A program made the translations under genes and the position numbers. Below are positions 1 through 64,000 of a stretch of 64,000 bases of DNA, in pieces. The DNA is from Coriobacteriia bacterium (GTDB lineage: Bacteria; Actinomycetota; Coriobacteriia; Anaerosomatales; SLCP01), in assembly GCA_007121015.1 (NCBI GenBank), contig SKMN01000022.1:19027-83026 (forward strand), given 5' to 3'. A model generated the notes under the pieces. The model was given only the letters and a program-made list of their open reading frames with translations. It searched no databases and was not told the DNA's origin. The stretch's first letter is position 1. Each line of letters begins with the position of its first letter.

Positions 1-359
1 GCCTGGGATATCTTCGCCATCTTCTCGGGGCCGAGGTTTTTCTCGACCTGGTGCTCGATGGGCTGGCCGTGACAGTCCCAGCCCGGCACGTACGGCGAGT
101 AGTGGCCGCGCATCGTCTTGTAGCGCACGATGAGGTCCTTGAAGACCTTGTTGAACGCCGTGCCCATGTGGATGTGGCCGTTGGCGTAGGGAGGGCCGTC
201 GTGCAGGATGAACGGCTCGCCATCACGGTTCGCCTCGAGCGCGCGGCCGTGCAGGTCGATCTCGTCCCAATACGCCTGCCACTCGGGCTCGCGCGTGGCA
301 AGACTCGCCCGCATCGGGAAGTCGGTGCTCGGCAGGTTCATCGTCTGCTTGTAGTCCAC
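1..359 (-). CDS. ileS: isoleucyl-tRNA synthetase, 5' end only (continues past position 1)
   Basis: Reverse translation from the GTG at 357-359 gives [107 protein letters not shown]. This is a typical IleRS N-terminus with a HIGH-type motif (HIHMG). An SD (GAGAGGA) lies 8 nt upstream. The ORF track does not list it as a complete ORF. Confidence 0.9.
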
Positions 360-389
360 CTCGGCCGTCCTCTCAGCTCTTAGCGCACG

Positions 390-430
390 AAAAAGCGCGC
401 TCGTCCTCATCTGCCTGGGACGAAGCGCGC
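390..430 (-). terminator. intrinsic terminator of the T-box leader
   Basis: A 12-bp GC-rich stem (395-406 pairs with 418-430, one bulged A) has a 10-11 nt loop. Five U follow on the minus strand (A run at 390-394 on plus). Confidence 0.6.
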
Positions 431-710
431 CACACTCGCTCCGCGGTACCACCCGGCTTGCGCGAGCGCGGATGCGCCGCACGCCACTCGGTCCGCCCTG
501 TAACGGGAGCGCCCGTCGGAGCCTACTTGCCGAGAAGCCCGCTCGCGGCGGTCCCGCTCGCACGTTCGGTCCGAGGCTCGGGGGTGATCTTCGCTCCGGC
601 GGTCCCCGCGGGCTTCCACTCCCCCCGCTCGCTCGGTGAGGACCGCGCTCCGGGCTACTCGTCCCCGTCAACGCCTGTCATGCCGTATGCGCGGCACCGT
701 TCGCCGCGTG
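390..710 (-). promoter_or_regulatory. T-box leader (tRNA-Ile sensing) upstream of ileS
   Basis: The minus strand carries the conserved T-box core GGGUGGUACCGCG (plus 441-456), immediately followed by a terminator helix and U5. A candidate specifier reads GAAG-AUC-A, with the Ile codon AUC at plus 586-588. The element sits directly 5' of an aminoacyl-tRNA synthetase gene. The 5' boundary is approximate. Confidence 0.75.
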
Positions 711-716
711 GGTGCG

Positions 717-745
717 ATGGTAGCGCGGGGCGCAGGGGTGGTCAA
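717..745 (-). promoter_or_regulatory. candidate promoter for the ileS leader
   Basis: On the minus strand, TTGACC (740-745), a 17-nt spacer, then TACCAT (717-722). It lies directly after the stop of the upstream DUF167 gene. Confidence 0.3.
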
Positions 746-749
746 CGGT

Positions 750-1034
750 TCACGCATGCTCCGGGGGCTCTTCCCCGAACACCCGCCGCGCCTCGGCCTC
801 GTCGACGCCCTCGACCGTAAGCTGCTTGTGGCGCGACGTGTGGCCGCGCACGACCGCGACGGCGCTCTTAGGGACCCCGAGCGCTGCGGCCACCACCCTC
901 TCGGCGGCTGCGTTGGCCTTGCCGTCGGCGGGAGCGGCGGTCACACGCACCGCGAGTTCGCTCCCCCGCCACCCTGCGACCTCGTCGCGCGCGGCGCGGG
1001 GTGTCACGTGCACCGCTATGCGCACGCTCGCCAT
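750..1034 (-). CDS. DUF167 / YggU-family protein
   Basis: The track ORF 750..1079 is trimmed to the internal ATG at 1032-1034 (MASVRIAVHVTPRAARDEV...GKANAA...VRGHTSRHKQLTVEG). The YggU-like pattern and the position after divIVA match the conserved yggS-proC-yggT-yggU association. Confidence 0.8.
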   Translation of the reverse strand: MASVRIAVHVTPRAARDEVAGWRGSELAVRVTAAPADGKANAAAERVVAAALGVPKSAVAVVRGHTSRHKQLTVEGVDEAEARRVFGEEPPEHA

Positions 1035-1044
1035 CGGCCTGCGC

Positions 1045-1899
1045 CTAGTCGATCTCCTCGATGTCGAGGTCGTCCTCACGCTCGCCGAGCGATTCGAACG
1101 ATACCATCGGGAACTCCTTGGGGTCGTCGAGGTCGACTTCGACCGGCAGCTCAGGCTCCTCGGTCTCGCCGAGCATCACGCCGCTCACGAAGCCGGACTC
1201 CGGGGGCTCTGCGCCGAAAGCGGCGGCATCCTGCGCCGGCTGCTCGGCGGGCGCGACCGGCTCGGGAGCGACGGCGGTAGGCATCACCTGCGTCTCGCCC
1301 GCAAACGAGTCGGACACGCGCTCTGCGGCAGCGGTCACGTCAGGCATCGGCGGCATCGCCTCGTCGAGCGCGGCGAGTGCGGACTCGGTCGCTACCTCGA
1401 CCTCGGCGACCACACCCTCGTCGGTCTGGCCGGCCAGCACGCTGACGTCCTCGGGCAAGGTGATCTCCTGAACGTTGCGGAGGTGCCCCTCGAGCATCGA
1501 GGTGAACCGCGTGCGGAACTCCTCCTCGGCCTGCTTGATGCGCACGAGCTCTCCGGCGACCTTCTGCTTGTTGGTGAGGGCGCTGTGGATGATCTCCTTG
1601 GCCTTCACCTCGGCGTCGCGGAGCACGGTGGCGGCCTCTTCACGCGCCTTGCTCACGATGTCTTCCGCGGACCGCTGCGCGGCGAGCATCGTGTTGTGCA
1701 GGGTGCGCTCCATGTCCTGGTAGTGCTTGACCTTCTCGTTGGCCGACTCGAGGCGCTCGGACATGTCGATGTTCTCTTTGAAGAGGCGCTCGAACTCGTC
1801 GGCGACCTGGTCGAGGAACGCATCGACCTCTTCCTCGCTGTAACCCCTCAGGGAGTGACGGAACTCTTTGTGGTGGATGTCGAGTGGCGTGAGTTTCAT
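1045..1899 (-). CDS. divIVA: cell division/polar growth protein DivIVA
   Basis: The N-terminus MKLTPLDIHHKEFRHSLRGYSEEEVDAFLDQVADEFERL is the canonical DivIVA domain. It is followed by coiled-coil sequence and an acidic tail. The gene sits at the end of the ylm/sepF cluster. Confidence 0.92.
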   Translation of the reverse strand: MKLTPLDIHHKEFRHSLRGYSEEEVDAFLDQVADEFERLFKENIDMSERLESANEKVKHYQDMERTLHNTMLAAQRSAEDIVSKAREEAATVLRDAEVKAKEIIHSALTNKQKVAGELVRIKQAEEEFRTRFTSMLEGHLRNVQEITLPEDVSVLAGQTDEGVVAEVEVATESALAALDEAMPPMPDVTAAAERVSDSFAGETQVMPTAVAPEPVAPAEQPAQDAAAFGAEPPESGFVSGVMLGETEEPELPVEVDLDDPKEFPMVSFESLGEREDDLDIEEID

Positions 1900-1915
1900 G
1901 ACAGCGTTCCTTCCC

Positions 1916-2191
1916 CTACAAGCCGAGCGTGGTCACGAGCCGGAACAGCACGGGTTGGATGATCCACCGTAGCACGATGAGCGCTACGAGCGGAGAGAAG
2001 TCGATCGCGCCTGCGATCGGCACGATGCGCCGGAATATACCGATGTAGGGCTCTGCCACGCTGCCGATGACCCGGTAGATGTCGGCGAAGATACCGTCGC
2101 TACGGATCGGGAACCACGACATGATGACGTACACGAAGATGAGGAGCGCGTAGAAATCCAGTAGACGCATAAGTAGAAGGCCGACGCTCAC
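1916..2191 (-). CDS. yggT: YggT/YlmG family membrane protein
   Basis: The C-terminal part of track ORF 1916..2836 reads ...LLDFYALLIFVYVIMSWFPIRS...AEPYIGIFRRIVPIAGAIDFSPLVALIVL, a YggT pattern. I chose the GTG at 2189-2191, which forms a GTGA overlap with the proC stop. An alternative ATG lies at 2168-2170. Confidence 0.8.
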   Translation of the reverse strand: MSVGLLLMRLLDFYALLIFVYVIMSWFPIRSDGIFADIYRVIGSVAEPYIGIFRRIVPIAGAIDFSPLVALIVLRWIIQPVLFRLVTTLGL

Positions 2192-3018
2192 GAACCCAAC
2201 TCCTTTGCGCGCGCGACCGCGGCGGTGACGGCGGCCGAGACAGCCGCGCGCACCCCGCCCGATTCGAGCGCCTCGATGCCTGCGATGGTGGTGCCACCAG
2301 GACTCGCGACCCCGTCGATGACCTGCTCGGGGTGCTGACCGGTGATGTCGATGAGAGATGCGGTGCCCGCGACGGTGCGTACCGCGAGGCGCTCGGCGAC
2401 CTCGCGCGGCAGTCCGTGCCGCACGCCGGCGCGCGTGAGCGCGTCGATGAAGAGCGCTACGTATGCAGGGCCTGAACCCGAGACCGCCGTCGCCGCGTCC
2501 TGGTAGCGCTCGTCGAGCACGATCGCGTCGCCGAGCACCGAGAAGACCTCGCGGACGAAGTCGACGTGTTCGACGGTCGCCTCGGTGCCGCCACTCACCA
2601 CGCTCATGCCCTCGCGCACGAGCGCGGGCGTGTTGGGCATGACGCGCACGACCGCCGTGCCGTCCGGCAGCAACGACTCGAGACGAGCGCACGAGATCCC
2701 CGCCGCGATCGACACGACGAGCGCGTGACCCACGTGCGGCGCGATCCCGGTCACGACCTCGTCGATTACCTGGGGCTTGACCGCGAGCAACACGATGTCG
2801 GCGCCGGGGAGTGCCGAGGTGGCCCCGGCGACACACGTCACGCCGTGAGCTGCTGCAAAGACCTCGCGGCGGGTCGCGTCAGGCTCGACGACGGTGATCG
2901 CGCCAGGTGCGAACTGCTCGGCGGCGATGAGGCCGGCGACGATCGCCTCGCCCATCCGCCCTCCGCCCACGACGACGAGCGACCCCTTGGTGTGGAGTTT
3001 CGATGCCACGCGCGTCAC
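2188..3018 (-). CDS. proC: pyrroline-5-carboxylate reductase
   Basis: Full-length P5CR-like translation: NAD-binding [15 protein letters not shown], then MPNTPALV and [15 protein letters not shown]. The GTG start forms a GTGA overlap with the sepF stop. Confidence 0.92.
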
Positions 3019-3566
3019 TCCATCGTGAACAGGCCTTTGTCGCGAAGGCGACGCCTGTCCTCGGCGGAGACATCGACGTTGGCGGGGGTCAGCATGAAGA
3101 CCTTGTCGGAGACCTTCTGCAACCCGCCGTCGAGTCCGTAGGTGAGCCCGCTCGCGAAGTCGAGCATGCGCTTGGCGAGCTCGGGCTTGGTACCGGTCAT
3201 GTTCATGATCACGGGCGTGCCGGTCTTGAACTTGTCGGCGATCGCCTGGGCCTCGGTGAACGCCTTGGGCTCGACGATCGCCATCTTGAGCTGAGGCTTG
3301 AGCGAGGAGACACCGCTGCCCGACGGCACGCTGCGCAGCGACGCCGCGTCGCGCGCGCGGTCGATGTCGGGCTCGCGCGCGAGGCGCTTCACCGACGTGG
3401 GATCGGAGCCGTACGGCGAGTCGTGGACGCTGCGACCGTAGAAACCGCCCGAGCGGGAGCGCTCCTCGGGCTCGTCTTCGTACTCGTCGTCTTCGTAGTC
3501 GTCGTACTCATCGTCCCAGTCGTCTTCGAGACCGAGACGCACCTTGATACGATGCCACACGCTCAC
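3015..3566 (-). CDS. sepF: cell division protein SepF
   Basis: N-terminal amphipathic helix, acidic linker, and a conserved C-terminal domain ([29 protein letters not shown]...[27 protein letters not shown]). Confidence 0.9.
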
Positions 3567-3595
3567 GTCGGATCTCCTTGCCTGCCGGTGGCCGC

Positions 3596-4273
3596 CTATC
3601 TGCCGAAGATCGCTCTCCCGATGCGGACCATCGTAGCGCCCTCTTCTACGGCCACACGAAAGTCACCCGACATCCCCATCGAGAGCTCATCTAACTCTAC
3701 CCCATTGAGCGGCATCGCGTGTAGCGAATCCCGCAGTTCGCGCAGTTCCCTGAAGACCCAGCGCACCTGCTCGGGACGGGCAAGCGGGGCCATGGTCATC
3801 AGGCCCCTCACTTCGACGGACTCCATGCCTGAAGCCTCCACGAGCGCCTCGCGTACGTCGACCGGCGCCAAGCCGTGTTTCGCGGACTCACCCGAGATGT
3901 TGACCTGCAACAGCACACCCTGCACGACGCCCGCCTCGGCGGCCTTGCGCTCGATCGTGCGGAGCAGCTTGAGGGAGTCGACCGAGTGGATGAGGTGCGC
4001 TCGGCCCACGACGTCTTTGACCTTGTTCGTCTGCAGCGTCCCGACGAAATGCCACCTCACATCGGGGAACAGCCCGTACTTGCCGAGGAACTCCTGCACG
4101 CGGTTCTCACCGAAGTCGTTGATGCCAGCGGCGACCGCCTCGCGGATCTCCGGCACGCCGACCGTCTTGGTCACGGCAACGACGGCGATGTCCTCAGGGT
4201 CCCTTCCGCAAGCGTCCGCGGCGTCCGCGACCTGTCTGCGGACCGCCTCGTATCGCGCCGCAACGGCACCCAT
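3596..4273 (-). CDS. yggS: PLP-binding homeostasis protein YggS/YlmE
   Basis: VAVTKTV...FGENRVQE...[13 protein letters not shown]...MGMSGDF...[13 protein letters not shown] is typical of YggS-family alanine-racemase-fold proteins. Confidence 0.9.
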
Positions 4274-4276
4274 CGT

Positions 4277-4945
4277 TCAGCTGGTCTCCTCGTCAGGCGA
4301 GTGAAGCGCTTCGAACTCTCCCGTCACAAGGTAGGCGATGCGCTCACCGATGTCGACCGCGTTATCGGCGATGCGCTCGAGGTAGCGGCTCGCGAGCACC
4401 ATCGACGAGGCCCACTCGATGTCCTCCTCGTCCTGCAAGCGCGCGAGTTCGCGAAAGAACTGCTTGTAGAGGTGGTCGATCGGCTCGTCGAGGTCTTGCA
4501 GTTTGCGGGCGAGCTCGACGTCGCGCGTCTCGAGCGCTTCGCACGTCGCGTCGAGCACCCGGTAGACGAGGTTGCCCTGCGCCTGGATGAGGTCGTAGAG
4601 GGTCTGTGGGCCGCGGCGCCCGGCGGTGCGCTTCGCCGCCCGCGCGATGTTGACAGCGAGGTCGGCCATGCGCTCGTAGTGGAGCGCGATATAGGTGAGC
4701 GAGTGGAGGAGCCGCAGGTCGCGCGCGACCGGGAACTGGGTCGCGATGACCTCGATCGAGTGCTCCTCGACGGCAAGCGTGCGGCGGTCGATCTCCTCGT
4801 CTCCCGCGACGACCTTCTCGGCGAGGTCGACGTCACCCGTCACGAGCGAGGTGACCGCATCGCGGGTCCGGTCGGTGACGCCCTTGCCGATCGAGACGAC
4901 CTCGGCCTTGAGGTCTTTGAGTTCCTGCCTGAATGCTTCACGCAT
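4277..4945 (-). CDS. phoU: phosphate signalling regulator PhoU
   Basis: Duplicated PhoU repeat ([28 protein letters not shown] and [19 protein letters not shown]). It lies adjacent to pstSCAB. Confidence 0.92.
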
Positions 4946-5049
4946 CGCTGCGATTCATCTCCTTATAGACGGGTCGTAGGGGCTGACCCAGCCTCCTCTT
5001 GGCGCCATTATACCGTTCCGCGAACGAGAAACCCGCAGTTCACGAAGGT

Positions 5050-5856
5050 TTAACCGAAGCGACCGGTGATGTAGTCCTCGGTGCGGCGGTCCTTTGGCGA
5101 CGTGAAGAGGTTCGAGGTCCGATCGTACTCGACGAGGATCGCAGGGTCTCCGGCGACCTCCTGCAAGAAGAACGCGGTGAAGTCGCTCACGCGGGCCGCC
5201 TGCTGCATGTTGTGCGTGACGATGATGATGGTGATGCGGTCTTTCAGCTCGGCCATGAGGTCCTCGATCTTCTGGACCGAGGTCGGATCGATCGCCGAGC
5301 ACGGCTCGTCCATGAGCATGACCTCGGGTTCGACCGCGAGCACGCGCGCGATGCAGAGGCGCTGCTGCTGACCGCCGGAGAGCGTGAGCCCTCCCCTGCC
5401 GAGGATGTCCTTGACCTCTTTCCAGAGGTTCGCCCGCTCCAGCGAGGTCTGGACGACCTCGTCGAGAGCGGCCTTCTTGCTCACGCCCTGCAGCCGTGGC
5501 CCGAACGCGACGTTGTCGTAGATCGACATCGGGAACGGGTTGGGCTGCTGGAAGATCATGCCGATGCGCCGGCGCAGGTCGACCGGGTCGACGCCGGTCT
5601 CGTAGATGTCCTGGCCATCGAGGGAGACGAGCCCCTCGGCCCGTGCGCTCGGGATGAGGTCGTTCATCCGGTTGAAGCAGCGCAGGAACGTCGACTTGCC
5701 GCACCCTGACGGGCCGATGAACGCGGTGACGGCCTTCTCTTTGATGTCGACGGTGATGTCGGTGAGCGCATGGAAGTCGCCGTAGAAGAAGTCGAGCTCC
5801 TTCACGGTGATCTTGTTGGGCGCGTTGTCGGCGATCGGAGTCGTACGGAGTGCCAT
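5050..5856 (-). CDS. pstB: phosphate ABC transporter ATP-binding protein
   Basis: Walker [10 protein letters not shown], signature LSGGQQQRL, Walker B LMDEP, and a PstB-typical C-terminus (EDYITGRFG). Confidence 0.95.
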
Positions 5857-5859
5857 CGT

Positions 5860-6684
5860 CTACACCTTCCGGTTCCGGCGCAGGAAGAACCGCGCACCGA
5901 GGTTGAACGCGAGGATGAGGATCATGAGCAGGAGCGCCGTGCCGTACGCCGCGGGCAGGTTGATGCCCTCCATCGCGAGCAGGTAGAGGTGCACCGTCAT
6001 CGGCCGGCCGGAGTCGAGCGGACTTACCGGCAGGTTGATTGCCTGGCCCATCGTGTAGATGACGACGGCCGTCTCGCCTACCGCCCGACCGGTCGAAAGT
6101 ATGATCCCGGTGATGATCCGCGGCATCGCAGCTGGGAGCACGATACGGCTCACGGTCTGCCACTTCGTCGCGCCGAGTCCGTACGAGCCCCAGCGGATGT
6201 ACTTGGGAACCGCGCGGATGGCTTCCTCGGTCGTACGCATGACGATCGGCAGCATGAGGAAGGAGAGTGCAAGAGCCGCCGAGAGCATCGAGAAGCCGAT
6301 GCCTGCCGCCTCCACGAAGAGCGCCAGGCCGAAGAGACCCATGACGATCGAGGGCACGCTCGCAAGTGAGTCGGCCGCGAAGCGGATGATGCCGACGAGC
6401 CTGCCCTGCACGGCGTACTCGGCGAGATAGACAGCGGCCAGGATGGCGATGGGGGTGATGATGACCATCGCGAGCGCCGTCACGTACAACGTCGATACGA
6501 TCGTCGGCCACACGCCGCCCTCAGCGGCCACGCCTTCCGGCCACGTGAAGATGAACCGCGGCGAGAGCTCGCCGATGCCGTTGATGACGACGTATCCGAT
6601 GACCGTACCGAGCACGGCCACCGTGATGACGGCAGCTGTCCACAGCAGTCCGAGCGCGATGGCGTTGGTGACTCGTTTGCTCAT
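5860..6684 (-). CDS. pstA: phosphate ABC transporter permease PstA
   Basis: Track ORF 5860..7116 is trimmed to the ATG at 6682-6684 (MSKRVTNAIALGLLW...), which forms an ATGA overlap with the pstC stop. It is a multi-TM permease with the EAA-type loop (MRTTEEAIRAVPKYIRWGSYGLGATKWQT). Confidence 0.92.
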   Translation of the reverse strand: MSKRVTNAIALGLLWTAAVITVAVLGTVIGYVVINGIGELSPRFIFTWPEGVAAEGGVWPTIVSTLYVTALAMVIITPIAILAAVYLAEYAVQGRLVGIIRFAADSLASVPSIVMGLFGLALFVEAAGIGFSMLSAALALSFLMLPIVMRTTEEAIRAVPKYIRWGSYGLGATKWQTVSRIVLPAAMPRIITGIILSTGRAVGETAVVIYTMGQAINLPVSPLDSGRPMTVHLYLLAMEGINLPAAYGTALLLMILILAFNLGARFFLRRNRKV

Positions 6685-7604
6685 CGGCCCGACTCCATCG
6701 CGGTCTGGAAACGGGACATGAGGCGCACGAGGGCGACGAGCCCCATCGACACCAAGAAGAGGATGATCCCCATGCCGAAGAGTGCGGTGCGATGTTCGCC
6801 GGCCGCGTACGGCATGTCCATGACGATCTGCGTGGTGAGCGTGGCGATGGGCTCCGATACCGACTCGGGGAACACCGGTGCGTTGCCCACGACCATCAGC
6901 ACCGCCATGGTCTCGCCAATCGCACGGCCCATACCCAGGATGATCGCGTCGATGATGCCGATCTTGGCGGCCGGGACGAGCACCTTGTAGATCGTCTGCC
7001 ACTGGGTGGCGCCCATCGCGTAGCTCGCCTCGCGGATGCCGGGCGGGATGGAGCGCAGCGCGTCCTCGGAGATCGCAGCGATCGTAGGGACGATCATGAT
7101 AGCGAGGATGAGCCATGCGGTGACCGCGCCGAACCCGAGGCCGCCGGTCACGTCAGCCACGATGGGTCGCAAGATGATGAGTCCGAAGAAACCGTAGATG
7201 ACCGATGGGATGCCGGCGAGCAACTCGACGGCGGGACGCACGATGGAGCGCACGCGTGGCGTGGCGATCTCGGAGAGGAAGATGGCGGTCCCGACCGCGA
7301 GCGGTGTACCGATGACGAGCGCGCCGAGCATGACCACGACCGAGCCGTAGATGAGCGGCAGGATGCCGTAGAGGCCGGCGGTGGGGTTCCACTCGCGGCC
7401 TGCGAGGAAGGCCCACGGGCCCACTTCGGCGAAGATCGGCCACCCCCGCACCCCGACGAACGCGAAGATGAGCACCACACCCGCGACCGCCACCCCTGCG
7501 CAGAGCAGGAAGAGGTTCTTGAGCGCGAGTTCTTTCAGGTGCGTACGCCGGGAGACGAGCTGCAGCGTGCCCGACCCCGCCTGAGCTCCGGGGGCCTCGG
7601 CCAC
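6681..7604 (-). CDS. pstC: phosphate ABC transporter permease PstC
   Basis: PstC-like permease (ISEDALRSIPPGIREASYAMGATQWQTIYKVLVPAA). The GTG start shares 1 nt with the pstS stop (TAGTG). Confidence 0.92.
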   Translation of the reverse strand: MAEAPGAQAGSGTLQLVSRRTHLKELALKNLFLLCAGVAVAGVVLIFAFVGVRGWPIFAEVGPWAFLAGREWNPTAGLYGILPLIYGSVVVMLGALVIGTPLAVGTAIFLSEIATPRVRSIVRPAVELLAGIPSVIYGFFGLIILRPIVADVTGGLGFGAVTAWLILAIMIVPTIAAISEDALRSIPPGIREASYAMGATQWQTIYKVLVPAAKIGIIDAIILGMGRAIGETMAVLMVVGNAPVFPESVSEPIATLTTQIVMDMPYAAGEHRTALFGMGIILFLVSMGLVALVRLMSRFQTAMESGR

Positions 7605-8488
7605 TAGCGTTCACCCCCGGTGATCGGGGTGAAGCCGGCTTCCTGGATGATGGTGTCTTGCACTGCGGTCGAGAGGACGAAGTCGATGTATTCTTTGGCG
7701 AGGCCCGTTGGTGGTCCGGCGGTGAAGAAGTGTAGGAGCCGCTGGACGGGGTATTCCCCGGTGACGACCGCCTCGGCCGTTGGCATCACGCCGTCGATCG
7801 TGACCGCTTTCACCTCGTCGTTCACGAAGCCCAGCGAGATGTAGCCGATCGCTCCCGGTGCGTTCGACACCACCGATCGCACCTGCCCGGTCCCCGGCAG
7901 GACCGCAGCCGTCCGGTCGAAGGGGATGTCTCCCATCACGATGTTCCGGAAGGCCTCCCGGGTGCCGGAAGCCTCATCGCGGTTGACGAGCCCGATCTCC
8001 CGGTCACGGCCCCCCAGCTCGGACCAGTTCTCGATCTCGCCGGAGAAGATGGCTCTGACCTCGTCGGTCGTCATCTCGCCGATGGGGTTGTCGGGATGGA
8101 CGATCACCGCGATGGCATCGAAGGCGATGGGCGTGTCGTGGAGTCCGAGTTGCTCCTCTGCCGGCTTGAGTTCGCGCGACGACGTGCCGATGTCCGACGA
8201 CCCCGCCGCTACGGTCTCGATACCCGCCGAAGACCCCAGCCCCGACACGAGCACCTTCTTGTCCGGGTAGCGGTCGTGGAACATCTCGCCGGCGATCTCG
8301 GCGATGGGCAACATGGTCGTCGAGCCGGTGACCACGATCTCGTTCTCGGCGGCAGCATTGTCGGCGCAACCGGCACTCATCGTGGTCGCTGCCACTACGA
8401 CAACGGACGCGAGCGCGACGGCACCGGCGAACGTGCGACGGCGCGTACCTCGCTGTGTTGTATTCGGCCGCACGAGGCGGTTAAACAT
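7604..8488 (-). CDS. pstS: phosphate-binding lipoprotein PstS
   Basis: PBP-like domain (VTGSTTMLPIAEI...SGLGSSAGIE...IGTSSREL...). The signal peptide carries an RR motif and ends in MSAG-C. The ATG directly abuts the pgeF stop. Confidence 0.9.
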   Translation of the reverse strand: MFNRLVRPNTTQRGTRRRTFAGAVALASVVVVAATTMSAGCADNAAAENEIVVTGSTTMLPIAEIAGEMFHDRYPDKKVLVSGLGSSAGIETVAAGSSDIGTSSRELKPAEEQLGLHDTPIAFDAIAVIVHPDNPIGEMTTDEVRAIFSGEIENWSELGGRDREIGLVNRDEASGTREAFRNIVMGDIPFDRTAAVLPGTGQVRSVVSNAPGAIGYISLGFVNDEVKAVTIDGVMPTAEAVVTGEYPVQRLLHFFTAGPPTGLAKEYIDFVLSTAVQDTIIQEAGFTPITGGER

Positions 8489-9343
8489 CTACTCGCCCTC
8501 TGTGATCGCAGCGAGCGCACCATGCCTACCGGTCTTCGGTGCCGCACGGTACGAGAAGTATCGGTCCGTATGGTCCCGCGTACACTCTCCGAGCTCCGCC
8601 ACGCGCGAGCGTCTCACGCCAGCGGCGGCCAGACTCTCACGAACGGCGGCGGCCAGATCGAGCCGCCCGTGAACCGCGCCGATGGTATCAAACTTGTTTC
8701 CGAAATGCGACACCAATGCTTCATCGACCTCGTAGCAACACTCTCCGATATGTGGGCCCACGTATGCAAGCAGTCCGGATGGGTCGCAACCGGCGTCCTC
8801 GGAGAGCGCGACCGCAGCCGATCCTGGCAGTGAGGCGAGTGCCCCGCGCCATCCCGCATGCACGACGGCGACGGCCGTGACGGGGCTGAGCGCCACGAGT
8901 ACGACCGGGACACAATCCGCATAGCACATGAGGAGCGGGATACCTGACCGGGAGGTGACGAGCGCGTCGGTACCCGGCACGGGCGGCGCGCCGGCGGATG
9001 CGCGAGCGCCAGAGCCTGCGTCGCCGATCCCTACCACCGCGATACGGTCACCGTGCACCTGTTCTGCGGTCACGAGGCGGTCACGGAGTGGCGCGATGCC
9101 GAGGGAGGCGAGCAGCCGTCCACGATTGGCGTCGACCGCCGCCGGCTCATCTCCGACGTGGCTGGCGAGGTTGAGGCTCGCATACGGGGCTGCGCTCACC
9201 CCGCCCGTGCGCTCTGAGAAAGCAACGACGATGCCGTGATCGGCGTGCAAGGCCTCGTCCGTGTGGACGACGACGTCGTCCACCTCGCGCCGGCAAAGAC
9301 GAGGGCGGTTCGCGTCCGGATGTGTGTCGCGCTCACTTTTCAT
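8489..9343 (-). CDS. pgeF: peptidoglycan editing factor / laccase-domain protein (YfiH/YlmD family)
   Basis: Track ORF 8489..9565 is trimmed to the ATG at 9341-9343. Conserved blocks are FSERTGGVS..PYASLNL, QVHGDRI, GTDALVT, ADCVPVVL, HAGWRG and CYEV. Confidence 0.88.
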   Translation of the reverse strand: MKSERDTHPDANRPRLCRREVDDVVVHTDEALHADHGIVVAFSERTGGVSAAPYASLNLASHVGDEPAAVDANRGRLLASLGIAPLRDRLVTAEQVHGDRIAVVGIGDAGSGARASAGAPPVPGTDALVTSRSGIPLLMCYADCVPVVLVALSPVTAVAVVHAGWRGALASLPGSAAVALSEDAGCDPSGLLAYVGPHIGECCYEVDEALVSHFGNKFDTIGAVHGRLDLAAAVRESLAAAGVRRSRVAELGECTRDHTDRYFSYRAAPKTGRHGALAAITEGE

Positions 9344-9418
9344 CGAGTGCAATGGTACCGTGTATGGTGACCGACATCCCGCACCGCATAGCCGGCGCAT
9401 CATCGAGGGAGGGGATCG

Positions 9419-10276
9419 ATGGATATCGGCAGAGGATTGGGCGCGCCGTTCAGAGACGACGCATGGCTCGCGAAGGCTGCGCTCGGAGGAGTGTGGGCCG
9501 TCATACCGTTCACCGGTTTCGCCCTGTTCGGCTACTACCTCGATTACACACGCAACGTCGCCCACGGGCGCGAGACCCCGTTGCCGGAGTGGAACATGTT
9601 CGGCCGCTACTGGGTCCGTGGAGTGCTCGCCACGATCGCAGTGCTCATCTACCAGCTGCCCGCTCTCCTGCTGTTCGCTATCGGCGTGGCGCCGGCGATC
9701 CTCGCGAACGCCATCGATGGCGGCACGGGATCGGATGTGGCGGGCGCTCTAGGTGCAGGCACCATGTGTCTCGTGTTCATGGTCGCGGTCGTCTACGCGA
9801 TAGCCGTGTCGATCCTCGTGTTCGCCGCGCTCGTCAACTACGCGCTATACGAGGAGTTCGCGGCGCTCTTCGCGTTCTCCGAGATACGCGCACGTCTCTC
9901 CTCGAACGCGGGTTACTTCACCGCGTGGGTCATGTATCTCGTCATCGCCATCGTCAGCAGCATCATCGGCGGTACGATCGGCGGGGTACTGGTCTTCATC
10001 CCGGTGCTCGGATGGATCGCGTCGGTGTTCCTGTCCGGAGCGATAGGGTTCGTAGGGTCGCTGATGGGGGCCCACATCTTTGGACAGTACGCTGCTCGAG
10101 CGTACGGGCTGCCCGGTCCGCCCGCAGCCGCTTCTGTCGCAGCGCAGCCTGCACCATACTCGGCCCCACCGCCACCGCCTGCCGCACCTGCGCCGCCCGC
10201 GCCTCCGCCACCTCCGGCGCCGCCTGCCGCACCCGAGACACCGTCCGGCCCGCACTCCGACGACGAGCAGCCCTGA
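9419..10276 (+). CDS. DUF4013-like polytopic membrane protein with Pro-rich C-terminal tail
   Basis: An SD (GGGAGGGG) precedes the ATG. The N-terminal pattern FRDDAWLAKAALGG...GYYLDYTRNVAHGRETPLPEW...F..G resembles the DUF4013 family. It has several TM segments and the tail PPPPPAAPAPPAPPPPPAPPAAP. The family call is from memory. Confidence 0.7.
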   Translation: MDIGRGLGAPFRDDAWLAKAALGGVWAVIPFTGFALFGYYLDYTRNVAHGRETPLPEWNMFGRYWVRGVLATIAVLIYQLPALLLFAIGVAPAILANAIDGGTGSDVAGALGAGTMCLVFMVAVVYAIAVSILVFAALVNYALYEEFAALFAFSEIRARLSSNAGYFTAWVMYLVIAIVSSIIGGTIGGVLVFIPVLGWIASVFLSGAIGFVGSLMGAHIFGQYAARAYGLPGPPAAASVAAQPAPYSAPPPPPAAPAPPAPPPPPAPPAAPETPSGPHSDDEQP

Positions 10277-10302
10277 CGGAATGTTCGACCCGAACGACGC
10301 AC

Positions 10303-10334
10303 GAAGGCCCGCCGGTCGTGACCGGCGGGCCTTC
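10303..10334 (+). terminator. hairpin after the DUF4013-like gene
   Basis: A perfect 14-bp stem, GAAGGCCCGCCGGT / ACCGGCGGGCCTTC, with a 4-nt loop, lies 27 nt after the stop. The U tract is weak (GTCTTAT). Confidence 0.5.
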
Positions 10335-10354
10335 GTCTTATCAGTCCCGTGACG

Positions 10355-10397
10355 GGGCCCGGAGGCCACGGGGTCTACCGCCGTGACTCCCGGGCCC
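10355..10397 (-). terminator. structured hairpin after ftsZ
   Basis: An outer 8-bp stem (GGGCCCGG / CCGGGCCC, 10355-10362 with 10390-10397) encloses an inner 5-bp stem (CACGG / CCGTG). It begins 30 nt after the ftsZ stop. No U tract. Confidence 0.4.
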
Positions 10398-10427
10398 ACA
10401 CCGAAACGTCGCTTCCGTCGATACCTT

Positions 10428-11504
10428 TTAGAACGAGCGCTTCTTGAGGAACGCGGGGATGTCGAGCTCCTCCTCGGCGATCGGCTCGAACGTGGGGAGC
10501 CCAGGCCCCTCGTCTTCGGCACCCTCGAACTCCATGGACTCCTGCTTCCGACGCCGCCCCTCGAAACCGGTAGCGATGACCGTGACCCGGATCTGGTCCA
10601 TCATCGAGTCGTCAATCACAGCGCCGAAGATGATGTTCGCGTCGGGGTGCCCTGCAGCTGCGACCACCTCGGCGGCCTCGTTCACCTCGAAGAGCCCGAG
10701 ATCGGATCCGCCGGCGATAGAGAGAAGCACGCCGTGCGCGCCCTCGATGCTCGACTCGAGCAGCGGGCTCGAGATCGCTGCCTTCGCCGCATCGTGAGCG
10801 CGATTGTCGCCGGCGGCAAGACCGATACCCATGAGCGCTGAACCGGCATCCGCCATGATGGTACGCACGTCGGCGAAGTCCAGGTTGATCAGCCCCGGCA
10901 CGGTGATGAGGTCGGTGATGCCCTGGGTTCCCTGGCGGAGGATGTCGTCGGCGATCCGGAACGCATCGAGGATCGATGTCTTCTTCTCCGCCACCTGCAG
11001 CAGGCGGTCGTTCGGGATCACGATGAGCGTGTCGACCGACTCGCGGAGACGCTTGATGCCGTCCTCGGCCTGGAGTGCACGTTTGCGGCCCTCGAACGCG
11101 AACGGACGCGTCACGACACCTACGGTCAGCGCACCGATCTCCTCTTTTGCGATCTCAGCGATGATCGGCGCGGCGCCCGTCCCGGTGCCGCCGCCTTCGC
11201 CGGCGGTGATGAACACCATGTCGGCGCCTTGGAGCGCTTCTTTGAGCTCGCCCCTGTTCTCTTCGGCCGCTTGGAGCCCGACGTCGGGGTCAGCCCCAGC
11301 GCCCAGGCCCTTCGTGAGGCCGACGCCGATGTGCACTTTGTAGTCCGCGTCAGACATCAGGAGAGCCTGTGCATCGGTGTTCACCGCGATGAACTCGACG
11401 CCTTTGACGCCTGCCTCGACCATACGGTTCACCGCGTTGGTGCCGCCGCCGCCGATGCCGACGACCTTGATGACTGCAAGGTAGTTCGCTCCGGTCTCGA
11501 GCAT
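10428..11504 (-). CDS. ftsZ: cell division GTPase FtsZ
   Basis: Tubulin signature [10 protein letters not shown], the N-terminus [17 protein letters not shown], and a C-terminal conserved peptide (DIPAFLKKR). Confidence 0.97.
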
Positions 11505-11665
11505 GTCTCCCCTCCCGGGTCGGTGCCTGAGGCGCTACACCCTAAACCTCAACTTTACACTTACTCTTGGAATTGAACGCTCAATCTTCGCATAAACCTT
11601 ATGGTGAGTGCAACCCTCAGTTTGGAAGAAATCTTCGATCCGTGCTGCGCTGTGGTGGGTGAGGG

Positions 11666-12622
11666 TCAGTCGTCGGTATCGATGCCCCGCCACGTCGGTC
11701 TGTCGGGTGTGCGCACGTTGATGTGGACGACCCTCCCAGCCTGCTCGACCAGGATGGTGCGAGCGACCACGTCCTTGCGTTCGATGTCCTCGGCTGACCC
11801 GAAGAGGATCTCGACGTCGTCGGTCGTGATGAGCGCGGTCAAGTCGACAGACGGTGCCGACACGGCGCGAGTGGACGAGGCGAGCGCCTCGCTGATGTCG
11901 TCGAGTATCGCGAGGACGTTCTCGAGTACCTCGTTTTCGACGACCTCCCCCACGACCGGCTCGAATTCAGGAAGGTCGCGGATCACGATGAATGAGTCCT
12001 CGGGTGCGGGTGTCCGTGATTCGAGGACGCGACCCTCACCATCGACGACCCACAGCTCGGCCCCGCCTACATCCACGAGCGCGGCGGGCACCCGCTCCTC
12101 GATCGCTATGATCATCCCATCGGGTACCTCACGGGAGATCCTCACATCAGCGATCCACGGGTGCGCGAGCAGACGCTCCTCGACCTCGTCCGCAGGGAAC
12201 CGAAGGAGCGTGGCATCTGTGGGTACTGCCGCGAACTCGCGTACCTCGGCCTCCGCCAGGTGGGTGGCGCCTGTCACGACCACCCTCTCGACGGCGAGCA
12301 CGTCCGAGAGGTAGACCGTCCGCGCAGCAAGGACGATGACCACGAGTAGCGCGAGCGCCCCGAACGACCGGAGTATGGCCAGCCTGCGCTGCTGAGCAAG
12401 ACGCCGCTCCCTCGCGATGCGCTTCGGGTCCGCGGGGCGACGCGTACGCGTTCCGCGATCGGGGCGCTGTGTGGCCGCCCCGGTTTTGGTCGACGACTTC
12501 GGATCCGCGCTCCCGCGCCCGACCGGTCTGCCTCCGTCGCGTACGCGTTGCGGCGAGATCACGACACGCTTGCGGCTATCCCGTCCCGAGGAGCCGGATC
12601 TCCGGCTCGAGCCTGACGCCAT
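11666..12622 (-). CDS. ftsQ: cell division protein FtsQ (POTRA domain)
   Basis: Basic cytoplasmic N-terminus, one TM segment (FGALALLVVIVLAA), and a POTRA-like block (VVVTGATHLAEAEVREFAAVP...LLRFPADEVEERLLAHPWIADVRISREVP). It lies between murB and ftsZ. The start is uncertain: 12622 overlaps murB by 47 nt, and an in-frame GTG at 12562 is the alternative. Confidence 0.85.
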   Translation of the reverse strand: MASGSSRRSGSSGRDSRKRVVISPQRVRDGGRPVGRGSADPKSSTKTGAATQRPDRGTRTRRPADPKRIARERRLAQQRRLAILRSFGALALLVVIVLAARTVYLSDVLAVERVVVTGATHLAEAEVREFAAVPTDATLLRFPADEVEERLLAHPWIADVRISREVPDGMIIAIEERVPAALVDVGGAELWVVDGEGRVLESRTPAPEDSFIVIRDLPEFEPVVGEVVENEVLENVLAILDDISEALASSTRAVSAPSVDLTALITTDDVEILFGSAEDIERKDVVARTILVEQAGRVVHINVRTPDRPTWRGIDTDD

Positions 12623-13484
12623 ATCTGCCCATCACCGCCTCCCGCACGTCCTCGACGAGTCCGAGCACGTCGGCGGCGGTCGCCCCGCCCGTGTTCACGA
12701 TGAAGTTCGAGTGCACGCGTGACACCTCTGCGCCGCCCTTCCGCATACCTTTCAGTCCGCACGCCTCGATGAGCCGCGCGGCGGAGTCACCTGGGGGATT
12801 CTTGAACACGCTGCCCGCGTTCGCCGTCCCTACCGGCTGCGACGTCCTACGCATCCTCAGCCGCGTGTCGATCGTGCGCCTCACGCGTTCGACGTCGTCC
12901 TCGGCAAGCCTCAAGGTGCACTCGAGGGCCAACCCTCGCTGCGCGATGTCACTCTCGCGATACCCCCACTCCACCTCGTGCCCGTGAACGACGGTCAGCC
13001 CGGCACCCGGCACCCAAAGCGTGATGGTCTCCACGCGCGACCCGATCCACTCGTCGCGTGACCCGGCGTTCATGGCGAGCGCCCCGCCAACGGTGCCCGG
13101 GATGCCGGCCGCGAACTCCAGTCCGGTCAACCCTCGCGAGTACGTGTCGCGCAGCGCCGCGGCGAGTATCACTCCCGCTCCGGCCCTCAGCGTTTCCCCG
13201 TCGACCCCGTGACGCTTGAAGTCGCGACCGAGCACGATCACCGCACCGTCGTATCCCCCATCAGCGACAAGCACGTTGCTGCCCTTGCCGAGGACGACCC
13301 ACTCGATGCGCTCCTCGGCCAGGGTCTCGATCGTGCGAGCGACGTCTGAGAGCGTGTCGCACTCCACGTACAGCGTCGCCGGTCCGCCGATGCGATACGT
13401 CGTGTGCCGCGCGAGGGATTCCCGGCGCCGGACCGGACCGGAAACGGTGTCGCGGAGCGTGTCGTATGCGCGCGTCACCGACAC
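12576..13484 (-). CDS. murB: UDP-N-acetylenolpyruvoylglucosamine reductase
   Basis: FAD-binding MurB pattern (HTTYRIGGPA, LGKGSNVLV, AGIPGTVGGA, GSVFKNP). Confidence 0.93.
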   Translation of the reverse strand: MSVTRAYDTLRDTVSGPVRRRESLARHTTYRIGGPATLYVECDTLSDVARTIETLAEERIEWVVLGKGSNVLVADGGYDGAVIVLGRDFKRHGVDGETLRAGAGVILAAALRDTYSRGLTGLEFAAGIPGTVGGALAMNAGSRDEWIGSRVETITLWVPGAGLTVVHGHEVEWGYRESDIAQRGLALECTLRLAEDDVERVRRTIDTRLRMRRTSQPVGTANAGSVFKNPPGDSAARLIEACGLKGMRKGGAEVSRVHSNFIVNTGGATAADVLGLVEDVREAVMGRYGVRLEPEIRLLGTG

Positions 13485-14866
13485 CGGCGCACTCCCGCAT
13501 CGCCGATCGCCTGCAGGATCTCCGGGCCGAGAGCGGTGACGTCGCCGGCGCCGAGTGTCAGGACCAGATCGCCCTCACGAACGTTGGACGCAAGGTACGG
13601 GACGACCTCGGGCCGATGCGGCAGGTACGCGACCTTGCGGCGCCCGTCGTGTGCGAGCAACGTGTCCACGACCGTCTTGCCGGTCACACCGGGGATGGGG
13701 GTCTCGCCCGCGCTATAGACGCCCATGAGTACGACACCGTCGGCGTCGCCGAACGAGCGCCCGAACTCCTCGCCGAACGCCTCGGTGCGCGAGTAACGGT
13801 GGGGCTGGAACACCGCCCAGACACGGCGGTAGTCGAGAGCACGGGCAGCTGCGAGCGTCGCCTTCACCTCGGTGGGATGGTGCGCGTAGTCGTCGACGAC
13901 GGTCACGCCGCCGGCGGTGCCGATGACGTCGAACCGGCGCTTCACGCCTGCGAAGCCAGCGAGCGCGTCAGCGGCTGCGGTGACGTCGAGGTCGAGTACG
14001 TGAGCGACGGTGAGCGCCGCCGTCGCGTTGAGCACGTTGTGGTCTCCGGGCACCGTCACACCGGTCTGGACCGTCGAGCCGTCCGGGAACGACACGCCGA
14101 AGCGGTGTCCTCGGCCAGCAGGGACCAGGGAGTCACACCGCACGTCGGCCCCCTCGACGCGCCCGTACGTCACCGTGCGCACGCCGGTCCGGGCGAGTAT
14201 CTCCGTCGCGCGCACGTCTTCTGCGCACACCACCGCCACACCGCCTGCCGCCGTCTTGGCGACGAAGCGCTCGAACGTCTCCTCGACGGCGGCGAGCGTC
14301 CCGTAGTGATCGAGATGGTCGGCCTCGATGTTGGTCACCACCGAGACGTGCGGGTCGAGGTAGACGAACGAGCCGTCCGATTCGTCGGCCTCGACCACGT
14401 AGTGCGAGCCCGTGCCGCTCGCTGCGTTGGTGCCGTACGCGCACACCTCCCCGCCGATGAGGAAGGTCGGGTCGAGTCCCATGCCGGCGAGCATCGTCGC
14501 AACCATCGAACTGGTCGTCGTCTTGCCGTGCGTGCCCGCCACGGCGACGGTCGTGCGGCCATCCGCGAGGTGCGCGAGCATCCGCGCCCTCGGCCACACC
14601 TCGATCTCGCGCTGGCGCGCCTCGACGAGCTCCGGGTTCGACTCCGGGATGGCCGAGGACACCACGACGACCTCGGGCATGCCGAGGTTCGCCGCGTCGT
14701 GCCCGATCGCCACCGGGATCCCCATGTCCTGCAGCGCCGTCGTGTAGCGGGACTCTTTGAGGTCCGAGCCCGTCACGGCAACGCCGCGCTCGTGCAGCAC
14801 ACGTGCGAGCGCGCTCATCCCCGCGCCGCCCACACCGATGAAGTGCGCGTACACCCCGGCGCTCAT
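13475..14866 (-). CDS. murC: UDP-N-acetylmuramate--L-alanine ligase
   Basis: HFIGVGGAGMSALA, GTHGKTTTS, and a Mur ligase C-terminal domain. The start is trimmed to the ATG at 14864-14866, forming an ATGA overlap with the murG stop. Confidence 0.93.
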   Translation of the reverse strand: MSAGVYAHFIGVGGAGMSALARVLHERGVAVTGSDLKESRYTTALQDMGIPVAIGHDAANLGMPEVVVVSSAIPESNPELVEARQREIEVWPRARMLAHLADGRTTVAVAGTHGKTTTSSMVATMLAGMGLDPTFLIGGEVCAYGTNAASGTGSHYVVEADESDGSFVYLDPHVSVVTNIEADHLDHYGTLAAVEETFERFVAKTAAGGVAVVCAEDVRATEILARTGVRTVTYGRVEGADVRCDSLVPAGRGHRFGVSFPDGSTVQTGVTVPGDHNVLNATAALTVAHVLDLDVTAAADALAGFAGVKRRFDVIGTAGGVTVVDDYAHHPTEVKATLAAARALDYRRVWAVFQPHRYSRTEAFGEEFGRSFGDADGVVLMGVYSAGETPIPGVTGKTVVDTLLAHDGRRKVAYLPHRPEVVPYLASNVREGDLVLTLGAGDVTALGPEILQAIGDAGVRRCR

Positions 14867-15990
14867 CGCGCGGTCCTCGTCCTGCGCTGGTGGGCGCACG
14901 AGAGCAATACGGCGGTCAGCCTGCGTGCGGCGTCAGGTCTGCCGAGGGACTTCGATGCGACGGCCATCTCCTCGCGGGCGGGGCCCTCGTCGACGAGATG
15001 TAGCACCGCCTCGGCGAAACGAGGCGTATCGAGATCGCTGTCGGCGACGACGGTAGCGCCGCCGGCCGCCTCGACGTCCCGGGCATTGAGCGTCTGGTGG
15101 TCGTCGGTCGCATACGGGTACGGCACGAGGACCGCGGCCCGTCCTATCGCGGTGATCTCGGCGATCGAGGTTGCGCCTGCGCGCGCGATGACGACATCGG
15201 CCGCTGCGAGCGCCGAGCCCATGTCCTCGAGGTAGTCGAACACCCGGTAGCGCGACTCGTCATCGGCACTCGTGTCGCCCGCGTCGATGCGGGCCCGCAC
15301 GTCATCGACCTCCGTCGGACCGGCGACGTGGACGACGTGTACCTCAGGGCGATCCAGCAGCAGCGGTCGCGCGTCCACCATCGCCTCGTTGAGGTGACGC
15401 GCGCCCCTGCTCCCGCCGAACGCGAGAACGAGTACGTCGCTCTCCCCCACAGCGAGTGCCGCCCTCGCGCTTGTGCGGTCGGCCTCGACGAACCCCTCTC
15501 TCACCGGGTTACCCGTCACCTCGGCGGTCACACCCTTCCTGACCGCAGGGACCGAGTCGGGATACGTGACCGCGATGGCGCACGCCCACCGGGCAAGCAG
15601 TCGGTTCGCCATGCCTACGACGGAGTTCTGCTCGTGCAAGACGATAGGCACGCGCCGCGCGACCGCGGCGAGCCCGACGGGGATCGACACATATCCGCCG
15701 AACCCAGCGACTGCCGAGGGACGCAGGCGGCCGAGGAGCACGGTCGCCCTGATCGTCGAGACGGCCAGGACCGCGACCGCGCCAAGAAGCGAGAGCGGGC
15801 GCGACCTGTCGAAGCCGCGCGCGGGAAGGACATGGAACATCAGACCCGCCTCGCGTGCGAGACGGGCCTCGGGGCCGGTCGCCGTTCCGACGAAGTGGAC
15901 CTCATGCCCGTCGTCGCGTAGACGATCGGCCACCGTCAATGCCGGATAGATGTGACCGGCGGTCCCCCCGCCGCTCAACACGATTCGCAC
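14863..15990 (-). CDS. murG: lipid II synthase MurG (UDP-GlcNAc transferase)
   Basis: The N-terminus MRIVLSGGGTAGHIYPALTVA is canonical. A strong SD (GAGGAG) lies 7 nt before the GTG. Confidence 0.93.
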   Translation of the reverse strand: MRIVLSGGGTAGHIYPALTVADRLRDDGHEVHFVGTATGPEARLAREAGLMFHVLPARGFDRSRPLSLLGAVAVLAVSTIRATVLLGRLRPSAVAGFGGYVSIPVGLAAVARRVPIVLHEQNSVVGMANRLLARWACAIAVTYPDSVPAVRKGVTAEVTGNPVREGFVEADRTSARAALAVGESDVLVLAFGGSRGARHLNEAMVDARPLLLDRPEVHVVHVAGPTEVDDVRARIDAGDTSADDESRYRVFDYLEDMGSALAAADVVIARAGATSIAEITAIGRAAVLVPYPYATDDHQTLNARDVEAAGGATVVADSDLDTPRFAEAVLHLVDEGPAREEMAVASKSLGRPDAARRLTAVLLSCAHQRRTRTAR

Positions 15991-17131
15991 GTTCTTTCTC
16001 CTCGCTCACACGGCTCGTGCGTACACGGGCCCCGTATGTCGATACGGACAGTATCATGCCGATGCACAACAGCGTCAGGGTCATCGAAGAACCACCGTAG
16101 CTCACGAGCGGCATCGTGATGCCCGTGACCGGCATCAGCCCGGTGACGGCGGCCATGTTCATCACCGCCTGCAGCACGATCATCGACGTGAGACCGCCTG
16201 CCAACAGTCGTCCGTACGCGTCACGCGACCCGAGCGCTATCCGTATGCCCGCGTACGCGATCGCGCCAAAGGCGAGCAGCACCGACAGCGAGCCGATCAG
16301 GCCGAGTTCTTCCCCGATGATAGCGAAGATGAAGTCGGTGTGCGCTGCGGGAAGGTAGAAAAACTTCTGTCGCGACAGCCCCAACCCCACGCCGTCTATC
16401 CCGCCCGAGCCGAACGCGTACATGGCCTGGATCGACTGGTAACCTGAGCCCAGCGGGTCAGCCCATGGATCGACGAACGCGGTGATGCGAGCCGCCCGGT
16501 ACGGTGCGATGGCGATAAGCGCGGCGAACGAGGAGACCCCGCCGATCGCCACGGCTCCCAGCACCTTGAGGTTCATGCCACCGATGAGCAGGACGAGGAA
16601 CACAGCGCCGACGAGCGAGATCGTGGTACCCATGTCCGGCTGGAGCATGATGAGGGCGGCAGCAAGCCCCACAGCCCCGGCCACGCGCACCCAGAAGCGC
16701 TCTCCGTCGATCCTCCCGCTGCGATACTGCTGTACGAGCAGCGCTGTCACGAGCACACACCCGATCTTCGCGAACTCTGAGGGCTGTACCGTCACCGGAC
16801 CGAGCGCTATCCAGCGAGTGGCGCCCCACTTCCCCACGCCGAGCACGAGCACCGCGCCGAGACCCACGATCGAACCGGCCCACAGCGCAGGACCGATCCA
16901 CCGCACCCTGCGGTAGTCGAGCGCCATCGCCACGAGCATGATGACCAGCCCCACCCCAACGCCTGCAGCCTGGCGTTTCAGATGGTATGCACCGTCCCCC
17001 AGGCGAACGACGTCCGCCGCCGAGGAGGCCGAATACACCATCAGCAGACCGCCCGCGACGAGGAACAGGGTCGCGAACATGAGGAGGTAGCGTGCACCCG
17101 GCCCGCCCGCGTATGTGGCTCGGCCGCTCAC
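15902..17131 (-). CDS. ftsW: SEDS-family lipid II polymerase FtsW
   Basis: A roughly 10-TM FtsW/RodA/SpoVE pattern (DPLGSGYQ, LPAAHTDFIFA, PLVSYGGSS). It lies between murD and murG. The basic C-terminal tail overlaps murG by 89 nt. Confidence 0.92.
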   Translation of the reverse strand: MSGRATYAGGPGARYLLMFATLFLVAGGLLMVYSASSAADVVRLGDGAYHLKRQAAGVGVGLVIMLVAMALDYRRVRWIGPALWAGSIVGLGAVLVLGVGKWGATRWIALGPVTVQPSEFAKIGCVLVTALLVQQYRSGRIDGERFWVRVAGAVGLAAALIMLQPDMGTTISLVGAVFLVLLIGGMNLKVLGAVAIGGVSSFAALIAIAPYRAARITAFVDPWADPLGSGYQSIQAMYAFGSGGIDGVGLGLSRQKFFYLPAAHTDFIFAIIGEELGLIGSLSVLLAFGAIAYAGIRIALGSRDAYGRLLAGGLTSMIVLQAVMNMAAVTGLMPVTGITMPLVSYGGSSMTLTLLCIGMILSVSTYGARVRTSRVSEEKERANRVERRGDRRSHLSGIDGGRSSTRRRA

Positions 17132-17132
17132 C

Positions 17133-18515
17133 TCATGCGTCCTCTCCCGTTCGTGACGTTACCGCGTCCTTGAACGCGCGACCACGCTCGGCATACGAAC
17201 CGAACTCGTCGAAGGATGCGCACGCGGGCGACAAGACGACCACGCTGCCCGGTTCGGCCACCATCGCAGCAGTGCTGACGGCCTCCAGAAGACCGCTCGC
17301 TCGCTTGGAGGCGACCCCCGCGCGCGCGAGCGCGTCCTCTATCTCCGAAGCGGCCTCACCGAACACGACCGGGGTCACCGCGCGCTCCTTCACGACGTGC
17401 GCGAGTTCGTCGAAGGAGAAGCCTTTGTTACGACCTCCAAGCAGCGCGACCAAGGGAACGTCTTCGAACGCCGCGAGCGCCTTCATCGCCGCATCGGGGT
17501 TCGTCGCCTTCGAATCGTTGTAGTACTCGACACCGCCGAGCACGCCGACCGGCTCCAGTCGGTGCTCGAGGGGCTGGAACGTCTGCAATCCGACACGCAC
17601 TGCTTCCGGGGCCGCGCCGAACGCAAGAGCTGCCGCGGCAGCGGCGCATGCGTTGCCGAGGTTGTGGGATCCCTTCATCGGCAACTCGTCGCGGTGTAGG
17701 AGCCGGACCGGTCCGCTCGCCCCGGGTGCGACGATCGTCCCCTCCGCGTCCACGCCGGCACCTCCCTCCGGGACCGTCGCATGACTCACCGGCACGACGC
17801 GGGCGCCACTAGTGGCCACCGGCGCGACGTACGCAGCCGAACCCGCGTCGTCGATGCATATCACTGCGGTGTCGTCTGCGTCCAGCCGGGCGAAGATCCT
17901 CGCCTTGTCCGCGGCGTACGTTGCCATGTCTCCGTGCCAGTCAAGGTGGTCGGGGGTGATATTGAGAAGCACCGCGACCCGTGGATGAAACGTATCGGTG
18001 AGGGCGAGCTGGAACGAGGAGAGCTCGGCCACGAGAACGCCGGCGGGCCCGGAGTCGGCCACAGCGGCGATCGCGGGATCTCCGATGTTGCCAACGACAC
18101 GGGCCGGCATCCCGGCACCTGCCAGCAGGTGTCCGATGAGGCTCGTCACGGTCGTCTTGCCGTTGGTACCCGTGACCGCTATCCATGGGGCGACCGAGCG
18201 GCGGTACGCGAACTCGATCTCCGAGACGGTCTCCAGCGCAGCCCTGCGTGCCGCTGCGAACAGCGGCGCCGACGGAGGGACGCCCGGACTCATGACGGCC
18301 AGGTCGAAATCTCCGGCCACGTCATCGGCGCCGAGGAGTACCGTCGCACCGAGCGCGCGCAGCTCCTCGGCCCGTGTACGCAGCGAGGAGGAGTCGTCGG
18401 CATCGACGACCGTCACCTCGGCACCGAGGTCGTGCGCCTCCAGGCAGTAGCGGGCACACGCCTCGCCCGACGCTCCGAGGCCGACGACGAGGATACGTGT
18501 CGTGGCGGCAATCAC
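17133..18515 (-). CDS. murD: UDP-N-acetylmuramoylalanine--D-glutamate ligase
   Basis: VVGLGASG, then GTNGKTT, with Mur ligase domains and the expected dcw position. Confidence 0.93.
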   Translation of the reverse strand: MIAATTRILVVGLGASGEACARYCLEAHDLGAEVTVVDADDSSSLRTRAEELRALGATVLLGADDVAGDFDLAVMSPGVPPSAPLFAAARRAALETVSEIEFAYRRSVAPWIAVTGTNGKTTVTSLIGHLLAGAGMPARVVGNIGDPAIAAVADSGPAGVLVAELSSFQLALTDTFHPRVAVLLNITPDHLDWHGDMATYAADKARIFARLDADDTAVICIDDAGSAAYVAPVATSGARVVPVSHATVPEGGAGVDAEGTIVAPGASGPVRLLHRDELPMKGSHNLGNACAAAAAALAFGAAPEAVRVGLQTFQPLEHRLEPVGVLGGVEYYNDSKATNPDAAMKALAAFEDVPLVALLGGRNKGFSFDELAHVVKERAVTPVVFGEAASEIEDALARAGVASKRASGLLEAVSTAAMVAEPGSVVVLSPACASFDEFGSYAERGRAFKDAVTSRTGEDA

Positions 18516-18516
18516 G

Positions 18517-19560
18517 CTACCTCCTCACCGATTCCACGAAGTAGATCGCGAACCCTGCACCGGCCGCGATCCCCGTCACGATCCAGAACCGGACCATGAT
18601 CTTCGTCTCGGACCACCCCTTCATCTCGAAGTGGTGGTGGAGCGGTGCCATCCGGAAGATGCGCCTGCCCGTGAGCTTGAAGCCGGTGACCTGGAGAATC
18701 ACGGACAGCGTCTCGGCGACGTAGATGCCCCCGATGAGTACGAGCAAGAGCTCCGTCTTGGTGATGATCGCGATCGTTGCGATCGCTGCTCCGAGGCCCA
18801 GAGAGCCCGTATCCCCCATGAAGATGTCGGCCGGGTAGGAGTTGTACCAAAGGAACCCGATACACGCGCCAGCGATCGCGGCGGCCAGCAGGGCTACTTC
18901 GAGACGGTCCTGCCGAAACGCTATGCCCGCGTAGGAGAGCATGACTATCGTCACCGTGCCTGCGGCGAGTCCGTCGAGACCATCGGTGAGGTTCACGGCG
19001 TTCGAAGTGCCCGTGATTATGATGAACACGAGTCCGACGTAGAGCCAGGGCACGACGATCCCGTACTCGCCGATGGTGAAGATGTGGTTCGGCGAGCCGA
19101 GGTCCACGCTGATATCGGTCAACGGGAGTGTGACGACCGTCGATAGACTACCCCAGTTGACCGCGAGTAGGCCGAAGCTCAGCGCCACGAGCGCCTGACC
19201 GGCGATCTTCGCACGCGGCGTCAGGCCGAGCGATCGTTCCCGGACGACTTTCGCCCAGTCATCGACGAAACCGATCAGCCCGCATGCCGCCGTCGTCGCG
19301 AGCGCCAACAGGCTCAGGCGCCCGAACTCGCCGAGGAACACGTAAACCCCGGCGACCACGAGTAGGATAAGGACGCCTCCCATCGTCGGCGTGCCCTGTT
19401 TAACGAGATGGCCCTGCGGGCCGTCGGCACGTATCTGCTGGCCGATGTTGCGGAACTTCAGGAGCCGGATCCACAGCGGGAACAGCACGCCCGCGACTAC
19501 CAGAGCTATCACCACGCCAAGGAATACCTGATATGACGGGTACTCGGCCAGTCTAAACAC
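18517..19560 (-). CDS. mraY: phospho-N-acetylmuramoyl-pentapeptide transferase
   Basis: Polytopic MraY pattern (KQGTPTMGG, NAVNLTDGLDGLA, MGDTGSLGLG, HHHFE). Confidence 0.95.
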   Translation of the reverse strand: MFRLAEYPSYQVFLGVVIALVVAGVLFPLWIRLLKFRNIGQQIRADGPQGHLVKQGTPTMGGVLILLVVAGVYVFLGEFGRLSLLALATTAACGLIGFVDDWAKVVRERSLGLTPRAKIAGQALVALSFGLLAVNWGSLSTVVTLPLTDISVDLGSPNHIFTIGEYGIVVPWLYVGLVFIIITGTSNAVNLTDGLDGLAAGTVTIVMLSYAGIAFRQDRLEVALLAAAIAGACIGFLWYNSYPADIFMGDTGSLGLGAAIATIAIITKTELLLVLIGGIYVAETLSVILQVTGFKLTGRRIFRMAPLHHHFEMKGWSETKIMVRFWIVTGIAAGAGFAIYFVESVRR

Positions 19561-20965
19561 GCGGCTCCACGATCCCTTCGACCACGTGCTCCAGACCCAT
19601 CACGCGCGACGCCTTCACGAGGACGACGTCACCCGGCTCGAGTAGATCATCGAGTACCCCGCTCGCCTCTTCGACGGTGGCGCACGGGCGGACCGCGGAA
19701 GTATCCATCCCCTCGGCCCGGGCTCCATCGGCGATGCGCTTCGCACGCTCGCCCACGGTGACGAGCACCGAGATGCCCGCACGCGCGACGTGTTCGCCCA
19801 GCTGGAAGTGAGCGAGCTCCGTGAGCGAGCCGAGTTCGGCCATGTCGCCGAGCACGGCTATCGAGCGGCGTGCGGACTCCATCTCGGCAAGGGTATCGAC
19901 GGCTGCGCGCATCGACGTGGGACTGGCGTTGTAAGCATCGTTGATGACGTGCACGCCCACCGCGCTCGTGAACGACTGCATACGCATCTCACCCGCGCTC
20001 GCGGTCGCGAGGCCGCGCGCGATCGCTGCGTTATCGATGCCGAGGTTGGCAGCTACGGCCGCCGTCGCGAGCGCGTTGTAGACGTTGTGGCGCCCCGGGA
20101 CACCAAGGCTGACCCGGACCCGCTCGCCCGGCAGGACGAGTGTGAAGTGTGCGCGACTATCAGCGTCCACCGTGACGTCGTCGGCACGGACCTCACATGT
20201 CTCCGACAGACCGTAGCGGACCACGGGCGCGTGCGCGCGCTCGGCGATGACGTCGGTGTAGGCGTCGTCGCCGTTGAGGAAGACGGTGCCCTGCTCGGGG
20301 ATAGCGTCGACCAGCTCGGCCTTGGCCGAAGCGATGGCCTCCTGGGACCCGAGAAGCTCGATGTGGCTGACGCCGACGTTGGTCACGAGCCCCACAGTAG
20401 GTCGAGCTATCGCTGCGAGCTCGGCGATCTGCCTAGGCCCGCGCATGGCCATCTCGACGACGAGCACATCGGTATCGGCGCCCGCGTCGAGGATAGTGAG
20501 CGGGACGCCGATCTCGTTGTTCCGATTGCCCTTGGTGGCGACCACCTTGTCCCTCGTGCCGAGGACCGACACCAAGAACTCCTTCGTCGTCGTCTTGCCT
20601 GCTGAGCCCGTCACGCCTACCACCGGACAGAAGAGACGCGAGCGGTGAGACTCCGCGAGCCGCTGCAGGGCGCGCGTCGCATCGTCTACCTGGATCACCG
20701 CAGCCCGGCGCGCGCTCGCCGACTCGATGATGCTCGTGAGCTCCTCCGGCGGACGCGTCACGACAAGTGCCCGGGCACCCGCTCCCAGAGCCTCGAGGCA
20801 GAACGCGTGACCATCGACGCGGTCGCCGGTGAAGGCAAAGAACGCAGCACCTGGTTCGACAGCGCGTGAGTCGATCGCGACACCATTGACCATGACGTCA
20901 CCGGCGCCCGTCACGACATGGCCGCCTACCGCCTGCGCAAGCGCCTCCACCGACAGCGTCAGCAC
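19553..20965 (-). CDS. murF: UDP-MurNAc-tripeptide--D-Ala-D-Ala ligase
   Basis: Track ORF 19553..21499 is trimmed to the GTG at 20963-20965, which overlaps the murE stop by 7 nt. The discarded 178-aa N-terminal extension is Arg-rich and out of frame over murE. MurF blocks include GVTGSAGKTTTKE. Confidence 0.9.
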   Translation of the reverse strand: MLTLSVEALAQAVGGHVVTGAGDVMVNGVAIDSRAVEPGAAFFAFTGDRVDGHAFCLEALGAGARALVVTRPPEELTSIIESASARRAAVIQVDDATRALQRLAESHRSRLFCPVVGVTGSAGKTTTKEFLVSVLGTRDKVVATKGNRNNEIGVPLTILDAGADTDVLVVEMAMRGPRQIAELAAIARPTVGLVTNVGVSHIELLGSQEAIASAKAELVDAIPEQGTVFLNGDDAYTDVIAERAHAPVVRYGLSETCEVRADDVTVDADSRAHFTLVLPGERVRVSLGVPGRHNVYNALATAAVAANLGIDNAAIARGLATASAGEMRMQSFTSAVGVHVINDAYNASPTSMRAAVDTLAEMESARRSIAVLGDMAELGSLTELAHFQLGEHVARAGISVLVTVGERAKRIADGARAEGMDTSAVRPCATVEEASGVLDDLLEPGDVVLVKASRVMGLEHVVEGIVEPRV

Positions 20966-22413
20966 CAGCGATCCAGCTCCTCTCGAGCGACCTCGCGGTC
21001 GTCGAAGTGTATGGTGCGATCCGCGAAGATCTGGTAGTCTTCGTGGCCCTTCCCGGCGATGAGAACCGCATCGCCGGGCACGGCCTGTTCGAAGGCGCGC
21101 GCGATCGCCGCCCGGCGGTCGACCTCGATCTCGTAGGCTGCGTCGAACTCCCTGATGCCGTCTTCGATCTGCAAGATGATGCCCACCGGGTCCTCCGAGC
21201 GCGAGTTGTCGCTCGTGAGGATGGACAGGTCCGCGGCCCTGCCCGCGGCCGCTCCCATGAGCGGGCGCTTCTCGGGATCGCGGTCCCCGCCGCACCCAAA
21301 GACCACGATGACCCGGCCGGGGGTCACGTCGTGTACCGCGGAGATAGCCTTCTCGAGACTGTCGGGCGTGTGAGCGTAATCGACGAAGACTGAGAACGAC
21401 TGTCCGCACTCGACCCGTTCGAGTCTTCCGGGCACCTGCGGTGCGCCTGCAAGCCCCTCGGCGATGCGGTCGAGCGGGACATCGAGTGCGAGAGCGCATC
21501 CCACGGCTACGAGCGCGTTGCTCACGTTGTACTCCGCAGCGAGCGGCAGCTCCACCGGGACCGAACCTGCTGGTGTCGCGAGCGTGAACGTGGCCCTATC
21601 GGCATAGAGCACCTCGCCGATCGCGCGTACCTCGGCGTCGTCCGCCCGTCCAACGGTCAGCACGCCCGGGAGATCGAGTGCCATCCCGGCACCGTACGCG
21701 TCATCGACGTTGATGACGCGTACCCTGACATCGAGATCGGTGAACAGGCGGCGTTTCACGGCGAAATACTCCTCGACCGTGTGATGGTAGTCGAGATGGT
21801 CCTGTGTGAGGTTCGTGAAGGCTGCGACAGCGAAGTGCAGGGCGTTCACGCGTCGCAGGTCGATGGCGTGCGACGAGACCTCCATCGAGGCGATGTCGAG
21901 ACCGGCATCCCGCATGCGCGCGAGGACCTCCTGAAGGTCTGCGGACTCCGGCGTGGTGCGTCCGGCGGACAGACGCTCATCGCCGATGCGTGTCTCGACG
22001 GTGCCGATGAGTCCGGTGCGACTTCCCGCCGCACGCGCGATGCTGTCGAGAAGGTACGTCGTGGTCGTCTTGCCGTTGGTGCCGGTGATCCCCGCAACCC
22101 TCACATCGCGACTCGGATGTCCGTAGAACACCGCGGCCGCCTCGGCGAGTGCGGCCCGCGTGTCGGTGACCACCACCTGCGGAACGTCCGCGAGGCCCTG
22201 TAGGCGACGCTGCACCACGAGCGCCCGAGCGCCGCGCTCCACGGCCTCTGATGCGAAATCGTGACCGTCAGCGGCGAATCCGGGAATGCAGAAGAACGCA
22301 TCACCAGGGCGGACGCGGCCGGACCGGTATGCGATGCCTGTTATGGTGGTGTTCGGGGCGACGGACGCGCCTTCCACACCTGCGAAAAGATCGTTGATGT
22401 CGTGTGTCGTCAC
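20959..22413 (-). CDS. murE: UDP-MurNAc-L-Ala-D-Glu--2,6-diaminopimelate (or Lys) ligase
   Basis: GITGTNGKTTT, with Mur ligase middle and C-terminal domains (TSDNSRSEDP). Confidence 0.93.
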   Translation of the reverse strand: MTTHDINDLFAGVEGASVAPNTTITGIAYRSGRVRPGDAFFCIPGFAADGHDFASEAVERGARALVVQRRLQGLADVPQVVVTDTRAALAEAAAVFYGHPSRDVRVAGITGTNGKTTTTYLLDSIARAAGSRTGLIGTVETRIGDERLSAGRTTPESADLQEVLARMRDAGLDIASMEVSSHAIDLRRVNALHFAVAAFTNLTQDHLDYHHTVEEYFAVKRRLFTDLDVRVRVINVDDAYGAGMALDLPGVLTVGRADDAEVRAIGEVLYADRATFTLATPAGSVPVELPLAAEYNVSNALVAVGCALALDVPLDRIAEGLAGAPQVPGRLERVECGQSFSVFVDYAHTPDSLEKAISAVHDVTPGRVIVVFGCGGDRDPEKRPLMGAAAGRAADLSILTSDNSRSEDPVGIILQIEDGIREFDAAYEIEVDRRAAIARAFEQAVPGDAVLIAGKGHEDYQIFADRTIHFDDREVAREELDRWC

Positions 22414-22463
22414 TACTGCCCTGCCATGGTCGGACGGTCGATTCTATCACGCTCGCCTAAGCC

Positions 22464-24236
22464 TCATTCGTCTTCCGGTCCGGGTGTCACCGTTTCGATG
22501 ACCGAGGTGTCCCGTCTACTCGACGGAGGAATCTTCAGATGCGCTACGGCGAACGCCGCGACCTCGCGGAAGACCGGCGCGGCGACAACGCCGCCGTAGA
22601 TCGCGCCCCGCGGTTCGTCGACCGTGACCACAATGAGGATCTGCGGGTCGTCCGCGGGAAGGAACCCGGAGAACGACGAGATGTACGCGCCCTGCGCGTA
22701 ACCGCGACCGTCCGTCCGCGCCTTCTGCGCCGTACCCGTCTTGCCGGCCACATCGTAGCCGGGAACGACAGCCGTCCCACCAGTGCCATCGGTGACCGAT
22801 GCCACCATGATGTCGCGTGTCTCCGCGGCCGCCTCTTCGGATATCGCCCGCTGCGTGGGCCACACGAACTCGACGTCCTCACGGTCGGGCACCCCTAAGA
22901 TGAAGTGGGGTGACGGAAGGAACCCTCCGTTGGCTATCGCTGAGAGAGCGCGCGCGAGTTGCAGCGGGGTCATCGACAGACCCTGCCCGAATGGGATGTT
23001 GCCGATGGACGAACCCGACCACTGGTCGACCGGAGGGAGGTAGCCGAGGGCCTCGCCGGGAAAGTCAACGCCGGTCCGTTCGGTGAGACCGAAACGTGCG
23101 AAGTAGTCGTAGAGCAGTTCCGGGCCCAACGCCTGGCCGAGCATGACCGACCCGACGTTCGACGAGTTCATCACTATCTCGCCGAGCGTCCACTCGACCG
23201 TAGGCCGCGGGTGCGCCTCCTTGATCGTGCGCCCGCCGACCGAGATCGTCGGCGGCAACGTGAAGACATCGTCCGGGCCGTGCAGACCAGCATCGATGAC
23301 GGCGGCCGCGGTGAGGGACTTCACGGTCGATCCGGGTTCGTAGACGTCAGTGATCCCACGGTTGCGGCGCGATCCCTCGTCGGAGTCCGCGAAGTCGTTG
23401 GGGTTGAACCCGGGTACCGAGGCGATCGCGAGGATCTCTCCGTTCCGTGGGTCCATCACGACGATCGACGCGGCTTTCGCCTGCCACGTATCAACTGCCT
23501 CCTGCAGGCGGAGCTGGGCGACGTACTGGATGTCTTTGTCGATCGTGAGCACGATGTCGTCACCGTGCACCGGCTCCTCCGCGTGGACGACGCCACCCGG
23601 CAACACCCTGCCGAACGGGTCACGCTCGGCAAGCACGTGGCCCGCCTCACCTGCGAGCAGGTGATCGTAGTGCTTCTCGATGCCGGCGAGCCCCTCGTCG
23701 TCGATGCCCACGAAGCCGAGGAGTTGCGACGCAAGTTCACCGCACGGGTACGACCGCCGCGAGTCTTTGAGCATGCCGATGCCGGCGAGTCCGAGGGATT
23801 CGAGCGCGGCCGCTCGCTCCATGTCCACTTTGCGGCCGATGTAGACGAAGCCGGAATCTCGCTGCAGCCTCTCGCGATACCCTTCGACCTCGCCTCCGAG
23901 CACGCTCGACAGCGCCTCGGCGGTCGCCGTCGCGTCGGCCACGAGTCGCGGGGTCGCATATACGGTGCGGGCCTCGATGGAGACCGCGAGGGGATCTCCG
24001 CTCCGGTCGAGGATCGACCCGCGCTTCGGCGCGAGCTCGAGCTCCCGGGTACGCTGGTTCTCGGCCTTCTCGGCGAACGCAGGAGCCATGTGCACCTGCA
24101 GATAGCCGACGCGCACGATGATGATGACGAGCAAGAACAGGAGTCCGCCGAGGACGAACCGGTGACGCTCGGAGCCGCGCTTCCGGTGCGTCCGCTTCCC
24201 CACAGGCACACCTCCACGTCGCGTGGTGCGTCTCAT
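22464..24236 (-). CDS. ftsI: division-specific class B penicillin-binding protein (FtsI/PBP3-like)
   Basis: N-terminal TM segment, dimerisation domain, and transpeptidase motifs STVK, SSN and KTGT. Confidence 0.9.
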   Translation of the reverse strand: MRRTTRRGGVPVGKRTHRKRGSERHRFVLGGLLFLLVIIIVRVGYLQVHMAPAFAEKAENQRTRELELAPKRGSILDRSGDPLAVSIEARTVYATPRLVADATATAEALSSVLGGEVEGYRERLQRDSGFVYIGRKVDMERAAALESLGLAGIGMLKDSRRSYPCGELASQLLGFVGIDDEGLAGIEKHYDHLLAGEAGHVLAERDPFGRVLPGGVVHAEEPVHGDDIVLTIDKDIQYVAQLRLQEAVDTWQAKAASIVVMDPRNGEILAIASVPGFNPNDFADSDEGSRRNRGITDVYEPGSTVKSLTAAAVIDAGLHGPDDVFTLPPTISVGGRTIKEAHPRPTVEWTLGEIVMNSSNVGSVMLGQALGPELLYDYFARFGLTERTGVDFPGEALGYLPPVDQWSGSSIGNIPFGQGLSMTPLQLARALSAIANGGFLPSPHFILGVPDREDVEFVWPTQRAISEEAAAETRDIMVASVTDGTGGTAVVPGYDVAGKTGTAQKARTDGRGYAQGAYISSFSGFLPADDPQILIVVTVDEPRGAIYGGVVAAPVFREVAAFAVAHLKIPPSSRRDTSVIETVTPGPEDE

Positions 24237-24781
24237 CGGGACGAGGTGAGTCCCGCATCACCGACGAGCAGTACCTGCGCCTCGCCCGCGGTCATCCGCA
24301 TGATACCGGCCAAGACGCCGGCGACCGCTTCGGCACGATCCGAACGGTCTGCCTGCTCGACCTCGGTGCCATCGTCGCCTACAGCCGCCGCCGTGTCCAC
24401 CAGCTCGAGGTAGTCGACCTGGCTTGCGGCACCCATCTTCATCGAACTCTCGGCGAGACCTTGGATCCGCGGAGGCGCGACGAGGGCGCTTCGGTCCGCC
24501 TCGAGCTGCTCGATCGCGATGCGCTCGGCTTCGATGTCCGCCGTGAGCGAGCACGCGGCGACCGCGGCCTCGGTGGCCTTGACGGTCAATGCCACGCGAC
24601 CCATACCGATCGCTGTCAGACACAGCAGGAACACGCTGGCGCCCACGAACAGGCGTCGGCACTTCTCAGCAGAGCGAGCGGTGGGCCGCCGAGGGGTGGA
24701 GCGGCCCTTCCCGCCACGGAGGACTCTGAGGGTGGCACCGACCTCGCGGTCTCCCCGGCTCACCCGCGCAGTCAACGCCAT
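24233..24781 (-). CDS. FtsL-like bitopic division protein
   Basis: It occupies the position between rsmH and ftsI. Features are a basic N-terminus, a single TM segment (LFVGASVFLLCLTAIG) and a coiled-coil segment (IEAERIAIEQLEADRSAL). The ATG at 24779-24781 has a GAGGAG SD 9 nt upstream. There is little sequence-level family signal. Confidence 0.6.
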   Translation of the reverse strand: MALTARVSRGDREVGATLRVLRGGKGRSTPRRPTARSAEKCRRLFVGASVFLLCLTAIGMGRVALTVKATEAAVAACSLTADIEAERIAIEQLEADRSALVAPPRIQGLAESSMKMGAASQVDYLELVDTAAAVGDDGTEVEQADRSDRAEAVAGVLAGIMRMTAGEAQVLLVGDAGLTSSR

Positions 24782-24828
24782 CCCTCTCACCTCCTCGTTC
24801 CGTACCAGTCGGTCACGTGCCCTTCCCC

Positions 24829-25773
24829 CTACACGCGTTCCGCGGCCCGCAGCTTCGCGCTGCGGGAACGCGGGTTGCGCTCGATCTCCTCTGTCGTCGG
24901 AACGACAGGTCTTTTCGTGACGATCCGGACTACCGGTTCACGTCCGCAGGTGCACATCGGCAGACCTGGCGGACACTCACACCCCGATGCGAGCTCAGCG
25001 AACACTTTCTTGACCAGTCGGTCCTCCAGCGAGTGGTAGCTGATGACGACGACGCGTCCTCCCGTGGTCAACCACCTCACCGCCTGCCGCAACCCGCGCT
25101 CGAGCACCTCGAGCTCGCCGTTGACCTCGATCCGCAGCGCCTGGAAGGTCCTGCGCGCCGGGTGCGGCCCGCTCCTCCTGGCCGAGGCCGGTATCGCGTC
25201 TTTGATGACCGAGACGAGGTCACTCGTGGTCTGGAGCGGTCGGCGGCCCCGCGCGGCTACGATGAATGCTGCGATGCGCGAGGCCCACCGTTCCTCACCG
25301 TACTCGCCGATGATGCGCGCGAGCTCGGACTCGGAATATGTGTTCACCACGTCAGCCGCGCTCATGGCGCCGCCTGCAGGGTCCATCCTCATGTCGAGCG
25401 GAGCATCGTCGTGATACGAGAAGCCCCGCTCTGCCTGATCGAGTTGCGGTGAGGAGACCCCCAGGTCGAAGAGGAACCCGTCGGCATATGCGATGCCCGC
25501 CTCGGCGAGCACGGCGTCGAGATCGCCGAAGTTCCCCTTCTTGAGGATGATCGTGGTGATTTGCCGGCCGAGGCGGAGTGTGGCTGCTGCTGCGTCTAAT
25601 GCTGCGTCGTCTTGGTCGATTCCCACCAGCGTACCGGTGGGTGCGATCGAATCTGCTATCCGCTTCGCGTGTCCTGCCCCGCCTAAGGTACAGTCGACGA
25701 TAGTCGAACCGGGGTGCAACGATAGGTACTTCGTGACCTCGGCCGGCAAAACTGGGGTGTGCCGATATTCCAT
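24829..25773 (-). CDS. rsmH: 16S rRNA (cytosine1402-N4)-methyltransferase
   Basis: Track ORF trimmed to the ATG at 25771-25773 (MEYRHTPVLPAEV...DCTLGGAGH...). The MraW pattern SYHSLEDRLVK is present. Confidence 0.93.
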   Translation of the reverse strand: MEYRHTPVLPAEVTKYLSLHPGSTIVDCTLGGAGHAKRIADSIAPTGTLVGIDQDDAALDAAAATLRLGRQITTIILKKGNFGDLDAVLAEAGIAYADGFLFDLGVSSPQLDQAERGFSYHDDAPLDMRMDPAGGAMSAADVVNTYSESELARIIGEYGEERWASRIAAFIVAARGRRPLQTTSDLVSVIKDAIPASARRSGPHPARRTFQALRIEVNGELEVLERGLRQAVRWLTTGGRVVVISYHSLEDRLVKKVFAELASGCECPPGLPMCTCGREPVVRIVTKRPVVPTTEEIERNPRSRSAKLRAAERV

Positions 25774-25783
25774 TCTCAAAGCC

Positions 25784-26218
25784 TTACAGCAAGCCGAGCG
25801 AAGAGAGCTCCTCGGCGTCGTGCTCGATGTTGTCGGCGGTCTCGCCGTTGTACTCGGCCCACTTCTCGGTGTCCCAGATCTCGATGCGATCGCCGTTACC
25901 GGTGATCGAGACCTCTTTGCCAAGTCCCGCGTGATCGATGAGGACCGGCGGCAACTTGACGCGACCTGCCGAGTCGAGTTCGGTCTCGGCGGCGCCCGAG
26001 GTGAAGAAGCGGCGGACCTTGCGGTACTGCGGATTGAAGTCGTCGCGGCTCATGAGACGATCGATGAACTCGCGGTACTTGTCCGCCGGGTACACGTAGA
26101 GACATCCCTCGAACCCCTTGGCGACGACGAGCTTGCCCGTCATCTCCCCTCGGAACTTGGCGGGCAGCGAGACACGACCTTTGGCGTCCAGCGTGTGCTG
26201 ATAATCGCCGAGGAACAT
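25784..26218 (-). CDS. mraZ: transcriptional regulator MraZ
   Basis: MFLGDYQHTLDAKGRVSLPAKFR and a second DxxGR repeat (ELDSAGRVKLP). It is the first gene of the dcw cluster. Confidence 0.95.
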   Translation of the reverse strand: MFLGDYQHTLDAKGRVSLPAKFRGEMTGKLVVAKGFEGCLYVYPADKYREFIDRLMSRDDFNPQYRKVRRFFTSGAAETELDSAGRVKLPPVLIDHAGLGKEVSITGNGDRIEIWDTEKWAEYNGETADNIEHDAEELSSLGLL

Positions 26219-26295
26219 CGGTCGCGTACCCTCCCCCGCCTCGTCACGGTCTCCTCGCGGGAACCCTCAGCCCCCACGTCTGGTCTCTTGCATGT

Positions 26296-26320
26296 CACAC
26301 TCTATGACACTTCATCCCAC
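26296..26320 (-). promoter_or_regulatory. candidate MraZ operator (three direct pentamer repeats, 10-nt period)
   Basis: The minus strand reads GTGGG-atgaa-GTGTC-ataga-GTGTG (pentamers at 26316-20, 26306-10 and 26296-300). This matches the GTGGG-N5 repeat architecture described for MraZ operators. Confidence 0.55.
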
Positions 26321-26327
26321 AATTCAA
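26299..26327 (-). promoter_or_regulatory. candidate dcw promoter (Pmra)
   Basis: On the minus strand, TTGAAT (26322-27), a 17-nt spacer, then TAGAGT (26299-304). It lies in an AT-richer patch about 80 nt upstream of the mraZ ATG. The -10 fits the streptomycete-type TAGRRT consensus. Confidence 0.45.
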
Positions 26328-26583
26328 TACCTTTGTGGGATTTTAACCCACTACATCCCTAATTGAGGGCGAGACGGCCTACGCGGCCCCCCAGCCGATG
26401 GTCTCCGTGACGTCATCGGGCCCGTTGCACCGCAGGCGGACACCCTGCAATACGCATGCTCGCGAACCACACGGAACGGCGGCACGTCTTACCTACGTAT
26501 GACGGGTGAGCGACCCGGTTGACAGCGGAACAGAGACCAGCATCCGGGCGGTCCGCGGTCTGGAGCGCCGAGATCGATGGCTG

Positions 26584-26612
26584 TTGCCTGCGCTCCTGCG
26601 TGCGGGTAGAAT
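26584..26612 (+). promoter_or_regulatory. candidate promoter for the plus-strand small-ORF/DUF4349 unit
   Basis: TTGCCT (26584-89), a 17-nt spacer, then TAGAAT (26607-12), about 45 nt before the small ORF. Confidence 0.35.
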
Positions 26613-26657
26613 CGGCCTGTAAACCCCAGTGGGTGATACGGAGGTGACCACTCCCCG

Positions 26658-26792
26658 ATGACCGCAAATATCGCTGCATCGATCTTCAACGTGCTGGTGC
26701 TTGCATTCTTCGCCGTCGTCGCGATCGGCGTCGCACTCGGTGCGTACGCTGCGACCCAGATGAAGAAGCTTGAGGAGAAGATCCAGGAGTAG
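26658..26792 (+). CDS. 44-aa single-TM small protein (below the ORF-track length cutoff)
   Basis: ATG at 26658, TAG at 26790-92. Translation: MTANIAASIFNVLVLAFFAVVAIGVALGAYAATQMKKLEEKIQE. A GGAGGTG SD lies 11 nt upstream. Third codon positions are mostly G/C, as in neighbouring genes. Confidence 0.45.
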   Translation: MTANIAASIFNVLVLAFFAVVAIGVALGAYAATQMKKLEEKIQE

Positions 26793-26900
26793 CTCCTCGA
26801 CTATCATCCGCGATCCATCCGAACGCCCTCCCGCGCACAGTAGGTGTCGAGGGCGTTCGTGCTTCATCGAGCCGGCGTCCGTGACGATGGGAGGCACGAG

Positions 26901-27926
26901 ATGCCCGAGTCAGTAGGTTCAAGACGCACCCACGCGACCGGAGGAGCGCTCTTCTTGCTGCTCCTCGCCGGTGTGATAGCGGTCGCTCTCGCGGCTTGCA
27001 CGACGTTCCCCGGTACCGAGACCACCGACGAAGCGATGCCCGACGTCGCTCCCATGGAGCCGATGTACGAAGAGGACGCCATGATGGCCGAGCGTGGCAT
27101 GACGGAAGACATCGGCATCCCGGTACCCCCGCCCGACGGTGCAGGCCCGGACGCAGCCACTATCCCGCCCGACGAACGTTACGTCATCAGGACCCTCGGG
27201 ATCCGCCTTCAGGTCGAGGAGGTGGAGCCTGCGGTCGAGCAGGTCCGCGACGCGGTCGACGCCGCCAACGGCATGGTCATCGCGGTGCAGGTCTCGTCCG
27301 ACGACGCCCCCATCTATCGCTACGAGGCCGGTGACGCCTTCTCCGACGGCACCCCGCTCAAGGGCTACGTCACCGCTCGCATCCCGCCGGAGGAGCTCGA
27401 CGGCTTCGTCGAGGCCGTCGCGGATCTCGGCACCGTGGTCAGACAGGCGGAGGACGAGAGCGACGTCACCCAGGAGCACCTCGACATCTCCGCGCGACTC
27501 GACAACCTCCGCGCCCAGGAGGAGCGGCTCCGCCAGCTCTTCGACCGGGCCGAGGAGGTGGAGGACATGCTCGCCATCGAGCGCGAACTCGCACGGGTCA
27601 GGGGTGACATCGAGTCCTTCGAGGCGCGACTCGCCTTCATCGAGCGCCAAGCGGCGATGGCGACGGTGACCGTGGAACTCGTCGGACGGCAGGCGGTAGT
27701 AGCGCCACCCGGCGATGACTGGGGCTTCGTGTCGGCGATCCGGACCGGCATCCGGGGGTTCGTGCACACGATCAACGCCATCATCGTATTCTCGCTGAGC
27801 GCGGTGCCGATCATCGTTGTCGCTCTCATCGCATGGCTCGTGGTCCGGACGATCGTCCGAGCGCGGCAGAGGCAGCGCGATCGACGCGGCGGCCACACGC
27901 CTGCAGATGAGAGCGGGGGCGAGTGA
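26901..27926 (+). CDS. DUF4349-like lipoprotein with a C-terminal TM anchor
   Basis: The ATG at 26901 has a GGGAGG SD. The signal peptide ends in the lipobox LAAC. The central region is coiled-coil (ISARLDNLRAQEERLRQLFDRAEEVEDMLAIERELARVRGDIESFEARLAFIERQ), followed by C-terminal TM helices. The family call is by eye. Confidence 0.75.
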   Translation: MPESVGSRRTHATGGALFLLLLAGVIAVALAACTTFPGTETTDEAMPDVAPMEPMYEEDAMMAERGMTEDIGIPVPPPDGAGPDAATIPPDERYVIRTLGIRLQVEEVEPAVEQVRDAVDAANGMVIAVQVSSDDAPIYRYEAGDAFSDGTPLKGYVTARIPPEELDGFVEAVADLGTVVRQAEDESDVTQEHLDISARLDNLRAQEERLRQLFDRAEEVEDMLAIERELARVRGDIESFEARLAFIERQAAMATVTVELVGRQAVVAPPGDDWGFVSAIRTGIRGFVHTINAIIVFSLSAVPIIVVALIAWLVVRTIVRARQRQRDRRGGHTPADESGGE

Positions 27927-27933
27927 TGCCCGT

Positions 27934-28212
27934 ATGATCCGTCCTCGAATCAAGCTGCCGCTGTGGGCGGCGGTCGCGCTGCCGGCCGCCGCCTACGTGG
28001 TCCGCTCGCTCATCCGGGGAAGCTTCGCGCCGGATCTCCCGACGGACCTCGTTGCGTACGGACTACTCGCGTTCGTCGTCGTCGTAGTCGCCATCGGACG
28101 CGCGCGTCTTGCGGAAGACCCCGACGACGAGCGAGCCGGCGAAGTGGACGACGGCGACGAGCGCCCCCACGATGACCGGGAGCACGACGAGGTCGGTCAT
28201 GAGGTCAGGTGA
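27934..28212 (+). CDS. 92-aa two-TM protein with an acidic tail (uncertain)
   Basis: The ATG lies 8 nt after the DUF4349 stop. Translation: MIRPRIKLPLWAAVALPAAAYVVRSL...LLAFVVVVVAIG...DPDDERAGEVDDGDERPHDD. Its 3' 150 nt are antisense to ORF 28063..28338. Confidence 0.4.
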   Translation: MIRPRIKLPLWAAVALPAAAYVVRSLIRGSFAPDLPTDLVAYGLLAFVVVVVAIGRARLAEDPDDERAGEVDDGDERPHDDREHDEVGHEVR

Positions 28213-28338
28213 CTCGAGACCGACCACACCGGAACCCGCGATCGTGAGCCAGCCGCCCGCCGCTACACCGATCGCCACGCCGGTTCCCCACGTGAGCGCC
28301 CAGAACAACCGTCTACCTATCGACCGCACAGCTCCCAC
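28063..28338 (-). CDS. 91-aa membrane protein (uncertain, competes with 27934..28212)
   Basis: GTG start. Translation: MGAVRSIGRRLFWALTWGTGVAIGVAAGGWLTIAG...LVVLPVIVGALVAVVHFAGSLVVGVF...DGDYDDDERE. Third-position GC is strong only in the part that overlaps the plus-strand ORF. Confidence 0.3.
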   Translation of the reverse strand: MGAVRSIGRRLFWALTWGTGVAIGVAAGGWLTIAGSGVVGLESPDLMTDLVVLPVIVGALVAVVHFAGSLVVGVFRKTRASDGDYDDDERE

Positions 28339-28362
28339 TCTCCCCTGACCCTTCTCGTACCG

Positions 28363-28383
28363 GGTGCCGCACGCGGCGGCACC
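28363..28383 (-). terminator. GC hairpin after xerD
   Basis: GGTGCCGC / GCGGCACC (8 bp, 5-nt loop), 20 nt after the xerD stop. No U tract. Confidence 0.35.
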
Positions 28384-28403
28384 GCGGCGACCCTACGCCC
28401 GTC

Positions 28404-29324
28404 CTATCGTATCCTCGCACGCGGGTGTGTCGAGAGATACTCCTCCCTCAAGTGGCTCATGTCCACATGGGTGTATACCTGTGTCGTCGAGATGTCTGCA
28501 TGGCCGAGGAGTTCCTGGAGAGCGCGCAGATCAGCTCCGCCCTCGAGCATGTGGGTAGCGAACGAGTGCCGCAACGTGTGTGGATGCAGGTCGAGTCCTG
28601 CCGCACGCCCGTAACGACGAACGATCCCGAAGACGGCCTGACGCGAGAGACGCCCTCCCCGGACGTTGATGAAGACCGCGCTCGGATCGGTGCGCAGCGT
28701 GGCCTTCTTGGGCTTAAGGTGTCCTCGGCCATGGACGAGGTAGGCATCGAGCGCCCGCGATGCTTCGCCCGCGAGAGGCACGAGCCGTTGCTTATCGCCT
28801 TTCCCGCGGACCCGCATGACGCCGCGGTCGCTATCGACGTCCCCGAGGTCGAGGGCGGTCAGCTCACTCACGCGGACACCGCAGCCGTACAGTACCTCGA
28901 GGATGGCCCGATCTCGCAGGCCCGCGGGCGTGTCGGAGAACGGCTGGCCGAGCAACCGTTCGATATCGTCGATGCTCACGTGGTCCGGAAGCCTGGTCGG
29001 CACTTTGGGGAGAGGGACCCGCGCGGCGGGCTGTTCGACGGCAAGCCCCTCCCTCACGAGGAAACCATGAAAGCTCTTCACGCACGCAAGCGAGCGCTCG
29101 ACACTCGACGGAGCGAGCCCGCGCTCGCGCTGGGCCGCGACGAACGCGACGACGTCGTCCTTCGAAGCAGTCGCCGGGTCGTCGATGCCGCGTCGGGCGA
29201 GTGTCGCCATGTAGCGCTCGAGGTCGCGCCGGTACGCGGAAAGCGTGTTGCGCGACGACCCGCGCTCCACTGCAAGATGCGAGAGGAACTCCTCGGCCAC
29301 CGGATGGATGGATGCTCGACTCAT
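28404..29324 (-). CDS. xerD: tyrosine recombinase XerD (chromosome dimer resolution)
   Basis: N-terminal SAM-like domain (FLSHLAVERGSSRNTLSAYRRDLERY). The catalytic region reads HTLRHSFATHML...LLGHADISTTQVYTH. Its position near pyrG matches other actinobacteria. Confidence 0.9.
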   Translation of the reverse strand: MSRASIHPVAEEFLSHLAVERGSSRNTLSAYRRDLERYMATLARRGIDDPATASKDDVVAFVAAQRERGLAPSSVERSLACVKSFHGFLVREGLAVEQPAARVPLPKVPTRLPDHVSIDDIERLLGQPFSDTPAGLRDRAILEVLYGCGVRVSELTALDLGDVDSDRGVMRVRGKGDKQRLVPLAGEASRALDAYLVHGRGHLKPKKATLRTDPSAVFINVRGGRLSRQAVFGIVRRYGRAAGLDLHPHTLRHSFATHMLEGGADLRALQELLGHADISTTQVYTHVDMSHLREEYLSTHPRARIR

Positions 29325-29355
29325 ATGCCGATGATACCCTTGCGAGATCTCCGGG

Positions 29356-30483
29356 TCAGACCGCCGGGTACCCGATGATCTCCTCGAGCGGCGTGTAGGC
29401 CATGTCGTGCGCCTCGGCGACCGGCTTGTACGTGATGGCGCCCTCGAGCACGTTCACGCCCTTGGCGAGCGCCGGGTCGTCGAGCACGGCCCGCATCCAG
29501 CCTTTGTCCGCGATCGCCAGTCCGTAGCGCAGCGTCGCGTTCGTGAGCGCCTGGGTCGAGGTCACCGGGACAGCGCCCGGCATGTTCGCCACTCCGTAGT
29601 GGAGGACGTCGTCGACGACGAACGTAGGGTCGGCGTGGGTGGTGGGGTGGGTGGTCTCGATGCAACCGCCCTGGTCCACGGAGACATCGACCACGACCGC
29701 ACCTTTCTTCATCGTCGAAAGCATGTCCCGCGTCACGAGCCACGGCGTCTTCGCCCCGGGCAAGAGGACGGCACCGATGATGAGGTCCGCCTCCCTGATC
29801 ATGTCGTCGATGTTGTGGCGGTTCGAGTACAGGGTCCTGATGGTGTTGCCCCAGACGTCCTCGATGTAGCGCAGGCGGTCGATGTTCACGTCGAGCACGG
29901 TCACGTGCGCGCCCATGCCCTTGGCAACGTACGCCGCGTTGAATCCCACGACTCCCGCGCCCAGCACGACCACGTTGGCGGGGGGCACGCCGGCTACGCC
30001 GCCCATGAGCGCTCCGCGCCCGCCGTTAGGTTTCTGCAGGTACGCCGCGCCGACCTGAGCGGCCATGCGGCCGGCCACCTCGGACATGGGTGCGAGCAGC
30101 GGCAGGAACCGATCGGGTGACTCGACGGTCTCGTACGCGATGCACACGGCGCCCGACGCCACGAGCCCTTCTGTCTGCGGGAGGTCGGGCGCAAGGTGCA
30201 GGAACGCATAGAGGATCTGACCGGGTCGCAACTTCTCGATCTCGACCGCCTGAGGCTCCTTGACCTTGATGATCATCTCCGCGCGGGCGAAGACCTCATC
30301 GGCGGTGTCGACCATCTCGGCACCTGCGGCGACGAACCGGTCGTCGGCGAAGGAGGAGCCCACCCCCGCGCCCTTCTCGACCAGTACGTGATGACCGTGC
30401 GCCACGTACTCTGCAACGCCACCCGGCGTCATGCCTACGCGGAACTCGTTGTTCTTGATCTCTGCTGGGATGCCGATTATCAA
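29356..30483 (-). CDS. ald: alanine dehydrogenase
   Basis: The track ORF is trimmed to the TTG at 30481-30483, giving (M)[16 protein letters not shown], the canonical Ald N-terminus, with AAAGGA 8 nt upstream. The NAD site is [12 protein letters not shown]. Confidence 0.92.
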
Positions 30484-30526
30484 CGTCTTGTTCCTTTCGA
30501 GACGCGCCGACACTGACATCTTCAAC

Positions 30527-31651
30527 TCAGCCGAGGTGCCCCGATATCCGACCGATCACCGCACGAACAAGGGCGGCGAGGGCCTCGAGGTCATCGACGG
30601 CTATGCGCTCGTCGACGGAGTGGACGTTCTCCATGCCACACGACAGCACGAGTGTGGGAGTGCCGGTCGACGCGAAGATGCTTGCGTCGCTCCCGCCTCC
30701 CGTCGTGAACAGGCGGGACTCGATACCGAGGTCGGCACACGCGCTGCGCACTGCTTCGATCGCAGGCGCATCCGCCGGGACCATGAAAGCTCCATACTCC
30801 CTCGTCCACACGGTCTCGACGCGCCCGCCATGTGCCGAAGCCGCGGCGCGCATCGCGTCGTCCATCTCGCCGCGCACCGTCTCGACGCGCTCGTCGTCGA
30901 GGGAGCGGCACTCGCCGGTGACCGTGACCTCACTCGGCACTACGTTCGTCGCCGTACCTCCGCCGATGGTGCCCACGTTGGCGGTCGTCCGCTCGTCGAG
31001 GCGGCCGAGTCGCATCGCGGTGATCGCTTCGGCGGCCATGACGAGCGCGGAGACACCCTTCTCGGGAGCGACACCGGCATGCGCGGCAGTGCCGGTGAAC
31101 ATAGCCGAGAAGGTGTAGTGCGTCGGGGCGGCCACGACGATGCCTCCCGGCGGACCGTCGGCGTCGAGCACGAGGCAAAGGTCGCCCTCCACCTCGGCAG
31201 GGTCGAGCGCCTTGGCCCCCGCGAGTCCGATTTCCTCGCATACCGTGAGGACGACGCGGATCGGACCACGCCGCACACCGTCCTCGACGGCACGGTGCAC
31301 CGCTTCGAGGATGGCTGCGATGCCCGCCTTGTCGTCAGCACCCAGCACGGTCTCCCCTGCCGAGGAGACGTGACCGCCGGCCACGACGGGCTCCACCCCC
31401 TCGCACGGCTGGACGCAGTCGAGGTGCGCCGAGAGCACGAGTGAAGGCGCGCCAGGGTCGAGCGGCGGGAGGGTCGCGACGACGTTGCCGGTGTTCGAGC
31501 CGGTGAGCGCTGCGGCGCCATCGGTCCTGACGTCGAACCCGAGGTCTGCGAGGAGCGCGGCACAGTACCCGGCGATCTGGGCCTCGCGCCGCGACGGGCT
31601 GTCGATCCGAGCGAGCGAGATGAACGTCGCCACAAGCCGCTCGGTAGACAT
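30527..31651 (-). CDS. M20-family metallopeptidase (peptidase T-like)
   Basis: Metal-ligand blocks are LSAHLDCV, GADDKAGIAA and CEEIGLAGA, plus GGGSDAS near the C-terminus. Confidence 0.8.
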   Translation of the reverse strand: MSTERLVATFISLARIDSPSRREAQIAGYCAALLADLGFDVRTDGAAALTGSNTGNVVATLPPLDPGAPSLVLSAHLDCVQPCEGVEPVVAGGHVSSAGETVLGADDKAGIAAILEAVHRAVEDGVRRGPIRVVLTVCEEIGLAGAKALDPAEVEGDLCLVLDADGPPGGIVVAAPTHYTFSAMFTGTAAHAGVAPEKGVSALVMAAEAITAMRLGRLDERTTANVGTIGGGTATNVVPSEVTVTGECRSLDDERVETVRGEMDDAMRAAASAHGGRVETVWTREYGAFMVPADAPAIEAVRSACADLGIESRLFTTGGGSDASIFASTGTPTLVLSCGMENVHSVDERIAVDDLEALAALVRAVIGRISGHLG

Positions 31652-31653
31652 CG

Positions 31654-33267
31654 TCAGCCTCGCATCTCGAGCTTGTGCGCCACTGTCGCACCGATGAAGT
31701 CGCGGAAGAGCGGAGCGGGCCGCGTGGGACGGCTCTTGAACTCCGGGTGTCCCTGGTTGCCGAGGAACCAGCGGTGCCCGGGGATCTCAACCATCTCGAC
31801 GAGCCGGTCATCGGGGCTGACCCCGCTGATCACGAGGCCGGCTTCCGAGAGCCGGTCGCGGTACGCGTTGTTCACCTCGTAGCGGTGACGGTGCCGTTCG
31901 TAGATGACTTCCTCACCGTACGCCTCCTGGCCCTTGGTGCCGGGCGCGAGCTTGCACGGGTACGCGCCGAGACGCATCGTGCCACCCATATCGTCGATGT
32001 CGTGCTGCTCGCGCATGAGGTCTATGACGGGATGCTCGGTCACCGGGTCGAACTCGGCGGAGTTCGCACCCTCCAGGCCGGCGACGTGGCGTGCGTACTC
32101 CACGACCGCGACCTGCATTCCGAGACAGATGCCCAGGTAGGGCACGTCGTTCTCGCGCGCGTAACATGCGGCACGCACTTTGCCCTCGATGCCCCGGATG
32201 CCAAACCCGCCGGGCACGAGGATGCCGTCCATCTCCGCGAGGATCTGGTCGACCTCCTCAGGTGTGAGGCTCTCGGCATCGACCCAGTGCACGTTGACCT
32301 TATGGTCGTGGAAGATGCCCGCATGATCGAGAGCCTCGGTCACCGACAGGTACGCATCGGGCAGCTGCACGTACTTGCCCACGAGCGCGATCTCGACGCT
32401 GTCCGCGAGCGAGGAGGAGTGCGCCACGAACCGCTCCCACTCCGCCATGTCGTGCTCCCCACACTCGAGAGCGAGCCGGTCGATGACCATCTCGTCGAGC
32501 GCTTGCTCGCGCAGGCGGAGCGGCACCTCGTAGATCGAGCGGGCATCCTGGGCGCTCACGACCGCCTTGGGCTCGACATCGCAGAAGAGCGCGATCTTGC
32601 GGCGGATGCCCGCGTCGATGGGCCGATCCGAGCGGCAGACGATGAAATCCGGCTGGATACCGATGGAACGCAGCTCCTTGACCGAGTGCTGCGTGGGCTT
32701 CGTCTTGAGCTCGGAACTCGCTGCGATGTAGGGCACGAGGGTGACGTGGATGTAGCAGACGTTGCTCGGCCCGACGTCTTTGCGCAGCTGGCGTATCGCC
32801 TCGAGGAACGGGAGCGACTCGATGTCGCCTACCGTGCCGCCGACCTCGGTGATGATGACGTCGGGGGCGGTCTGCTCGGCCAGGCGGACGATGCGACCCT
32901 TGATCTCGTTGGTGACGTGCGGGATGACCTGGACGGTCCCGCCGAGGAAGTCGCCGCGCCGCTCCTTGGTGACGACCGTCTGGTACACCGAACCTGCGGT
33001 CACGTTACTCTCTCGCGCGAGCGATTCATCGATAAAGCGTTCGTAGTGACCCAGGTCGAGGTCGGTCTCGCCCCCGTCGTCGGTGACGAAGACCTCGCCG
33101 TGCTGGAAGGGACTCATCGTTCCGGGATCGACGTTGAGGTAGGGGTCGAGCTTCTGGATGGTGACCTTGAGGCCGCGGGATTTCAGGAGTCTGCCGAGGG
33201 ATGCTGCGGTGATCCCCTTGCCGAGCGAACTCACCACTCCACCGGTCACGAATATGTGCTTCGCCAT
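31654..33267 (-). CDS. pyrG: CTP synthase
   Basis: [19 protein letters not shown], the GATase site GICLGMQ, and HPEF. Confidence 0.97.
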
Positions 33268-33496
33268 ATGAACCTGTCAGCCTCCGTCCGCCTCGACCCT
33301 CGATGTCGTCCCTCAGCCATTCTAACCGTGCGGACCGACAAGCGCAGGGCGAGTTTCACGCCGATGGCGAAGATGCGGCCCGCTCGGCCCCGAACCGATA
33401 CAATAGCGCCCGGGACACCCAAGGGGGACCCTGCCTGCGACCGACACCGAGGAGCCGATCATCTCGACGCCCGGCGTAGCCCGATCGACCGCCATC

Positions 33497-35050
33497 ATGT
33501 CGTTCTCGACCGCGCTCTCCCGCGTGACGGGATTCGTCCGCATGTGGGCGACCGCGTACGCTCTCGGCGTGACGATGCTCGCCGCATCGTACGGGGTGGC
33601 GAACAACATCCCGAACATGATCTTCGAGCTCGTCGCGGGCGGCGTCATCACGTCGCTCTTCATCCCGATCTTCCTCGAGCGGCTCCAGCGCGACGGCGCA
33701 GACGACGCGTGGCGGTACGCGTCGTCGCTCTTCAACCTGACCGTGCTCGTCCTCGGCGTCGTCTCGGTCCTCGGCATCGTCTTCGCCGAGCAGGTCGTGC
33801 GCACGCAGACCTTCCGTATCTCGGTCGAAGAGGCGCGGCTCGCTACCGTGTTCTTCCGCTTCTTCTCGATCCAGATCGTCGCGTATGGCGCGGGGGCGGT
33901 CATCAGTGGGCTGCTCAACGCTCAGCGCAGGTTCTTGTGGCCCGCACTCGGTCCCGTGTTCAACAACCTCGTGGTCATCGTGACCTTGCTCGGCATCTAC
34001 GTACCGCTCTACCCGCGCGACCCGGAACTCGCGTTCGTACTGCTCGCCATCGGAACGAGCGTCGGTGTTTTCGTGATGTTCGGCGTCCAGGTGCCGAGCC
34101 TCATCAGGGCCGGGGTCCGCTACGTGCCCACCATCGACCTCTCGCATCCGGCCATGCGCGCGATGGGGAGGATGGCGATCCCCACGGTGCTCTACGTCGT
34201 GACCAACATCGTCGCGGTCTCGTTCCGTAACGCGTTCGCCTTCGAAGTCTCCCCCGCCGGTCCGGCGACGCTCATGTACGCATGGATGTTCTACCAGCTC
34301 CCGTACGGCATCTTCGCGGTCGCGCTCGCCACGGCGATCTTCACCGAACTCTCCGAGAGCGCCGGCCGCGACGACTGGGAACGATTCACCAGCCGGTTCC
34401 GCGGTGGCCTTCGAGCGACCGCGCTCATCATCATCCCGATGGCCGCGCTGCTCATCGCGCTTTCCCGCCCCCTCATCACGCTCTATCGCGCGGGACGTTT
34501 CACCGCCGAGGACATCCCCGTCGTCGCCGAGGTGCTTGTGTGGTGGGCCGCGGGCCTCTTCTTCTTCGCGAGCTTCATGTTCGTACTCAAGACGTTCTAC
34601 TCCCTGAAGGACACCAAGACGCCGGCGTTCGTGAACCTCGGCCTCACCGTGGTCCAGATCGCGCTCTACGCGGCGCTGACCACGGGAGTCGCGGGGTGGG
34701 CCGGTCTCGGACTCAAGGGCATCCCCATCGCCGACGGCATCTTCTTCCTCCTCGGTGTGACCGTACTCGGGGCCATACTAAGCCGCAGGATCGGCGGGTT
34801 CGACGCGGGGGGTGTCGTGTGGCTCGTCGTCCGGGTCGCCCTCGCCTCGGCCCTGGGCGCGGGAGTGGCCATCGGCGTGTCGGCGCTCGTGGCCAACCCC
34901 GATAACCAGCCCGTCGTCGCGGTAGCCACCATCGTCGGGGCCGGCCTCACGGGCCTCGTGGTCACGTACGCGGTCGCATGGATGTTCCGGGTGCCCGAGA
35001 TCCCCACGGCGTTGGCCGTCGCGCAACGCAAGCTCGCCGCACGCTCCTGA
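33497..35050 (+). CDS. murJ: lipid II flippase MurJ/MviN
   Basis: SRVTGFVR near the N-terminus and about 14 TM segments of MOP-superfamily pattern. The true start may lie upstream at a non-ATG codon, because the in-frame upstream residues RSTAIM resemble the family N-terminus. Confidence 0.9.
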   Translation: MSFSTALSRVTGFVRMWATAYALGVTMLAASYGVANNIPNMIFELVAGGVITSLFIPIFLERLQRDGADDAWRYASSLFNLTVLVLGVVSVLGIVFAEQVVRTQTFRISVEEARLATVFFRFFSIQIVAYGAGAVISGLLNAQRRFLWPALGPVFNNLVVIVTLLGIYVPLYPRDPELAFVLLAIGTSVGVFVMFGVQVPSLIRAGVRYVPTIDLSHPAMRAMGRMAIPTVLYVVTNIVAVSFRNAFAFEVSPAGPATLMYAWMFYQLPYGIFAVALATAIFTELSESAGRDDWERFTSRFRGGLRATALIIIPMAALLIALSRPLITLYRAGRFTAEDIPVVAEVLVWWAAGLFFFASFMFVLKTFYSLKDTKTPAFVNLGLTVVQIALYAALTTGVAGWAGLGLKGIPIADGIFFLLGVTVLGAILSRRIGGFDAGGVVWLVVRVALASALGAGVAIGVSALVANPDNQPVVAVATIVGAGLTGLVVTYAVAWMFRVPEIPTALAVAQRKLAARS

Positions 35051-36682
35051 TCACTCCCGCGAGATCCGCGCCTGGCCGAGGAGTTCTGTCGCGTGCGCCC
35101 GGGACGTCGCCGTGTCCTCGCCCGCGAGCATGCGGGCGACCTCGGCGATGCGCCCTTCACCGGTCACCGGTTCTACACGCGTGACGGTCCTGCCTTCGAC
35201 CGTCTCCTTGCGCACGACGAAGTGGTGGTCGGCATACGCGGCCACCTGGGGGAGGTGGGTGACGACGAGCACCTGATGGTCGCACGCGAGCCCGGCCAGT
35301 CGCGCACCGACCGAGAGCGCGGTCGCTCCTCCTATGCCCGCGTCGACCTCATCGAACACGAGCACCGGGACATCGTCGGCCGAGCCGAGCACTCCTTTGA
35401 GCGCGAGCATGACGCGGGAGAGCTCGCCGCCCGAGGCGATCTTGGCGAGCGGCCGTGCACTCTCCCCCGCTCCCGGGGCGAAGAGGAACTCGACGCGTTC
35501 TGGCCCTTCGACGCCCCACGAGTCGAACGCGAGCTCCTCGAACGCGACCTCGAAACGGGCATCGGCCATGTGGAGGTCTGCGACCGCGGCTGCGAGATCG
35601 GATTCGAACGCCTCCACTCGCTCCCGACGCACCACGCTCAGGCGGCCCGCCGCCTGCTCGAGAGTCTTGCGCGTCCGGTCCACATGCGCACGAGCCTCGG
35701 CAAGCTCCGCGTCGCTCGAGTCGAGTTCATCGAGGTGCGCACGGGCGTGCTCGCCGGTCTCGATGACATCGCCGAGCGTCGGTCCGTACTTTTTGGTCAG
35801 CCCGGCGAGCACCGCGAGACGCGCCTGCACCTCGTCGAGTACCGCCGGGTCGTGCTCGATGCCTTCGGCGTACGCGCGCAACTCCGCCCCTATGTCGTCG
35901 CACTCCGCGACCAACGCGTCCACGCGCGCGATGTGCGCGTCGAGGGACGGATCGAGCCCCGAGACCCGTTCGAGTGCCGACAGTGCCGCCGACAGTGCCT
36001 CGGAAGCGCCCTGCTCGCTCTTGAGGGAGTCGTATCCCGCAGCGCACGCGGCGGTGAGCTTGTCAGCGTGGGCGAGTCCGGGCAATCTCGCCTCCAGCTC
36101 GGCATCCTCTCCGTCCCTCACCTCCGCCACCTCGATCTCTCGCACGACGAACCGCAGGTAGTCCGCGGTCTTCGCGGTATCGGCGATCCGCGCTTCGAGT
36201 GCTTCGAGCGCGACTGCGGCCTCGCGGAACGACTCGCGCGCCTCCCGGTAGGACGCACGCGCATCGAGCGCCTCGGCGCCGACGTAGCGGTCGAGGTATC
36301 CCGCGTGACGTGACGGCTGGAGAAGCGCCTGGTGCTCGTGCTGTCCGTGAAGGTCCACGAGCGGGCCGAGGGCCTCGGCGAGCGACCCTACGGTAGCCAT
36401 CGAACCGTCGAGCGCGCACCGGGAACGGCCGTCCGCGCCGAGACGGCGCCGCGCGACGACCTCGGAACCGCCCACCACGAACCGCCCTTCGACGACGGCC
36501 CCGTCGGAACCGGTCCGCACCATGCCCGAATCGGCGCGCTCTCCCACGAGAAGCTTGAGCGCGCCCACAAGCGCCGTCTTCCCGGCTCCCGTCTCGCCGG
36601 TGAGCACCGTCATGCCGGAGCCGAACTCGATCCACACGTCCTCGATGAGGGCGAGGTCTGAGACGTGGAGCTCCTCGAGCAT
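35051..36682 (-). CDS. recN: DNA repair protein RecN
   Basis: The track ORF is trimmed to the ATG at 36680-36682 (MLEELHVSDLALIEDV...GETGAGKT). It has an SMC-like coiled coil and a C-terminal signature (ASGGELSRVMLAL...VLVFDEVDAGIGG). Confidence 0.93.
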   Translation of the reverse strand: MLEELHVSDLALIEDVWIEFGSGMTVLTGETGAGKTALVGALKLLVGERADSGMVRTGSDGAVVEGRFVVGGSEVVARRRLGADGRSRCALDGSMATVGSLAEALGPLVDLHGQHEHQALLQPSRHAGYLDRYVGAEALDARASYREARESFREAAVALEALEARIADTAKTADYLRFVVREIEVAEVRDGEDAELEARLPGLAHADKLTAACAAGYDSLKSEQGASEALSAALSALERVSGLDPSLDAHIARVDALVAECDDIGAELRAYAEGIEHDPAVLDEVQARLAVLAGLTKKYGPTLGDVIETGEHARAHLDELDSSDAELAEARAHVDRTRKTLEQAAGRLSVVRRERVEAFESDLAAAVADLHMADARFEVAFEELAFDSWGVEGPERVEFLFAPGAGESARPLAKIASGGELSRVMLALKGVLGSADDVPVLVFDEVDAGIGGATALSVGARLAGLACDHQVLVVTHLPQVAAYADHHFVVRKETVEGRTVTRVEPVTGEGRIAEVARMLAGEDTATSRAHATELLGQARISRE

Positions 36683-37533
36683 CACTGCCCCCGCAGGAAT
36701 TCGTCGCGAACGACCTCGTAGAAGTCCCTGCCGTCGAGCTTGACGAGAAGGACGTCGTGTTCGGCGCGGACGACCGAGATCGACTCGACGTCCCGCCGGC
36801 ACGGCGCGAGCGCGCCGTCGACCGAGACGAGCGCATCGCGGCGCGCGGGGTTCGGAAGCACGAGGTCGACCCGGTCCGAGGAGCCCACGACGATCGAGCG
36901 CGCGGCGAGCGTATGGGCCGCGACCGGCACGACGACCGCACACGGGACGTCCGGCGCGACGATGGGGCCGCCCGCCGAGAGTGCGTACGCGGTCGAACCG
37001 GTGGGCGTGGCGACCACCATCCCGTCGCAGCGGATGCGCGTCATCATCGTCCCGTTGACCGACAGCTCGAGGTCGATCACGCGCATCGTCGTTCCTCGGC
37101 CGACGTGCACCTCGTTCAGCGCACGGTATCGGCCCACGTCGCGACCGCCCATCCGGACCGTGGCCTCGAGGGTCGACCGCCGCTCGATCCGGCCTTCGCC
37201 GGCGAGCGCCGATCCGACCGACTCACGAAGCATCTCGGCTCGCGCACCGGACATGAAGCCGAGTCTGCCGAGGTTCACGCCGAGGACCGGGGCTTCGACC
37301 CGCCCGAGCGTGTGAACCGCCTTCAAGATCGTACCGTCCCCGCCGAGGGCGACCGTGAGCGTAGGCTCTCCCACCGCTGATGGCGCGATCCCGTGGGCAC
37401 CCAGCTCGCACGCCTCAGCGTCCGCCGTGATGAGCACAGGCTCGATGCCCGTGGCCGACAACCACGTAGCGAGCTCGATCGCGGCGCTCACCGCGAGCGG
37501 GTTGGCGGTGTTCGGTACCAGTAGCACACGCAT
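36682..37533 (-). CDS. nadK: NAD kinase
   Basis: GGDGTIL, and the NE...R.. and TPTGSTAY motifs. Confidence 0.92.
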   Translation of the reverse strand: MRVLLVPNTANPLAVSAAIELATWLSATGIEPVLITADAEACELGAHGIAPSAVGEPTLTVALGGDGTILKAVHTLGRVEAPVLGVNLGRLGFMSGARAEMLRESVGSALAGEGRIERRSTLEATVRMGGRDVGRYRALNEVHVGRGTTMRVIDLELSVNGTMMTRIRCDGMVVATPTGSTAYALSAGGPIVAPDVPCAVVVPVAAHTLAARSIVVGSSDRVDLVLPNPARRDALVSVDGALAPCRRDVESISVVRAEHDVLLVKLDGRDFYEVVRDEFLRGQ

Positions 37534-37536
37534 CGG

Positions 37537-38331
37537 TCATGCTCCCAACGCCGCATGGGCTTTCTCGACGACATCTGCCGGATCCACCGTGACCGCCTCG
37601 CCAAGACGAGACGCCCACAACCAGAACTCGATGTTACCGTGCGGACCCGTAAGTGGCGACCACGTCAGCCCCCGGACCGCGAGCCTGTTCTCCGATGCCG
37701 CACGGACCGCACCTTCGAGGACCTCGACGTGCGTCGCCGGGTCGCGCACCACACCTCTTTTTCCCACACGGCCCTTACCCGCATCGAACTGAGGTTTGAC
37801 CAACGCCACGAGCTGCCCGTTCTCTCCGAGGAGCGGCGCGACATGCGGGAGTACTTTCGCGAGACCGATGAACGAGACATCGACCACGGCGATATCGAAG
37901 GGTGCGCCCAGCTGTTCCGGTGTCGTGTCACGGATGTTCGTGCGCTCCAAGACGGTCACCCTCGCGTCGTTGCGAAGCGACCACGCGAGCTGTCCGTACC
38001 CCACATCGACGGCGACGACGCTCTCCGCGCCCCTCTGCAGAAGGCAGTCGGTGAAGCCTCCGGTCGACGCCCCGACGTCGACCGCACTCATGCCGGTCAC
38101 GTCCAGCGAGAACGTGTCGAGCGCGCCGGCGAGCTTCTCTCCACCGCGAGACACGTAGCGGGGCGCCTCGGCCACAGAGATGACGGCGTCTACATCGACG
38201 AGTTCGCCGGCTTTCCGTACGACCTCGCCGTCGACGCGGACCTCGCCTGCCATGATCGCGGCACGGGCGCGCTCCCTCGACGGGTAGACGCCGCGCTCAG
38301 CGAGAAGTACGTCTGCGCGACGCCGCACCAT
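37537..38331 (-). CDS. tlyA: 16S/23S rRNA (cytidine-2'-O)-methyltransferase TlyA
   Basis: The track ORF is trimmed to the ATG at 38329-38331. S4 domain (RADVLLAERG), YVSRGGEKL, and the SAM motif DVGASTGGFTDC. Confidence 0.88.
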   Translation of the reverse strand: MVRRRADVLLAERGVYPSRERARAAIMAGEVRVDGEVVRKAGELVDVDAVISVAEAPRYVSRGGEKLAGALDTFSLDVTGMSAVDVGASTGGFTDCLLQRGAESVVAVDVGYGQLAWSLRNDARVTVLERTNIRDTTPEQLGAPFDIAVVDVSFIGLAKVLPHVAPLLGENGQLVALVKPQFDAGKGRVGKRGVVRDPATHVEVLEGAVRAASENRLAVRGLTWSPLTGPHGNIEFWLWASRLGEAVTVDPADVVEKAHAALGA

Positions 38332-40306
38332 CGGCCACACCCTCATCCCGCACTTCGCCGAGGACGACCGGACCGGCAGAACGAGCGAGGACAGCACCTC
38401 TGATGCCTTCCGCAGTGAGCCCGACCTCGGCCAGCAGGATGCCCATCGCCCCGTGGGTGACGAAACAGTCGGGGACCGAGAGCCGCATGACGGGCGCGGT
38501 CCGCCCCATGTCCGACAGCGCCTCGAGCACGGCCGAGCCGACCCCGCCCACTCCAGTGTTCTCCTCGACGGTCACGATGAGCGGGTGCGAATCGGCCACC
38601 TCGCTCACCATCTCGAGATCGAGCGGCTTCATCCACCGCAGGTTCACCACGGTCGCCTCTACGCCATCGGCGACGAGCAGCTCGGCGGCGGCCTCGGCGG
38701 CACCGACCATGCGGCCGGCGGCGAGCAGCGCGACGTCACGGCCGCGCCGCCGTACCTCGGCGCGACCCAGCTCCAGCACGTGAGGAGATTCCGGGAGCGG
38801 GACGCCCGGACCGGCACCGCGCGGATACCTGATCGCCACCGGGCCGTCGGCAGCGAGCGCCGTGTGCAGCATGTGCGCCAGCTCCGCCTCGTCGGCGGGT
38901 GCGAGGACCGCGAGCCCAGGGACGCTCCGGAGATACGACAGATCGAAGACTCCGTGATGGGTCGGGCCGTCCTCACCCACAAGACCGGCACGGTCGAGGC
39001 AGAACACCACGGGTAGCTCCTGGAGCGCGACGTCCATGATGATCTGGTCGTAGGCACGCTGCAGGAACGTCGAGTAGATGGCGACCACAGGTCTGCGGCC
39101 ACCGGCCGCTAGTCCGGCAGCGATGCCGACTGCGTGCTGTTCGGCGATGCCGACGTCGAAGAAACGGTCCGGGAACCGCTCCGCGAACGCGTCGAGCCCG
39201 GTGCCGGAGGGCATGGCTGCGGTGATGGCGACGATGCGCTCGTCGGCTTCCGCCTCGGCCAGAAGCGACCTGCTGAAGGCTTCGGTATAGGATATCGTCG
39301 CGCTCGACCCGTTGACCTCGCCGGTCTCCACCTCGAAGGGGCTTATCCCGTGGAAGGTGTCCGGCTTGTCCTCGGCATGGGCGTAACCCGCGCCCTTGCG
39401 GGTCACCGCATGGATGATGACCGGTCCGTCGACCTTGATCGCTCGCTTCACCGCGGACTCGACCGCCTCGACATTGTGACCGTCGATAGGGCCGACGTAC
39501 TTGAGGCCGAGTTCCTCGAAGAGCATGCCGGGGACGAGGAGCTGCTTGACCGACTCCTTGGCCGCTTCGCCCGCCGCGACCATCGCCGCACCGAGCCGGG
39601 TGCGTGCGAGCGCCCCCTCGACATCGTCGCGCAGGCGGTTGTAGCGCGGGTCGAGACGGACTCGAGCGAGGTAGCTCGCGAGCGCCCCGACGTTCTGCGC
39701 GATCGACATCTCGTTGTCGTTCAGCACGATGACGAGTTTGGTGCCGAGGTGGCCGATGTGATTGAGCGCCTCGAACGCCATACCACCGGTCATCGAGCCA
39801 TCGCCGATGACTGCGCAGACCGTCTCGGAACCCCCCTCGGCATCGCGTGCCACAGCCAAGCCGAGGGCGACCGAGAGGGAGTTCGAGGCGTGACCCGTGT
39901 CGAAGACATCGAATTCGCTCTCGCTGCGCTTGGGGAAGCCGCACACCCCGCCGTACTGGCGCAGCGTGTCGAAGTGTTCGCGCCGTCCGGTCAGCAACTT
40001 GTGCACGTAGGACTGGTGGCCCACGTCCCACACGATCTTGTCGCTGGGGCACTCAAGGGCTCGGTGCATGCCGATGGTGAGTTCGACGACGCCAAGGTTA
40101 GGTGCGAGATGACCGCCGGTGGCAGCTACGGTCGAGATGAGGGTCTGTCGGATCTCGTAAGCGAGTCGCTCGAGTTGACTTTCGCTCAACCCGCGCACGT
40201 CGCACGGCGTGGAGATGGTCTCCAGGATGCTCTCATCACTCAACGATCGGTCAACTCCAACGTCGGTGGCGGTCGCGGTCGGCAAGCCGCCCATCCCTCT
40301 CAGCAT
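38297..40306 (-). CDS. dxs: 1-deoxy-D-xylulose-5-phosphate synthase
   Basis: GGHLAPNLGVVELT, WDVGHQSY, and the TPP motif GDGSMTGGMAFEALN. The N-terminus is uncertain; an in-frame TTG at 40243 would give (M)SDESILETI. The C-terminal tail overlaps the tlyA start. Confidence 0.93.
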   Translation of the reverse strand: MLRGMGGLPTATATDVGVDRSLSDESILETISTPCDVRGLSESQLERLAYEIRQTLISTVAATGGHLAPNLGVVELTIGMHRALECPSDKIVWDVGHQSYVHKLLTGRREHFDTLRQYGGVCGFPKRSESEFDVFDTGHASNSLSVALGLAVARDAEGGSETVCAVIGDGSMTGGMAFEALNHIGHLGTKLVIVLNDNEMSIAQNVGALASYLARVRLDPRYNRLRDDVEGALARTRLGAAMVAAGEAAKESVKQLLVPGMLFEELGLKYVGPIDGHNVEAVESAVKRAIKVDGPVIIHAVTRKGAGYAHAEDKPDTFHGISPFEVETGEVNGSSATISYTEAFSRSLLAEAEADERIVAITAAMPSGTGLDAFAERFPDRFFDVGIAEQHAVGIAAGLAAGGRRPVVAIYSTFLQRAYDQIIMDVALQELPVVFCLDRAGLVGEDGPTHHGVFDLSYLRSVPGLAVLAPADEAELAHMLHTALAADGPVAIRYPRGAGPGVPLPESPHVLELGRAEVRRRGRDVALLAAGRMVGAAEAAAELLVADGVEATVVNLRWMKPLDLEMVSEVADSHPLIVTVEENTGVGGVGSAVLEALSDMGRTAPVMRLSVPDCFVTHGAMGILLAEVGLTAEGIRGAVLARSAGPVVLGEVRDEGVADGAASRRRTSR

Positions 40307-40357
40307 AGTACCGGGTGATGGTCGGGTAAAGCCGCACGCACCTCCGTGAACGAGGCG

Positions 40358-40714
40358 TTACTCGCTGTCGCGCGGCGTTCCGGGCGCAGGTTCTGCCGTC
40401 TCGACGTCCTCGACATCATCTGAAGATCCGACATCCCCCGCGCCCGCGCCTTCGACAGCCTCGGAGGACCCGGCTCCTTCGACGCTCTCGATCCCCTCGG
40501 CCGCTTCGCCGCCCGACGCTTCGGACTGCTCCTCGGCAAGGACCGTCGGCCACTCGGCGTGGTCGGAAAGCTCGGTGCAGGTGTTGGCGAGACGTACGCC
40601 CTCTTCGAGCAGATCGAGGCTCTTCTCCAGCGAACAGTCCTTCTTGCGCACATGGACGACGATCTCTTCGAGACGCGTACGCGCCTGTGCGAACGTGTAC
40701 CGCTCGTCAGCCAT
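40358..40714 (-). CDS. xseB: exodeoxyribonuclease VII small subunit with a long acidic tail
   Basis: Track ORF 40358..41086 is trimmed to the ATG at 40712-40714. FAQARTRLEEIVVHVRKKDCSLEKSLDLLEEGVRLANTC matches the XseB helical hairpin pattern. About 60 further residues are rich in Glu, Asp, Gly, Ser and Ala. Confidence 0.75.
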   Translation of the reverse strand: MADERYTFAQARTRLEEIVVHVRKKDCSLEKSLDLLEEGVRLANTCTELSDHAEWPTVLAEEQSEASGGEAAEGIESVEGAGSSEAVEGAGAGDVGSSDDVEDVETAEPAPGTPRDSE

Positions 40715-41192
40715 CGAGATCCTCCAACGTCCTCTCGCCCTGATCTTCACTCTCGTCATCGTTAGATTCGGCGATCTTGCCGAGGACACCGTTGACGAAG
40801 CGCGAGGAATCCTGTCCGCCGTAGACCTTCGCCATCTCGACCGCCTCGTTGATCGACACCGAGGAAGGGATGGATTCGGCGAACAGTATCTCATACGTAG
40901 CCAACCGTAGGATGTTGCGGTCGACCAGCGGCATGCGCGAGACCACCCAGTGCTTGGAGGTCGTTCCGAGGGCGTCGTCGATAGCGTCGATGTGCTGTTC
41001 GGTACCGAGCGCCAGTTCTCGGCAGAACTCGGAAGGTTCGCCGTCCTCGGTGTTGTACGCACCGCTTTCGAGGATATCCGCGACACTCGCGCCGGTGATG
41101 TCGCTCTGATAGAGGATCTGGAGCGCCTGGCGCCGCGCCCTGCGGCGTTCCTGCATGGGTCCCGCCGGTCCGTCGGATTCGGCCTTCATCAC
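40707..41192 (-). CDS. nusB: transcription antitermination factor NusB
   Basis: RRARRQALQILYQ...LVDRNILRLATYEIL...INEAVEMAK...FVNGVLG. Confidence 0.9.
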   Translation of the reverse strand: MMKAESDGPAGPMQERRRARRQALQILYQSDITGASVADILESGAYNTEDGEPSEFCRELALGTEQHIDAIDDALGTTSKHWVVSRMPLVDRNILRLATYEILFAESIPSSVSINEAVEMAKVYGGQDSSRFVNGVLGKIAESNDDESEDQGERTLEDLDG

Positions 41193-41530
41193 GCCGGGAA
41201 CTCGATGCCGTCGACGTACACGTTGACGGCCGCCACCTGCGCACCGATCTGGGAGACGATCGCGTCCGCGACGGCCTCCTGGACCTTTGCCGCCACCGTT
41301 CTCAGCGGGATCCCGTAGGTAACGGTTATATGCACGGTCACGGTGATGGCGCCGTCGTCGTCGGTCCTGAAATCGACCGCCTTGCCCGACGCGCGGTTCA
41401 CGATGCCTCCGATACCCTGACCGCTCGAGGAGAACACGACCCCGTCAACGCCCTTGACGGCGAGTGTCACGATCGTGTCGAGCACGGCAGGGGCGACGCC
41501 GAGCCCGTCGAGACGGATCTCATCGGTCAT
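41189..41530 (-). CDS. Asp23/Gls24-family (alkaline shock) protein
   Basis: [21 protein letters not shown]...V.V.I.V.YG..L..VA.KVQE.V pattern. It occupies the conserved position between accC and nusB. Confidence 0.85.
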
Positions 41531-42906
41531 CTGTCGTCCTTCGCCTCCTTCACCGGCAGCAAGACGTCCATGTGCGTGTCCACGAAATCAGTATAGACCT
41601 CACCGGTTTGGAACGCTTCGGTCTCTATCACCGCCTGGTGGAACGGGATCGTCGTGGGGATGCCTACGACGATGAACTCGTCGAGCGCTCGACGGGCACG
41701 GGCGACTGCCTCGTCGCGAGTCTCCCCCCACACGATGAGCTTGCCGAGGAGCGAGTCGTAGTATGGCGGCACGTCGTAGCCGGAGTACAGGTGGCTGTCG
41801 ACGCGGACGCCGAGTCCACCGGGAGGGTTGAAGACGCTCACATGACCCGGATGCGGACGGAAGCCGTGCTCGGGGTCCTCGGCGTTGATGCGGAACTCGA
41901 TGGCGTGACCGCGCAACTCGATGAGATCCTGCGACGCGTGCTTGAGGGGCTCGCCCGCCGCGATGCGGATCTGCTCCTTGATGATGTCCACACCGGTGAC
42001 CTGCTCGGTCACGGGGTGCTCGACCTGCACGCGGGTGTTCATCTCCATGAAGTAGAACGAGCCGTCGGTGTCGAGCAGGAACTCGACGGTCCCTGCGCTC
42101 ACGTAATCCACCGCGCGCACCGCGAGCAGCGCCGCATCGCCCATCGCCGCCCGGAGCTCAGGCGTGAGCGCAGGGCTCGGGGCCTCCTCGATGAGCTTCT
42201 GGTGTCGGCGCTGGACCGAGCAGTCGCGCTCGAAGAGGTGGATGGCGTTGCCGTGGGTGTCGGCGAGCACCTGGATCTCGATGTGCCGCGGGCGAAGGAG
42301 GTACTTCTCGATGTAGACGGTGTCGTCACCGAACGCCGCCGCTGCCTCGTTCTTCGCCGCGACGAAGTTCTTCGCAAGCACCGAGGCGTCCTCGGCCACG
42401 CGCATGCCCTTGCCGCCGCCTCCGGCCGACGCCTTGATGAGGACGGGGAACCCGACCTCCTCGGCGAACGCGAGTGCCTCTTCTGGCGTGTCGACCGCTC
42501 CCTCGGAGCCGGGCACGCACGGCACGCCGGCAGCCATCATCGTCTCGCGGGCAACCGATTTGTCGCCCATCCTCTCGATCGCCTCGGGCGCCGGTCCGAT
42601 GAACGTGATGTTCGAGTCCGCTACCGCGCGCGCGAACCGCGCGTTCTCGGCGAGGAACCCGTATCCGGGGTGGACCGCCTCGGCGCCGGTCGTAAGGGCG
42701 GCCGAGATGATGTTGGGCATGTTGAGGTAGCTGGCCGCCGAGGGTGGAGGACCGATACACACGGCCTCGTCCGCCATGCGCGCATGGAGGCAGTCGCGAT
42801 CGGCCTCAGAGTACACGGCGACGGTCGCGACACCCATCTCCTTGCAGGCTCGGATGACGCGCAGCGCGATCTCTCCCCGGTTCGCGATGAGTACCTTCGA
42901 GAACAT
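41527..42906 (-). CDS. accC: biotin carboxylase
   Basis: [25 protein letters not shown], an ATP-grasp core, and [14 protein letters not shown]. Confidence 0.95.
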
Positions 42907-42911
42907 CCGTG

Positions 42912-44777
42912 CTACCCGAGAGGTTCGTAGTAGAACAGGACAGTGCCGAATTCGACCGGGTCGGCGTTCGCGATGGGGATCTCGCGGATGATGCCCGGCT
43001 CCTCGGCGGTGATCTCGTTCATGAGCTTCATCGCCTCGAGGATACAGAGTCCCTGCCCCTCCTCGACGGTGTCGCCGACGTTGACGAACGGGTCGGCCCC
43101 GGGCGAGGGCGCACGGTAGAAGGTCCCGACCATCGGCGCGATGACCTGCTTCCAGGTAGAGGGACGTTCGGCATCGTCACGCACCGCGACATCTGCCGGA
43201 GCGCCCTCTGCGGCCGGCGCTGCCTGCGCAGACGCAGAGGGAGCGGGGCTCGACTCGGCCACCGCGACGGCCGCGCCTTTCCGGACGACGACCTTGGTCC
43301 CCGCCTCTTCGACGGTGACCTCGTTCACATCGCTCGTCTCGACGATCTTGATGAGCTCACGTATCTGGTTGACGTCCACGGATTCTTCCTCCCTGACGGT
43401 ATCGAACTCCTCGCCCATCATGAACACGGCGCTCTCTGCACCCTCCTGGTGGGTGGTGAGGTACGTGCGGGCCTCGTTCGGGAAGAGGGCATACATGAGC
43501 ACGTCCTCTTCGCTGTGCGCGAGGTCGCCGATCTCCGCCTCGACCTCTGCGTAGGTAGTGGTGACGAGCGAGCCGGGACGCACGTCGGGCCCGAGCGGCT
43601 CCTCCTTGCCGAGGACCTTGGCGACGATCTCGGGGTCCATCGATCCGGGAGCCTTGCCGTACCAGCCCCGGATGTAGTCCTTCATCTCCTGCGGCACGAC
43701 CGCCCACCGCTTGCCCGTGAGCACGTTGATGACCGCCTGGGTGCCGACGATCTGCGAGAGCGGCGTGACGAGCGGCGGGAAGCCGACTTCCGCGCGAACC
43801 TTAGGGATCTCCTTGAGAACATCGGGCAGGCGCTCGCTCGCGTTCTGAAGCTCGAGCTGGCTTATGAGGTTCGAGAGCATGCCGCCGGGCACCTGGTGAC
43901 TGAAGACCTCCATGTGCATCAGCGAGGTCACGCCACGCTTGAGCTTCTTGCGCTCCCGGACCTCCTCCCAGTACTCGGCGATCTCGAAGAGGAGGTCGAG
44001 ATCGAGGCCGGTGTCGTACGGGCTCTCCTTGAGTGCCGCGACGATCATCTCGACCGCCGGCTGGCTGTTGCCGAACGCGACAGCGACAACGGCGGTGTCG
44101 ATGATGTCGGCCCCCGCCTCGGCGGCCTTGAGATAGTTCATCGGAGCCATGCCGCCGATGTAGTGGCAATGCACGTGGACGGGTAGCCCGACCTCATCTT
44201 TCAGCGCCCGCACCATCTTCTCGGTGCGAAACGGGGTCAGCATACCTGCCATGTCCTTGATCGCGATGGTGTCGGCGCCGAGCTCTTTGAGCTGCAGCGC
44301 GTAGTCGATGTAGGAGTCAAGCGTGTGCACGGGGCTCACCGTATAGCTGATGGCGCCCTCGAACAGTCCGCCGCACTCCTTGACGGCCGCCGCCGAGACC
44401 TCGACGTTCCGGATGTCGTTGAGCGCATCGAAGATCCGGAAGACATCGATGCCGTTGCGCTTGGACGCGTGCACGAAACGCGTGACGATCTCGTCGGAGT
44501 AGTGACGGTACCCGACGAGGTTCTGCCCGCGGAGCAGCATCTGGAGCGGCGTCTTGGGGCAGTACTTCTTGATGACGCGCAGCCGCTCCCACGGGTTCTC
44601 GTTCAGGAACCGCAACGCGGCATCGAACGTCGCCCCGCCCCAGACCTCGAGCGACCAGTAGCCCACCGCGTCCATCTTGCCGAGGATCGGCAGCATGTCG
44701 GCGACTTGCATCCGGGTCGCCCACAATGACTGGTGGGCGTCTCGTAGGGTCGTATCCATTATGTGGACTGGTCGCAT
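42912..44777 (-). CDS. carboxyltransferase (5S/PycB/OadA-type) fused to a biotinyl (BCCP) domain
   Basis: The track ORF is trimmed to the ATG at 44775-44777. [17 protein letters not shown] marks an HMGL-like carboxyltransferase. The C-terminal lipoyl-like domain carries the biotinylation motif EAMKLMNEI. Confidence 0.88.
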
Positions 44778-44861
44778 ACCGTCGTCCCCTCGGGTCGATA
44801 CGGGTAGGGCGGAAGCGGCCGGCAAGCCGACGCTGTCGTAGTCAGGACAGTATACAGACGT

Positions 44862-45422
44862 CTACACGCGGGTGATATAGCGCCCGTCACGCGTGTCGAT
44901 CTTGAGCGTGTCACCAGGCTCTACGAACATCGGGACCTGAACGACCGCGCCGGTCTCGAGCGTGGCCGGCTTGGTGCCGCCCTGCACGGTGTCGCCCTTG
45001 AAGCCAGGGTCGGTATCGGTGACCCCAAGCTCGACGAACATCGGCGGTTCGACACCGAGCATCTCGCCTCCGGCGATCATGATCTGCACCTCGTCGTTCT
45101 CCTTGAGCCACTGGGCGGCGTCGCCGACGAAGTCCTTGTCGAGCTCGACCTGCTCGTAGGTGTCCTGATCCATGAAGTGGAACGCTGCGCCGTCGTTGTA
45201 GAGGTACTGCATGCGCTTCGTCTCCACGCGCACATCTTCAAGCTTCTCTCCGGCGCGGAACGTCACGTCGAGCACACGGCCCGTCTTGAGCTCCTTGAGC
45301 TTGGTGCGCACGAACGCCCCGCCCTTGCCGGGCTTGACGTGCTGGAACTCCACGACGATCCACATCTTGCCGTCGTGCATGACGCACATGCCGTTCTTGA
45401 GGTTGTTGGTAGAGACAGCCAC
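44862..45422 (-). CDS. efp: translation elongation factor P
   Basis: The track ORF is trimmed to the GTG at 45420-45422, giving (M)AVSTNNLKNG, with AGGAAGG 7 nt upstream. The loop reads VKPGKGGAFVRTKLK. The product is 186 aa. Confidence 0.95.
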   Translation of the reverse strand: MAVSTNNLKNGMCVMHDGKMWIVVEFQHVKPGKGGAFVRTKLKELKTGRVLDVTFRAGEKLEDVRVETKRMQYLYNDGAAFHFMDQDTYEQVELDKDFVGDAAQWLKENDEVQIMIAGGEMLGVEPPMFVELGVTDTDPGFKGDTVQGGTKPATLETGAVVQVPMFVEPGDTLKIDTRDGRYITRV

Positions 45423-45450
45423 TGCGAGACCTTCCTGCCGTACCGACGCG

Positions 45451-46539
45451 TCAGAGTTCGATGAGGTCGCGCGGAGCGCTCGTGAGCACCCGGCAACCCG
45501 CATCGCTTAGCACAACGGAGTCTTCGATTCTAACACCGAACCGGCCTGCGAGGTAGACACCCGGCTCGATCGTCACGACCGAGCCGGCTCTCAGGGTCCG
45601 CTCCCCCCGCGTCGAGAGACTCGGCAGTTCGTGGACATCGAGGCCGACCCCATGACCGAGGCCGTGTCCGAAGTGCTCGGCCAGACCCGCTTCGGCCAGC
45701 ACATCGCGCGCAAGCCGGTCCGCCTCGATCCCGGTCAAGCCTGCCCTGACACCCTCGCGAGCGGCTGACTGGGCACCGAGGACCACGTCGTATATTTCGC
45801 GGAACCCGTCAGGGACGTACCCGACCACCACAGTACGTGTCATGTCCGAGCAGTACCCCCCCACGCGCGCGCCGAAGTCCATCGTGACCGGGTCGCCCCT
45901 CTCGATGACGCGCGTCGTCACGGTAGCGTGAGGGCGCGAGGAGTGCGGACCGGAGGCGACGATCGTCGGGAATGCGAGCCCCTCAGAGCCGTTGCGCCGC
46001 AGGAAGACCTCGATCTCGAGCGCGACGTCGAGCTCGGTCATCCCGGGGGCGAGGACGCCGAGTACGTGGTCGAACGCCCGGTCGCCGAGCTCGCACGCCG
46101 CCTCGATGCTCGCGACCTCCTCGGCGTCCTTGACCTCCCGGAGCTGCTCGACGAGGTCGTCGACGGGTCGCACCCGTCCCGCGAACGCCTCTTCGATAGC
46201 GCGGAACCGGCGGTGGGAGACGGAGGTCTCGACGGCGACGGACGTCACCTCCGCAGCATCGAGATGCTCGAGCGCCTCGCCGTGCAGGGCCCGCGTCGCG
46301 ACCCGCACGTCCCACTGGGTGCCGTCGGCGGCGACCTGGGCCGCCTCGCCGTACCGCGAATCGGTGTAGAGGACGGCCGAATCGGGGCAGACCGCCGCGA
46401 GGGCCGCCGCTTCAGGGTCGAACACGCCCACGAATCCGGTCAGATACCGCACGTTCGAGACATCGGTGACGAGCATCGCATCGACCGACTCCGCGGCGAG
46501 GCGCTCCCGGAGCCTCGCGAGTCTCGCGGCGACGGTCAC
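45451..46539 (-). CDS. pepP: M24-family Xaa-Pro aminopeptidase
   Basis: The track ORF is trimmed to the GTG at 46537-46539, forming a GTGA overlap with the aroQ stop. Creatinase-like N-domain, then pita-bread motifs ([37 protein letters not shown]). Confidence 0.88.
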
Positions 46540-46982
46540 TCGCCACCCCCGACCGCCGCCATAGCGGCCTCGAGCCCGAGCACGTAGGAGAGCGCGCCGA
46601 ACCCGGAGATCTGCCCGACGCACGCCGGAGCGATCACGCTGTGCGCGCGGAACTCCTCGCGTGCGGCGATGTTACTCAGGTGCACCTCGACGACGGGCGT
46701 ATCGACGGAGGCGACCGCATCCCGGAGCGCATACGAGTAGTGGGTCAGCGCCCCCGGATTCATCACTATCGCGTCGACGACGCCGGCCCTGCGATGGACC
46801 TCGTCGATGATCTCGCCCTCGTGGTTCGACTGGAAGAAGGTGACATCCACTCCGGTCGCAGATGCCCGGGAGACGACGAACGTCTCGACCTCGTCGAGCG
46901 TCACCGATCCGTACACGTCGGTCTCGCGCGTGCCGAGCATGTTGAGGTTCGGACCGTTGATCACGAGTATCCGCACGAACAT
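46536..46982 (-). CDS. aroQ: type II 3-dehydroquinate dehydratase
   Basis: The start is trimmed to the ATG at 46980-46982. [28 protein letters not shown] and NPGALTHYS. Confidence 0.93.
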
Positions 46983-48088
46983 CAGCCCCTCTCGGAATCG
47001 CCATCGAACCACAGGTCGAGCGCGTGAGCGATAGTCGCATCATCGACAGGCGTGACGATGTGGTGTCCCGGCTGGGGAACGAACACGAAGCGCACCGTGC
47101 CCGCACGCGCCTTCTTGTCCGCGTGCATCGCGTCGAGCAACCGACGGGCATCCCGGGGATACAGCGGCCGTTCTATACCGAGGGTATCGAGGAGACGTTC
47201 CTGCAGTGCCCTGGTCTCCTCGGACGCGCCGACGACCACCTCGGCCAGCAGCGCGGCGAACCGCATCCCCTCAGCGATCGCGATCCCGTGCGGTATCACG
47301 CCGTAGCCCGCGACCTGTTCGATCGCGTGCCCGAGGGTGTGACCGTAGTTGAGGGTCTCGCGCTCCCTCGTCTCGTGCTCGTCTGCCGCGACCACGGCGG
47401 CCTTGTGCCGGACCGCCGCGAGGACCACGTCGACCACCCGCTGCTCGTCCCTGCCGAGGATCACGGATGCCGCGTCGATAAGCCCGTCGACCATCTCGCG
47501 CGACTCCAACATGGCGACCTTCGCCACCTCGGCGAGCCCGCTCGCCCACTCGCTGCCGGAAAGCGTCCCGAGGACGGCGGTGTCGGCAAGCACGAGCGAC
47601 GGCTGCTTGAAAGCGCCGGCGAGGTTCTTGCCTGCCGCCAGGTCGACCCCGGTCTTGCCGCCCACCGACGAATCGACCTGCGCGAGCAGGGTCGTGGGCA
47701 CCTGCACGTAGTCGATGCCTCTCAGGTAGACGGCGGCGCAGAATCCGGCGAGGTCGCCCACGACCCCACCGCCGAGCGCGACGACCGCATCCGTGCGGTC
47801 GAGCCGCGCCTCGGCGAGCCGGTCGCAGACCTCCCCGGCGCGCTGCCACGACTTCGTAGCTTCGCCCGCGGGGACCACGACCTCCACGACCCGTACGCCG
47901 CTGTCGCGCAAGAGCCTCGCGACCTTGGGGCCGTAAAGTGCCCACACGTTCTCGTCCGTGACGAGCGCCATCGTCTCGGCTGGTGTGGCGGCACGTATGT
48001 AGTCGGCCGTCCTGTCGAGGAGCCCTGGGCCGATGAGGACCTCGTAGTCGCCGGTCGGCGTGTTAACCGGGAGCCTGACATGGGACAC
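46982..48088 (-). CDS. aroB: 3-dehydroquinate synthase
   Basis: The start is trimmed to the GTG at 48086-48088; a GTG at 48097 is the alternative. [29 protein letters not shown] and [11 protein letters not shown]. Confidence 0.92.
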
Positions 48089-48089
48089 G

Positions 48090-48614
48090 CTATCCACCCG
48101 CCTCTCCGAACGACCGCGCGATCGCGACCACCTCTTCTGCCACCTCGGACGCGGACGCGCCTGAGGTGTCGACGACCGCGTCGGCAGCGGTACGGTAGAG
48201 GGTCTCGCGGGCGGCGAGCAGGGTCGATGCCATCGCCACGGCGTCACCGTGGGCAAGCAGCGGGCGGCCCGACGTGTCCCCGATGCGGGCGAGCGCTTCG
48301 TCGGCCTCGACCCTGAGGTGGATCACGCGACCGAGTTCCTTGAGCACTCTACGGTTCGCATCGTCCTCCACGACGCCGCCGCCGCAGGCGATCACCGCAG
48401 GCTCGACGTCCTCGAGCGACGCGAGCGCGGCGGACTCGGCGGCACGGAAAGACTGCTCTCCGTCGGCAGCGAAGATGTCGGCCACGCTGCGACCCGTCGA
48501 CCGCTCGATCTGTTCGTCGAGATCGATGAAGGGCATACCGAGCGCGTCGGCGACACGTCGGCCTACCGTCGACTTGCCGGCACCCATGAAGCCGATGAGG
48601 AACAGATGGCTCAC
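48090..48614 (-). CDS. aroK: shikimate kinase
   Basis: LIGFMGAGKSTVGR (Walker A), and FRAAES..L....V.ACGGG. Confidence 0.92.
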   Translation of the reverse strand: MSHLFLIGFMGAGKSTVGRRVADALGMPFIDLDEQIERSTGRSVADIFAADGEQSFRAAESAALASLEDVEPAVIACGGGVVEDDANRRVLKELGRVIHLRVEADEALARIGDTSGRPLLAHGDAVAMASTLLAARETLYRTAADAVVDTSGASASEVAEEVVAIARSFGEAGG

Positions 48615-49762
48615 GGCACCAACCTCGCTTCGTACGCACGCACGGCGGCGAGCATGTCCTCGAGGCAGTCGCCACCGAACTTCTCAGCGTACGCGCGTGC
48701 CAGCACGAGCGCGAGCTCCGCCTCGCCCACCACCGCCGCCGCGGGAACGGCGCAGACATCGGAGCGCTCGGTCGAGGCATCGATCGGCTCGTGCGTCGCG
48801 ATGTCGACGCTCGCGAGCGGACGCATGAGGGTGGGTATCGGCTTCATCGCCACGCGGACCACGACCGGCTCGCCGTTCGTCATCCCGCCTTCGAGGCCGC
48901 CCGCGTGGTTGCTACGCCGGTAGAAGCCCCGCGGCCCGTCATAGACGATCTCGTCGTGCACGGTGGAGCCCGGACGCGCGGCGGCGGCGAACCCGTCCCC
49001 TATCTCGACGCCCTTCATCGCGGGTATCGACATCATCGCGGCCGCGATCCGTGTGTCGAGCCGGCGCTCCGCCTCGGCGTACGTGCCGAGTCCGGGCACG
49101 ATACCCGACGCGGTCACGTAGAACGTCCCGCCGAGGCTCTCGCCCTGTCCACGAGCCGCGTCGATCGCCGCACGCATCCGAGCGGACGCTTCTGTGTCGG
49201 GACAGCGCACGTCGCTCTCCTCGACCAGTCCCATGTCCACCGCGGACGGGTCGACGACCGGTTCCATCTCCTCGGCGCCGATAGAGTGGACGAAGGAGCC
49301 GATCGAGACCCCGAACTGTCGCAGGAGCGCCCGTGCGACACCGCCTGCCGCGACCCGCGCGGCCGTCTCCCGTGCGCTCGCACGTTCGAGGATGTCCCGG
49401 CAATCGAGCGCGCCGGTCTTCTGGGCGCCCGCAAGGTCGGCGTGCCCTGGCCGAGGAGCCGTCACCCGAGCGGAGACGACCTCCTCGCCCTCGGCAGCCA
49501 TGACGTCGGTCCAGTTGTCCCAGTCGCGGTTGGCGACCGTCAGGGTCACCGGCGAGCCGATCGTGCGACCGAAGCGAATCCCCGAGAGGATGAGCGCGCG
49601 ATCCTTCTCGATCCGCATGCGGCCACCCCGCCCATACCCCGACTGACGGCGTGCGAGATCGGCGTCGATGGCCGCTGCGTCGATCGGGACACCGGCGGGC
49701 ACACCGGTAAGGATGGCCGTGAGTGCTCGACCGTGGGACTCGCCTGAGGTGACGTATCGCAT
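48611..49762 (-). CDS. aroC: chorismate synthase
   Basis: MRYVTSGESHGRAL, RPGHAD, and GGRSSARET-like (ERASARETAARV). Confidence 0.95.
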   Translation of the reverse strand: MRYVTSGESHGRALTAILTGVPAGVPIDAAAIDADLARRQSGYGRGGRMRIEKDRALILSGIRFGRTIGSPVTLTVANRDWDNWTDVMAAEGEEVVSARVTAPRPGHADLAGAQKTGALDCRDILERASARETAARVAAGGVARALLRQFGVSIGSFVHSIGAEEMEPVVDPSAVDMGLVEESDVRCPDTEASARMRAAIDAARGQGESLGGTFYVTASGIVPGLGTYAEAERRLDTRIAAAMMSIPAMKGVEIGDGFAAAARPGSTVHDEIVYDGPRGFYRRSNHAGGLEGGMTNGEPVVVRVAMKPIPTLMRPLASVDIATHEPIDASTERSDVCAVPAAAVVGEAELALVLARAYAEKFGGDCLEDMLAAVRAYEARLVP

Positions 49763-49822
49763 GCTCGCCTCCGGTTGGATGTCAGTGCCGCGATTCTACC
49801 ACCGAGACCAGCTGTGCGCGGG

Positions 49823-50479
49823 TCACTTGATCGCAGTCACGACGCCCTGTCCGACGGAGAGAGTGACCTGTACGTCACCATAGAGCATCACGACGCTGCG
49901 CCCGCTGATGCTCTGCACCCGCCACGGCGTGCCGGGTATCTCCCCGCCAACAGCGAGGGTATACGTCTGGCCGTCCAGGTAGAGGACGGCCGCAGTGACG
50001 CCATCGACGCTCACGATGTCGCGCAGGAACAGCGTGTCGGGCGGCAGCGTCACGCCAGGATCGTCCGGATCGACACCCGGCTCGCCCGGGATGCCCGGCA
50101 CACCCGGCGCCAGCGTGTCGACCTCGGAGGGCTCGGGCTCGGGGATCGGCACGATGAGCGGGCTGAAGATGTCGCGGAAGGTGAAGACGCGGGTCAGCTC
50201 TACCGGAGGCGGCTCGACGACTTCCGCATCTCCGACGGCGACGGGGGTCTCGACCACCTCGCCAGGGACGGTGGCGATATCTTGAGCGACGCGATCGGTC
50301 AGGACGAACACGAACACCGCAGCGGCCACGAGACCAGCTACGATAAGGAGCGCCACGACGGCAAGGATCACGAACACGAGACGCCTCGTGTTCGACCCCG
50401 CAGCAGCCCCTTCGGGCGCTGCGGGAGCCGTCTCGGGGTTCGAGCCGATGTCGCCTTGCGGTGTGAGATCGTCTACCAC
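49823..50479 (-). CDS. bitopic T4P assembly protein with a PilP/GspC-HR-like C-terminal domain
   Basis: It lies immediately after pilO. GTG start with a GAGGGAGAG SD. It has one TM segment (LVFVILAVVALLIVAGLVAAAVFVFVL) and a Pro-rich linker. The C-terminus is LFLRDIVSVDGVTAAVLYLDGQTYTLAVGGEIPGTPWRVQSISGRSVVMLYGDVQVTLSVG, and its hydrophobic and Gly pattern resembles the PilP beta-domain. Confidence 0.55.
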   Translation of the reverse strand: MVDDLTPQGDIGSNPETAPAAPEGAAAGSNTRRLVFVILAVVALLIVAGLVAAAVFVFVLTDRVAQDIATVPGEVVETPVAVGDAEVVEPPPVELTRVFTFRDIFSPLIVPIPEPEPSEVDTLAPGVPGIPGEPGVDPDDPGVTLPPDTLFLRDIVSVDGVTAAVLYLDGQTYTLAVGGEIPGTPWRVQSISGRSVVMLYGDVQVTLSVGQGVVTAIK

Positions 50480-50497
50480 GGTACTCTCCCTCGGCTC

Positions 50498-51103
50498 CTA
50501 CTCGGTCTCTTCGGGCGTCGCGGGTACGGGCGGCGCAACATCGGAGGGCATCGTGTAGACTTGCAGGCTGATCGCGCTCTCGACCCGGCCCGGAGCATCC
50601 TCGTCGGCATCGTCGCCGGAATCCAGCCGCGAAACCGAGAAGCTCACCACTCTGACTTGCCTCGTCAGCGAGCGGAAGCGGTTCAGCAGGTCGACCGTGT
50701 CCTGCCATGTGCCGCGCACCGTGATGGCGATGTCGATAGCCGAGTAACGACCGTCATCGACGGGCGTCGGCGTGTTGGGAGCTATTGATGCGAACTCGAG
50801 TCCGGACGCGTTGATCGTGTCCTGAAGCTCGACGATGAGTGACGGGAGTTCCGGCGTCTCGGGCATCTGGTTCGCAAGCCTCATGCGCGTAGCCTCGGTC
50901 TGGGCCGATCGCGCCTTGATCTCCTGACGCTGTGCAAGAAGTGTCTGCGCCTGGGAGACCCCCGCATCCGCATCGCGGATCTGGGATTCGAGGTCGGACA
51001 AGGCCGAGAACTGGGGCAAGACCAGCACCATGAACAGGACCACGGCCAGAACGACGACGAGCGCCGAGGCGATGATGAGCTGGTTACGATACGAAAGCTT
51101 CAT
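50498..51103 (-). CDS. pilO: type IV pilus assembly protein PilO
   Basis: N-terminal TM segment, coiled coil, and a ferredoxin-like core (IVELQDTINASGLEFASI...IAITVRGTWQDTVDLLNRF). It follows pilN. Confidence 0.8.
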   Translation of the reverse strand: MKLSYRNQLIIASALVVVLAVVLFMVLVLPQFSALSDLESQIRDADAGVSQAQTLLAQRQEIKARSAQTEATRMRLANQMPETPELPSLIVELQDTINASGLEFASIAPNTPTPVDDGRYSAIDIAITVRGTWQDTVDLLNRFRSLTRQVRVVSFSVSRLDSGDDADEDAPGRVESAISLQVYTMPSDVAPPVPATPEETE

Positions 51104-51122
51104 GGTTATCCATCGCCTCCTC

Positions 51123-51752
51123 TCACTGTGCCGACGAGGGCGGGGCAGGCACGGCGGATGTGTCGTCTGCTTCTGGCTCGGCTCCTGGCGTCTCCACCCC
51201 TGTTGTCACAGAGAACTCGATCGCAGGCTGTTCGAGGAATAGGGTCTTTGCGGATGTGTTGAGCCACACGCTGCGCACCTGCTCGAGATCGGCGAGGCGA
51301 ATCAGCGTCTTCGCGACCGCCTTGTGGCCTACATCAGGGATCTCGTCGGGGTTGTCGAGCGCGTACGCCTGGAGCGACAGACCCATATCCTCGCCTCCCG
51401 ATAGCTGCGTGAGCCATACATCGGCAGGAAGGACGAGCGAGAGTTCGTTCGCGAGGCGGCCCCAGTGTACTCGCCCGGCTAGTGCGGCGTCTGCGAGTTC
51501 TTGGCGAGCGCGCAATTCGCTCTCCTTCTCTTCGAACACGCGGAACGCCTCGGCCTGCGCGCGAAGGTCGCTCTCGAGCTGTTGGCGGTCCTGAAGCTCG
51601 CCACGCTTGGCGTTCACCTGGAACATGAGTACGGCGTACACGCCGAGGATGAGCACGATGACCACGACTCCGGCAAAGGCAACGTAGCGGATGCTCTGCT
51701 CGAAGCGGCGCTTCTCGATTATCTCCCTGGGGAGCAGGTTGATGCGCACCAC
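51123..51752 (-). CDS. pilN: type IV pilus assembly protein PilN
   Basis: The track ORF is trimmed to the GTG at 51750-51752. The N-terminus (M)VRINLLPREI is the conserved PilM-binding peptide INLLP. TM segment and coiled coil follow. Confidence 0.8.
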   Translation of the reverse strand: MVRINLLPREIIEKRRFEQSIRYVAFAGVVVIVLILGVYAVLMFQVNAKRGELQDRQQLESDLRAQAEAFRVFEEKESELRARQELADAALAGRVHWGRLANELSLVLPADVWLTQLSGGEDMGLSLQAYALDNPDEIPDVGHKAVAKTLIRLADLEQVRSVWLNTSAKTLFLEQPAIEFSVTTGVETPGAEPEADDTSAVPAPPSSAQ

Positions 51753-51753
51753 G

Positions 51754-52884
51754 TCACACCACCCCCCCGAGTGCAAGGCCGATGGCCGGTGCGGCACCCA
51801 TCCTGTCCGCGGCCACCGCGGCTTCGACCGACCCGCTCACCTGTACGAAACGGAGCGGATCGCTGAGCATGACCTCGGCCTGCAAGCCTTTCTCGAGGTA
51901 GGCCGGCATATTCTTGAGTTGCGCACCGCTGCCGGTCATGAGGATGCGACGGATCGTGCGCACCTGCGTGGTCTGGGTAAGGTAGTAGTCGAGCGAGCGA
52001 CGGACCTCGGCGATGAACTTGTTGACCTCTCGCTCGAGGGCGTCCTGCGTGACCTGACGCATCTGCGCGTCCTCGCTGTCGGCCGGCTCGTCGGGAGCCG
52101 CTCCCGATATGTCCGGAAGGCCGGATTCGATCTTCAGTCGCTCCGCCTCGTCGAAGGTGAGATTGAGGACGTTGGCTACGGCCTGCGTGAACTGGTTGCC
52201 CGAGAGCGACGAGACGCGCGTGAATCGAGGGATACCTTTCTCGACGACGGCGATGTTGGTGAGTCCCGAGCCGATGTGGATGACCGCGACGGCCTCGCCG
52301 GGCTCCTCGTCCGAATCGGGCAGTACGCTCGAGCCGCCGCTCAATACCGCGCGCGTGATCGCGAACGACGTCACGTCGATGCGGCTCAGTCGCAGACCGG
52401 CGGCCTGGACGGCGCTGACCGCCGAGTCGATCATGTCGCGCTGGGCGGCGACGAGCAGGACTTCCATCATGTGCTCGTCGGCAGGCGTCATGTAGTCGCC
52501 GATGATCTGGAAATCGAGGATGGCGTCCTCGACAGGTATCGGGATGTAGTCCTGTGCCTGGTACTGGATGGCTCCCTCGAGTTCGGCCTGCTCCATGAAG
52601 GGCAGGTCGATGAGGCGGACGACGACCTTCTGGTTCGAGACCCCGATGATGACGTCCTTGCCCTTGATACCGGGCTGTCGCCACAGGTCTTTGATCGCTG
52701 CGGTGACGGCGGGCGGATCGACGATCTCACCATCCACGACCGCTCCGATGGACATCGGGACGCGCGCGTAGCCGGAGAGGGTGATTCCCGAGCCGGAGGG
52801 TTTGAGGATAGCTGCGCGCACCTGATCGGTTCCGATGTCCAGACCGATCTGGGGTACACTCGAGCCCATCGAAACGAGGCCCAC
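51754..52884 (-). CDS. pilM: type IV pilus assembly ATPase-fold protein PilM
   Basis: Actin-like fold blocks are IGLDIGT and IHIGSGLTNIAV. A GGGAGGA SD precedes the GTG. Confidence 0.9.
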   Translation of the reverse strand: MGLVSMGSSVPQIGLDIGTDQVRAAILKPSGSGITLSGYARVPMSIGAVVDGEIVDPPAVTAAIKDLWRQPGIKGKDVIIGVSNQKVVVRLIDLPFMEQAELEGAIQYQAQDYIPIPVEDAILDFQIIGDYMTPADEHMMEVLLVAAQRDMIDSAVSAVQAAGLRLSRIDVTSFAITRAVLSGGSSVLPDSDEEPGEAVAVIHIGSGLTNIAVVEKGIPRFTRVSSLSGNQFTQAVANVLNLTFDEAERLKIESGLPDISGAAPDEPADSEDAQMRQVTQDALEREVNKFIAEVRRSLDYYLTQTTQVRTIRRILMTGSGAQLKNMPAYLEKGLQAEVMLSDPLRFVQVSGSVEAAVAADRMGAAPAIGLALGGVV

Positions 52885-53066
52885 GGAGTCCTCCCTACTA
52901 CGTTGCTACGTCAAGACTGCTTCTACAACTGCTGCATCGGCTCCGTTGGATTGCGAGCGACTTCGCGGAACTAGGTTCCCTCGGCGCACGAATCCCGTCT
53001 AAATGAAAGCGCACATTCCCTACATTTGCAAGTATCGGCACTACCGTGTGCCCACATGAACGCTCC

Positions 53067-54731
53067 CTAGTTCCTGACCCAGAGACCTGGCACGAGCAAT
53101 CCGCCTCCCGAACCGGGCAGCGAGTCGGGCAGGTACTCGGGCAGTCGCGGGTTGGTGATGAGGTAGTTGTTGTTGTGCTCGAATTCCATCCTGCCCGAAA
53201 GCACCGTCCCCCTGAGCGAGAGGTTGTTCGAATTAAACGTCGCCTCTGCTCCCGTGTAGAAGGCGCCGGCATAGATGGGCGTCGCTTTCCGCAACTCTTC
53301 GCGGCTCATGTTGTTGTAGCTGTTGTCCCCGCCGCCGTTGAAGTTGATGTTTAGCGGGGTCACGATTCCAAGAGCCCACCGGTTGTACTCACCCTGCGCG
53401 TTCCCATGCCCGTGGCTCGAGTTGGTGCTGTACGGGCGCAAACTTCCGTTGATGTTGACCTCACCGTTGGCCACGATGGTACCGTTGCCCACGTACGTCA
53501 TGTTCTCGGTGAAGGTGACGGGTCCGTCCACGAAGACGGTGCCGGCGATGTAGAGGATCTTGTTGACGTGGTCGTAGGCGAAGTCATCGTGTGTGTTGGT
53601 CGGATATCCCGACGAACCGGCGGGCCCCGCCGTCAGGCTCACAGCCGGGGACACGTCCCCGTCTTCCGTGACGCCCTCTGGGAGCGATATCGCCCCCCAG
53701 GCCCCGAACGACGATCCTCCGATCGTCAGATGGGCCTGCCCCTCGCCGATGGTGGAGATCGTCCCGTCCTCCGCGCCGAAGAACTTGTAGTTGGGATTGT
53801 GGTCGTTGGTCGCAGATGCCTCGGTACGACTCCAGTCCGTCGTGTTCGGCGGGATCATCGTCTTGTAGGTGTGCGCTCCGCCCGAGCTCTCCAGGTTTGC
53901 GGTCGGCGATTCCTCTGACTCGGGATCGTGGCTCCCGAGTTGGTTGTCGATGGACTCGTGTTGCGCCTTCGTAGCCCACTCCTGAAGCTCGCCCGGGGTC
54001 AGCGGCGGCAGGATGATGTCCGGGACGGACCGGGAGATGCTCGCGACGTAGACGCCCCTACCTCCCGCCTTCTCGACGTTGGTCGGGACTGAGGGGCTAC
54101 CGTCTCCGTCACAGAAGACGTCTATCGGCATGTCCGCCGAACCGAGCCACGAGTTATCGTGGACGGAGATGTTGCCGCCTCTCACGAAGAGCGGACCCTC
54201 GAACATGCCCATGTTCGCCTTGATATCGAAGTTGCCCTTCATGTAGAACGGGCCGATGATGTTGGAGGTGCCGTTGAATCCGCTCGAGCCGGTGAGAAGC
54301 GATTGAGGCCCGATGCCCGCGAAGTTCATCTGCCACAGGTTCAGGTAGAAGAACTCCTGACTCACGAGTTCGGTCGTCCCGTCGAGACCTTCGCCAAGCG
54401 AGTCGAGTCTGAACCTGCCGCCTCCGAGGTTCTCGGTGGTGACCTCGTAGGTCCCGTCGAGCGTCGCGTCCCCGAGGGTGATGGGCTCCCCTTCGAAGAT
54501 CGAGAGCGCATGCTCCAGCCCGCTAGCTGCGGCCCGAAATGCGCGGGACTCATCCTCGACGCGCTGGGACTCGTGCAGGGTCTGTCGCGCGAGCGCGAAC
54601 GACCCCACCGCAAGCACGGTCACGATGCTCATGATGCCGATAACCACGAGCATAGCGATCCCACTGTCGTCTCTCGTCAGTGCGCGCATCATGCGGTACA
54701 TCGCTGTAGGCCTCCTCGGCTGGTACTTCAT
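53067..54731 (-). CDS. 554-aa PilX/GspK-like minor pilin (no Glu+5) with a large Asn/Gly-rich domain
   Basis: The track ORF is trimmed to the ATG at 54729-54731, which shares 1 nt with the upstream stop. The N-terminus ...TRDDSG-IAMLVVIGIMSIVTVLAVGSFALARQ matches the PilX-N/GspK style (Gly, then a hydrophobic helix with no Glu at +5). It is third in the V-W-X order. Confidence 0.65.
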   Translation of the reverse strand: MKYQPRRPTAMYRMMRALTRDDSGIAMLVVIGIMSIVTVLAVGSFALARQTLHESQRVEDESRAFRAAASGLEHALSIFEGEPITLGDATLDGTYEVTTENLGGGRFRLDSLGEGLDGTTELVSQEFFYLNLWQMNFAGIGPQSLLTGSSGFNGTSNIIGPFYMKGNFDIKANMGMFEGPLFVRGGNISVHDNSWLGSADMPIDVFCDGDGSPSVPTNVEKAGGRGVYVASISRSVPDIILPPLTPGELQEWATKAQHESIDNQLGSHDPESEESPTANLESSGGAHTYKTMIPPNTTDWSRTEASATNDHNPNYKFFGAEDGTISTIGEGQAHLTIGGSSFGAWGAISLPEGVTEDGDVSPAVSLTAGPAGSSGYPTNTHDDFAYDHVNKILYIAGTVFVDGPVTFTENMTYVGNGTIVANGEVNINGSLRPYSTNSSHGHGNAQGEYNRWALGIVTPLNINFNGGGDNSYNNMSREELRKATPIYAGAFYTGAEATFNSNNLSLRGTVLSGRMEFEHNNNYLITNPRLPEYLPDSLPGSGGGLLVPGLWVRN

Positions 54732-55291
54732 CAGTTCCTGAAGAAGATGGTGCGACTGTCGGAGAACTGGCGTCCCTGATGCATGGTCACGATGGTCACG
54801 ATCACGTAGCGGGCGTCGTAGTGGACGTTCGACATGTCTGTGATCTCGACTCCATCGGCATCGAAGTAGCGGAACAACGGTTCGTCCGCCTGCCTGTTGA
54901 AGTTGGCGTCCGACCACACCCCGACATGGTACTCGGGATCCGTGACGTTCTGGCTCGAAGTGACGGCGAGCTCGTTGTCGGTCGTCGCCTCGATGACGTA
55001 CCGTTCGCCTGCGCCGCCAGCACGATTGGTGAGAAACGCGATCCGGTACGGGGTGGCTTCGTTGGAGCCCGTCTGTATCTGGTACTGCTGGCTCAAGACG
55101 CGCTCGGCGAACTCTAGCGGCGCCGCAACCTCTCGAGCCATCCAGGCCTCCCTGCTGGCGGCGTTCGTGCCGATCTGCGTGATTTGCAGCAGCCCATACG
55201 CAACGGAGAGCACGAACCCGAGAAGCAGGAGGACGACCATGAGTTCGGTAAGCGTGAAGCCATCGTCCTTGCGCAGTCGGAACACCCTCAC
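54731..55291 (-). CDS. 186-aa minor pilin (PilW/GspJ-like)
   Basis: The track ORF is trimmed to the GTG at 55289-55291, forming a GTGA overlap. The class III signal RKDDG-FTLTELMVVLLLLGF has Gly-1, Phe+1 and Glu+5. Confidence 0.75.
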   Translation of the reverse strand: MRVFRLRKDDGFTLTELMVVLLLLGFVLSVAYGLLQITQIGTNAASREAWMAREVAAPLEFAERVLSQQYQIQTGSNEATPYRIAFLTNRAGGAGERYVIEATTDNELAVTSSQNVTDPEYHVGVWSDANFNRQADEPLFRYFDADGVEITDMSNVHYDARYVIVTIVTMHQGRQFSDSRTIFFRN

Positions 55292-56820
55292 CACGTCCCC
55301 TCGGAGAAGGTGTAGGTTCCCGGGTCGCTCTGATACTCGGTCAGCACGGTGTTGGAACGGATCGTCGTCTGCGTGCCGCCTCCGTAACCGTCCGGGGTGT
55401 ACGTCACGACGCATGCGTACTGCGTGAGCGGGTAGTTGGACTGCCTCGGATTGCCGTTGATCTGCACCGTGTGGGTGAACGTGTTGTCAGGACCGCTGTA
55501 GAGCGGAGGGTCGACCAGGTTCCCGTTATCGACCAGGTGGAAGCTATACGTGGTCGTACCCGTGGTCGGGAAATCGGGCGGGGTGACTGTTAAGTCCGAT
55601 GTCACACGCCAGAAGTTGCCTTCTCCCCCGCCTGTTCCCTTCTCGACCCGGTACGTACCAGAGACGAGCGGCCTCGTCACGAACACCTGCCATGCGCAGA
55701 AGTCCGAGTACAGCGGGCGCGCACTGAACGAGCGTGCCCTCGCCGCGTACCTGCTGAATGTCGGATGTGTCAATGTGTACGAGTTGGTCTCGACCGTAGG
55801 GTTCGGATCGACATCGATCGGCCAGGTCGTTGGACCGACCTGTCGCCGTATCTCCAACTCGTAGCCTGCCGCCGGAGCGGTACCGTCCTGCACGGTCTGC
55901 CACGTGATCACCGTCGTCGAACCCTTCTTGTCGGTGAAGGAGAGTGGCCCAGGGACAGGCGGGATCTCGTTGTCCACGATGAACGTACGATGTATCCGCG
56001 TGCTCGCTCCCCTGTCGTCGGTCACCTCGACGATGATCGTGTGGAGTCCGTCTGCTGCGACCCGCCGTACCGTGCCGTCGGCGTCGGTCTGCGACTGCAG
56101 CGTGTACCAGTAGAACGGGTTGGGCGAAGAGGCGAAGTTGGAGTTGAACGAGGGATCGTTGACGGTCCACTGGGCGAGAGCGCCCCCTTTGTTCTCGAGC
56201 GGCGTGTTCCCATACTCGAGGTAGTACTTGACCGTCGCTATCTCCCTGCCCTCGGCGGCGTGAGCTTCGATCTTGATATCGAGCTTTCCACCCGCCCAGT
56301 CCTCCTCCCACACGACTTCACCGTCCGGCGGCGTTCCGGGCAAGAACGAGACCGTCGGCCGATCGGCGGGGTCTACAGATGCCTGTGTCATGAACTGCGT
56401 GCGGTCTCTGATGATCACGCTCGTGCTTATCTGCTGCGACCAGCCGTCCACACGGATGATCTCGACATCGATGTGCACGTCCTTGGTCGCCGTGGGATTG
56501 GCGCCCGGTGTGACCGTTGGCCGGAAGATGATCGTGTACGGCGGCTCTTCGATCGTGTGCTCCGGCTCGAGCACCCCATCATCGGTGTGGCCGACGAGAT
56601 CCACCTTCTCGAACGGCAACGTGTTCAGCCACTCGGTATACGAGCTGATGGCGTTCGTGAGCACGTTCTGCTGCTTGGCCTGTGCGCTGGTCCTCGTGGT
56701 CTGCAGAACGAGCCCGAGGACCCCTGTCAGGATGATGAACAGGATGACCGACGCGACCACGATCTCGACGAGCGTCATGCCGTCTTCATCGTTCCAGATA
56801 CGGCTCTGTATGCCCCTCAT
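55288..56820 (-). CDS. 510-aa modular minor pilin (PilV/GspI-like N-terminus plus Ig/FN3-like modules)
   Basis: The track ORF is trimmed to the ATG at 56818-56820. The signal NDEDG-MTLVEIVVASVILFIIL has Gly-1, Met+1 and Glu+5. Downstream, PPVPGPLSFTDKKGSTTVITWQTVQDGTAPAAGYELEIRR...YTL...RYAARARSFS looks like an FN3 domain. Confidence 0.75.
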   Translation of the reverse strand: MRGIQSRIWNDEDGMTLVEIVVASVILFIILTGVLGLVLQTTRTSAQAKQQNVLTNAISSYTEWLNTLPFEKVDLVGHTDDGVLEPEHTIEEPPYTIIFRPTVTPGANPTATKDVHIDVEIIRVDGWSQQISTSVIIRDRTQFMTQASVDPADRPTVSFLPGTPPDGEVVWEEDWAGGKLDIKIEAHAAEGREIATVKYYLEYGNTPLENKGGALAQWTVNDPSFNSNFASSPNPFYWYTLQSQTDADGTVRRVAADGLHTIIVEVTDDRGASTRIHRTFIVDNEIPPVPGPLSFTDKKGSTTVITWQTVQDGTAPAAGYELEIRRQVGPTTWPIDVDPNPTVETNSYTLTHPTFSRYAARARSFSARPLYSDFCAWQVFVTRPLVSGTYRVEKGTGGGEGNFWRVTSDLTVTPPDFPTTGTTTYSFHLVDNGNLVDPPLYSGPDNTFTHTVQINGNPRQSNYPLTQYACVVTYTPDGYGGGTQTTIRSNTVLTEYQSDPGTYTFSEGTW

Positions 56821-56976
56821 CGGCTCCACTCCTACTGCGCGCACTACCGGGCGCACGATCGCACGCCTCTATCGGGATATCGGCACCATTCTAGCTGCGC
56901 TTAAGAATCGCCGCTCGAAGTAGGCGGCCCGCCACGGAACCGCAGCCATCACGCCAGCCCGGAGAGCGGGTGACGC

Positions 56977-57792
56977 CTATCCGAGTGCGGCGATCGAAAG
57001 GTACCCCTGTACGATCACGGGGCCGAACAGTGCGGTTACGATGCCTCCGAGAGCAAGGAACGGACCGAAAGGGATCTTGTGCGTGAGGCCGGCAGATGCG
57101 CGGGCGGCCGACACGACTCCGTACACCGCACCCACCAGGCTCCCCGCCATGAGCGCGAGCAACACGTAGGGGCCGATGAACAACCCCATCGCGCCGAGCA
57201 ACTTCACGTCGCCCATCCCGAACCCGGAACGCCCGCGGATGAGCGCATAACCGCCGGCGACCGCGCCGCTGAGTCCGCCGCCGAGAAGCAGGCCCAACCC
57301 GGCCATCACTAGCGGAACATCTCCATCGTAGGTGAGGGGCACCGCCGTGACCGCGGTGAACTGCGCGATAGCGGCTGCAACAGCGCCAAGCACCGCCAAG
57401 CTGCCGACGATCGGGTTTGGAAGTCGCATCGTGTCCAGGTCGATAAAGGTGAGTATCAGCAGGACCCAGAAGAAGATTGCGGCGAGAAGCGCACGCGGGG
57501 TGAGCCCGAATGCGATCGCCGCAGAGAGCCACAGCAACCCAGAGAGGGCCTCGACGAGTGGGTAGCGGGCAGGGATCGCTGCGCCACAGTCACGACACCG
57601 TGCGCGCAAGAGGACCCACGACAGGACCGGGATGTTGTCGAACCACCGGACCGGGGCATCGCATGCCGGGCAGTGCGAGCCAGGGGACACGACCGACTCG
57701 CCCCGAGGGAACCGCCAGATGACGACGTTGGCAAAGCTGCCTAGTAGCAGACCAACGAGCAGGAAGATGGTGATCGCCGCGTTCTCGAGCAA
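56977..57792 (-). CDS. pilD: prepilin peptidase / N-methyltransferase PilD (A24 family)
   Basis: The Zn-binding pair is CPACDAPV...CRDCGAAI. The catalytic Asp blocks are TFIDLD and FGMGDVKLLGAMG. Confidence 0.93.
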   Translation of the reverse strand: MLENAAITIFLLVGLLLGSFANVVIWRFPRGESVVSPGSHCPACDAPVRWFDNIPVLSWVLLRARCRDCGAAIPARYPLVEALSGLLWLSAAIAFGLTPRALLAAIFFWVLLILTFIDLDTMRLPNPIVGSLAVLGAVAAAIAQFTAVTAVPLTYDGDVPLVMAGLGLLLGGGLSGAVAGGYALIRGRSGFGMGDVKLLGAMGLFIGPYVLLALMAGSLVGAVYGVVSAARASAGLTHKIPFGPFLALGGIVTALFGPVIVQGYLSIAALG

Positions 57793-57894
57793 CGTGCGTC
57801 CTTTCCATCGGGGTCGCCGAGTGCTCTGTCCAGCAGCAGCTTAGAGCATGCAGTCACGCAGACGCCACCCGCAATGTGCGTGACGGAAAGACGA

Positions 57895-57924
57895 GAGAGG
57901 GACCGGCCAAAGCCGGTCCCTCTC
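57895..57924 (-). terminator. hairpin between pilA and pilD
   Basis: A perfect 13-bp stem, GAGAGGGACCGGC / GCCGGTCCCTCTC, with a 4-nt loop, lies 31 nt after the pilA TAA. A short U-containing stretch follows (UCGUCUUUCC). Confidence 0.55.
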
Positions 57925-57955
57925 GGCAAGAGCAGAGATGATGTCTGACTCGAAC

Positions 57956-58324
57956 TTAGCTGCCGAAGTGGCCGTGGGTGGTAGCGGCCTCATCGGGGCA
58001 AGCGGTCACGCCGTCGGTCAGCACGTACGGACCCACGCCGTTGGTCGGGCACTCTGGAGACGACTGGATGAAGCCGTCCGTGACGAGCGTTTCGACACCG
58101 GCAGTGTCAAGGTCCGCAAGGTTCCTCCCGACCTCACTCGCTACCCACGTCTGCGCAGCGCCCTCGATCGTGCGCTGGTTCGCGTGGCACGTGCGCTCCT
58201 GGGCGCTCCCACGAGCTGCGTTGAAGACGGGAATGGCAATGGCGACAAGGATACCGATAATAAGAACGACGACCATGAGCTCGACGAGGGTGAAGCCCTC
58301 ATCCTTTCTGTGGAACATCCTCAT
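57956..58324 (-). CDS. pilA: major type IV pilin
   Basis: The track ORF is trimmed to the ATG at 58322-58324, with a strong SD (GAAGGAGGTG). The signal MRMFHRKDEG-FTLVELMVVVLIIGILVAIAIPVF is canonical. The preprotein is 122 aa. Confidence 0.88.
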   Translation of the reverse strand: MRMFHRKDEGFTLVELMVVVLIIGILVAIAIPVFNAARGSAQERTCHANQRTIEGAAQTWVASEVGRNLADLDTAGVETLVTDGFIQSSPECPTNGVGPYVLTDGVTACPDEAATTHGHFGS

Positions 58325-58463
58325 GCTCCGCACCTCCTTCTCCCCTCTGCGGGGATTCCGGACCCGGCGAACCAGGCCAATACTGCTCTTATGCAGTCGT
58401 ATCGGCATCATTCGATCTCGGCTTTAACACGATTCGCCGCGCGCATCGATCGACGCTAGCGGA

Positions 58464-59675
58464 TCAGTCGATCAGCGTGATGATGTTGAACATCGGCAGG
58501 TACAAAGCCACGACCATGCCGCCGACGATCGCGCCGAGCGACGCCATCATGAGAGGCTCGATGAGGGACGTCAGGCCGTCCACCGCCGCTGAGACCTCTT
58601 CGTCATAGAAATCAGCGATCTTGTTGAGCATCGCGTCGAGCGCACCGGTCTCCTCTCCCACCGCGATCATCTGTACGAGCATCGAGGGGAACACGCCCGA
58701 CTCGGCAAGCGGCTTGGCGATCGTCTCCCCCTCCTTGATCGCGGAACGGGTGTTCTTCACCGCTTCCGCCACGACCGCGTTCCCGGCGGTATCGGCAACG
58801 ATATCGAGTGCGGACAGGATGGGTACACCCGCGGACACGAGCGTGCCGAACGTGCGCGTGAACTTGGCGAGAGACATCTTCCTGATCATCCCGCCAAAGA
58901 TCGGCATGCGCAGTTTGGCGGAGTCCCAGATGTAGCGACCGGACGTCGTACTGGTCCAGAAGCGGAATCCGAACACCAGGGCCACCATGCCCAGGAGCAA
59001 GAACACACCTCCGATGCCTGCGACGAAGTCAGATAGATCGACCAGGATCTGGGTCATGAGCGGCAACTCCCCGCCCATCGATGTGAACATCCCTTCGAAC
59101 ACCGGGACGACGAACACCATCATGGCAGCGAGCACGATGAGTACGAGGCTGCCCATCGCTACCGGATACGTCATCGCGGACTTGATCTTGCCCTTGAGCG
59201 CCAGCTCCCGCTCGAAGTGATCGGCGACTCGCACGAGCACCTCGTCGAGCACACCACCGGTCTCACCGGCCCGCACCATGTTGACGAATATCGGCGGGAA
59301 CACCTTGGGGTGTTTCACGAGGGCGTCCGAGAGTGACTGGCCCGCCTCGACGTCCTTGGATACCAGCTGGATGACGTCTCTCAGTCCATCGCTCTCGGTC
59401 TGACCGGCAAGGATGCTCAGGCACTTGGTGAGCGAGAGACCGGCGTTGATCATCGTCGCGAACTGACGAGCGAAGACGGCGACGTCCTTGACCTTGACGC
59501 CCGTGCCGAACTTGATCTGCCCCATCGCAGCGAGCTGGGACTGCTGGTCGAGCTCGAGGATGATATAGCCCATCTGGCGGAGTTTCGCACTCACCGCCTC
59601 GCGGCTGTCGCCCTCGAGTGATCCCTTTACGACCTTGCCGGCCTTGTCGCGCACCGAGTAGTTGAATACCGCCAT
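58464..59675 (-). CDS. pilC: type IV pilus platform protein PilC (GspF family)
   Basis: Two GspF repeats (LSILAGQTE...L....V..G..LS.AL..HP.VFP and a second copy) and three TM segments. Confidence 0.93.
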   Translation of the reverse strand: MAVFNYSVRDKAGKVVKGSLEGDSREAVSAKLRQMGYIILELDQQSQLAAMGQIKFGTGVKVKDVAVFARQFATMINAGLSLTKCLSILAGQTESDGLRDVIQLVSKDVEAGQSLSDALVKHPKVFPPIFVNMVRAGETGGVLDEVLVRVADHFERELALKGKIKSAMTYPVAMGSLVLIVLAAMMVFVVPVFEGMFTSMGGELPLMTQILVDLSDFVAGIGGVFLLLGMVALVFGFRFWTSTTSGRYIWDSAKLRMPIFGGMIRKMSLAKFTRTFGTLVSAGVPILSALDIVADTAGNAVVAEAVKNTRSAIKEGETIAKPLAESGVFPSMLVQMIAVGEETGALDAMLNKIADFYDEEVSAAVDGLTSLIEPLMMASLGAIVGGMVVALYLPMFNIITLID

Positions 59676-59725
59676 CTGACACTCTCCTCGCGTCTATCTA
59701 CATCGAGCCCACACCCGACGATGGA

Positions 59726-61396
59726 TCAGACGATGACGCGCAGGACCTCCTCGACGGAGGTCTGACCCATCCGCACCTTTTCGAGACCGTCCTGCTTCAA
59801 CGTCCGCATGCCATCGGCGATGGCTACCTTCTTTATCTCTTCGGCAGTTGCCTCGGCGACCGTTAATCTGCTGATCTCTTCGCTGAGGAGAAGAACCTCG
59901 TGTACGCCCATGCGGCCGCGGTATCCGGTGTTGCCGCACTTCTTGCATCCGACCGCCTTGTAGATGCTGTCAGGCAGGTTGTCCTCGGGGAATCCCGCGT
60001 CGATGAGTGCCTTGGAGCTCGGCGAGTACTCTTCCTTGCACTCCGTGCATAGTCGCCTACAGAGTCGCTGCGCGAGAACGCAGTCGAGGGCCGATGACAC
60101 GAGGAAGGGTTCGACCCCCATCTCGACGAGACGCGTGACGGCGCCCGCGGCGTCGTTGGTGTGGAGCGTCGACAGCACGAGGTGTCCGGTGAGCGCCGAC
60201 TCGATGGCGATCTGCGCCGTCTCCTGGTCGCGGATCTCGCCCACGAGGATGATGTCGGGCGAACACCGCAAAAACGAACGCAGCGCTCGGGCGAACGTGA
60301 GGCCTGACTTCGTGTTGATCTGACACTGGTTCACGCCGGGAAGGCGGTACTCGACCGGGTCCTCGGCGGTGAGAATGTGGCGGTCGGGCGAGTTGAGCAC
60401 GTTGACTGCGGCGTACAGTGAGGTCGACTTGCCCGAGCCGGTGGGACCGGTCACGAGGATGGCGCCGTACGGCTTGCGGAACGACGACTCGAACCGCCCG
60501 AGGGCGTCGGGCAGGAAGCCGAGGTCCTTCAGTTCGAGCAGGATCGCGTCTTTGCGCAGGATACGGAGCACGACCCGCTCGCCGTACACGGTCGGGAGCG
60601 AGGACACCCGGAAGTCGATCTGGTGTCCGCCGATGGTCACCGCGCAGTGGCCGTCCTGGGGACGGCGCGATTCGGCGATGTCCATCTCGGCCATGATCTT
60701 GAAGCGGCTGATGATCGATGACTGCACGGCCTTGGGGCTGCGCATGACCTCGTGGAGCACGCCGTCGACGCGGAACCGCACGCGCATGTCAGTCTCTTGC
60801 GGTTCGATGTGGATGTCGCTCGCCCTGTCTGCGACCGCTTTGTTGATGATGTAGTTGACGAGCTTGACGATCGGCGCGTCGGAGGTCACGTCGGTGAGCT
60901 GCTCGAGGTCCGACTCGTCGAGCTCTTCGACGGGAGTCCCAGCGTCGAGCTCGGTCTGCTCGGCGACCTTGTAGTACTCCTCGATCGCCGAGATGATGTC
61001 GTCTTTCGTCGAGATGGCAGGCTTGATCTCGTGCCCGGTGATGATACGCAAGTCGTCGAGCGCGAGCACGTTCTGCGGATCCGCCATCGCGACTACGAGT
61101 TCGCCGTCGACGATCTGTACCGGCATGAGCGTGTAGCGCTCGGCTAGGTCACGGGGTACCGCTGCCACCGCGTCGGGCGTGGGCTTGCGCGCGGAGAAGT
61201 CGATGTACTCGATGCCGATCTGAGCGGCCATGACGGACAGGATGGCGCCCTGCGTCGCATAGCCGAGGTCGACAAGGACGCGACCGAGGGGCGATCCGGT
61301 CGCCTTGTGGACCTCAAGCGCATCGTTGAGCTGTCGCTCTGTGATGATCCCGGCCCGCATGAGGAGCTGACCGAGTCGGTGTCCGGCTTCCGCCAC
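59726..61396 (-). CDS. pilB: type IV pilus assembly ATPase PilB (GspE family)
   Basis: N-terminal MshEN/T2SSE_N-like domain, Walker A GPTGSGKST, Asp and His boxes, and a tetracysteine motif (CTEC...CKKCGNTGYRGR). I chose the GTG at 61394-61396 because GGGAGAGG lies 9 nt upstream. The track start is 61450. Confidence 0.93.
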   Translation of the reverse strand: MAEAGHRLGQLLMRAGIITERQLNDALEVHKATGSPLGRVLVDLGYATQGAILSVMAAQIGIEYIDFSARKPTPDAVAAVPRDLAERYTLMPVQIVDGELVVAMADPQNVLALDDLRIITGHEIKPAISTKDDIISAIEEYYKVAEQTELDAGTPVEELDESDLEQLTDVTSDAPIVKLVNYIINKAVADRASDIHIEPQETDMRVRFRVDGVLHEVMRSPKAVQSSIISRFKIMAEMDIAESRRPQDGHCAVTIGGHQIDFRVSSLPTVYGERVVLRILRKDAILLELKDLGFLPDALGRFESSFRKPYGAILVTGPTGSGKSTSLYAAVNVLNSPDRHILTAEDPVEYRLPGVNQCQINTKSGLTFARALRSFLRCSPDIILVGEIRDQETAQIAIESALTGHLVLSTLHTNDAAGAVTRLVEMGVEPFLVSSALDCVLAQRLCRRLCTECKEEYSPSSKALIDAGFPEDNLPDSIYKAVGCKKCGNTGYRGRMGVHEVLLLSEEISRLTVAEATAEEIKKVAIADGMRTLKQDGLEKVRMGQTSVEEVLRVIV

Positions 61397-61508
61397 GTAC
61401 GCTGACCTCTCCCGGATCTGCGGCTGTGCCGCGTGACGACCCGATGGCACGGCTCACACTCGGCCTAATGGTACGACATCGACAGCAACGCTGGCACGGT
61501 GTTGTTGC

Positions 61509-62564
61509 TCAGGAACCTTCGCGGGCCCGCGACAGCTCCTCCAAGAGCGACGATGCGTAGCGCTGGAACAACTCGAAGGTCTTAGTGCCCTCTTTCACTC
61601 CCACACGAGTGTCACCGAACCACATCTCGACAGGCGACACCGGGTCGAACTCGGGTGCGTCACGGCCGGGCGCGGGCTCTGCGGGCGGCTCCGCCTCGCC
61701 GACGGCGACCTGTGGCATGACCGTATCGAGCCACGAGTCATCGATCGGCGTTGCGACCGGAGGAGCAGGGGGCGCCTCTCCGGCCCTGTGGGCGACTGGG
61801 GGCTCGGGTACCACCTCGGCTACCGGCTCGACCTCCGGCAGCAGGTCGACCTCCGGCAGCGGTTCGGGTTCGAGCAGCGGTTCGGAATCGGGTTCGGGCA
61901 CGACCTCGGAGACGGGCTCGGGCGCGATCCCTGAGGCAGGCCCGAGTTCCGGAAGCGGTTCGGGCTCCGGTGCAGGCTCGGGCTCGGTGAGCGGACCGGG
62001 GGCGGGTACGGTCGGCTTAGGGACCTCTCTCGCAACAGGCAGCGAGCCGGGCGTCTGCAACAGCTCCGGCTTCGGAGATGACACCGGTTCGGCCGGAGCT
62101 ACGGTGGGAGTCTCTAGCGGGGCGACCGGCGCCGGTGGCGGCTTTGGGGGTTCCAGGGTCTCGGGCACGCGCTCGACCTCGGCGACGACCGCCGGTTCCG
62201 GCGACGCCTCGGGCTCCGCGTCGGCGGCATGCGCTTGCTGCTCGTCAGGGACGACCGGGGCAGACGGACCGGTGTACCCTGCTGGCGATCCCTCGGCAGA
62301 AGGCTCCGGTCGCCAGTCCCCGATGCGCAGCGGAGCGGAAAGGACGTCCTGCGCGGCGGGCGTCCCCGACTCCGGCCAGTCGATCTCGACAGGTTCGCCA
62401 GCCTCACGATCCGTGTCGCGTTCCTCGTCCCGACCCAGGCCCACGAGTACCGCGCGTGCCGCCTCATGCTCTTTGCGCGAGCGCGATGCAGCAACGAGCA
62501 GGTACACCAGCGACCCCAGGAGCAGGATGAAAGTCCCGGCCACGATGTACAGCCGAGGATCCAT
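61509..62564 (-). CDS. N-terminally anchored Pro/Glu-rich protein with a short conserved-looking C-terminal module
   Basis: ATG 3 nt after the GTPase stop. The TM segment ([22 protein letters not shown]) is followed by SRSRKEH, so positive-inside topology places the rest in the cytoplasm. About 250 aa are rich in P, E, V and A. The C-terminus [34 protein letters not shown] is non-repetitive. Confidence 0.65.
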
Positions 62565-62567
62565 CGG

Positions 62568-63095
62568 CTACCCCATGCTCTCGAGGATGCGGTAGAGCAG
62601 GCCGAGGAGCACGGCCTTCACCGAATCCTTGTCGCGCGCGTCGACCGGCAGCAGCGGGACACTCTCGTCGATCGCGAGGGCCGCGCGTACCTGTCGCAGC
62701 GCATCGAGGTCATCGGCTGCAACCTTGTTGGCCGCCACGACGAACGGCACGTCCGACATGTCGCGGAAGAAGGCGATCATGTTCTTGGCATCGGCGATGG
62801 AGTCCTCGGCCGTTGCGTCCACGAGGAGCACGAAGCCAAGCATGCCTTCCGAGAGCGTCTCCCACATGAAGGAGAAACGCTCCTGACCCGGCGTGCCGAA
62901 GAGGTAGAGGACCACGTCGTCGGAGACGGTGATCCGGCCGAAGTCCATGGCGACCGTCGTCTCACCGGCTGCCTCGTTGGAGACATCGCTCACGTGGCGC
63001 TCGGTCGAGAGCACGGTAATCTCGCTCACCGCCTTGATGAACGTTGTCTTGCCCGCGTTGAACGGTCCGGTCACGACGACTTTAACCGACTGCAT
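62568..63095 (-). CDS. small Ras-like GTPase of the MglA/CvnD (COG2229-like) type
   Basis: P-loop GPFNAGKT. The switch I region is ETTVAMDFG. Switch II reads LFGTPGQERF, the PGQ form lacking the Asp of DxxGQ that is typical of MglA/CvnD. G4 is the degenerate NKVA, and G5-like is DARDKDSV. The protein is 175 aa. Confidence 0.85.
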   Translation of the reverse strand: MQSVKVVVTGPFNAGKTTFIKAVSEITVLSTERHVSDVSNEAAGETTVAMDFGRITVSDDVVLYLFGTPGQERFSFMWETLSEGMLGFVLLVDATAEDSIADAKNMIAFFRDMSDVPFVVAANKVAADDLDALRQVRAALAIDESVPLLPVDARDKDSVKAVLLGLLYRILESMG

Positions 63096-63114
63096 CAGGC
63101 CGCCTTCTCATCCG

Positions 63115-63999
63115 TCATAGCTTCTTCACGCCCTCTATGATCTTGAGCACAAGATCCTTGTCCACCGTCTGGTCCCGCTTCAAGCCGACCTCCTGGCCGG
63201 GCTCCGGGATCTTGTTGACGCTCGCCTGCGGACGAGAGCGCTCGACACCCGTCAGCGCGTTGAGTTCGTCTCCGAGTCCGCTTCGGATGCTGATGTCGAA
63301 GTCGCCGTCGTCGAACTCGGCCAAGAACGAGTCGGTGGAGATAACGCCCTCCGTGGGTACCGGCTCGTCCCGGAACGTGTCGCTCTGGATGCGGCCGACC
63401 GGCTCCTCTACGGAAAGCTCGTTTAGGGATTCGAGGATCTCGCCGAAGTCCGTGGAGGCGGCGGGAGCTTCGGTCTCCGGTTCCTCCGCGACGACATCGG
63501 CCTCCGAGGCCGGATCCGCGACACCGGCAGGTTCCGCCACCTGTCGTGTCGGCTCCTCCGAGAGGTCCAGAGCTCCAAGCGAGACCTGCGGGCTTGCCGG
63601 AGGCTCCGTCTCCGGCTCGGGCTCGACTTCGGGCTCGGACTCTGTCTCCGGCTCGGGCTCGACTTCGAGTTCGGGTTCGGGTGCGATATCCGGCTCAGGC
63701 TCAGGCTCCACTGCCGCAGTTTCCGGCTCCAATAGGTCCGAGCCGGGGAACTCGCCGAGTCCGAGCGCCATGAGATCTCGCTCGAGGTCCGGCTCGAACT
63801 CCTCTTCGGGTTCCGGCTCCGGTTCCGGTTCCGGTTCGGGTTCGGGTTCCGGTTCCGGCTCCGGTTCCAGTTCCGGTTCCGGTTCCGGCTCCGGCTCCGG
63901 TTCCGGTTCCGGCTCCGGTTCCGGTTCCGGTTCCGGTTCCGGTTCGGGTTCCGGTTCGGGTTCGGGCTCGGCAGTCGGGGCCATCGGCTTTTCGAGCAC
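63115..63999 (-). CDS. acidic (Pro-Glu)n repeat protein; 5' end may lie beyond the window
   Basis: The ORF is open to the window edge. The first in-window start candidates are the GTG at 63999 and the ATG at 63984. It contains about 28 consecutive PE dipeptides, further EP-rich segments, and a non-repetitive C-terminus (...[23 protein letters not shown]...[15 protein letters not shown]). Its stop is 19 nt before the GTPase ATG. Confidence 0.6.
63608..63667 (-). repeat. 24-bp perfect direct repeat, two copies at 36-bp spacing
   Basis: GTCTCCGGCTCGGGCTCGACTTCG occurs at 63608-63631 and again at 63644-63667. Both copies encode EVEPEPET within the same ORF. Confidence 0.8.
63805..63972 (-). repeat. 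28 tandem hexanucleotide units (coding-strand consensus CCGGAA = Pro-Glu)
   Basis: Counted directly. On plus there are 28 contiguous units of TTCCGG, CTCCGG or TTCGGG, one TTCCAG variant (Leu-Glu) and a terminal CTCGGC. All are in frame with ORF 63115..63999. Confidence 0.9.
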
Positions 64000-64000
64000 C

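Follow-up and report, generated by a model that had tools for sequence, protein, structure and literature searches.

A small-GTPase module built mostly from known protein families precedes pilB in a Coriobacteriia type IV pilus cluster

Conservons are abundant in Actinomycetota, and their outputs are poorly understood. To our knowledge, few studies have addressed how type IV pili are regulated in Gram-positive Actinomycetota, and PATAN domains, which are widespread, have the cyanobacterial pilus motor as their sole demonstrated partner.

Small GTPases of the MglA family have a G3 motif that lacks Asp and reads TVPGQ in group 1 and GTPGQ in groups 2 to 5 (PMC4316618). The latter groups are marked jointly by G1 GxxxxGKT, G2 TT, and G3 GTPGQ, and family membership further calls for an MglB/Roadblock homologue encoded within four genes (PMC4316618). 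For conservons and the mycobacterial Mfp system, CvnB/MfpD is given the role of GTPase-activating protein (GAP) and CvnC/MfpC that of likely exchange factor (GEF) (PMC13343842). A PATAN domain from Synechocystis binds the N-terminal domains of both PilB1 and PilC (bioRxiv 10.1101/2021.06.11.447907). Furthermore, Makarova 2006 and Wuichet 2015 already note PATAN genes beside MglA/MglB genes.

The DNA analyzed here is a stretch of 64,000 nucleotides (the 64-kb window) from a contig of a Coriobacteriia bacterium. Three co-directional ORFs on its minus strand (63115..63999, 62568..63095, and 61509..62564) lie directly 5' of pilB. Their spacing is as given in the initial annotation, with intergenic gaps of 19 nt, 3 nt, and then either 58 nt to a GTG start for pilB at 61450 or 112 nt to the gene-caller start at 61396. 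That annotation also held that the trio is fused to the front of the pilus operon, that its first ORF encodes an acidic (PE)n protein, and that the GTPase has no recognizable partners. The contig contradicts all of this, since the gene order is aroE, pilB1, Roadblock/LC7, PATAN protein, GTPase, tether protein, pilB2, pilC, and pilin. The Roadblock/LC7 gene (Pfam Robl_LC7, 2.5e-18), which is located two genes upstream of the GTPase, and the second pilB paralogue both lie outside the window, just past its end and upstream of the trio. The first ORF is the C-terminal 294 residues of a PATAN/DUF4388 protein of 656 aa, whose full gene is on the same contig (L001 8011-9981) with its PATAN domain beyond the window. 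Partners went unrecognized because the window edge cuts off the Roadblock gene and the PATAN domain. The trio forms the in-window end of a putative small-GTPase switch with four genes, for a Roadblock protein, a PATAN protein, a GTPase, and a small tether protein, mostly from known families. Features within the window are collected in Table 1.

Table 1. Coordinates of the module, the adjacent pilus genes, and their sequence features within the window
Feature	Position	Strand	Description or basis
PATAN(DUF4388)-winged-helix-linker-tail protein, C-terminal 294 codons	63115..64000	-	Gene truncated by the window end
Hexanucleotide tandem repeat	63805..63963	-	CCGGAA on the coding strand, encodes (Pro-Glu)n; TRF
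C-terminal amphipathic helix of the PATAN protein	63118..63177	-	Conserved; resembles CvnC/DUF742 C-terminus
Small Ras-like GTPase, MglA family, TT/GTPGQ type, 175 aa	62568..63095	-	Pfam, NCBIfam, motifs, CvnD identity
Tether protein, 351 aa	61509..62564	-	Transmembrane helix, variable Pro-rich spacer, conserved C-terminal module of ~40 aa
Predicted transmembrane helix of the tether protein, residues ~6-26	62487..62549	-	Direct sequence reading
Beta-hairpin plus helix module, C-terminal, tether protein	61512..61631	-	AlphaFold2
Third ORF-pilB junction	61397..61508	-	58 or 112 nt, terminator-free
PilB-type pilus assembly ATPase	59726..61450	-	MshEN N-terminal domain with c-di-GMP-binding motif; Pfam, NCBIfam
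PilC platform protein	58464..59675	-	T2SSF family
Major pilin (N_methyl)	57956..58411	-	Contig gene table
Terminator-like hairpin, intrinsic, strong	57895..57924	-	3' of the pilin gene; 13-bp stem, 10 GC pairs, T-rich tail

The initial placement of the GTPase in the MglA/CvnD branch, made from its P-loop GPFNAGKT (G1, GxxxxGK[ST]) and switch II FGTPGQ, holds up. It shares 42-46% identity (E about 1e-35) with annotated conservon ATP/GTP-binding proteins (CvnD), and the relatives compared came from canonical HK-roadblock-DUF742-GTPase operons. Pfam matches are to ATP_bind_1 (5.5e-18) and Ras (5.6e-9), and the NCBIfam model TIGR00231 scores 43 bits against a cutoff of 42.5. The GTPGQ of G3 is invariant across the 86 loci examined, and the Robl_LC7 gene on the same contig falls within the four-gene distance used to define the family. 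Because G2 reads ETTV, with TT instead of an Arg finger beside the Thr, and G3 reads GTPGQ instead of TVPGQ, the GTPase does not belong to group 1 (MglA sensu stricto). At G5 it reads DAR, which matches groups 2 and 3. A PDB sequence search returned no close solved structure, with Arl8 (2.5e-7) as the best match and MglA at 1.4e-4. Judged by sequence, the GTPase is a member of the MglA family from the TT/GTPGQ branch and is closest to conservon CvnD.

Among named PDB relatives, the Roadblock protein is nearer by sequence match to CvnB5 (3leq, 6e-8) than to MglB (8e-3). The top match is PDB entry 7f8m, for which we found no relevant paper in the literature. The protein contains SMDGF and hence the Asp-Gly pair noted in the MglB partners of group 2-5 GTPases. 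By fold profile and this pair it is of the MglB/CvnB type, with putative GAP activity.

The PATAN protein matches Pfam DUF4388 (PF14332) over residues 4-163 with an E value of 3.4e-32. Response_reg (REC) has no match in its 656 residues, and so it differs from PatA-type proteins. An AlphaFold model (pLDDT 91) that covers the first 270 aa of a homologue with 85% identity has a PATAN core, a 4-helix insertion (residues 59-122), a winged helix, and a long helix; a PDB sequence search found no solved PATAN structure. The winged helix gives weak MarR_2 matches and winged-helix matches in Foldseek. Beyond it lie a disordered acidic linker of about 400 aa and a C-terminal helix whose motif is found in all lineages, Anaerolineae included. 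When a PSSM of this helix was applied to DUF742 proteins, 6 of 6 C-termini ranked above about 6,110 unrelated ORF C-termini, and hhalign brings the winged helices of the PATAN protein and CvnC/DUF742 into register (E 4.8e-4, probability 32%). Pfam DUF742 itself has no match at E <= 10, whether in the full-length protein, in its winged-helix part, in constructs lacking the linker, or in the short forms from Anaerolineae. The tail thus appears to resemble CvnC, by hhalign, the C-terminal motif test, and gene position only. Such an ending on a PATAN protein, namely the winged helix together with a C-terminal helix resembling CvnC/DUF742, seems to be new, and it gives the module the look of a conservon core without its kinase.

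A further motif lies in the PATAN domain's helical insertion. An MshEN domain is defined by two tandem 24-residue motifs of the form RLGxx(L/V/I)(L/V/I)xxG(L/V/I)(L/V/I)xxxxLxxxLxxQ, separated by a spacer of about 5 residues (PMC5013675). Residues 90-113 of the PATAN protein fit the strict 24-residue motif, giving a perfect second motif (RLGRILVDEGYITEQILEAFVQEQ), whereas the first half-site is degenerate and does not fit the pattern even when this is relaxed; 8 residues separate the two. The NCBIfam model NF053729 scores 42.3 bits (cutoff 38). The strict motif is present in the PATAN proteins of 30 loci, all of the Coriobacteriia type except for one Solincola-type locus. This MshEN-type half-site may serve as a c-di-GMP input.

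The (PE)n stretch (TRF period 6, 26.5 copies, 89% matches) lies inside the disordered acidic linker and is missing from Anaerosoma orthologues in the alignment. It is a lineage-specific hexanucleotide expansion, and because it is not kept in orthologues, we do not take it for a repeat domain with a function. The Pro/Glu repeats are linkers of low conservation and do not define these proteins; PARP and TonB matches of ORFs in the window are compositional. These results bear on the notion that a GTPase without partners sits between two Pro/Glu-repeat spacer proteins, as an undescribed arrangement distinct from MglAB and the conservon. Within the window, the three ORFs indeed have no Roadblock, DUF742, or PATAN match in Pfam and NCBIfam, which yielded no family for either flanking ORF, and the third has no family assignment. 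However, the contig past the window supplies the Roadblock gene as well as the first ORF's N-terminus with its PATAN domain, the repeats lack conservation, and the GTPase is 42-46% identical to CvnD. The notion is refuted by these contig genes, and we give it almost no weight. Of the two flanking proteins, whose end modules the initial annotation could not assign to any family, the third ORF still lacks an assignment, and the first proved to be a PATAN protein, PATAN being one of the profiles that the initial annotation had proposed to search.

The third ORF had been described as a membrane-anchored P/E-rich protein. This agrees with its single N-terminal hydrophobic helix, followed by RSRK and then a Pro-rich stretch; a crude scan with a charge-free 18-residue window places a hydrophobic helix at residue 5 in tether orthologues. 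Positive residues follow the helix, and by the positive-inside rule the remainder of the protein is predicted to be cytoplasmic. Neither Pfam nor NCBIfam has a match for this ORF. Orthologues range from 84 to 534 aa, and a tether-family HMM match occurs immediately after the GTPase in 57 loci; the protein is missing from the pil-linked Solincola-type loci. An AlphaFold2 model of the C-terminal module, built with 81 sequences, has strands at 24-28 and 31-35 and a helix at 40-62 (pLDDT 82-96). The structure search that had been proposed for this module gave no PDB fold match below E = 1. The third ORF seems to define a new, small, and unannotated family composed of an anchor, a Pro-rich spacer of variable length, and a beta-hairpin with a helix, for which we can only infer a role in membrane anchoring or recruiting.

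Downstream of the tether gene, the ATPase has the T2SSE core (Pfam 2.2e-140) together with the MshEN N-terminal domain (1.9e-22; NF053729, 59.8 bits, cutoff 38) expected of PilB. Its TIGR02538 score of 647.5 bits is slightly below the equivalog cutoff of 675.65. This PilB is the presumed target of the GTPase module, and neither PilT nor a second PATAN gene was found in the 64-kb window. The absence of a terminator between the trio and pilB was confirmed, as a terminator scan found no such site there. Structured RNA at this junction was likewise rejected, since the sequence folds more weakly than its shuffled versions (z = +2.1). Going downstream from the module on the minus strand, one first meets a terminator-like site at the hairpin that follows the pilin gene. 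The PATAN and GTPase genes are spaced by -4 to +5 nt in most Actinomycetes loci with resolved ORF starts, and such tight spacing, like the 19 nt and 3 nt here, suggests co-translation.

A comparative survey of 80 species genomes was used to determine how widely the module and its linkage to pilB are conserved. In all 62 Actinomycetota loci (62/62), the GTPase gene comes after Roadblock and PATAN genes, and pilB occurs within 3 kb downstream in 43 of 48. Among other Actinomycetes loci, 5 of 22 lack pilB in the 3 kb downstream. In two Frankiales loci that were checked (L070 and L074), all four genes are retained, and polysaccharide biosynthesis genes follow them instead of pilB. In Anaerolineae, PATAN-GTPase pairs (56-59% identity), with or without Roadblock, have no pil genes within 10 kb and are accompanied by alpha/beta-hydrolase, V4R, and hexapeptide-transferase genes. 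The linkage to pilB is thus highly conserved in Actinomycetota and is not seen in Anaerolineae, and the Anaerolineae pairs and the five Actinomycetes loci indicate that the core module is not intrinsically pilus-specific. Part of what the initial annotation had said would count against a dedicated pilus system did turn up, namely a CvnB/MglB homologue in the module and the pil-free Anaerolineae pairs, whereas a terminator before pilB did not. We found no description of the module within actinobacterial pilus clusters in the literature searched, which lay outside subscription journals.

Two factors complicate the interpretation of this linkage. First, the whole region occupies a conserved ruvX-yceG-aroE position, and its upstream context is common across classes, so part of the linkage to pilB could reflect inherited gene order and not function. 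Second, the pil-free Anaerolineae pairs and the two Frankiales loci would suit a general G-protein switch for polarity or the cell envelope (for example, cell poles, exopolysaccharide, or development) that came to lie beside pilB by inheritance and has the pilus as at most one of its outputs. We regard such a general switch as unlikely. The retention of pilB in anciently diverged classes with operon-like spacing argues against it, as does the experimental binding of PATAN to PilB and PilC. In addition, a PATAN paralogue in Anaerosomatales, at the head of a che operon, also adjoins another PilB-like ATPase; this paralogue has two good MshEN-type motifs.

On balance, we favor a conserved GTPase switch with a Roadblock GAP and a CvnC-like GEF, residing in the type IV pilus cluster and acting on PilB through PATAN. 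The switch probably governs the timing or the place of pilus building. The GTPase, which has no intrinsic arginine finger, would cycle between its GDP and GTP forms, with the Roadblock protein as its GAP (compare MglB acting on MglA and MfpD/CvnB acting on MfpB) and the PATAN protein's winged helix and C-terminal helix together as exchange factor or regulator, like CvnC/MfpC. The PATAN domain would dock on the N-terminal region of PilB, on PilC, or on both, as for PatA-type regulators of Synechocystis, and the nucleotide state could thereby cause local activation or inhibition of pilus assembly. A c-di-GMP signal may enter through the half-site in the helical insertion. The tether protein would hold its beta-hairpin/helix module on the membrane's cytoplasmic side by means of the variable-length Pro-rich spacer and would probably recruit or anchor the complex at the pilus base, with the Pro/Glu repeats as disordered spacers.

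The winged helix after the PATAN domain, seen by AlphaFold, the weak MarR_2 matches, and Foldseek, also allows for a transcriptional regulator that binds DNA, in which case the GTPase state would set pil expression and not how active the machine is or where it sits. In Streptomyces, mutants of conservon Cvn8 do show changes in gene expression. However, the winged helix of CvnC/MfpC is assigned a likely role as exchange factor and not in DNA binding (PMC13343842), and the Synechocystis study disputes DNA binding by PatA-type proteins (bioRxiv 10.1101/2021.06.11.447907). A protein-protein scaffold would also better account for the long acidic linker and for a fourth protein tethered to the membrane, and we therefore consider transcriptional control improbable.

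By joining a conservon-like Roadblock/GTPase pair to a PATAN domain next to pilB, the module offers a concrete and testable path by which a bacterial G protein could reach a defined machine, with the GTPase state passed on through PATAN to PilB. It also suggests what the CvnC-type winged helix and C-terminal helix may do outside conservons, and it presents the tether protein as a small new family whose partner can be sought. More speculatively, the module could be an ancient actinobacterial switch of the conservon type without a kinase, in which a Roadblock protein like CvnB, PATAN fused to an exchange factor like CvnC, a GTPase like CvnD, and a membrane-tether protein not recognized before are dedicated to the pilus assembly ATPase and c-di-GMP is read through the PATAN insertion. 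We put this forward only tentatively; if true, it would show that the conservon core originally served to control a membrane machine in space or time.

Several known systems can be compared with the module. The papers on MglA-family group 5 (Wuichet and Sogaard-Andersen 2015; Makarova et al. 2006) describe the same TT/GTPGQ signature, the same occurrence in Actinobacteria and Chloroflexi, and likewise PATAN and MglB neighbors. In those papers, the PATAN association is only occasional, and no pilus-gene link, CvnC-like tail, or fourth protein is reported. The G5 of the GTPase here differs in following groups 2 and 3, and its assignment is by motifs only.

The MglA/MglB system of Myxococcus xanthus and Thermus thermophilus (group 1) likewise pairs a Ras-like GTPase lacking Asp in G3 with a Roadblock/LC7 protein, and its MglA controls type IV pilus polarity. 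The GTPase here differs in its G2 and G3 motifs, and its sequence match to MglA is weak (1.4e-4). In Myxococcus, moreover, the partner genes do not lie beside pilB.

Cyanobacterial PATAN regulators (PixE, PixG, LsiR, and PatA-type proteins) share with the PATAN protein the DUF4388/PATAN domain with its alpha-helical insertion, as well as a genomic association with PilB. PatA-type regulators have a C-terminal REC domain, whereas the protein here has none and would receive its input from the GTPase and not from phosphorylation. It differs further from the cyanobacterial proteins in its winged helix, long acidic linker, and C-terminal helix.

The conservon (AGPS; CvnA-CvnB-CvnC-CvnD, or mycobacterial Mfp) has the same order of Roadblock protein, middle protein, and GTPase. 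CvnD and the GTPase here both have ETTVAMDFGRIT, GTPGQ, and a DAR-like G5; the CvnB equivalent is present directly upstream of the pair formed by the middle protein and the GTPase, and the middle protein here appears to have a CvnC-like end. However, the CvnA sensor kinase is absent, with no HATPase or HisKA gene within 10 kb on either side, and pilB1 and aroE lie upstream of the Roadblock gene where conservons have CvnA. [quoted passage not shown] Finally, a tether protein follows the GTPase here but is absent from the six conservons examined, and, unlike the conservon, the module is embedded in a pilus cluster.

The three ORFs upstream of pilB belong to a four-gene module, with Roadblock/LC7, PATAN, GTPase, and third-ORF genes, that extends beyond the end of the window. 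All genes are on the minus strand in the order trio, pilB, pilC, pilin, hairpin, prepilin peptidase, and additional pilus genes to pilM. The initial annotation described a co-directional trio with internal gaps of 19 nt and 3 nt, followed by 58-112 nt before pilB depending on the pilB start, and noted no terminator ahead of pilB. The ORF coordinates agree with this layout, with a last gap of 58 nt for a GTG start at 61450 and of 112 nt for the gene-caller start at 61396. No terminator-like sites were found between the third ORF and pilB, and RNA spanning this junction has less structure than shuffled sequences (z = +2.1). A transcript starting at or before the GTPase module would probably end at the hairpin that follows the pilin gene, upstream of pilD.

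The initial annotation also stated that no partner of the GTPase was recognizable, and this did not hold. The first ORF is truncated by the window edge and is therefore an incomplete protein as first described. On L001, the 149-kb metagenomic contig that extends the window and carries the identical GTPase, it encodes a 656-aa PATAN protein, as it does in all three contigs that carry the exact same GTPase. Upstream of this gene are a Roadblock/LC7 gene and then a second ATPase gene (pilB1). Because both "missing" partners are encoded on the contig outside the window, the earlier statement was a window-edge artefact.

Features of the module and the adjoining pilus genes
Feature	Coordinates	Strand	Description
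First ORF	63115..63999	-	PATAN C-terminal part
(Pro-Glu)n repeat	63805-63963		26.5 hexanucleotide copies
GTPase	62568..63095	-	ORF
Third ORF	61509..62564	-	ORF
pilB	59726..61450	-	Downstream of third ORF
Terminator-like hairpin	57924..57895	-	Strong; 13-bp stem, 10 GC pairs; directly 3' of pilin gene
616-aa and 522-aa ORFs	53067-56856	-	Between prepilin peptidase gene and pilM
pilB1	L001 5468-7147 (~2.9-4.5 kb past window end)		MshEN + T2SSE, full-length, 559 aa
Roadblock gene	L001 7295-7963		222 aa; Robl_LC7 match 2.5e-18
PATAN residues 90-113	L001 8278-8349 (outside window)		MshEN-type motif

The pilB1 gene lies directly upstream of the Roadblock gene, has a 4-nt overlap with aroE, and encodes a product with 54% identity to the window's PilB. 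Coriobacteriia- and Geothermocultor-type loci carry this paralogue, but other Actinomycetes do not. Searching the window by tblastn with PilB queries revealed no PilT-type retraction ATPase. In several related loci, a PilT-like gene separates pilB from pilC; in the window, pilC comes directly after pilB. The 616-aa and 522-aa ORFs match no Pfam family on record, have hydrophobic, pilin-like N-termini, and probably represent large minor pilins or tip proteins.

A scan using one genome per species yielded 80 loci with GTPase identities of 87-53%, and neighboring genes were annotated by tblastn. In nearly every Actinomycetota locus, the ruvX-yceG-aroE genes are found immediately upstream, and therefore the region is ancient and has mostly been inherited vertically.

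Conservation of the arrangement by locus type (the ORF-C module is the conserved C-terminal region of the third ORF)
Locus type	Roadblock + PATAN upstream	pilB <=3 kb downstream	ORF-C module
Coriobacteriia	23/23	21/21	23/26
Geothermocultor	2/2	1/1	2/2
Solincola	4/4	4/4	0/4
Other Actinomycetes	33/33	17/22	24/30
Anaerolineae	PATAN 5/5; Roadblock downstream in some	0/7	0/9

Among Actinomycetes loci with resolved ORF starts, the PATAN and GTPase genes are usually spaced by -4 to +5 nt. Two Frankiales assemblies (L070 11666-13135; L074 10811-13808) keep all four module genes and have polysaccharide synthesis genes (Polysacc_synt, Bac_transf) in place of pilB-pilC. Anaerolineae/Chloroflexota assemblies (L072-L085) carry a minimal PATAN-GTPase pair, sometimes with a downstream Roadblock gene, adjacent to alpha/beta hydrolase, V4R-domain, and hexapeptide-transferase genes and with no pil genes within 10 kb. 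Four Solincola-type assemblies (L045, L049, L053, and L066) have three tandem Roadblock paralogues before the PATAN gene, PATAN proteins of 1081-1273 aa, aroE between the GTPase gene and pilB, and no tether (third-ORF) protein.

The GTPase carries G1 GPFNAGKT, G2 ETTV, G3 GTPGQ, G4 NKVA(ADD), and G5 DAR, and thus includes the GPFNAGKT and FGTPGQ motifs reported initially. MglA group 1 proteins have an Arg beside the G2 Thr together with TVPGQ, whereas in groups 2-5 this Arg is replaced by Thr and G3 reads GTPGQ (Wuichet and Sogaard-Andersen, PMC4316618). Because the GTPase has the latter features, it is by its motifs a member of the group 2-5 branch of the MglA family and not MglA proper; within this branch it may fall in group 5 or be a sister of group 2. 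It matches the Pfam families ATP_bind_1 (5.5e-18) and Ras (5.6e-9), and its best PDB relative is Arl8 (2.5e-7), with a weak match to MglA (1.4e-4). Annotated "ATP/GTP-binding proteins" in plasmid records share 42-46% identity (E ~1e-35), and in all six records examined their genes belong to canonical operons for a sensor kinase, roadblock, DUF742, and GTPase. Common to the GTPase and these relatives are ETTVAMDFGRIT, LYLFGTPGQ.RF.FMW, and a C-terminal D.RD+DS.KAVLL. The best named PDB relatives of the Roadblock protein are CvnB5 (3leq; 6e-8) and MglB (8e-3). This protein has a Pro/Ala-rich N-terminal extension of ~100 aa, and therefore all three non-GTPase components have long low-complexity spacers.

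The PATAN protein begins with a DUF4388/PATAN domain (E 3.4e-32). Alignment with Anaerosoma orthologues reveals strong conservation of the first 250 aa, followed by a poorly conserved acidic linker. Beyond the linker, short motifs and the extreme C-terminus are again conserved. The near-perfect, in-frame (Pro-Glu)n run is peculiar to the source organism; as an intragenic microsatellite, its length could differ from strain to strain. For the N-terminal 270 aa of an 85%-identical homologue, AlphaFold2 (97 sequences; pLDDT 91, pTM 0.81) predicts a PATAN core with a four-helix insertion at residues 59-122, then a winged helix (193-237) and a long helix (240-269). Foldseek searches with this model returned matches of winged-helix size only. 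The insertion matches NCBIfam NF053729 (MshEN; 42.3 bits, cutoff 38), is 35% identical to the N-terminus of the window's PilB (E 1.9e-4), and at residues 90-113 matches perfectly the strict 24-residue MshEN c-di-GMP motif (PMC5013675). The insertion thus resembles a c-di-GMP-binding motif in sequence, but binding is uncertain because the first half-site is degenerate. Of the 30 loci with the perfect half-site, one is of Solincola type and all others are of Coriobacteriia type; other Actinomycetes and Anaerolineae have lost it.

All lineages examined conserve the last ~20 residues of the PATAN protein, which form a C-terminal helix. In the Anaerolineae forms (271-297 aa), ~30 residues separate this helix from the winged helix. 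DUF742 proteins from six conservons likewise have a winged helix joined by a short linker to a C-terminal helix, which ends in ..G[LI]..L-COOH, and their genes are located, like the PATAN gene, between the Roadblock and GTPase genes of the operon. Profile-profile alignment of Anaerolineae tails with the DUF742 set placed the winged helices in register (E 4.8e-4, with a probability of only 32%). With a position-specific matrix derived from 30 distinct C-terminal 14-mers of PATAN proteins, the six DUF742 C-termini all scored between +0.8 and +7.4 bits, compared to a best score of -1.4 (mean -35, sd 9) for ~6,110 unrelated ORF C-termini. DUF742 aside, only further PATAN tails scored above this background. 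The Pfam DUF742 model did not match the PATAN protein in any search. Homology between the PATAN tail and CvnC/DUF742 is likely but not established.

The end of the third ORF was initially described as unassignable, and this ORF indeed has no Pfam or NCBIfam match. Its Coriobacteriia orthologues span 84-534 aa, and in most full-length forms an N-terminal hydrophobic helix and the basic residues after it lead into a Pro-rich spacer, which varies greatly in length, and then into a C-terminal module of ~40 aa. Because basic residues follow the helix, the spacer and module are predicted to be cytoplasmic. Geothermocultor-type loci encode a transmembrane helix plus this module, and other Actinomycetes have at this position a 70-160-aa ORF whose C-terminus matches (V.LGF.DGS...L.P.DP....F..A..L). 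In 57 loci, an HMM of the module gives a hit immediately downstream of the GTPase, with no match in Anaerolineae or the six conservons. The family has 208 members in a word-indexed search, all unnamed, and 428 cluster representatives among 1.84 billion. AlphaFold2 (81 sequences) predicts a beta-hairpin and then a 23-residue helix (pLDDT 82-96), with no match among PDB folds.

Component identities, gene order, its conservation, and the lack of a terminator are direct observations, and a mechanism can be proposed by analogy. In Synechocystis, the PATAN domain of PatA-type regulators binds PilB1 through the N-terminal part of the latter and also binds the PilC N-terminal domain, and this PATAN domain alone suffices to switch phototaxis (bioRxiv 10.1101/2021.06.11.447907). 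The PATAN domain of the module would similarly dock on PilB and PilC. The Roadblock protein would be the GAP of the GTPase, as for MglB and MfpD/CvnB, and the winged helix and C-terminal helix of the PATAN protein would serve as an exchange factor or regulator, as for MfpC/CvnC (PMC13343842). Purely speculatively, we infer that c-di-GMP may be an input and that the third ORF may be a membrane tether or adaptor.

In one Anaerosomatales locus (L087 8001-16747; GCA_030017365.1), a stand-alone 248-aa PATAN paralogue, with two good MshEN-type half-sites and without the C-terminal helix, heads a chemosensory operon (PATAN, CheR, CheY, PilB-like ATPase, CheW, CheW, MCP, CheA). The 612-aa ATPase encoded between cheY and cheW is a third PilB-like ATPase. 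Together with the four-gene module, this operon shows that PATAN is repeatedly encoded with PilB-type ATPases in Anaerosomatales.

We found no earlier description in the literature of the near-universal place of this module beside pilB across Actinomycetota, of a CvnC-like tail tying PATAN proteins to conservons, or of the fourth protein family. PATAN genes near MglA/MglB genes were already recorded in 2006 and 2015, and the parts of the module belong to known families. Compared to a conservon, the module is without a sensor histidine kinase (none within 10 kb on L001), and compared to MglA group 1, its GTPase has Thr at G2 in place of the arginine finger.
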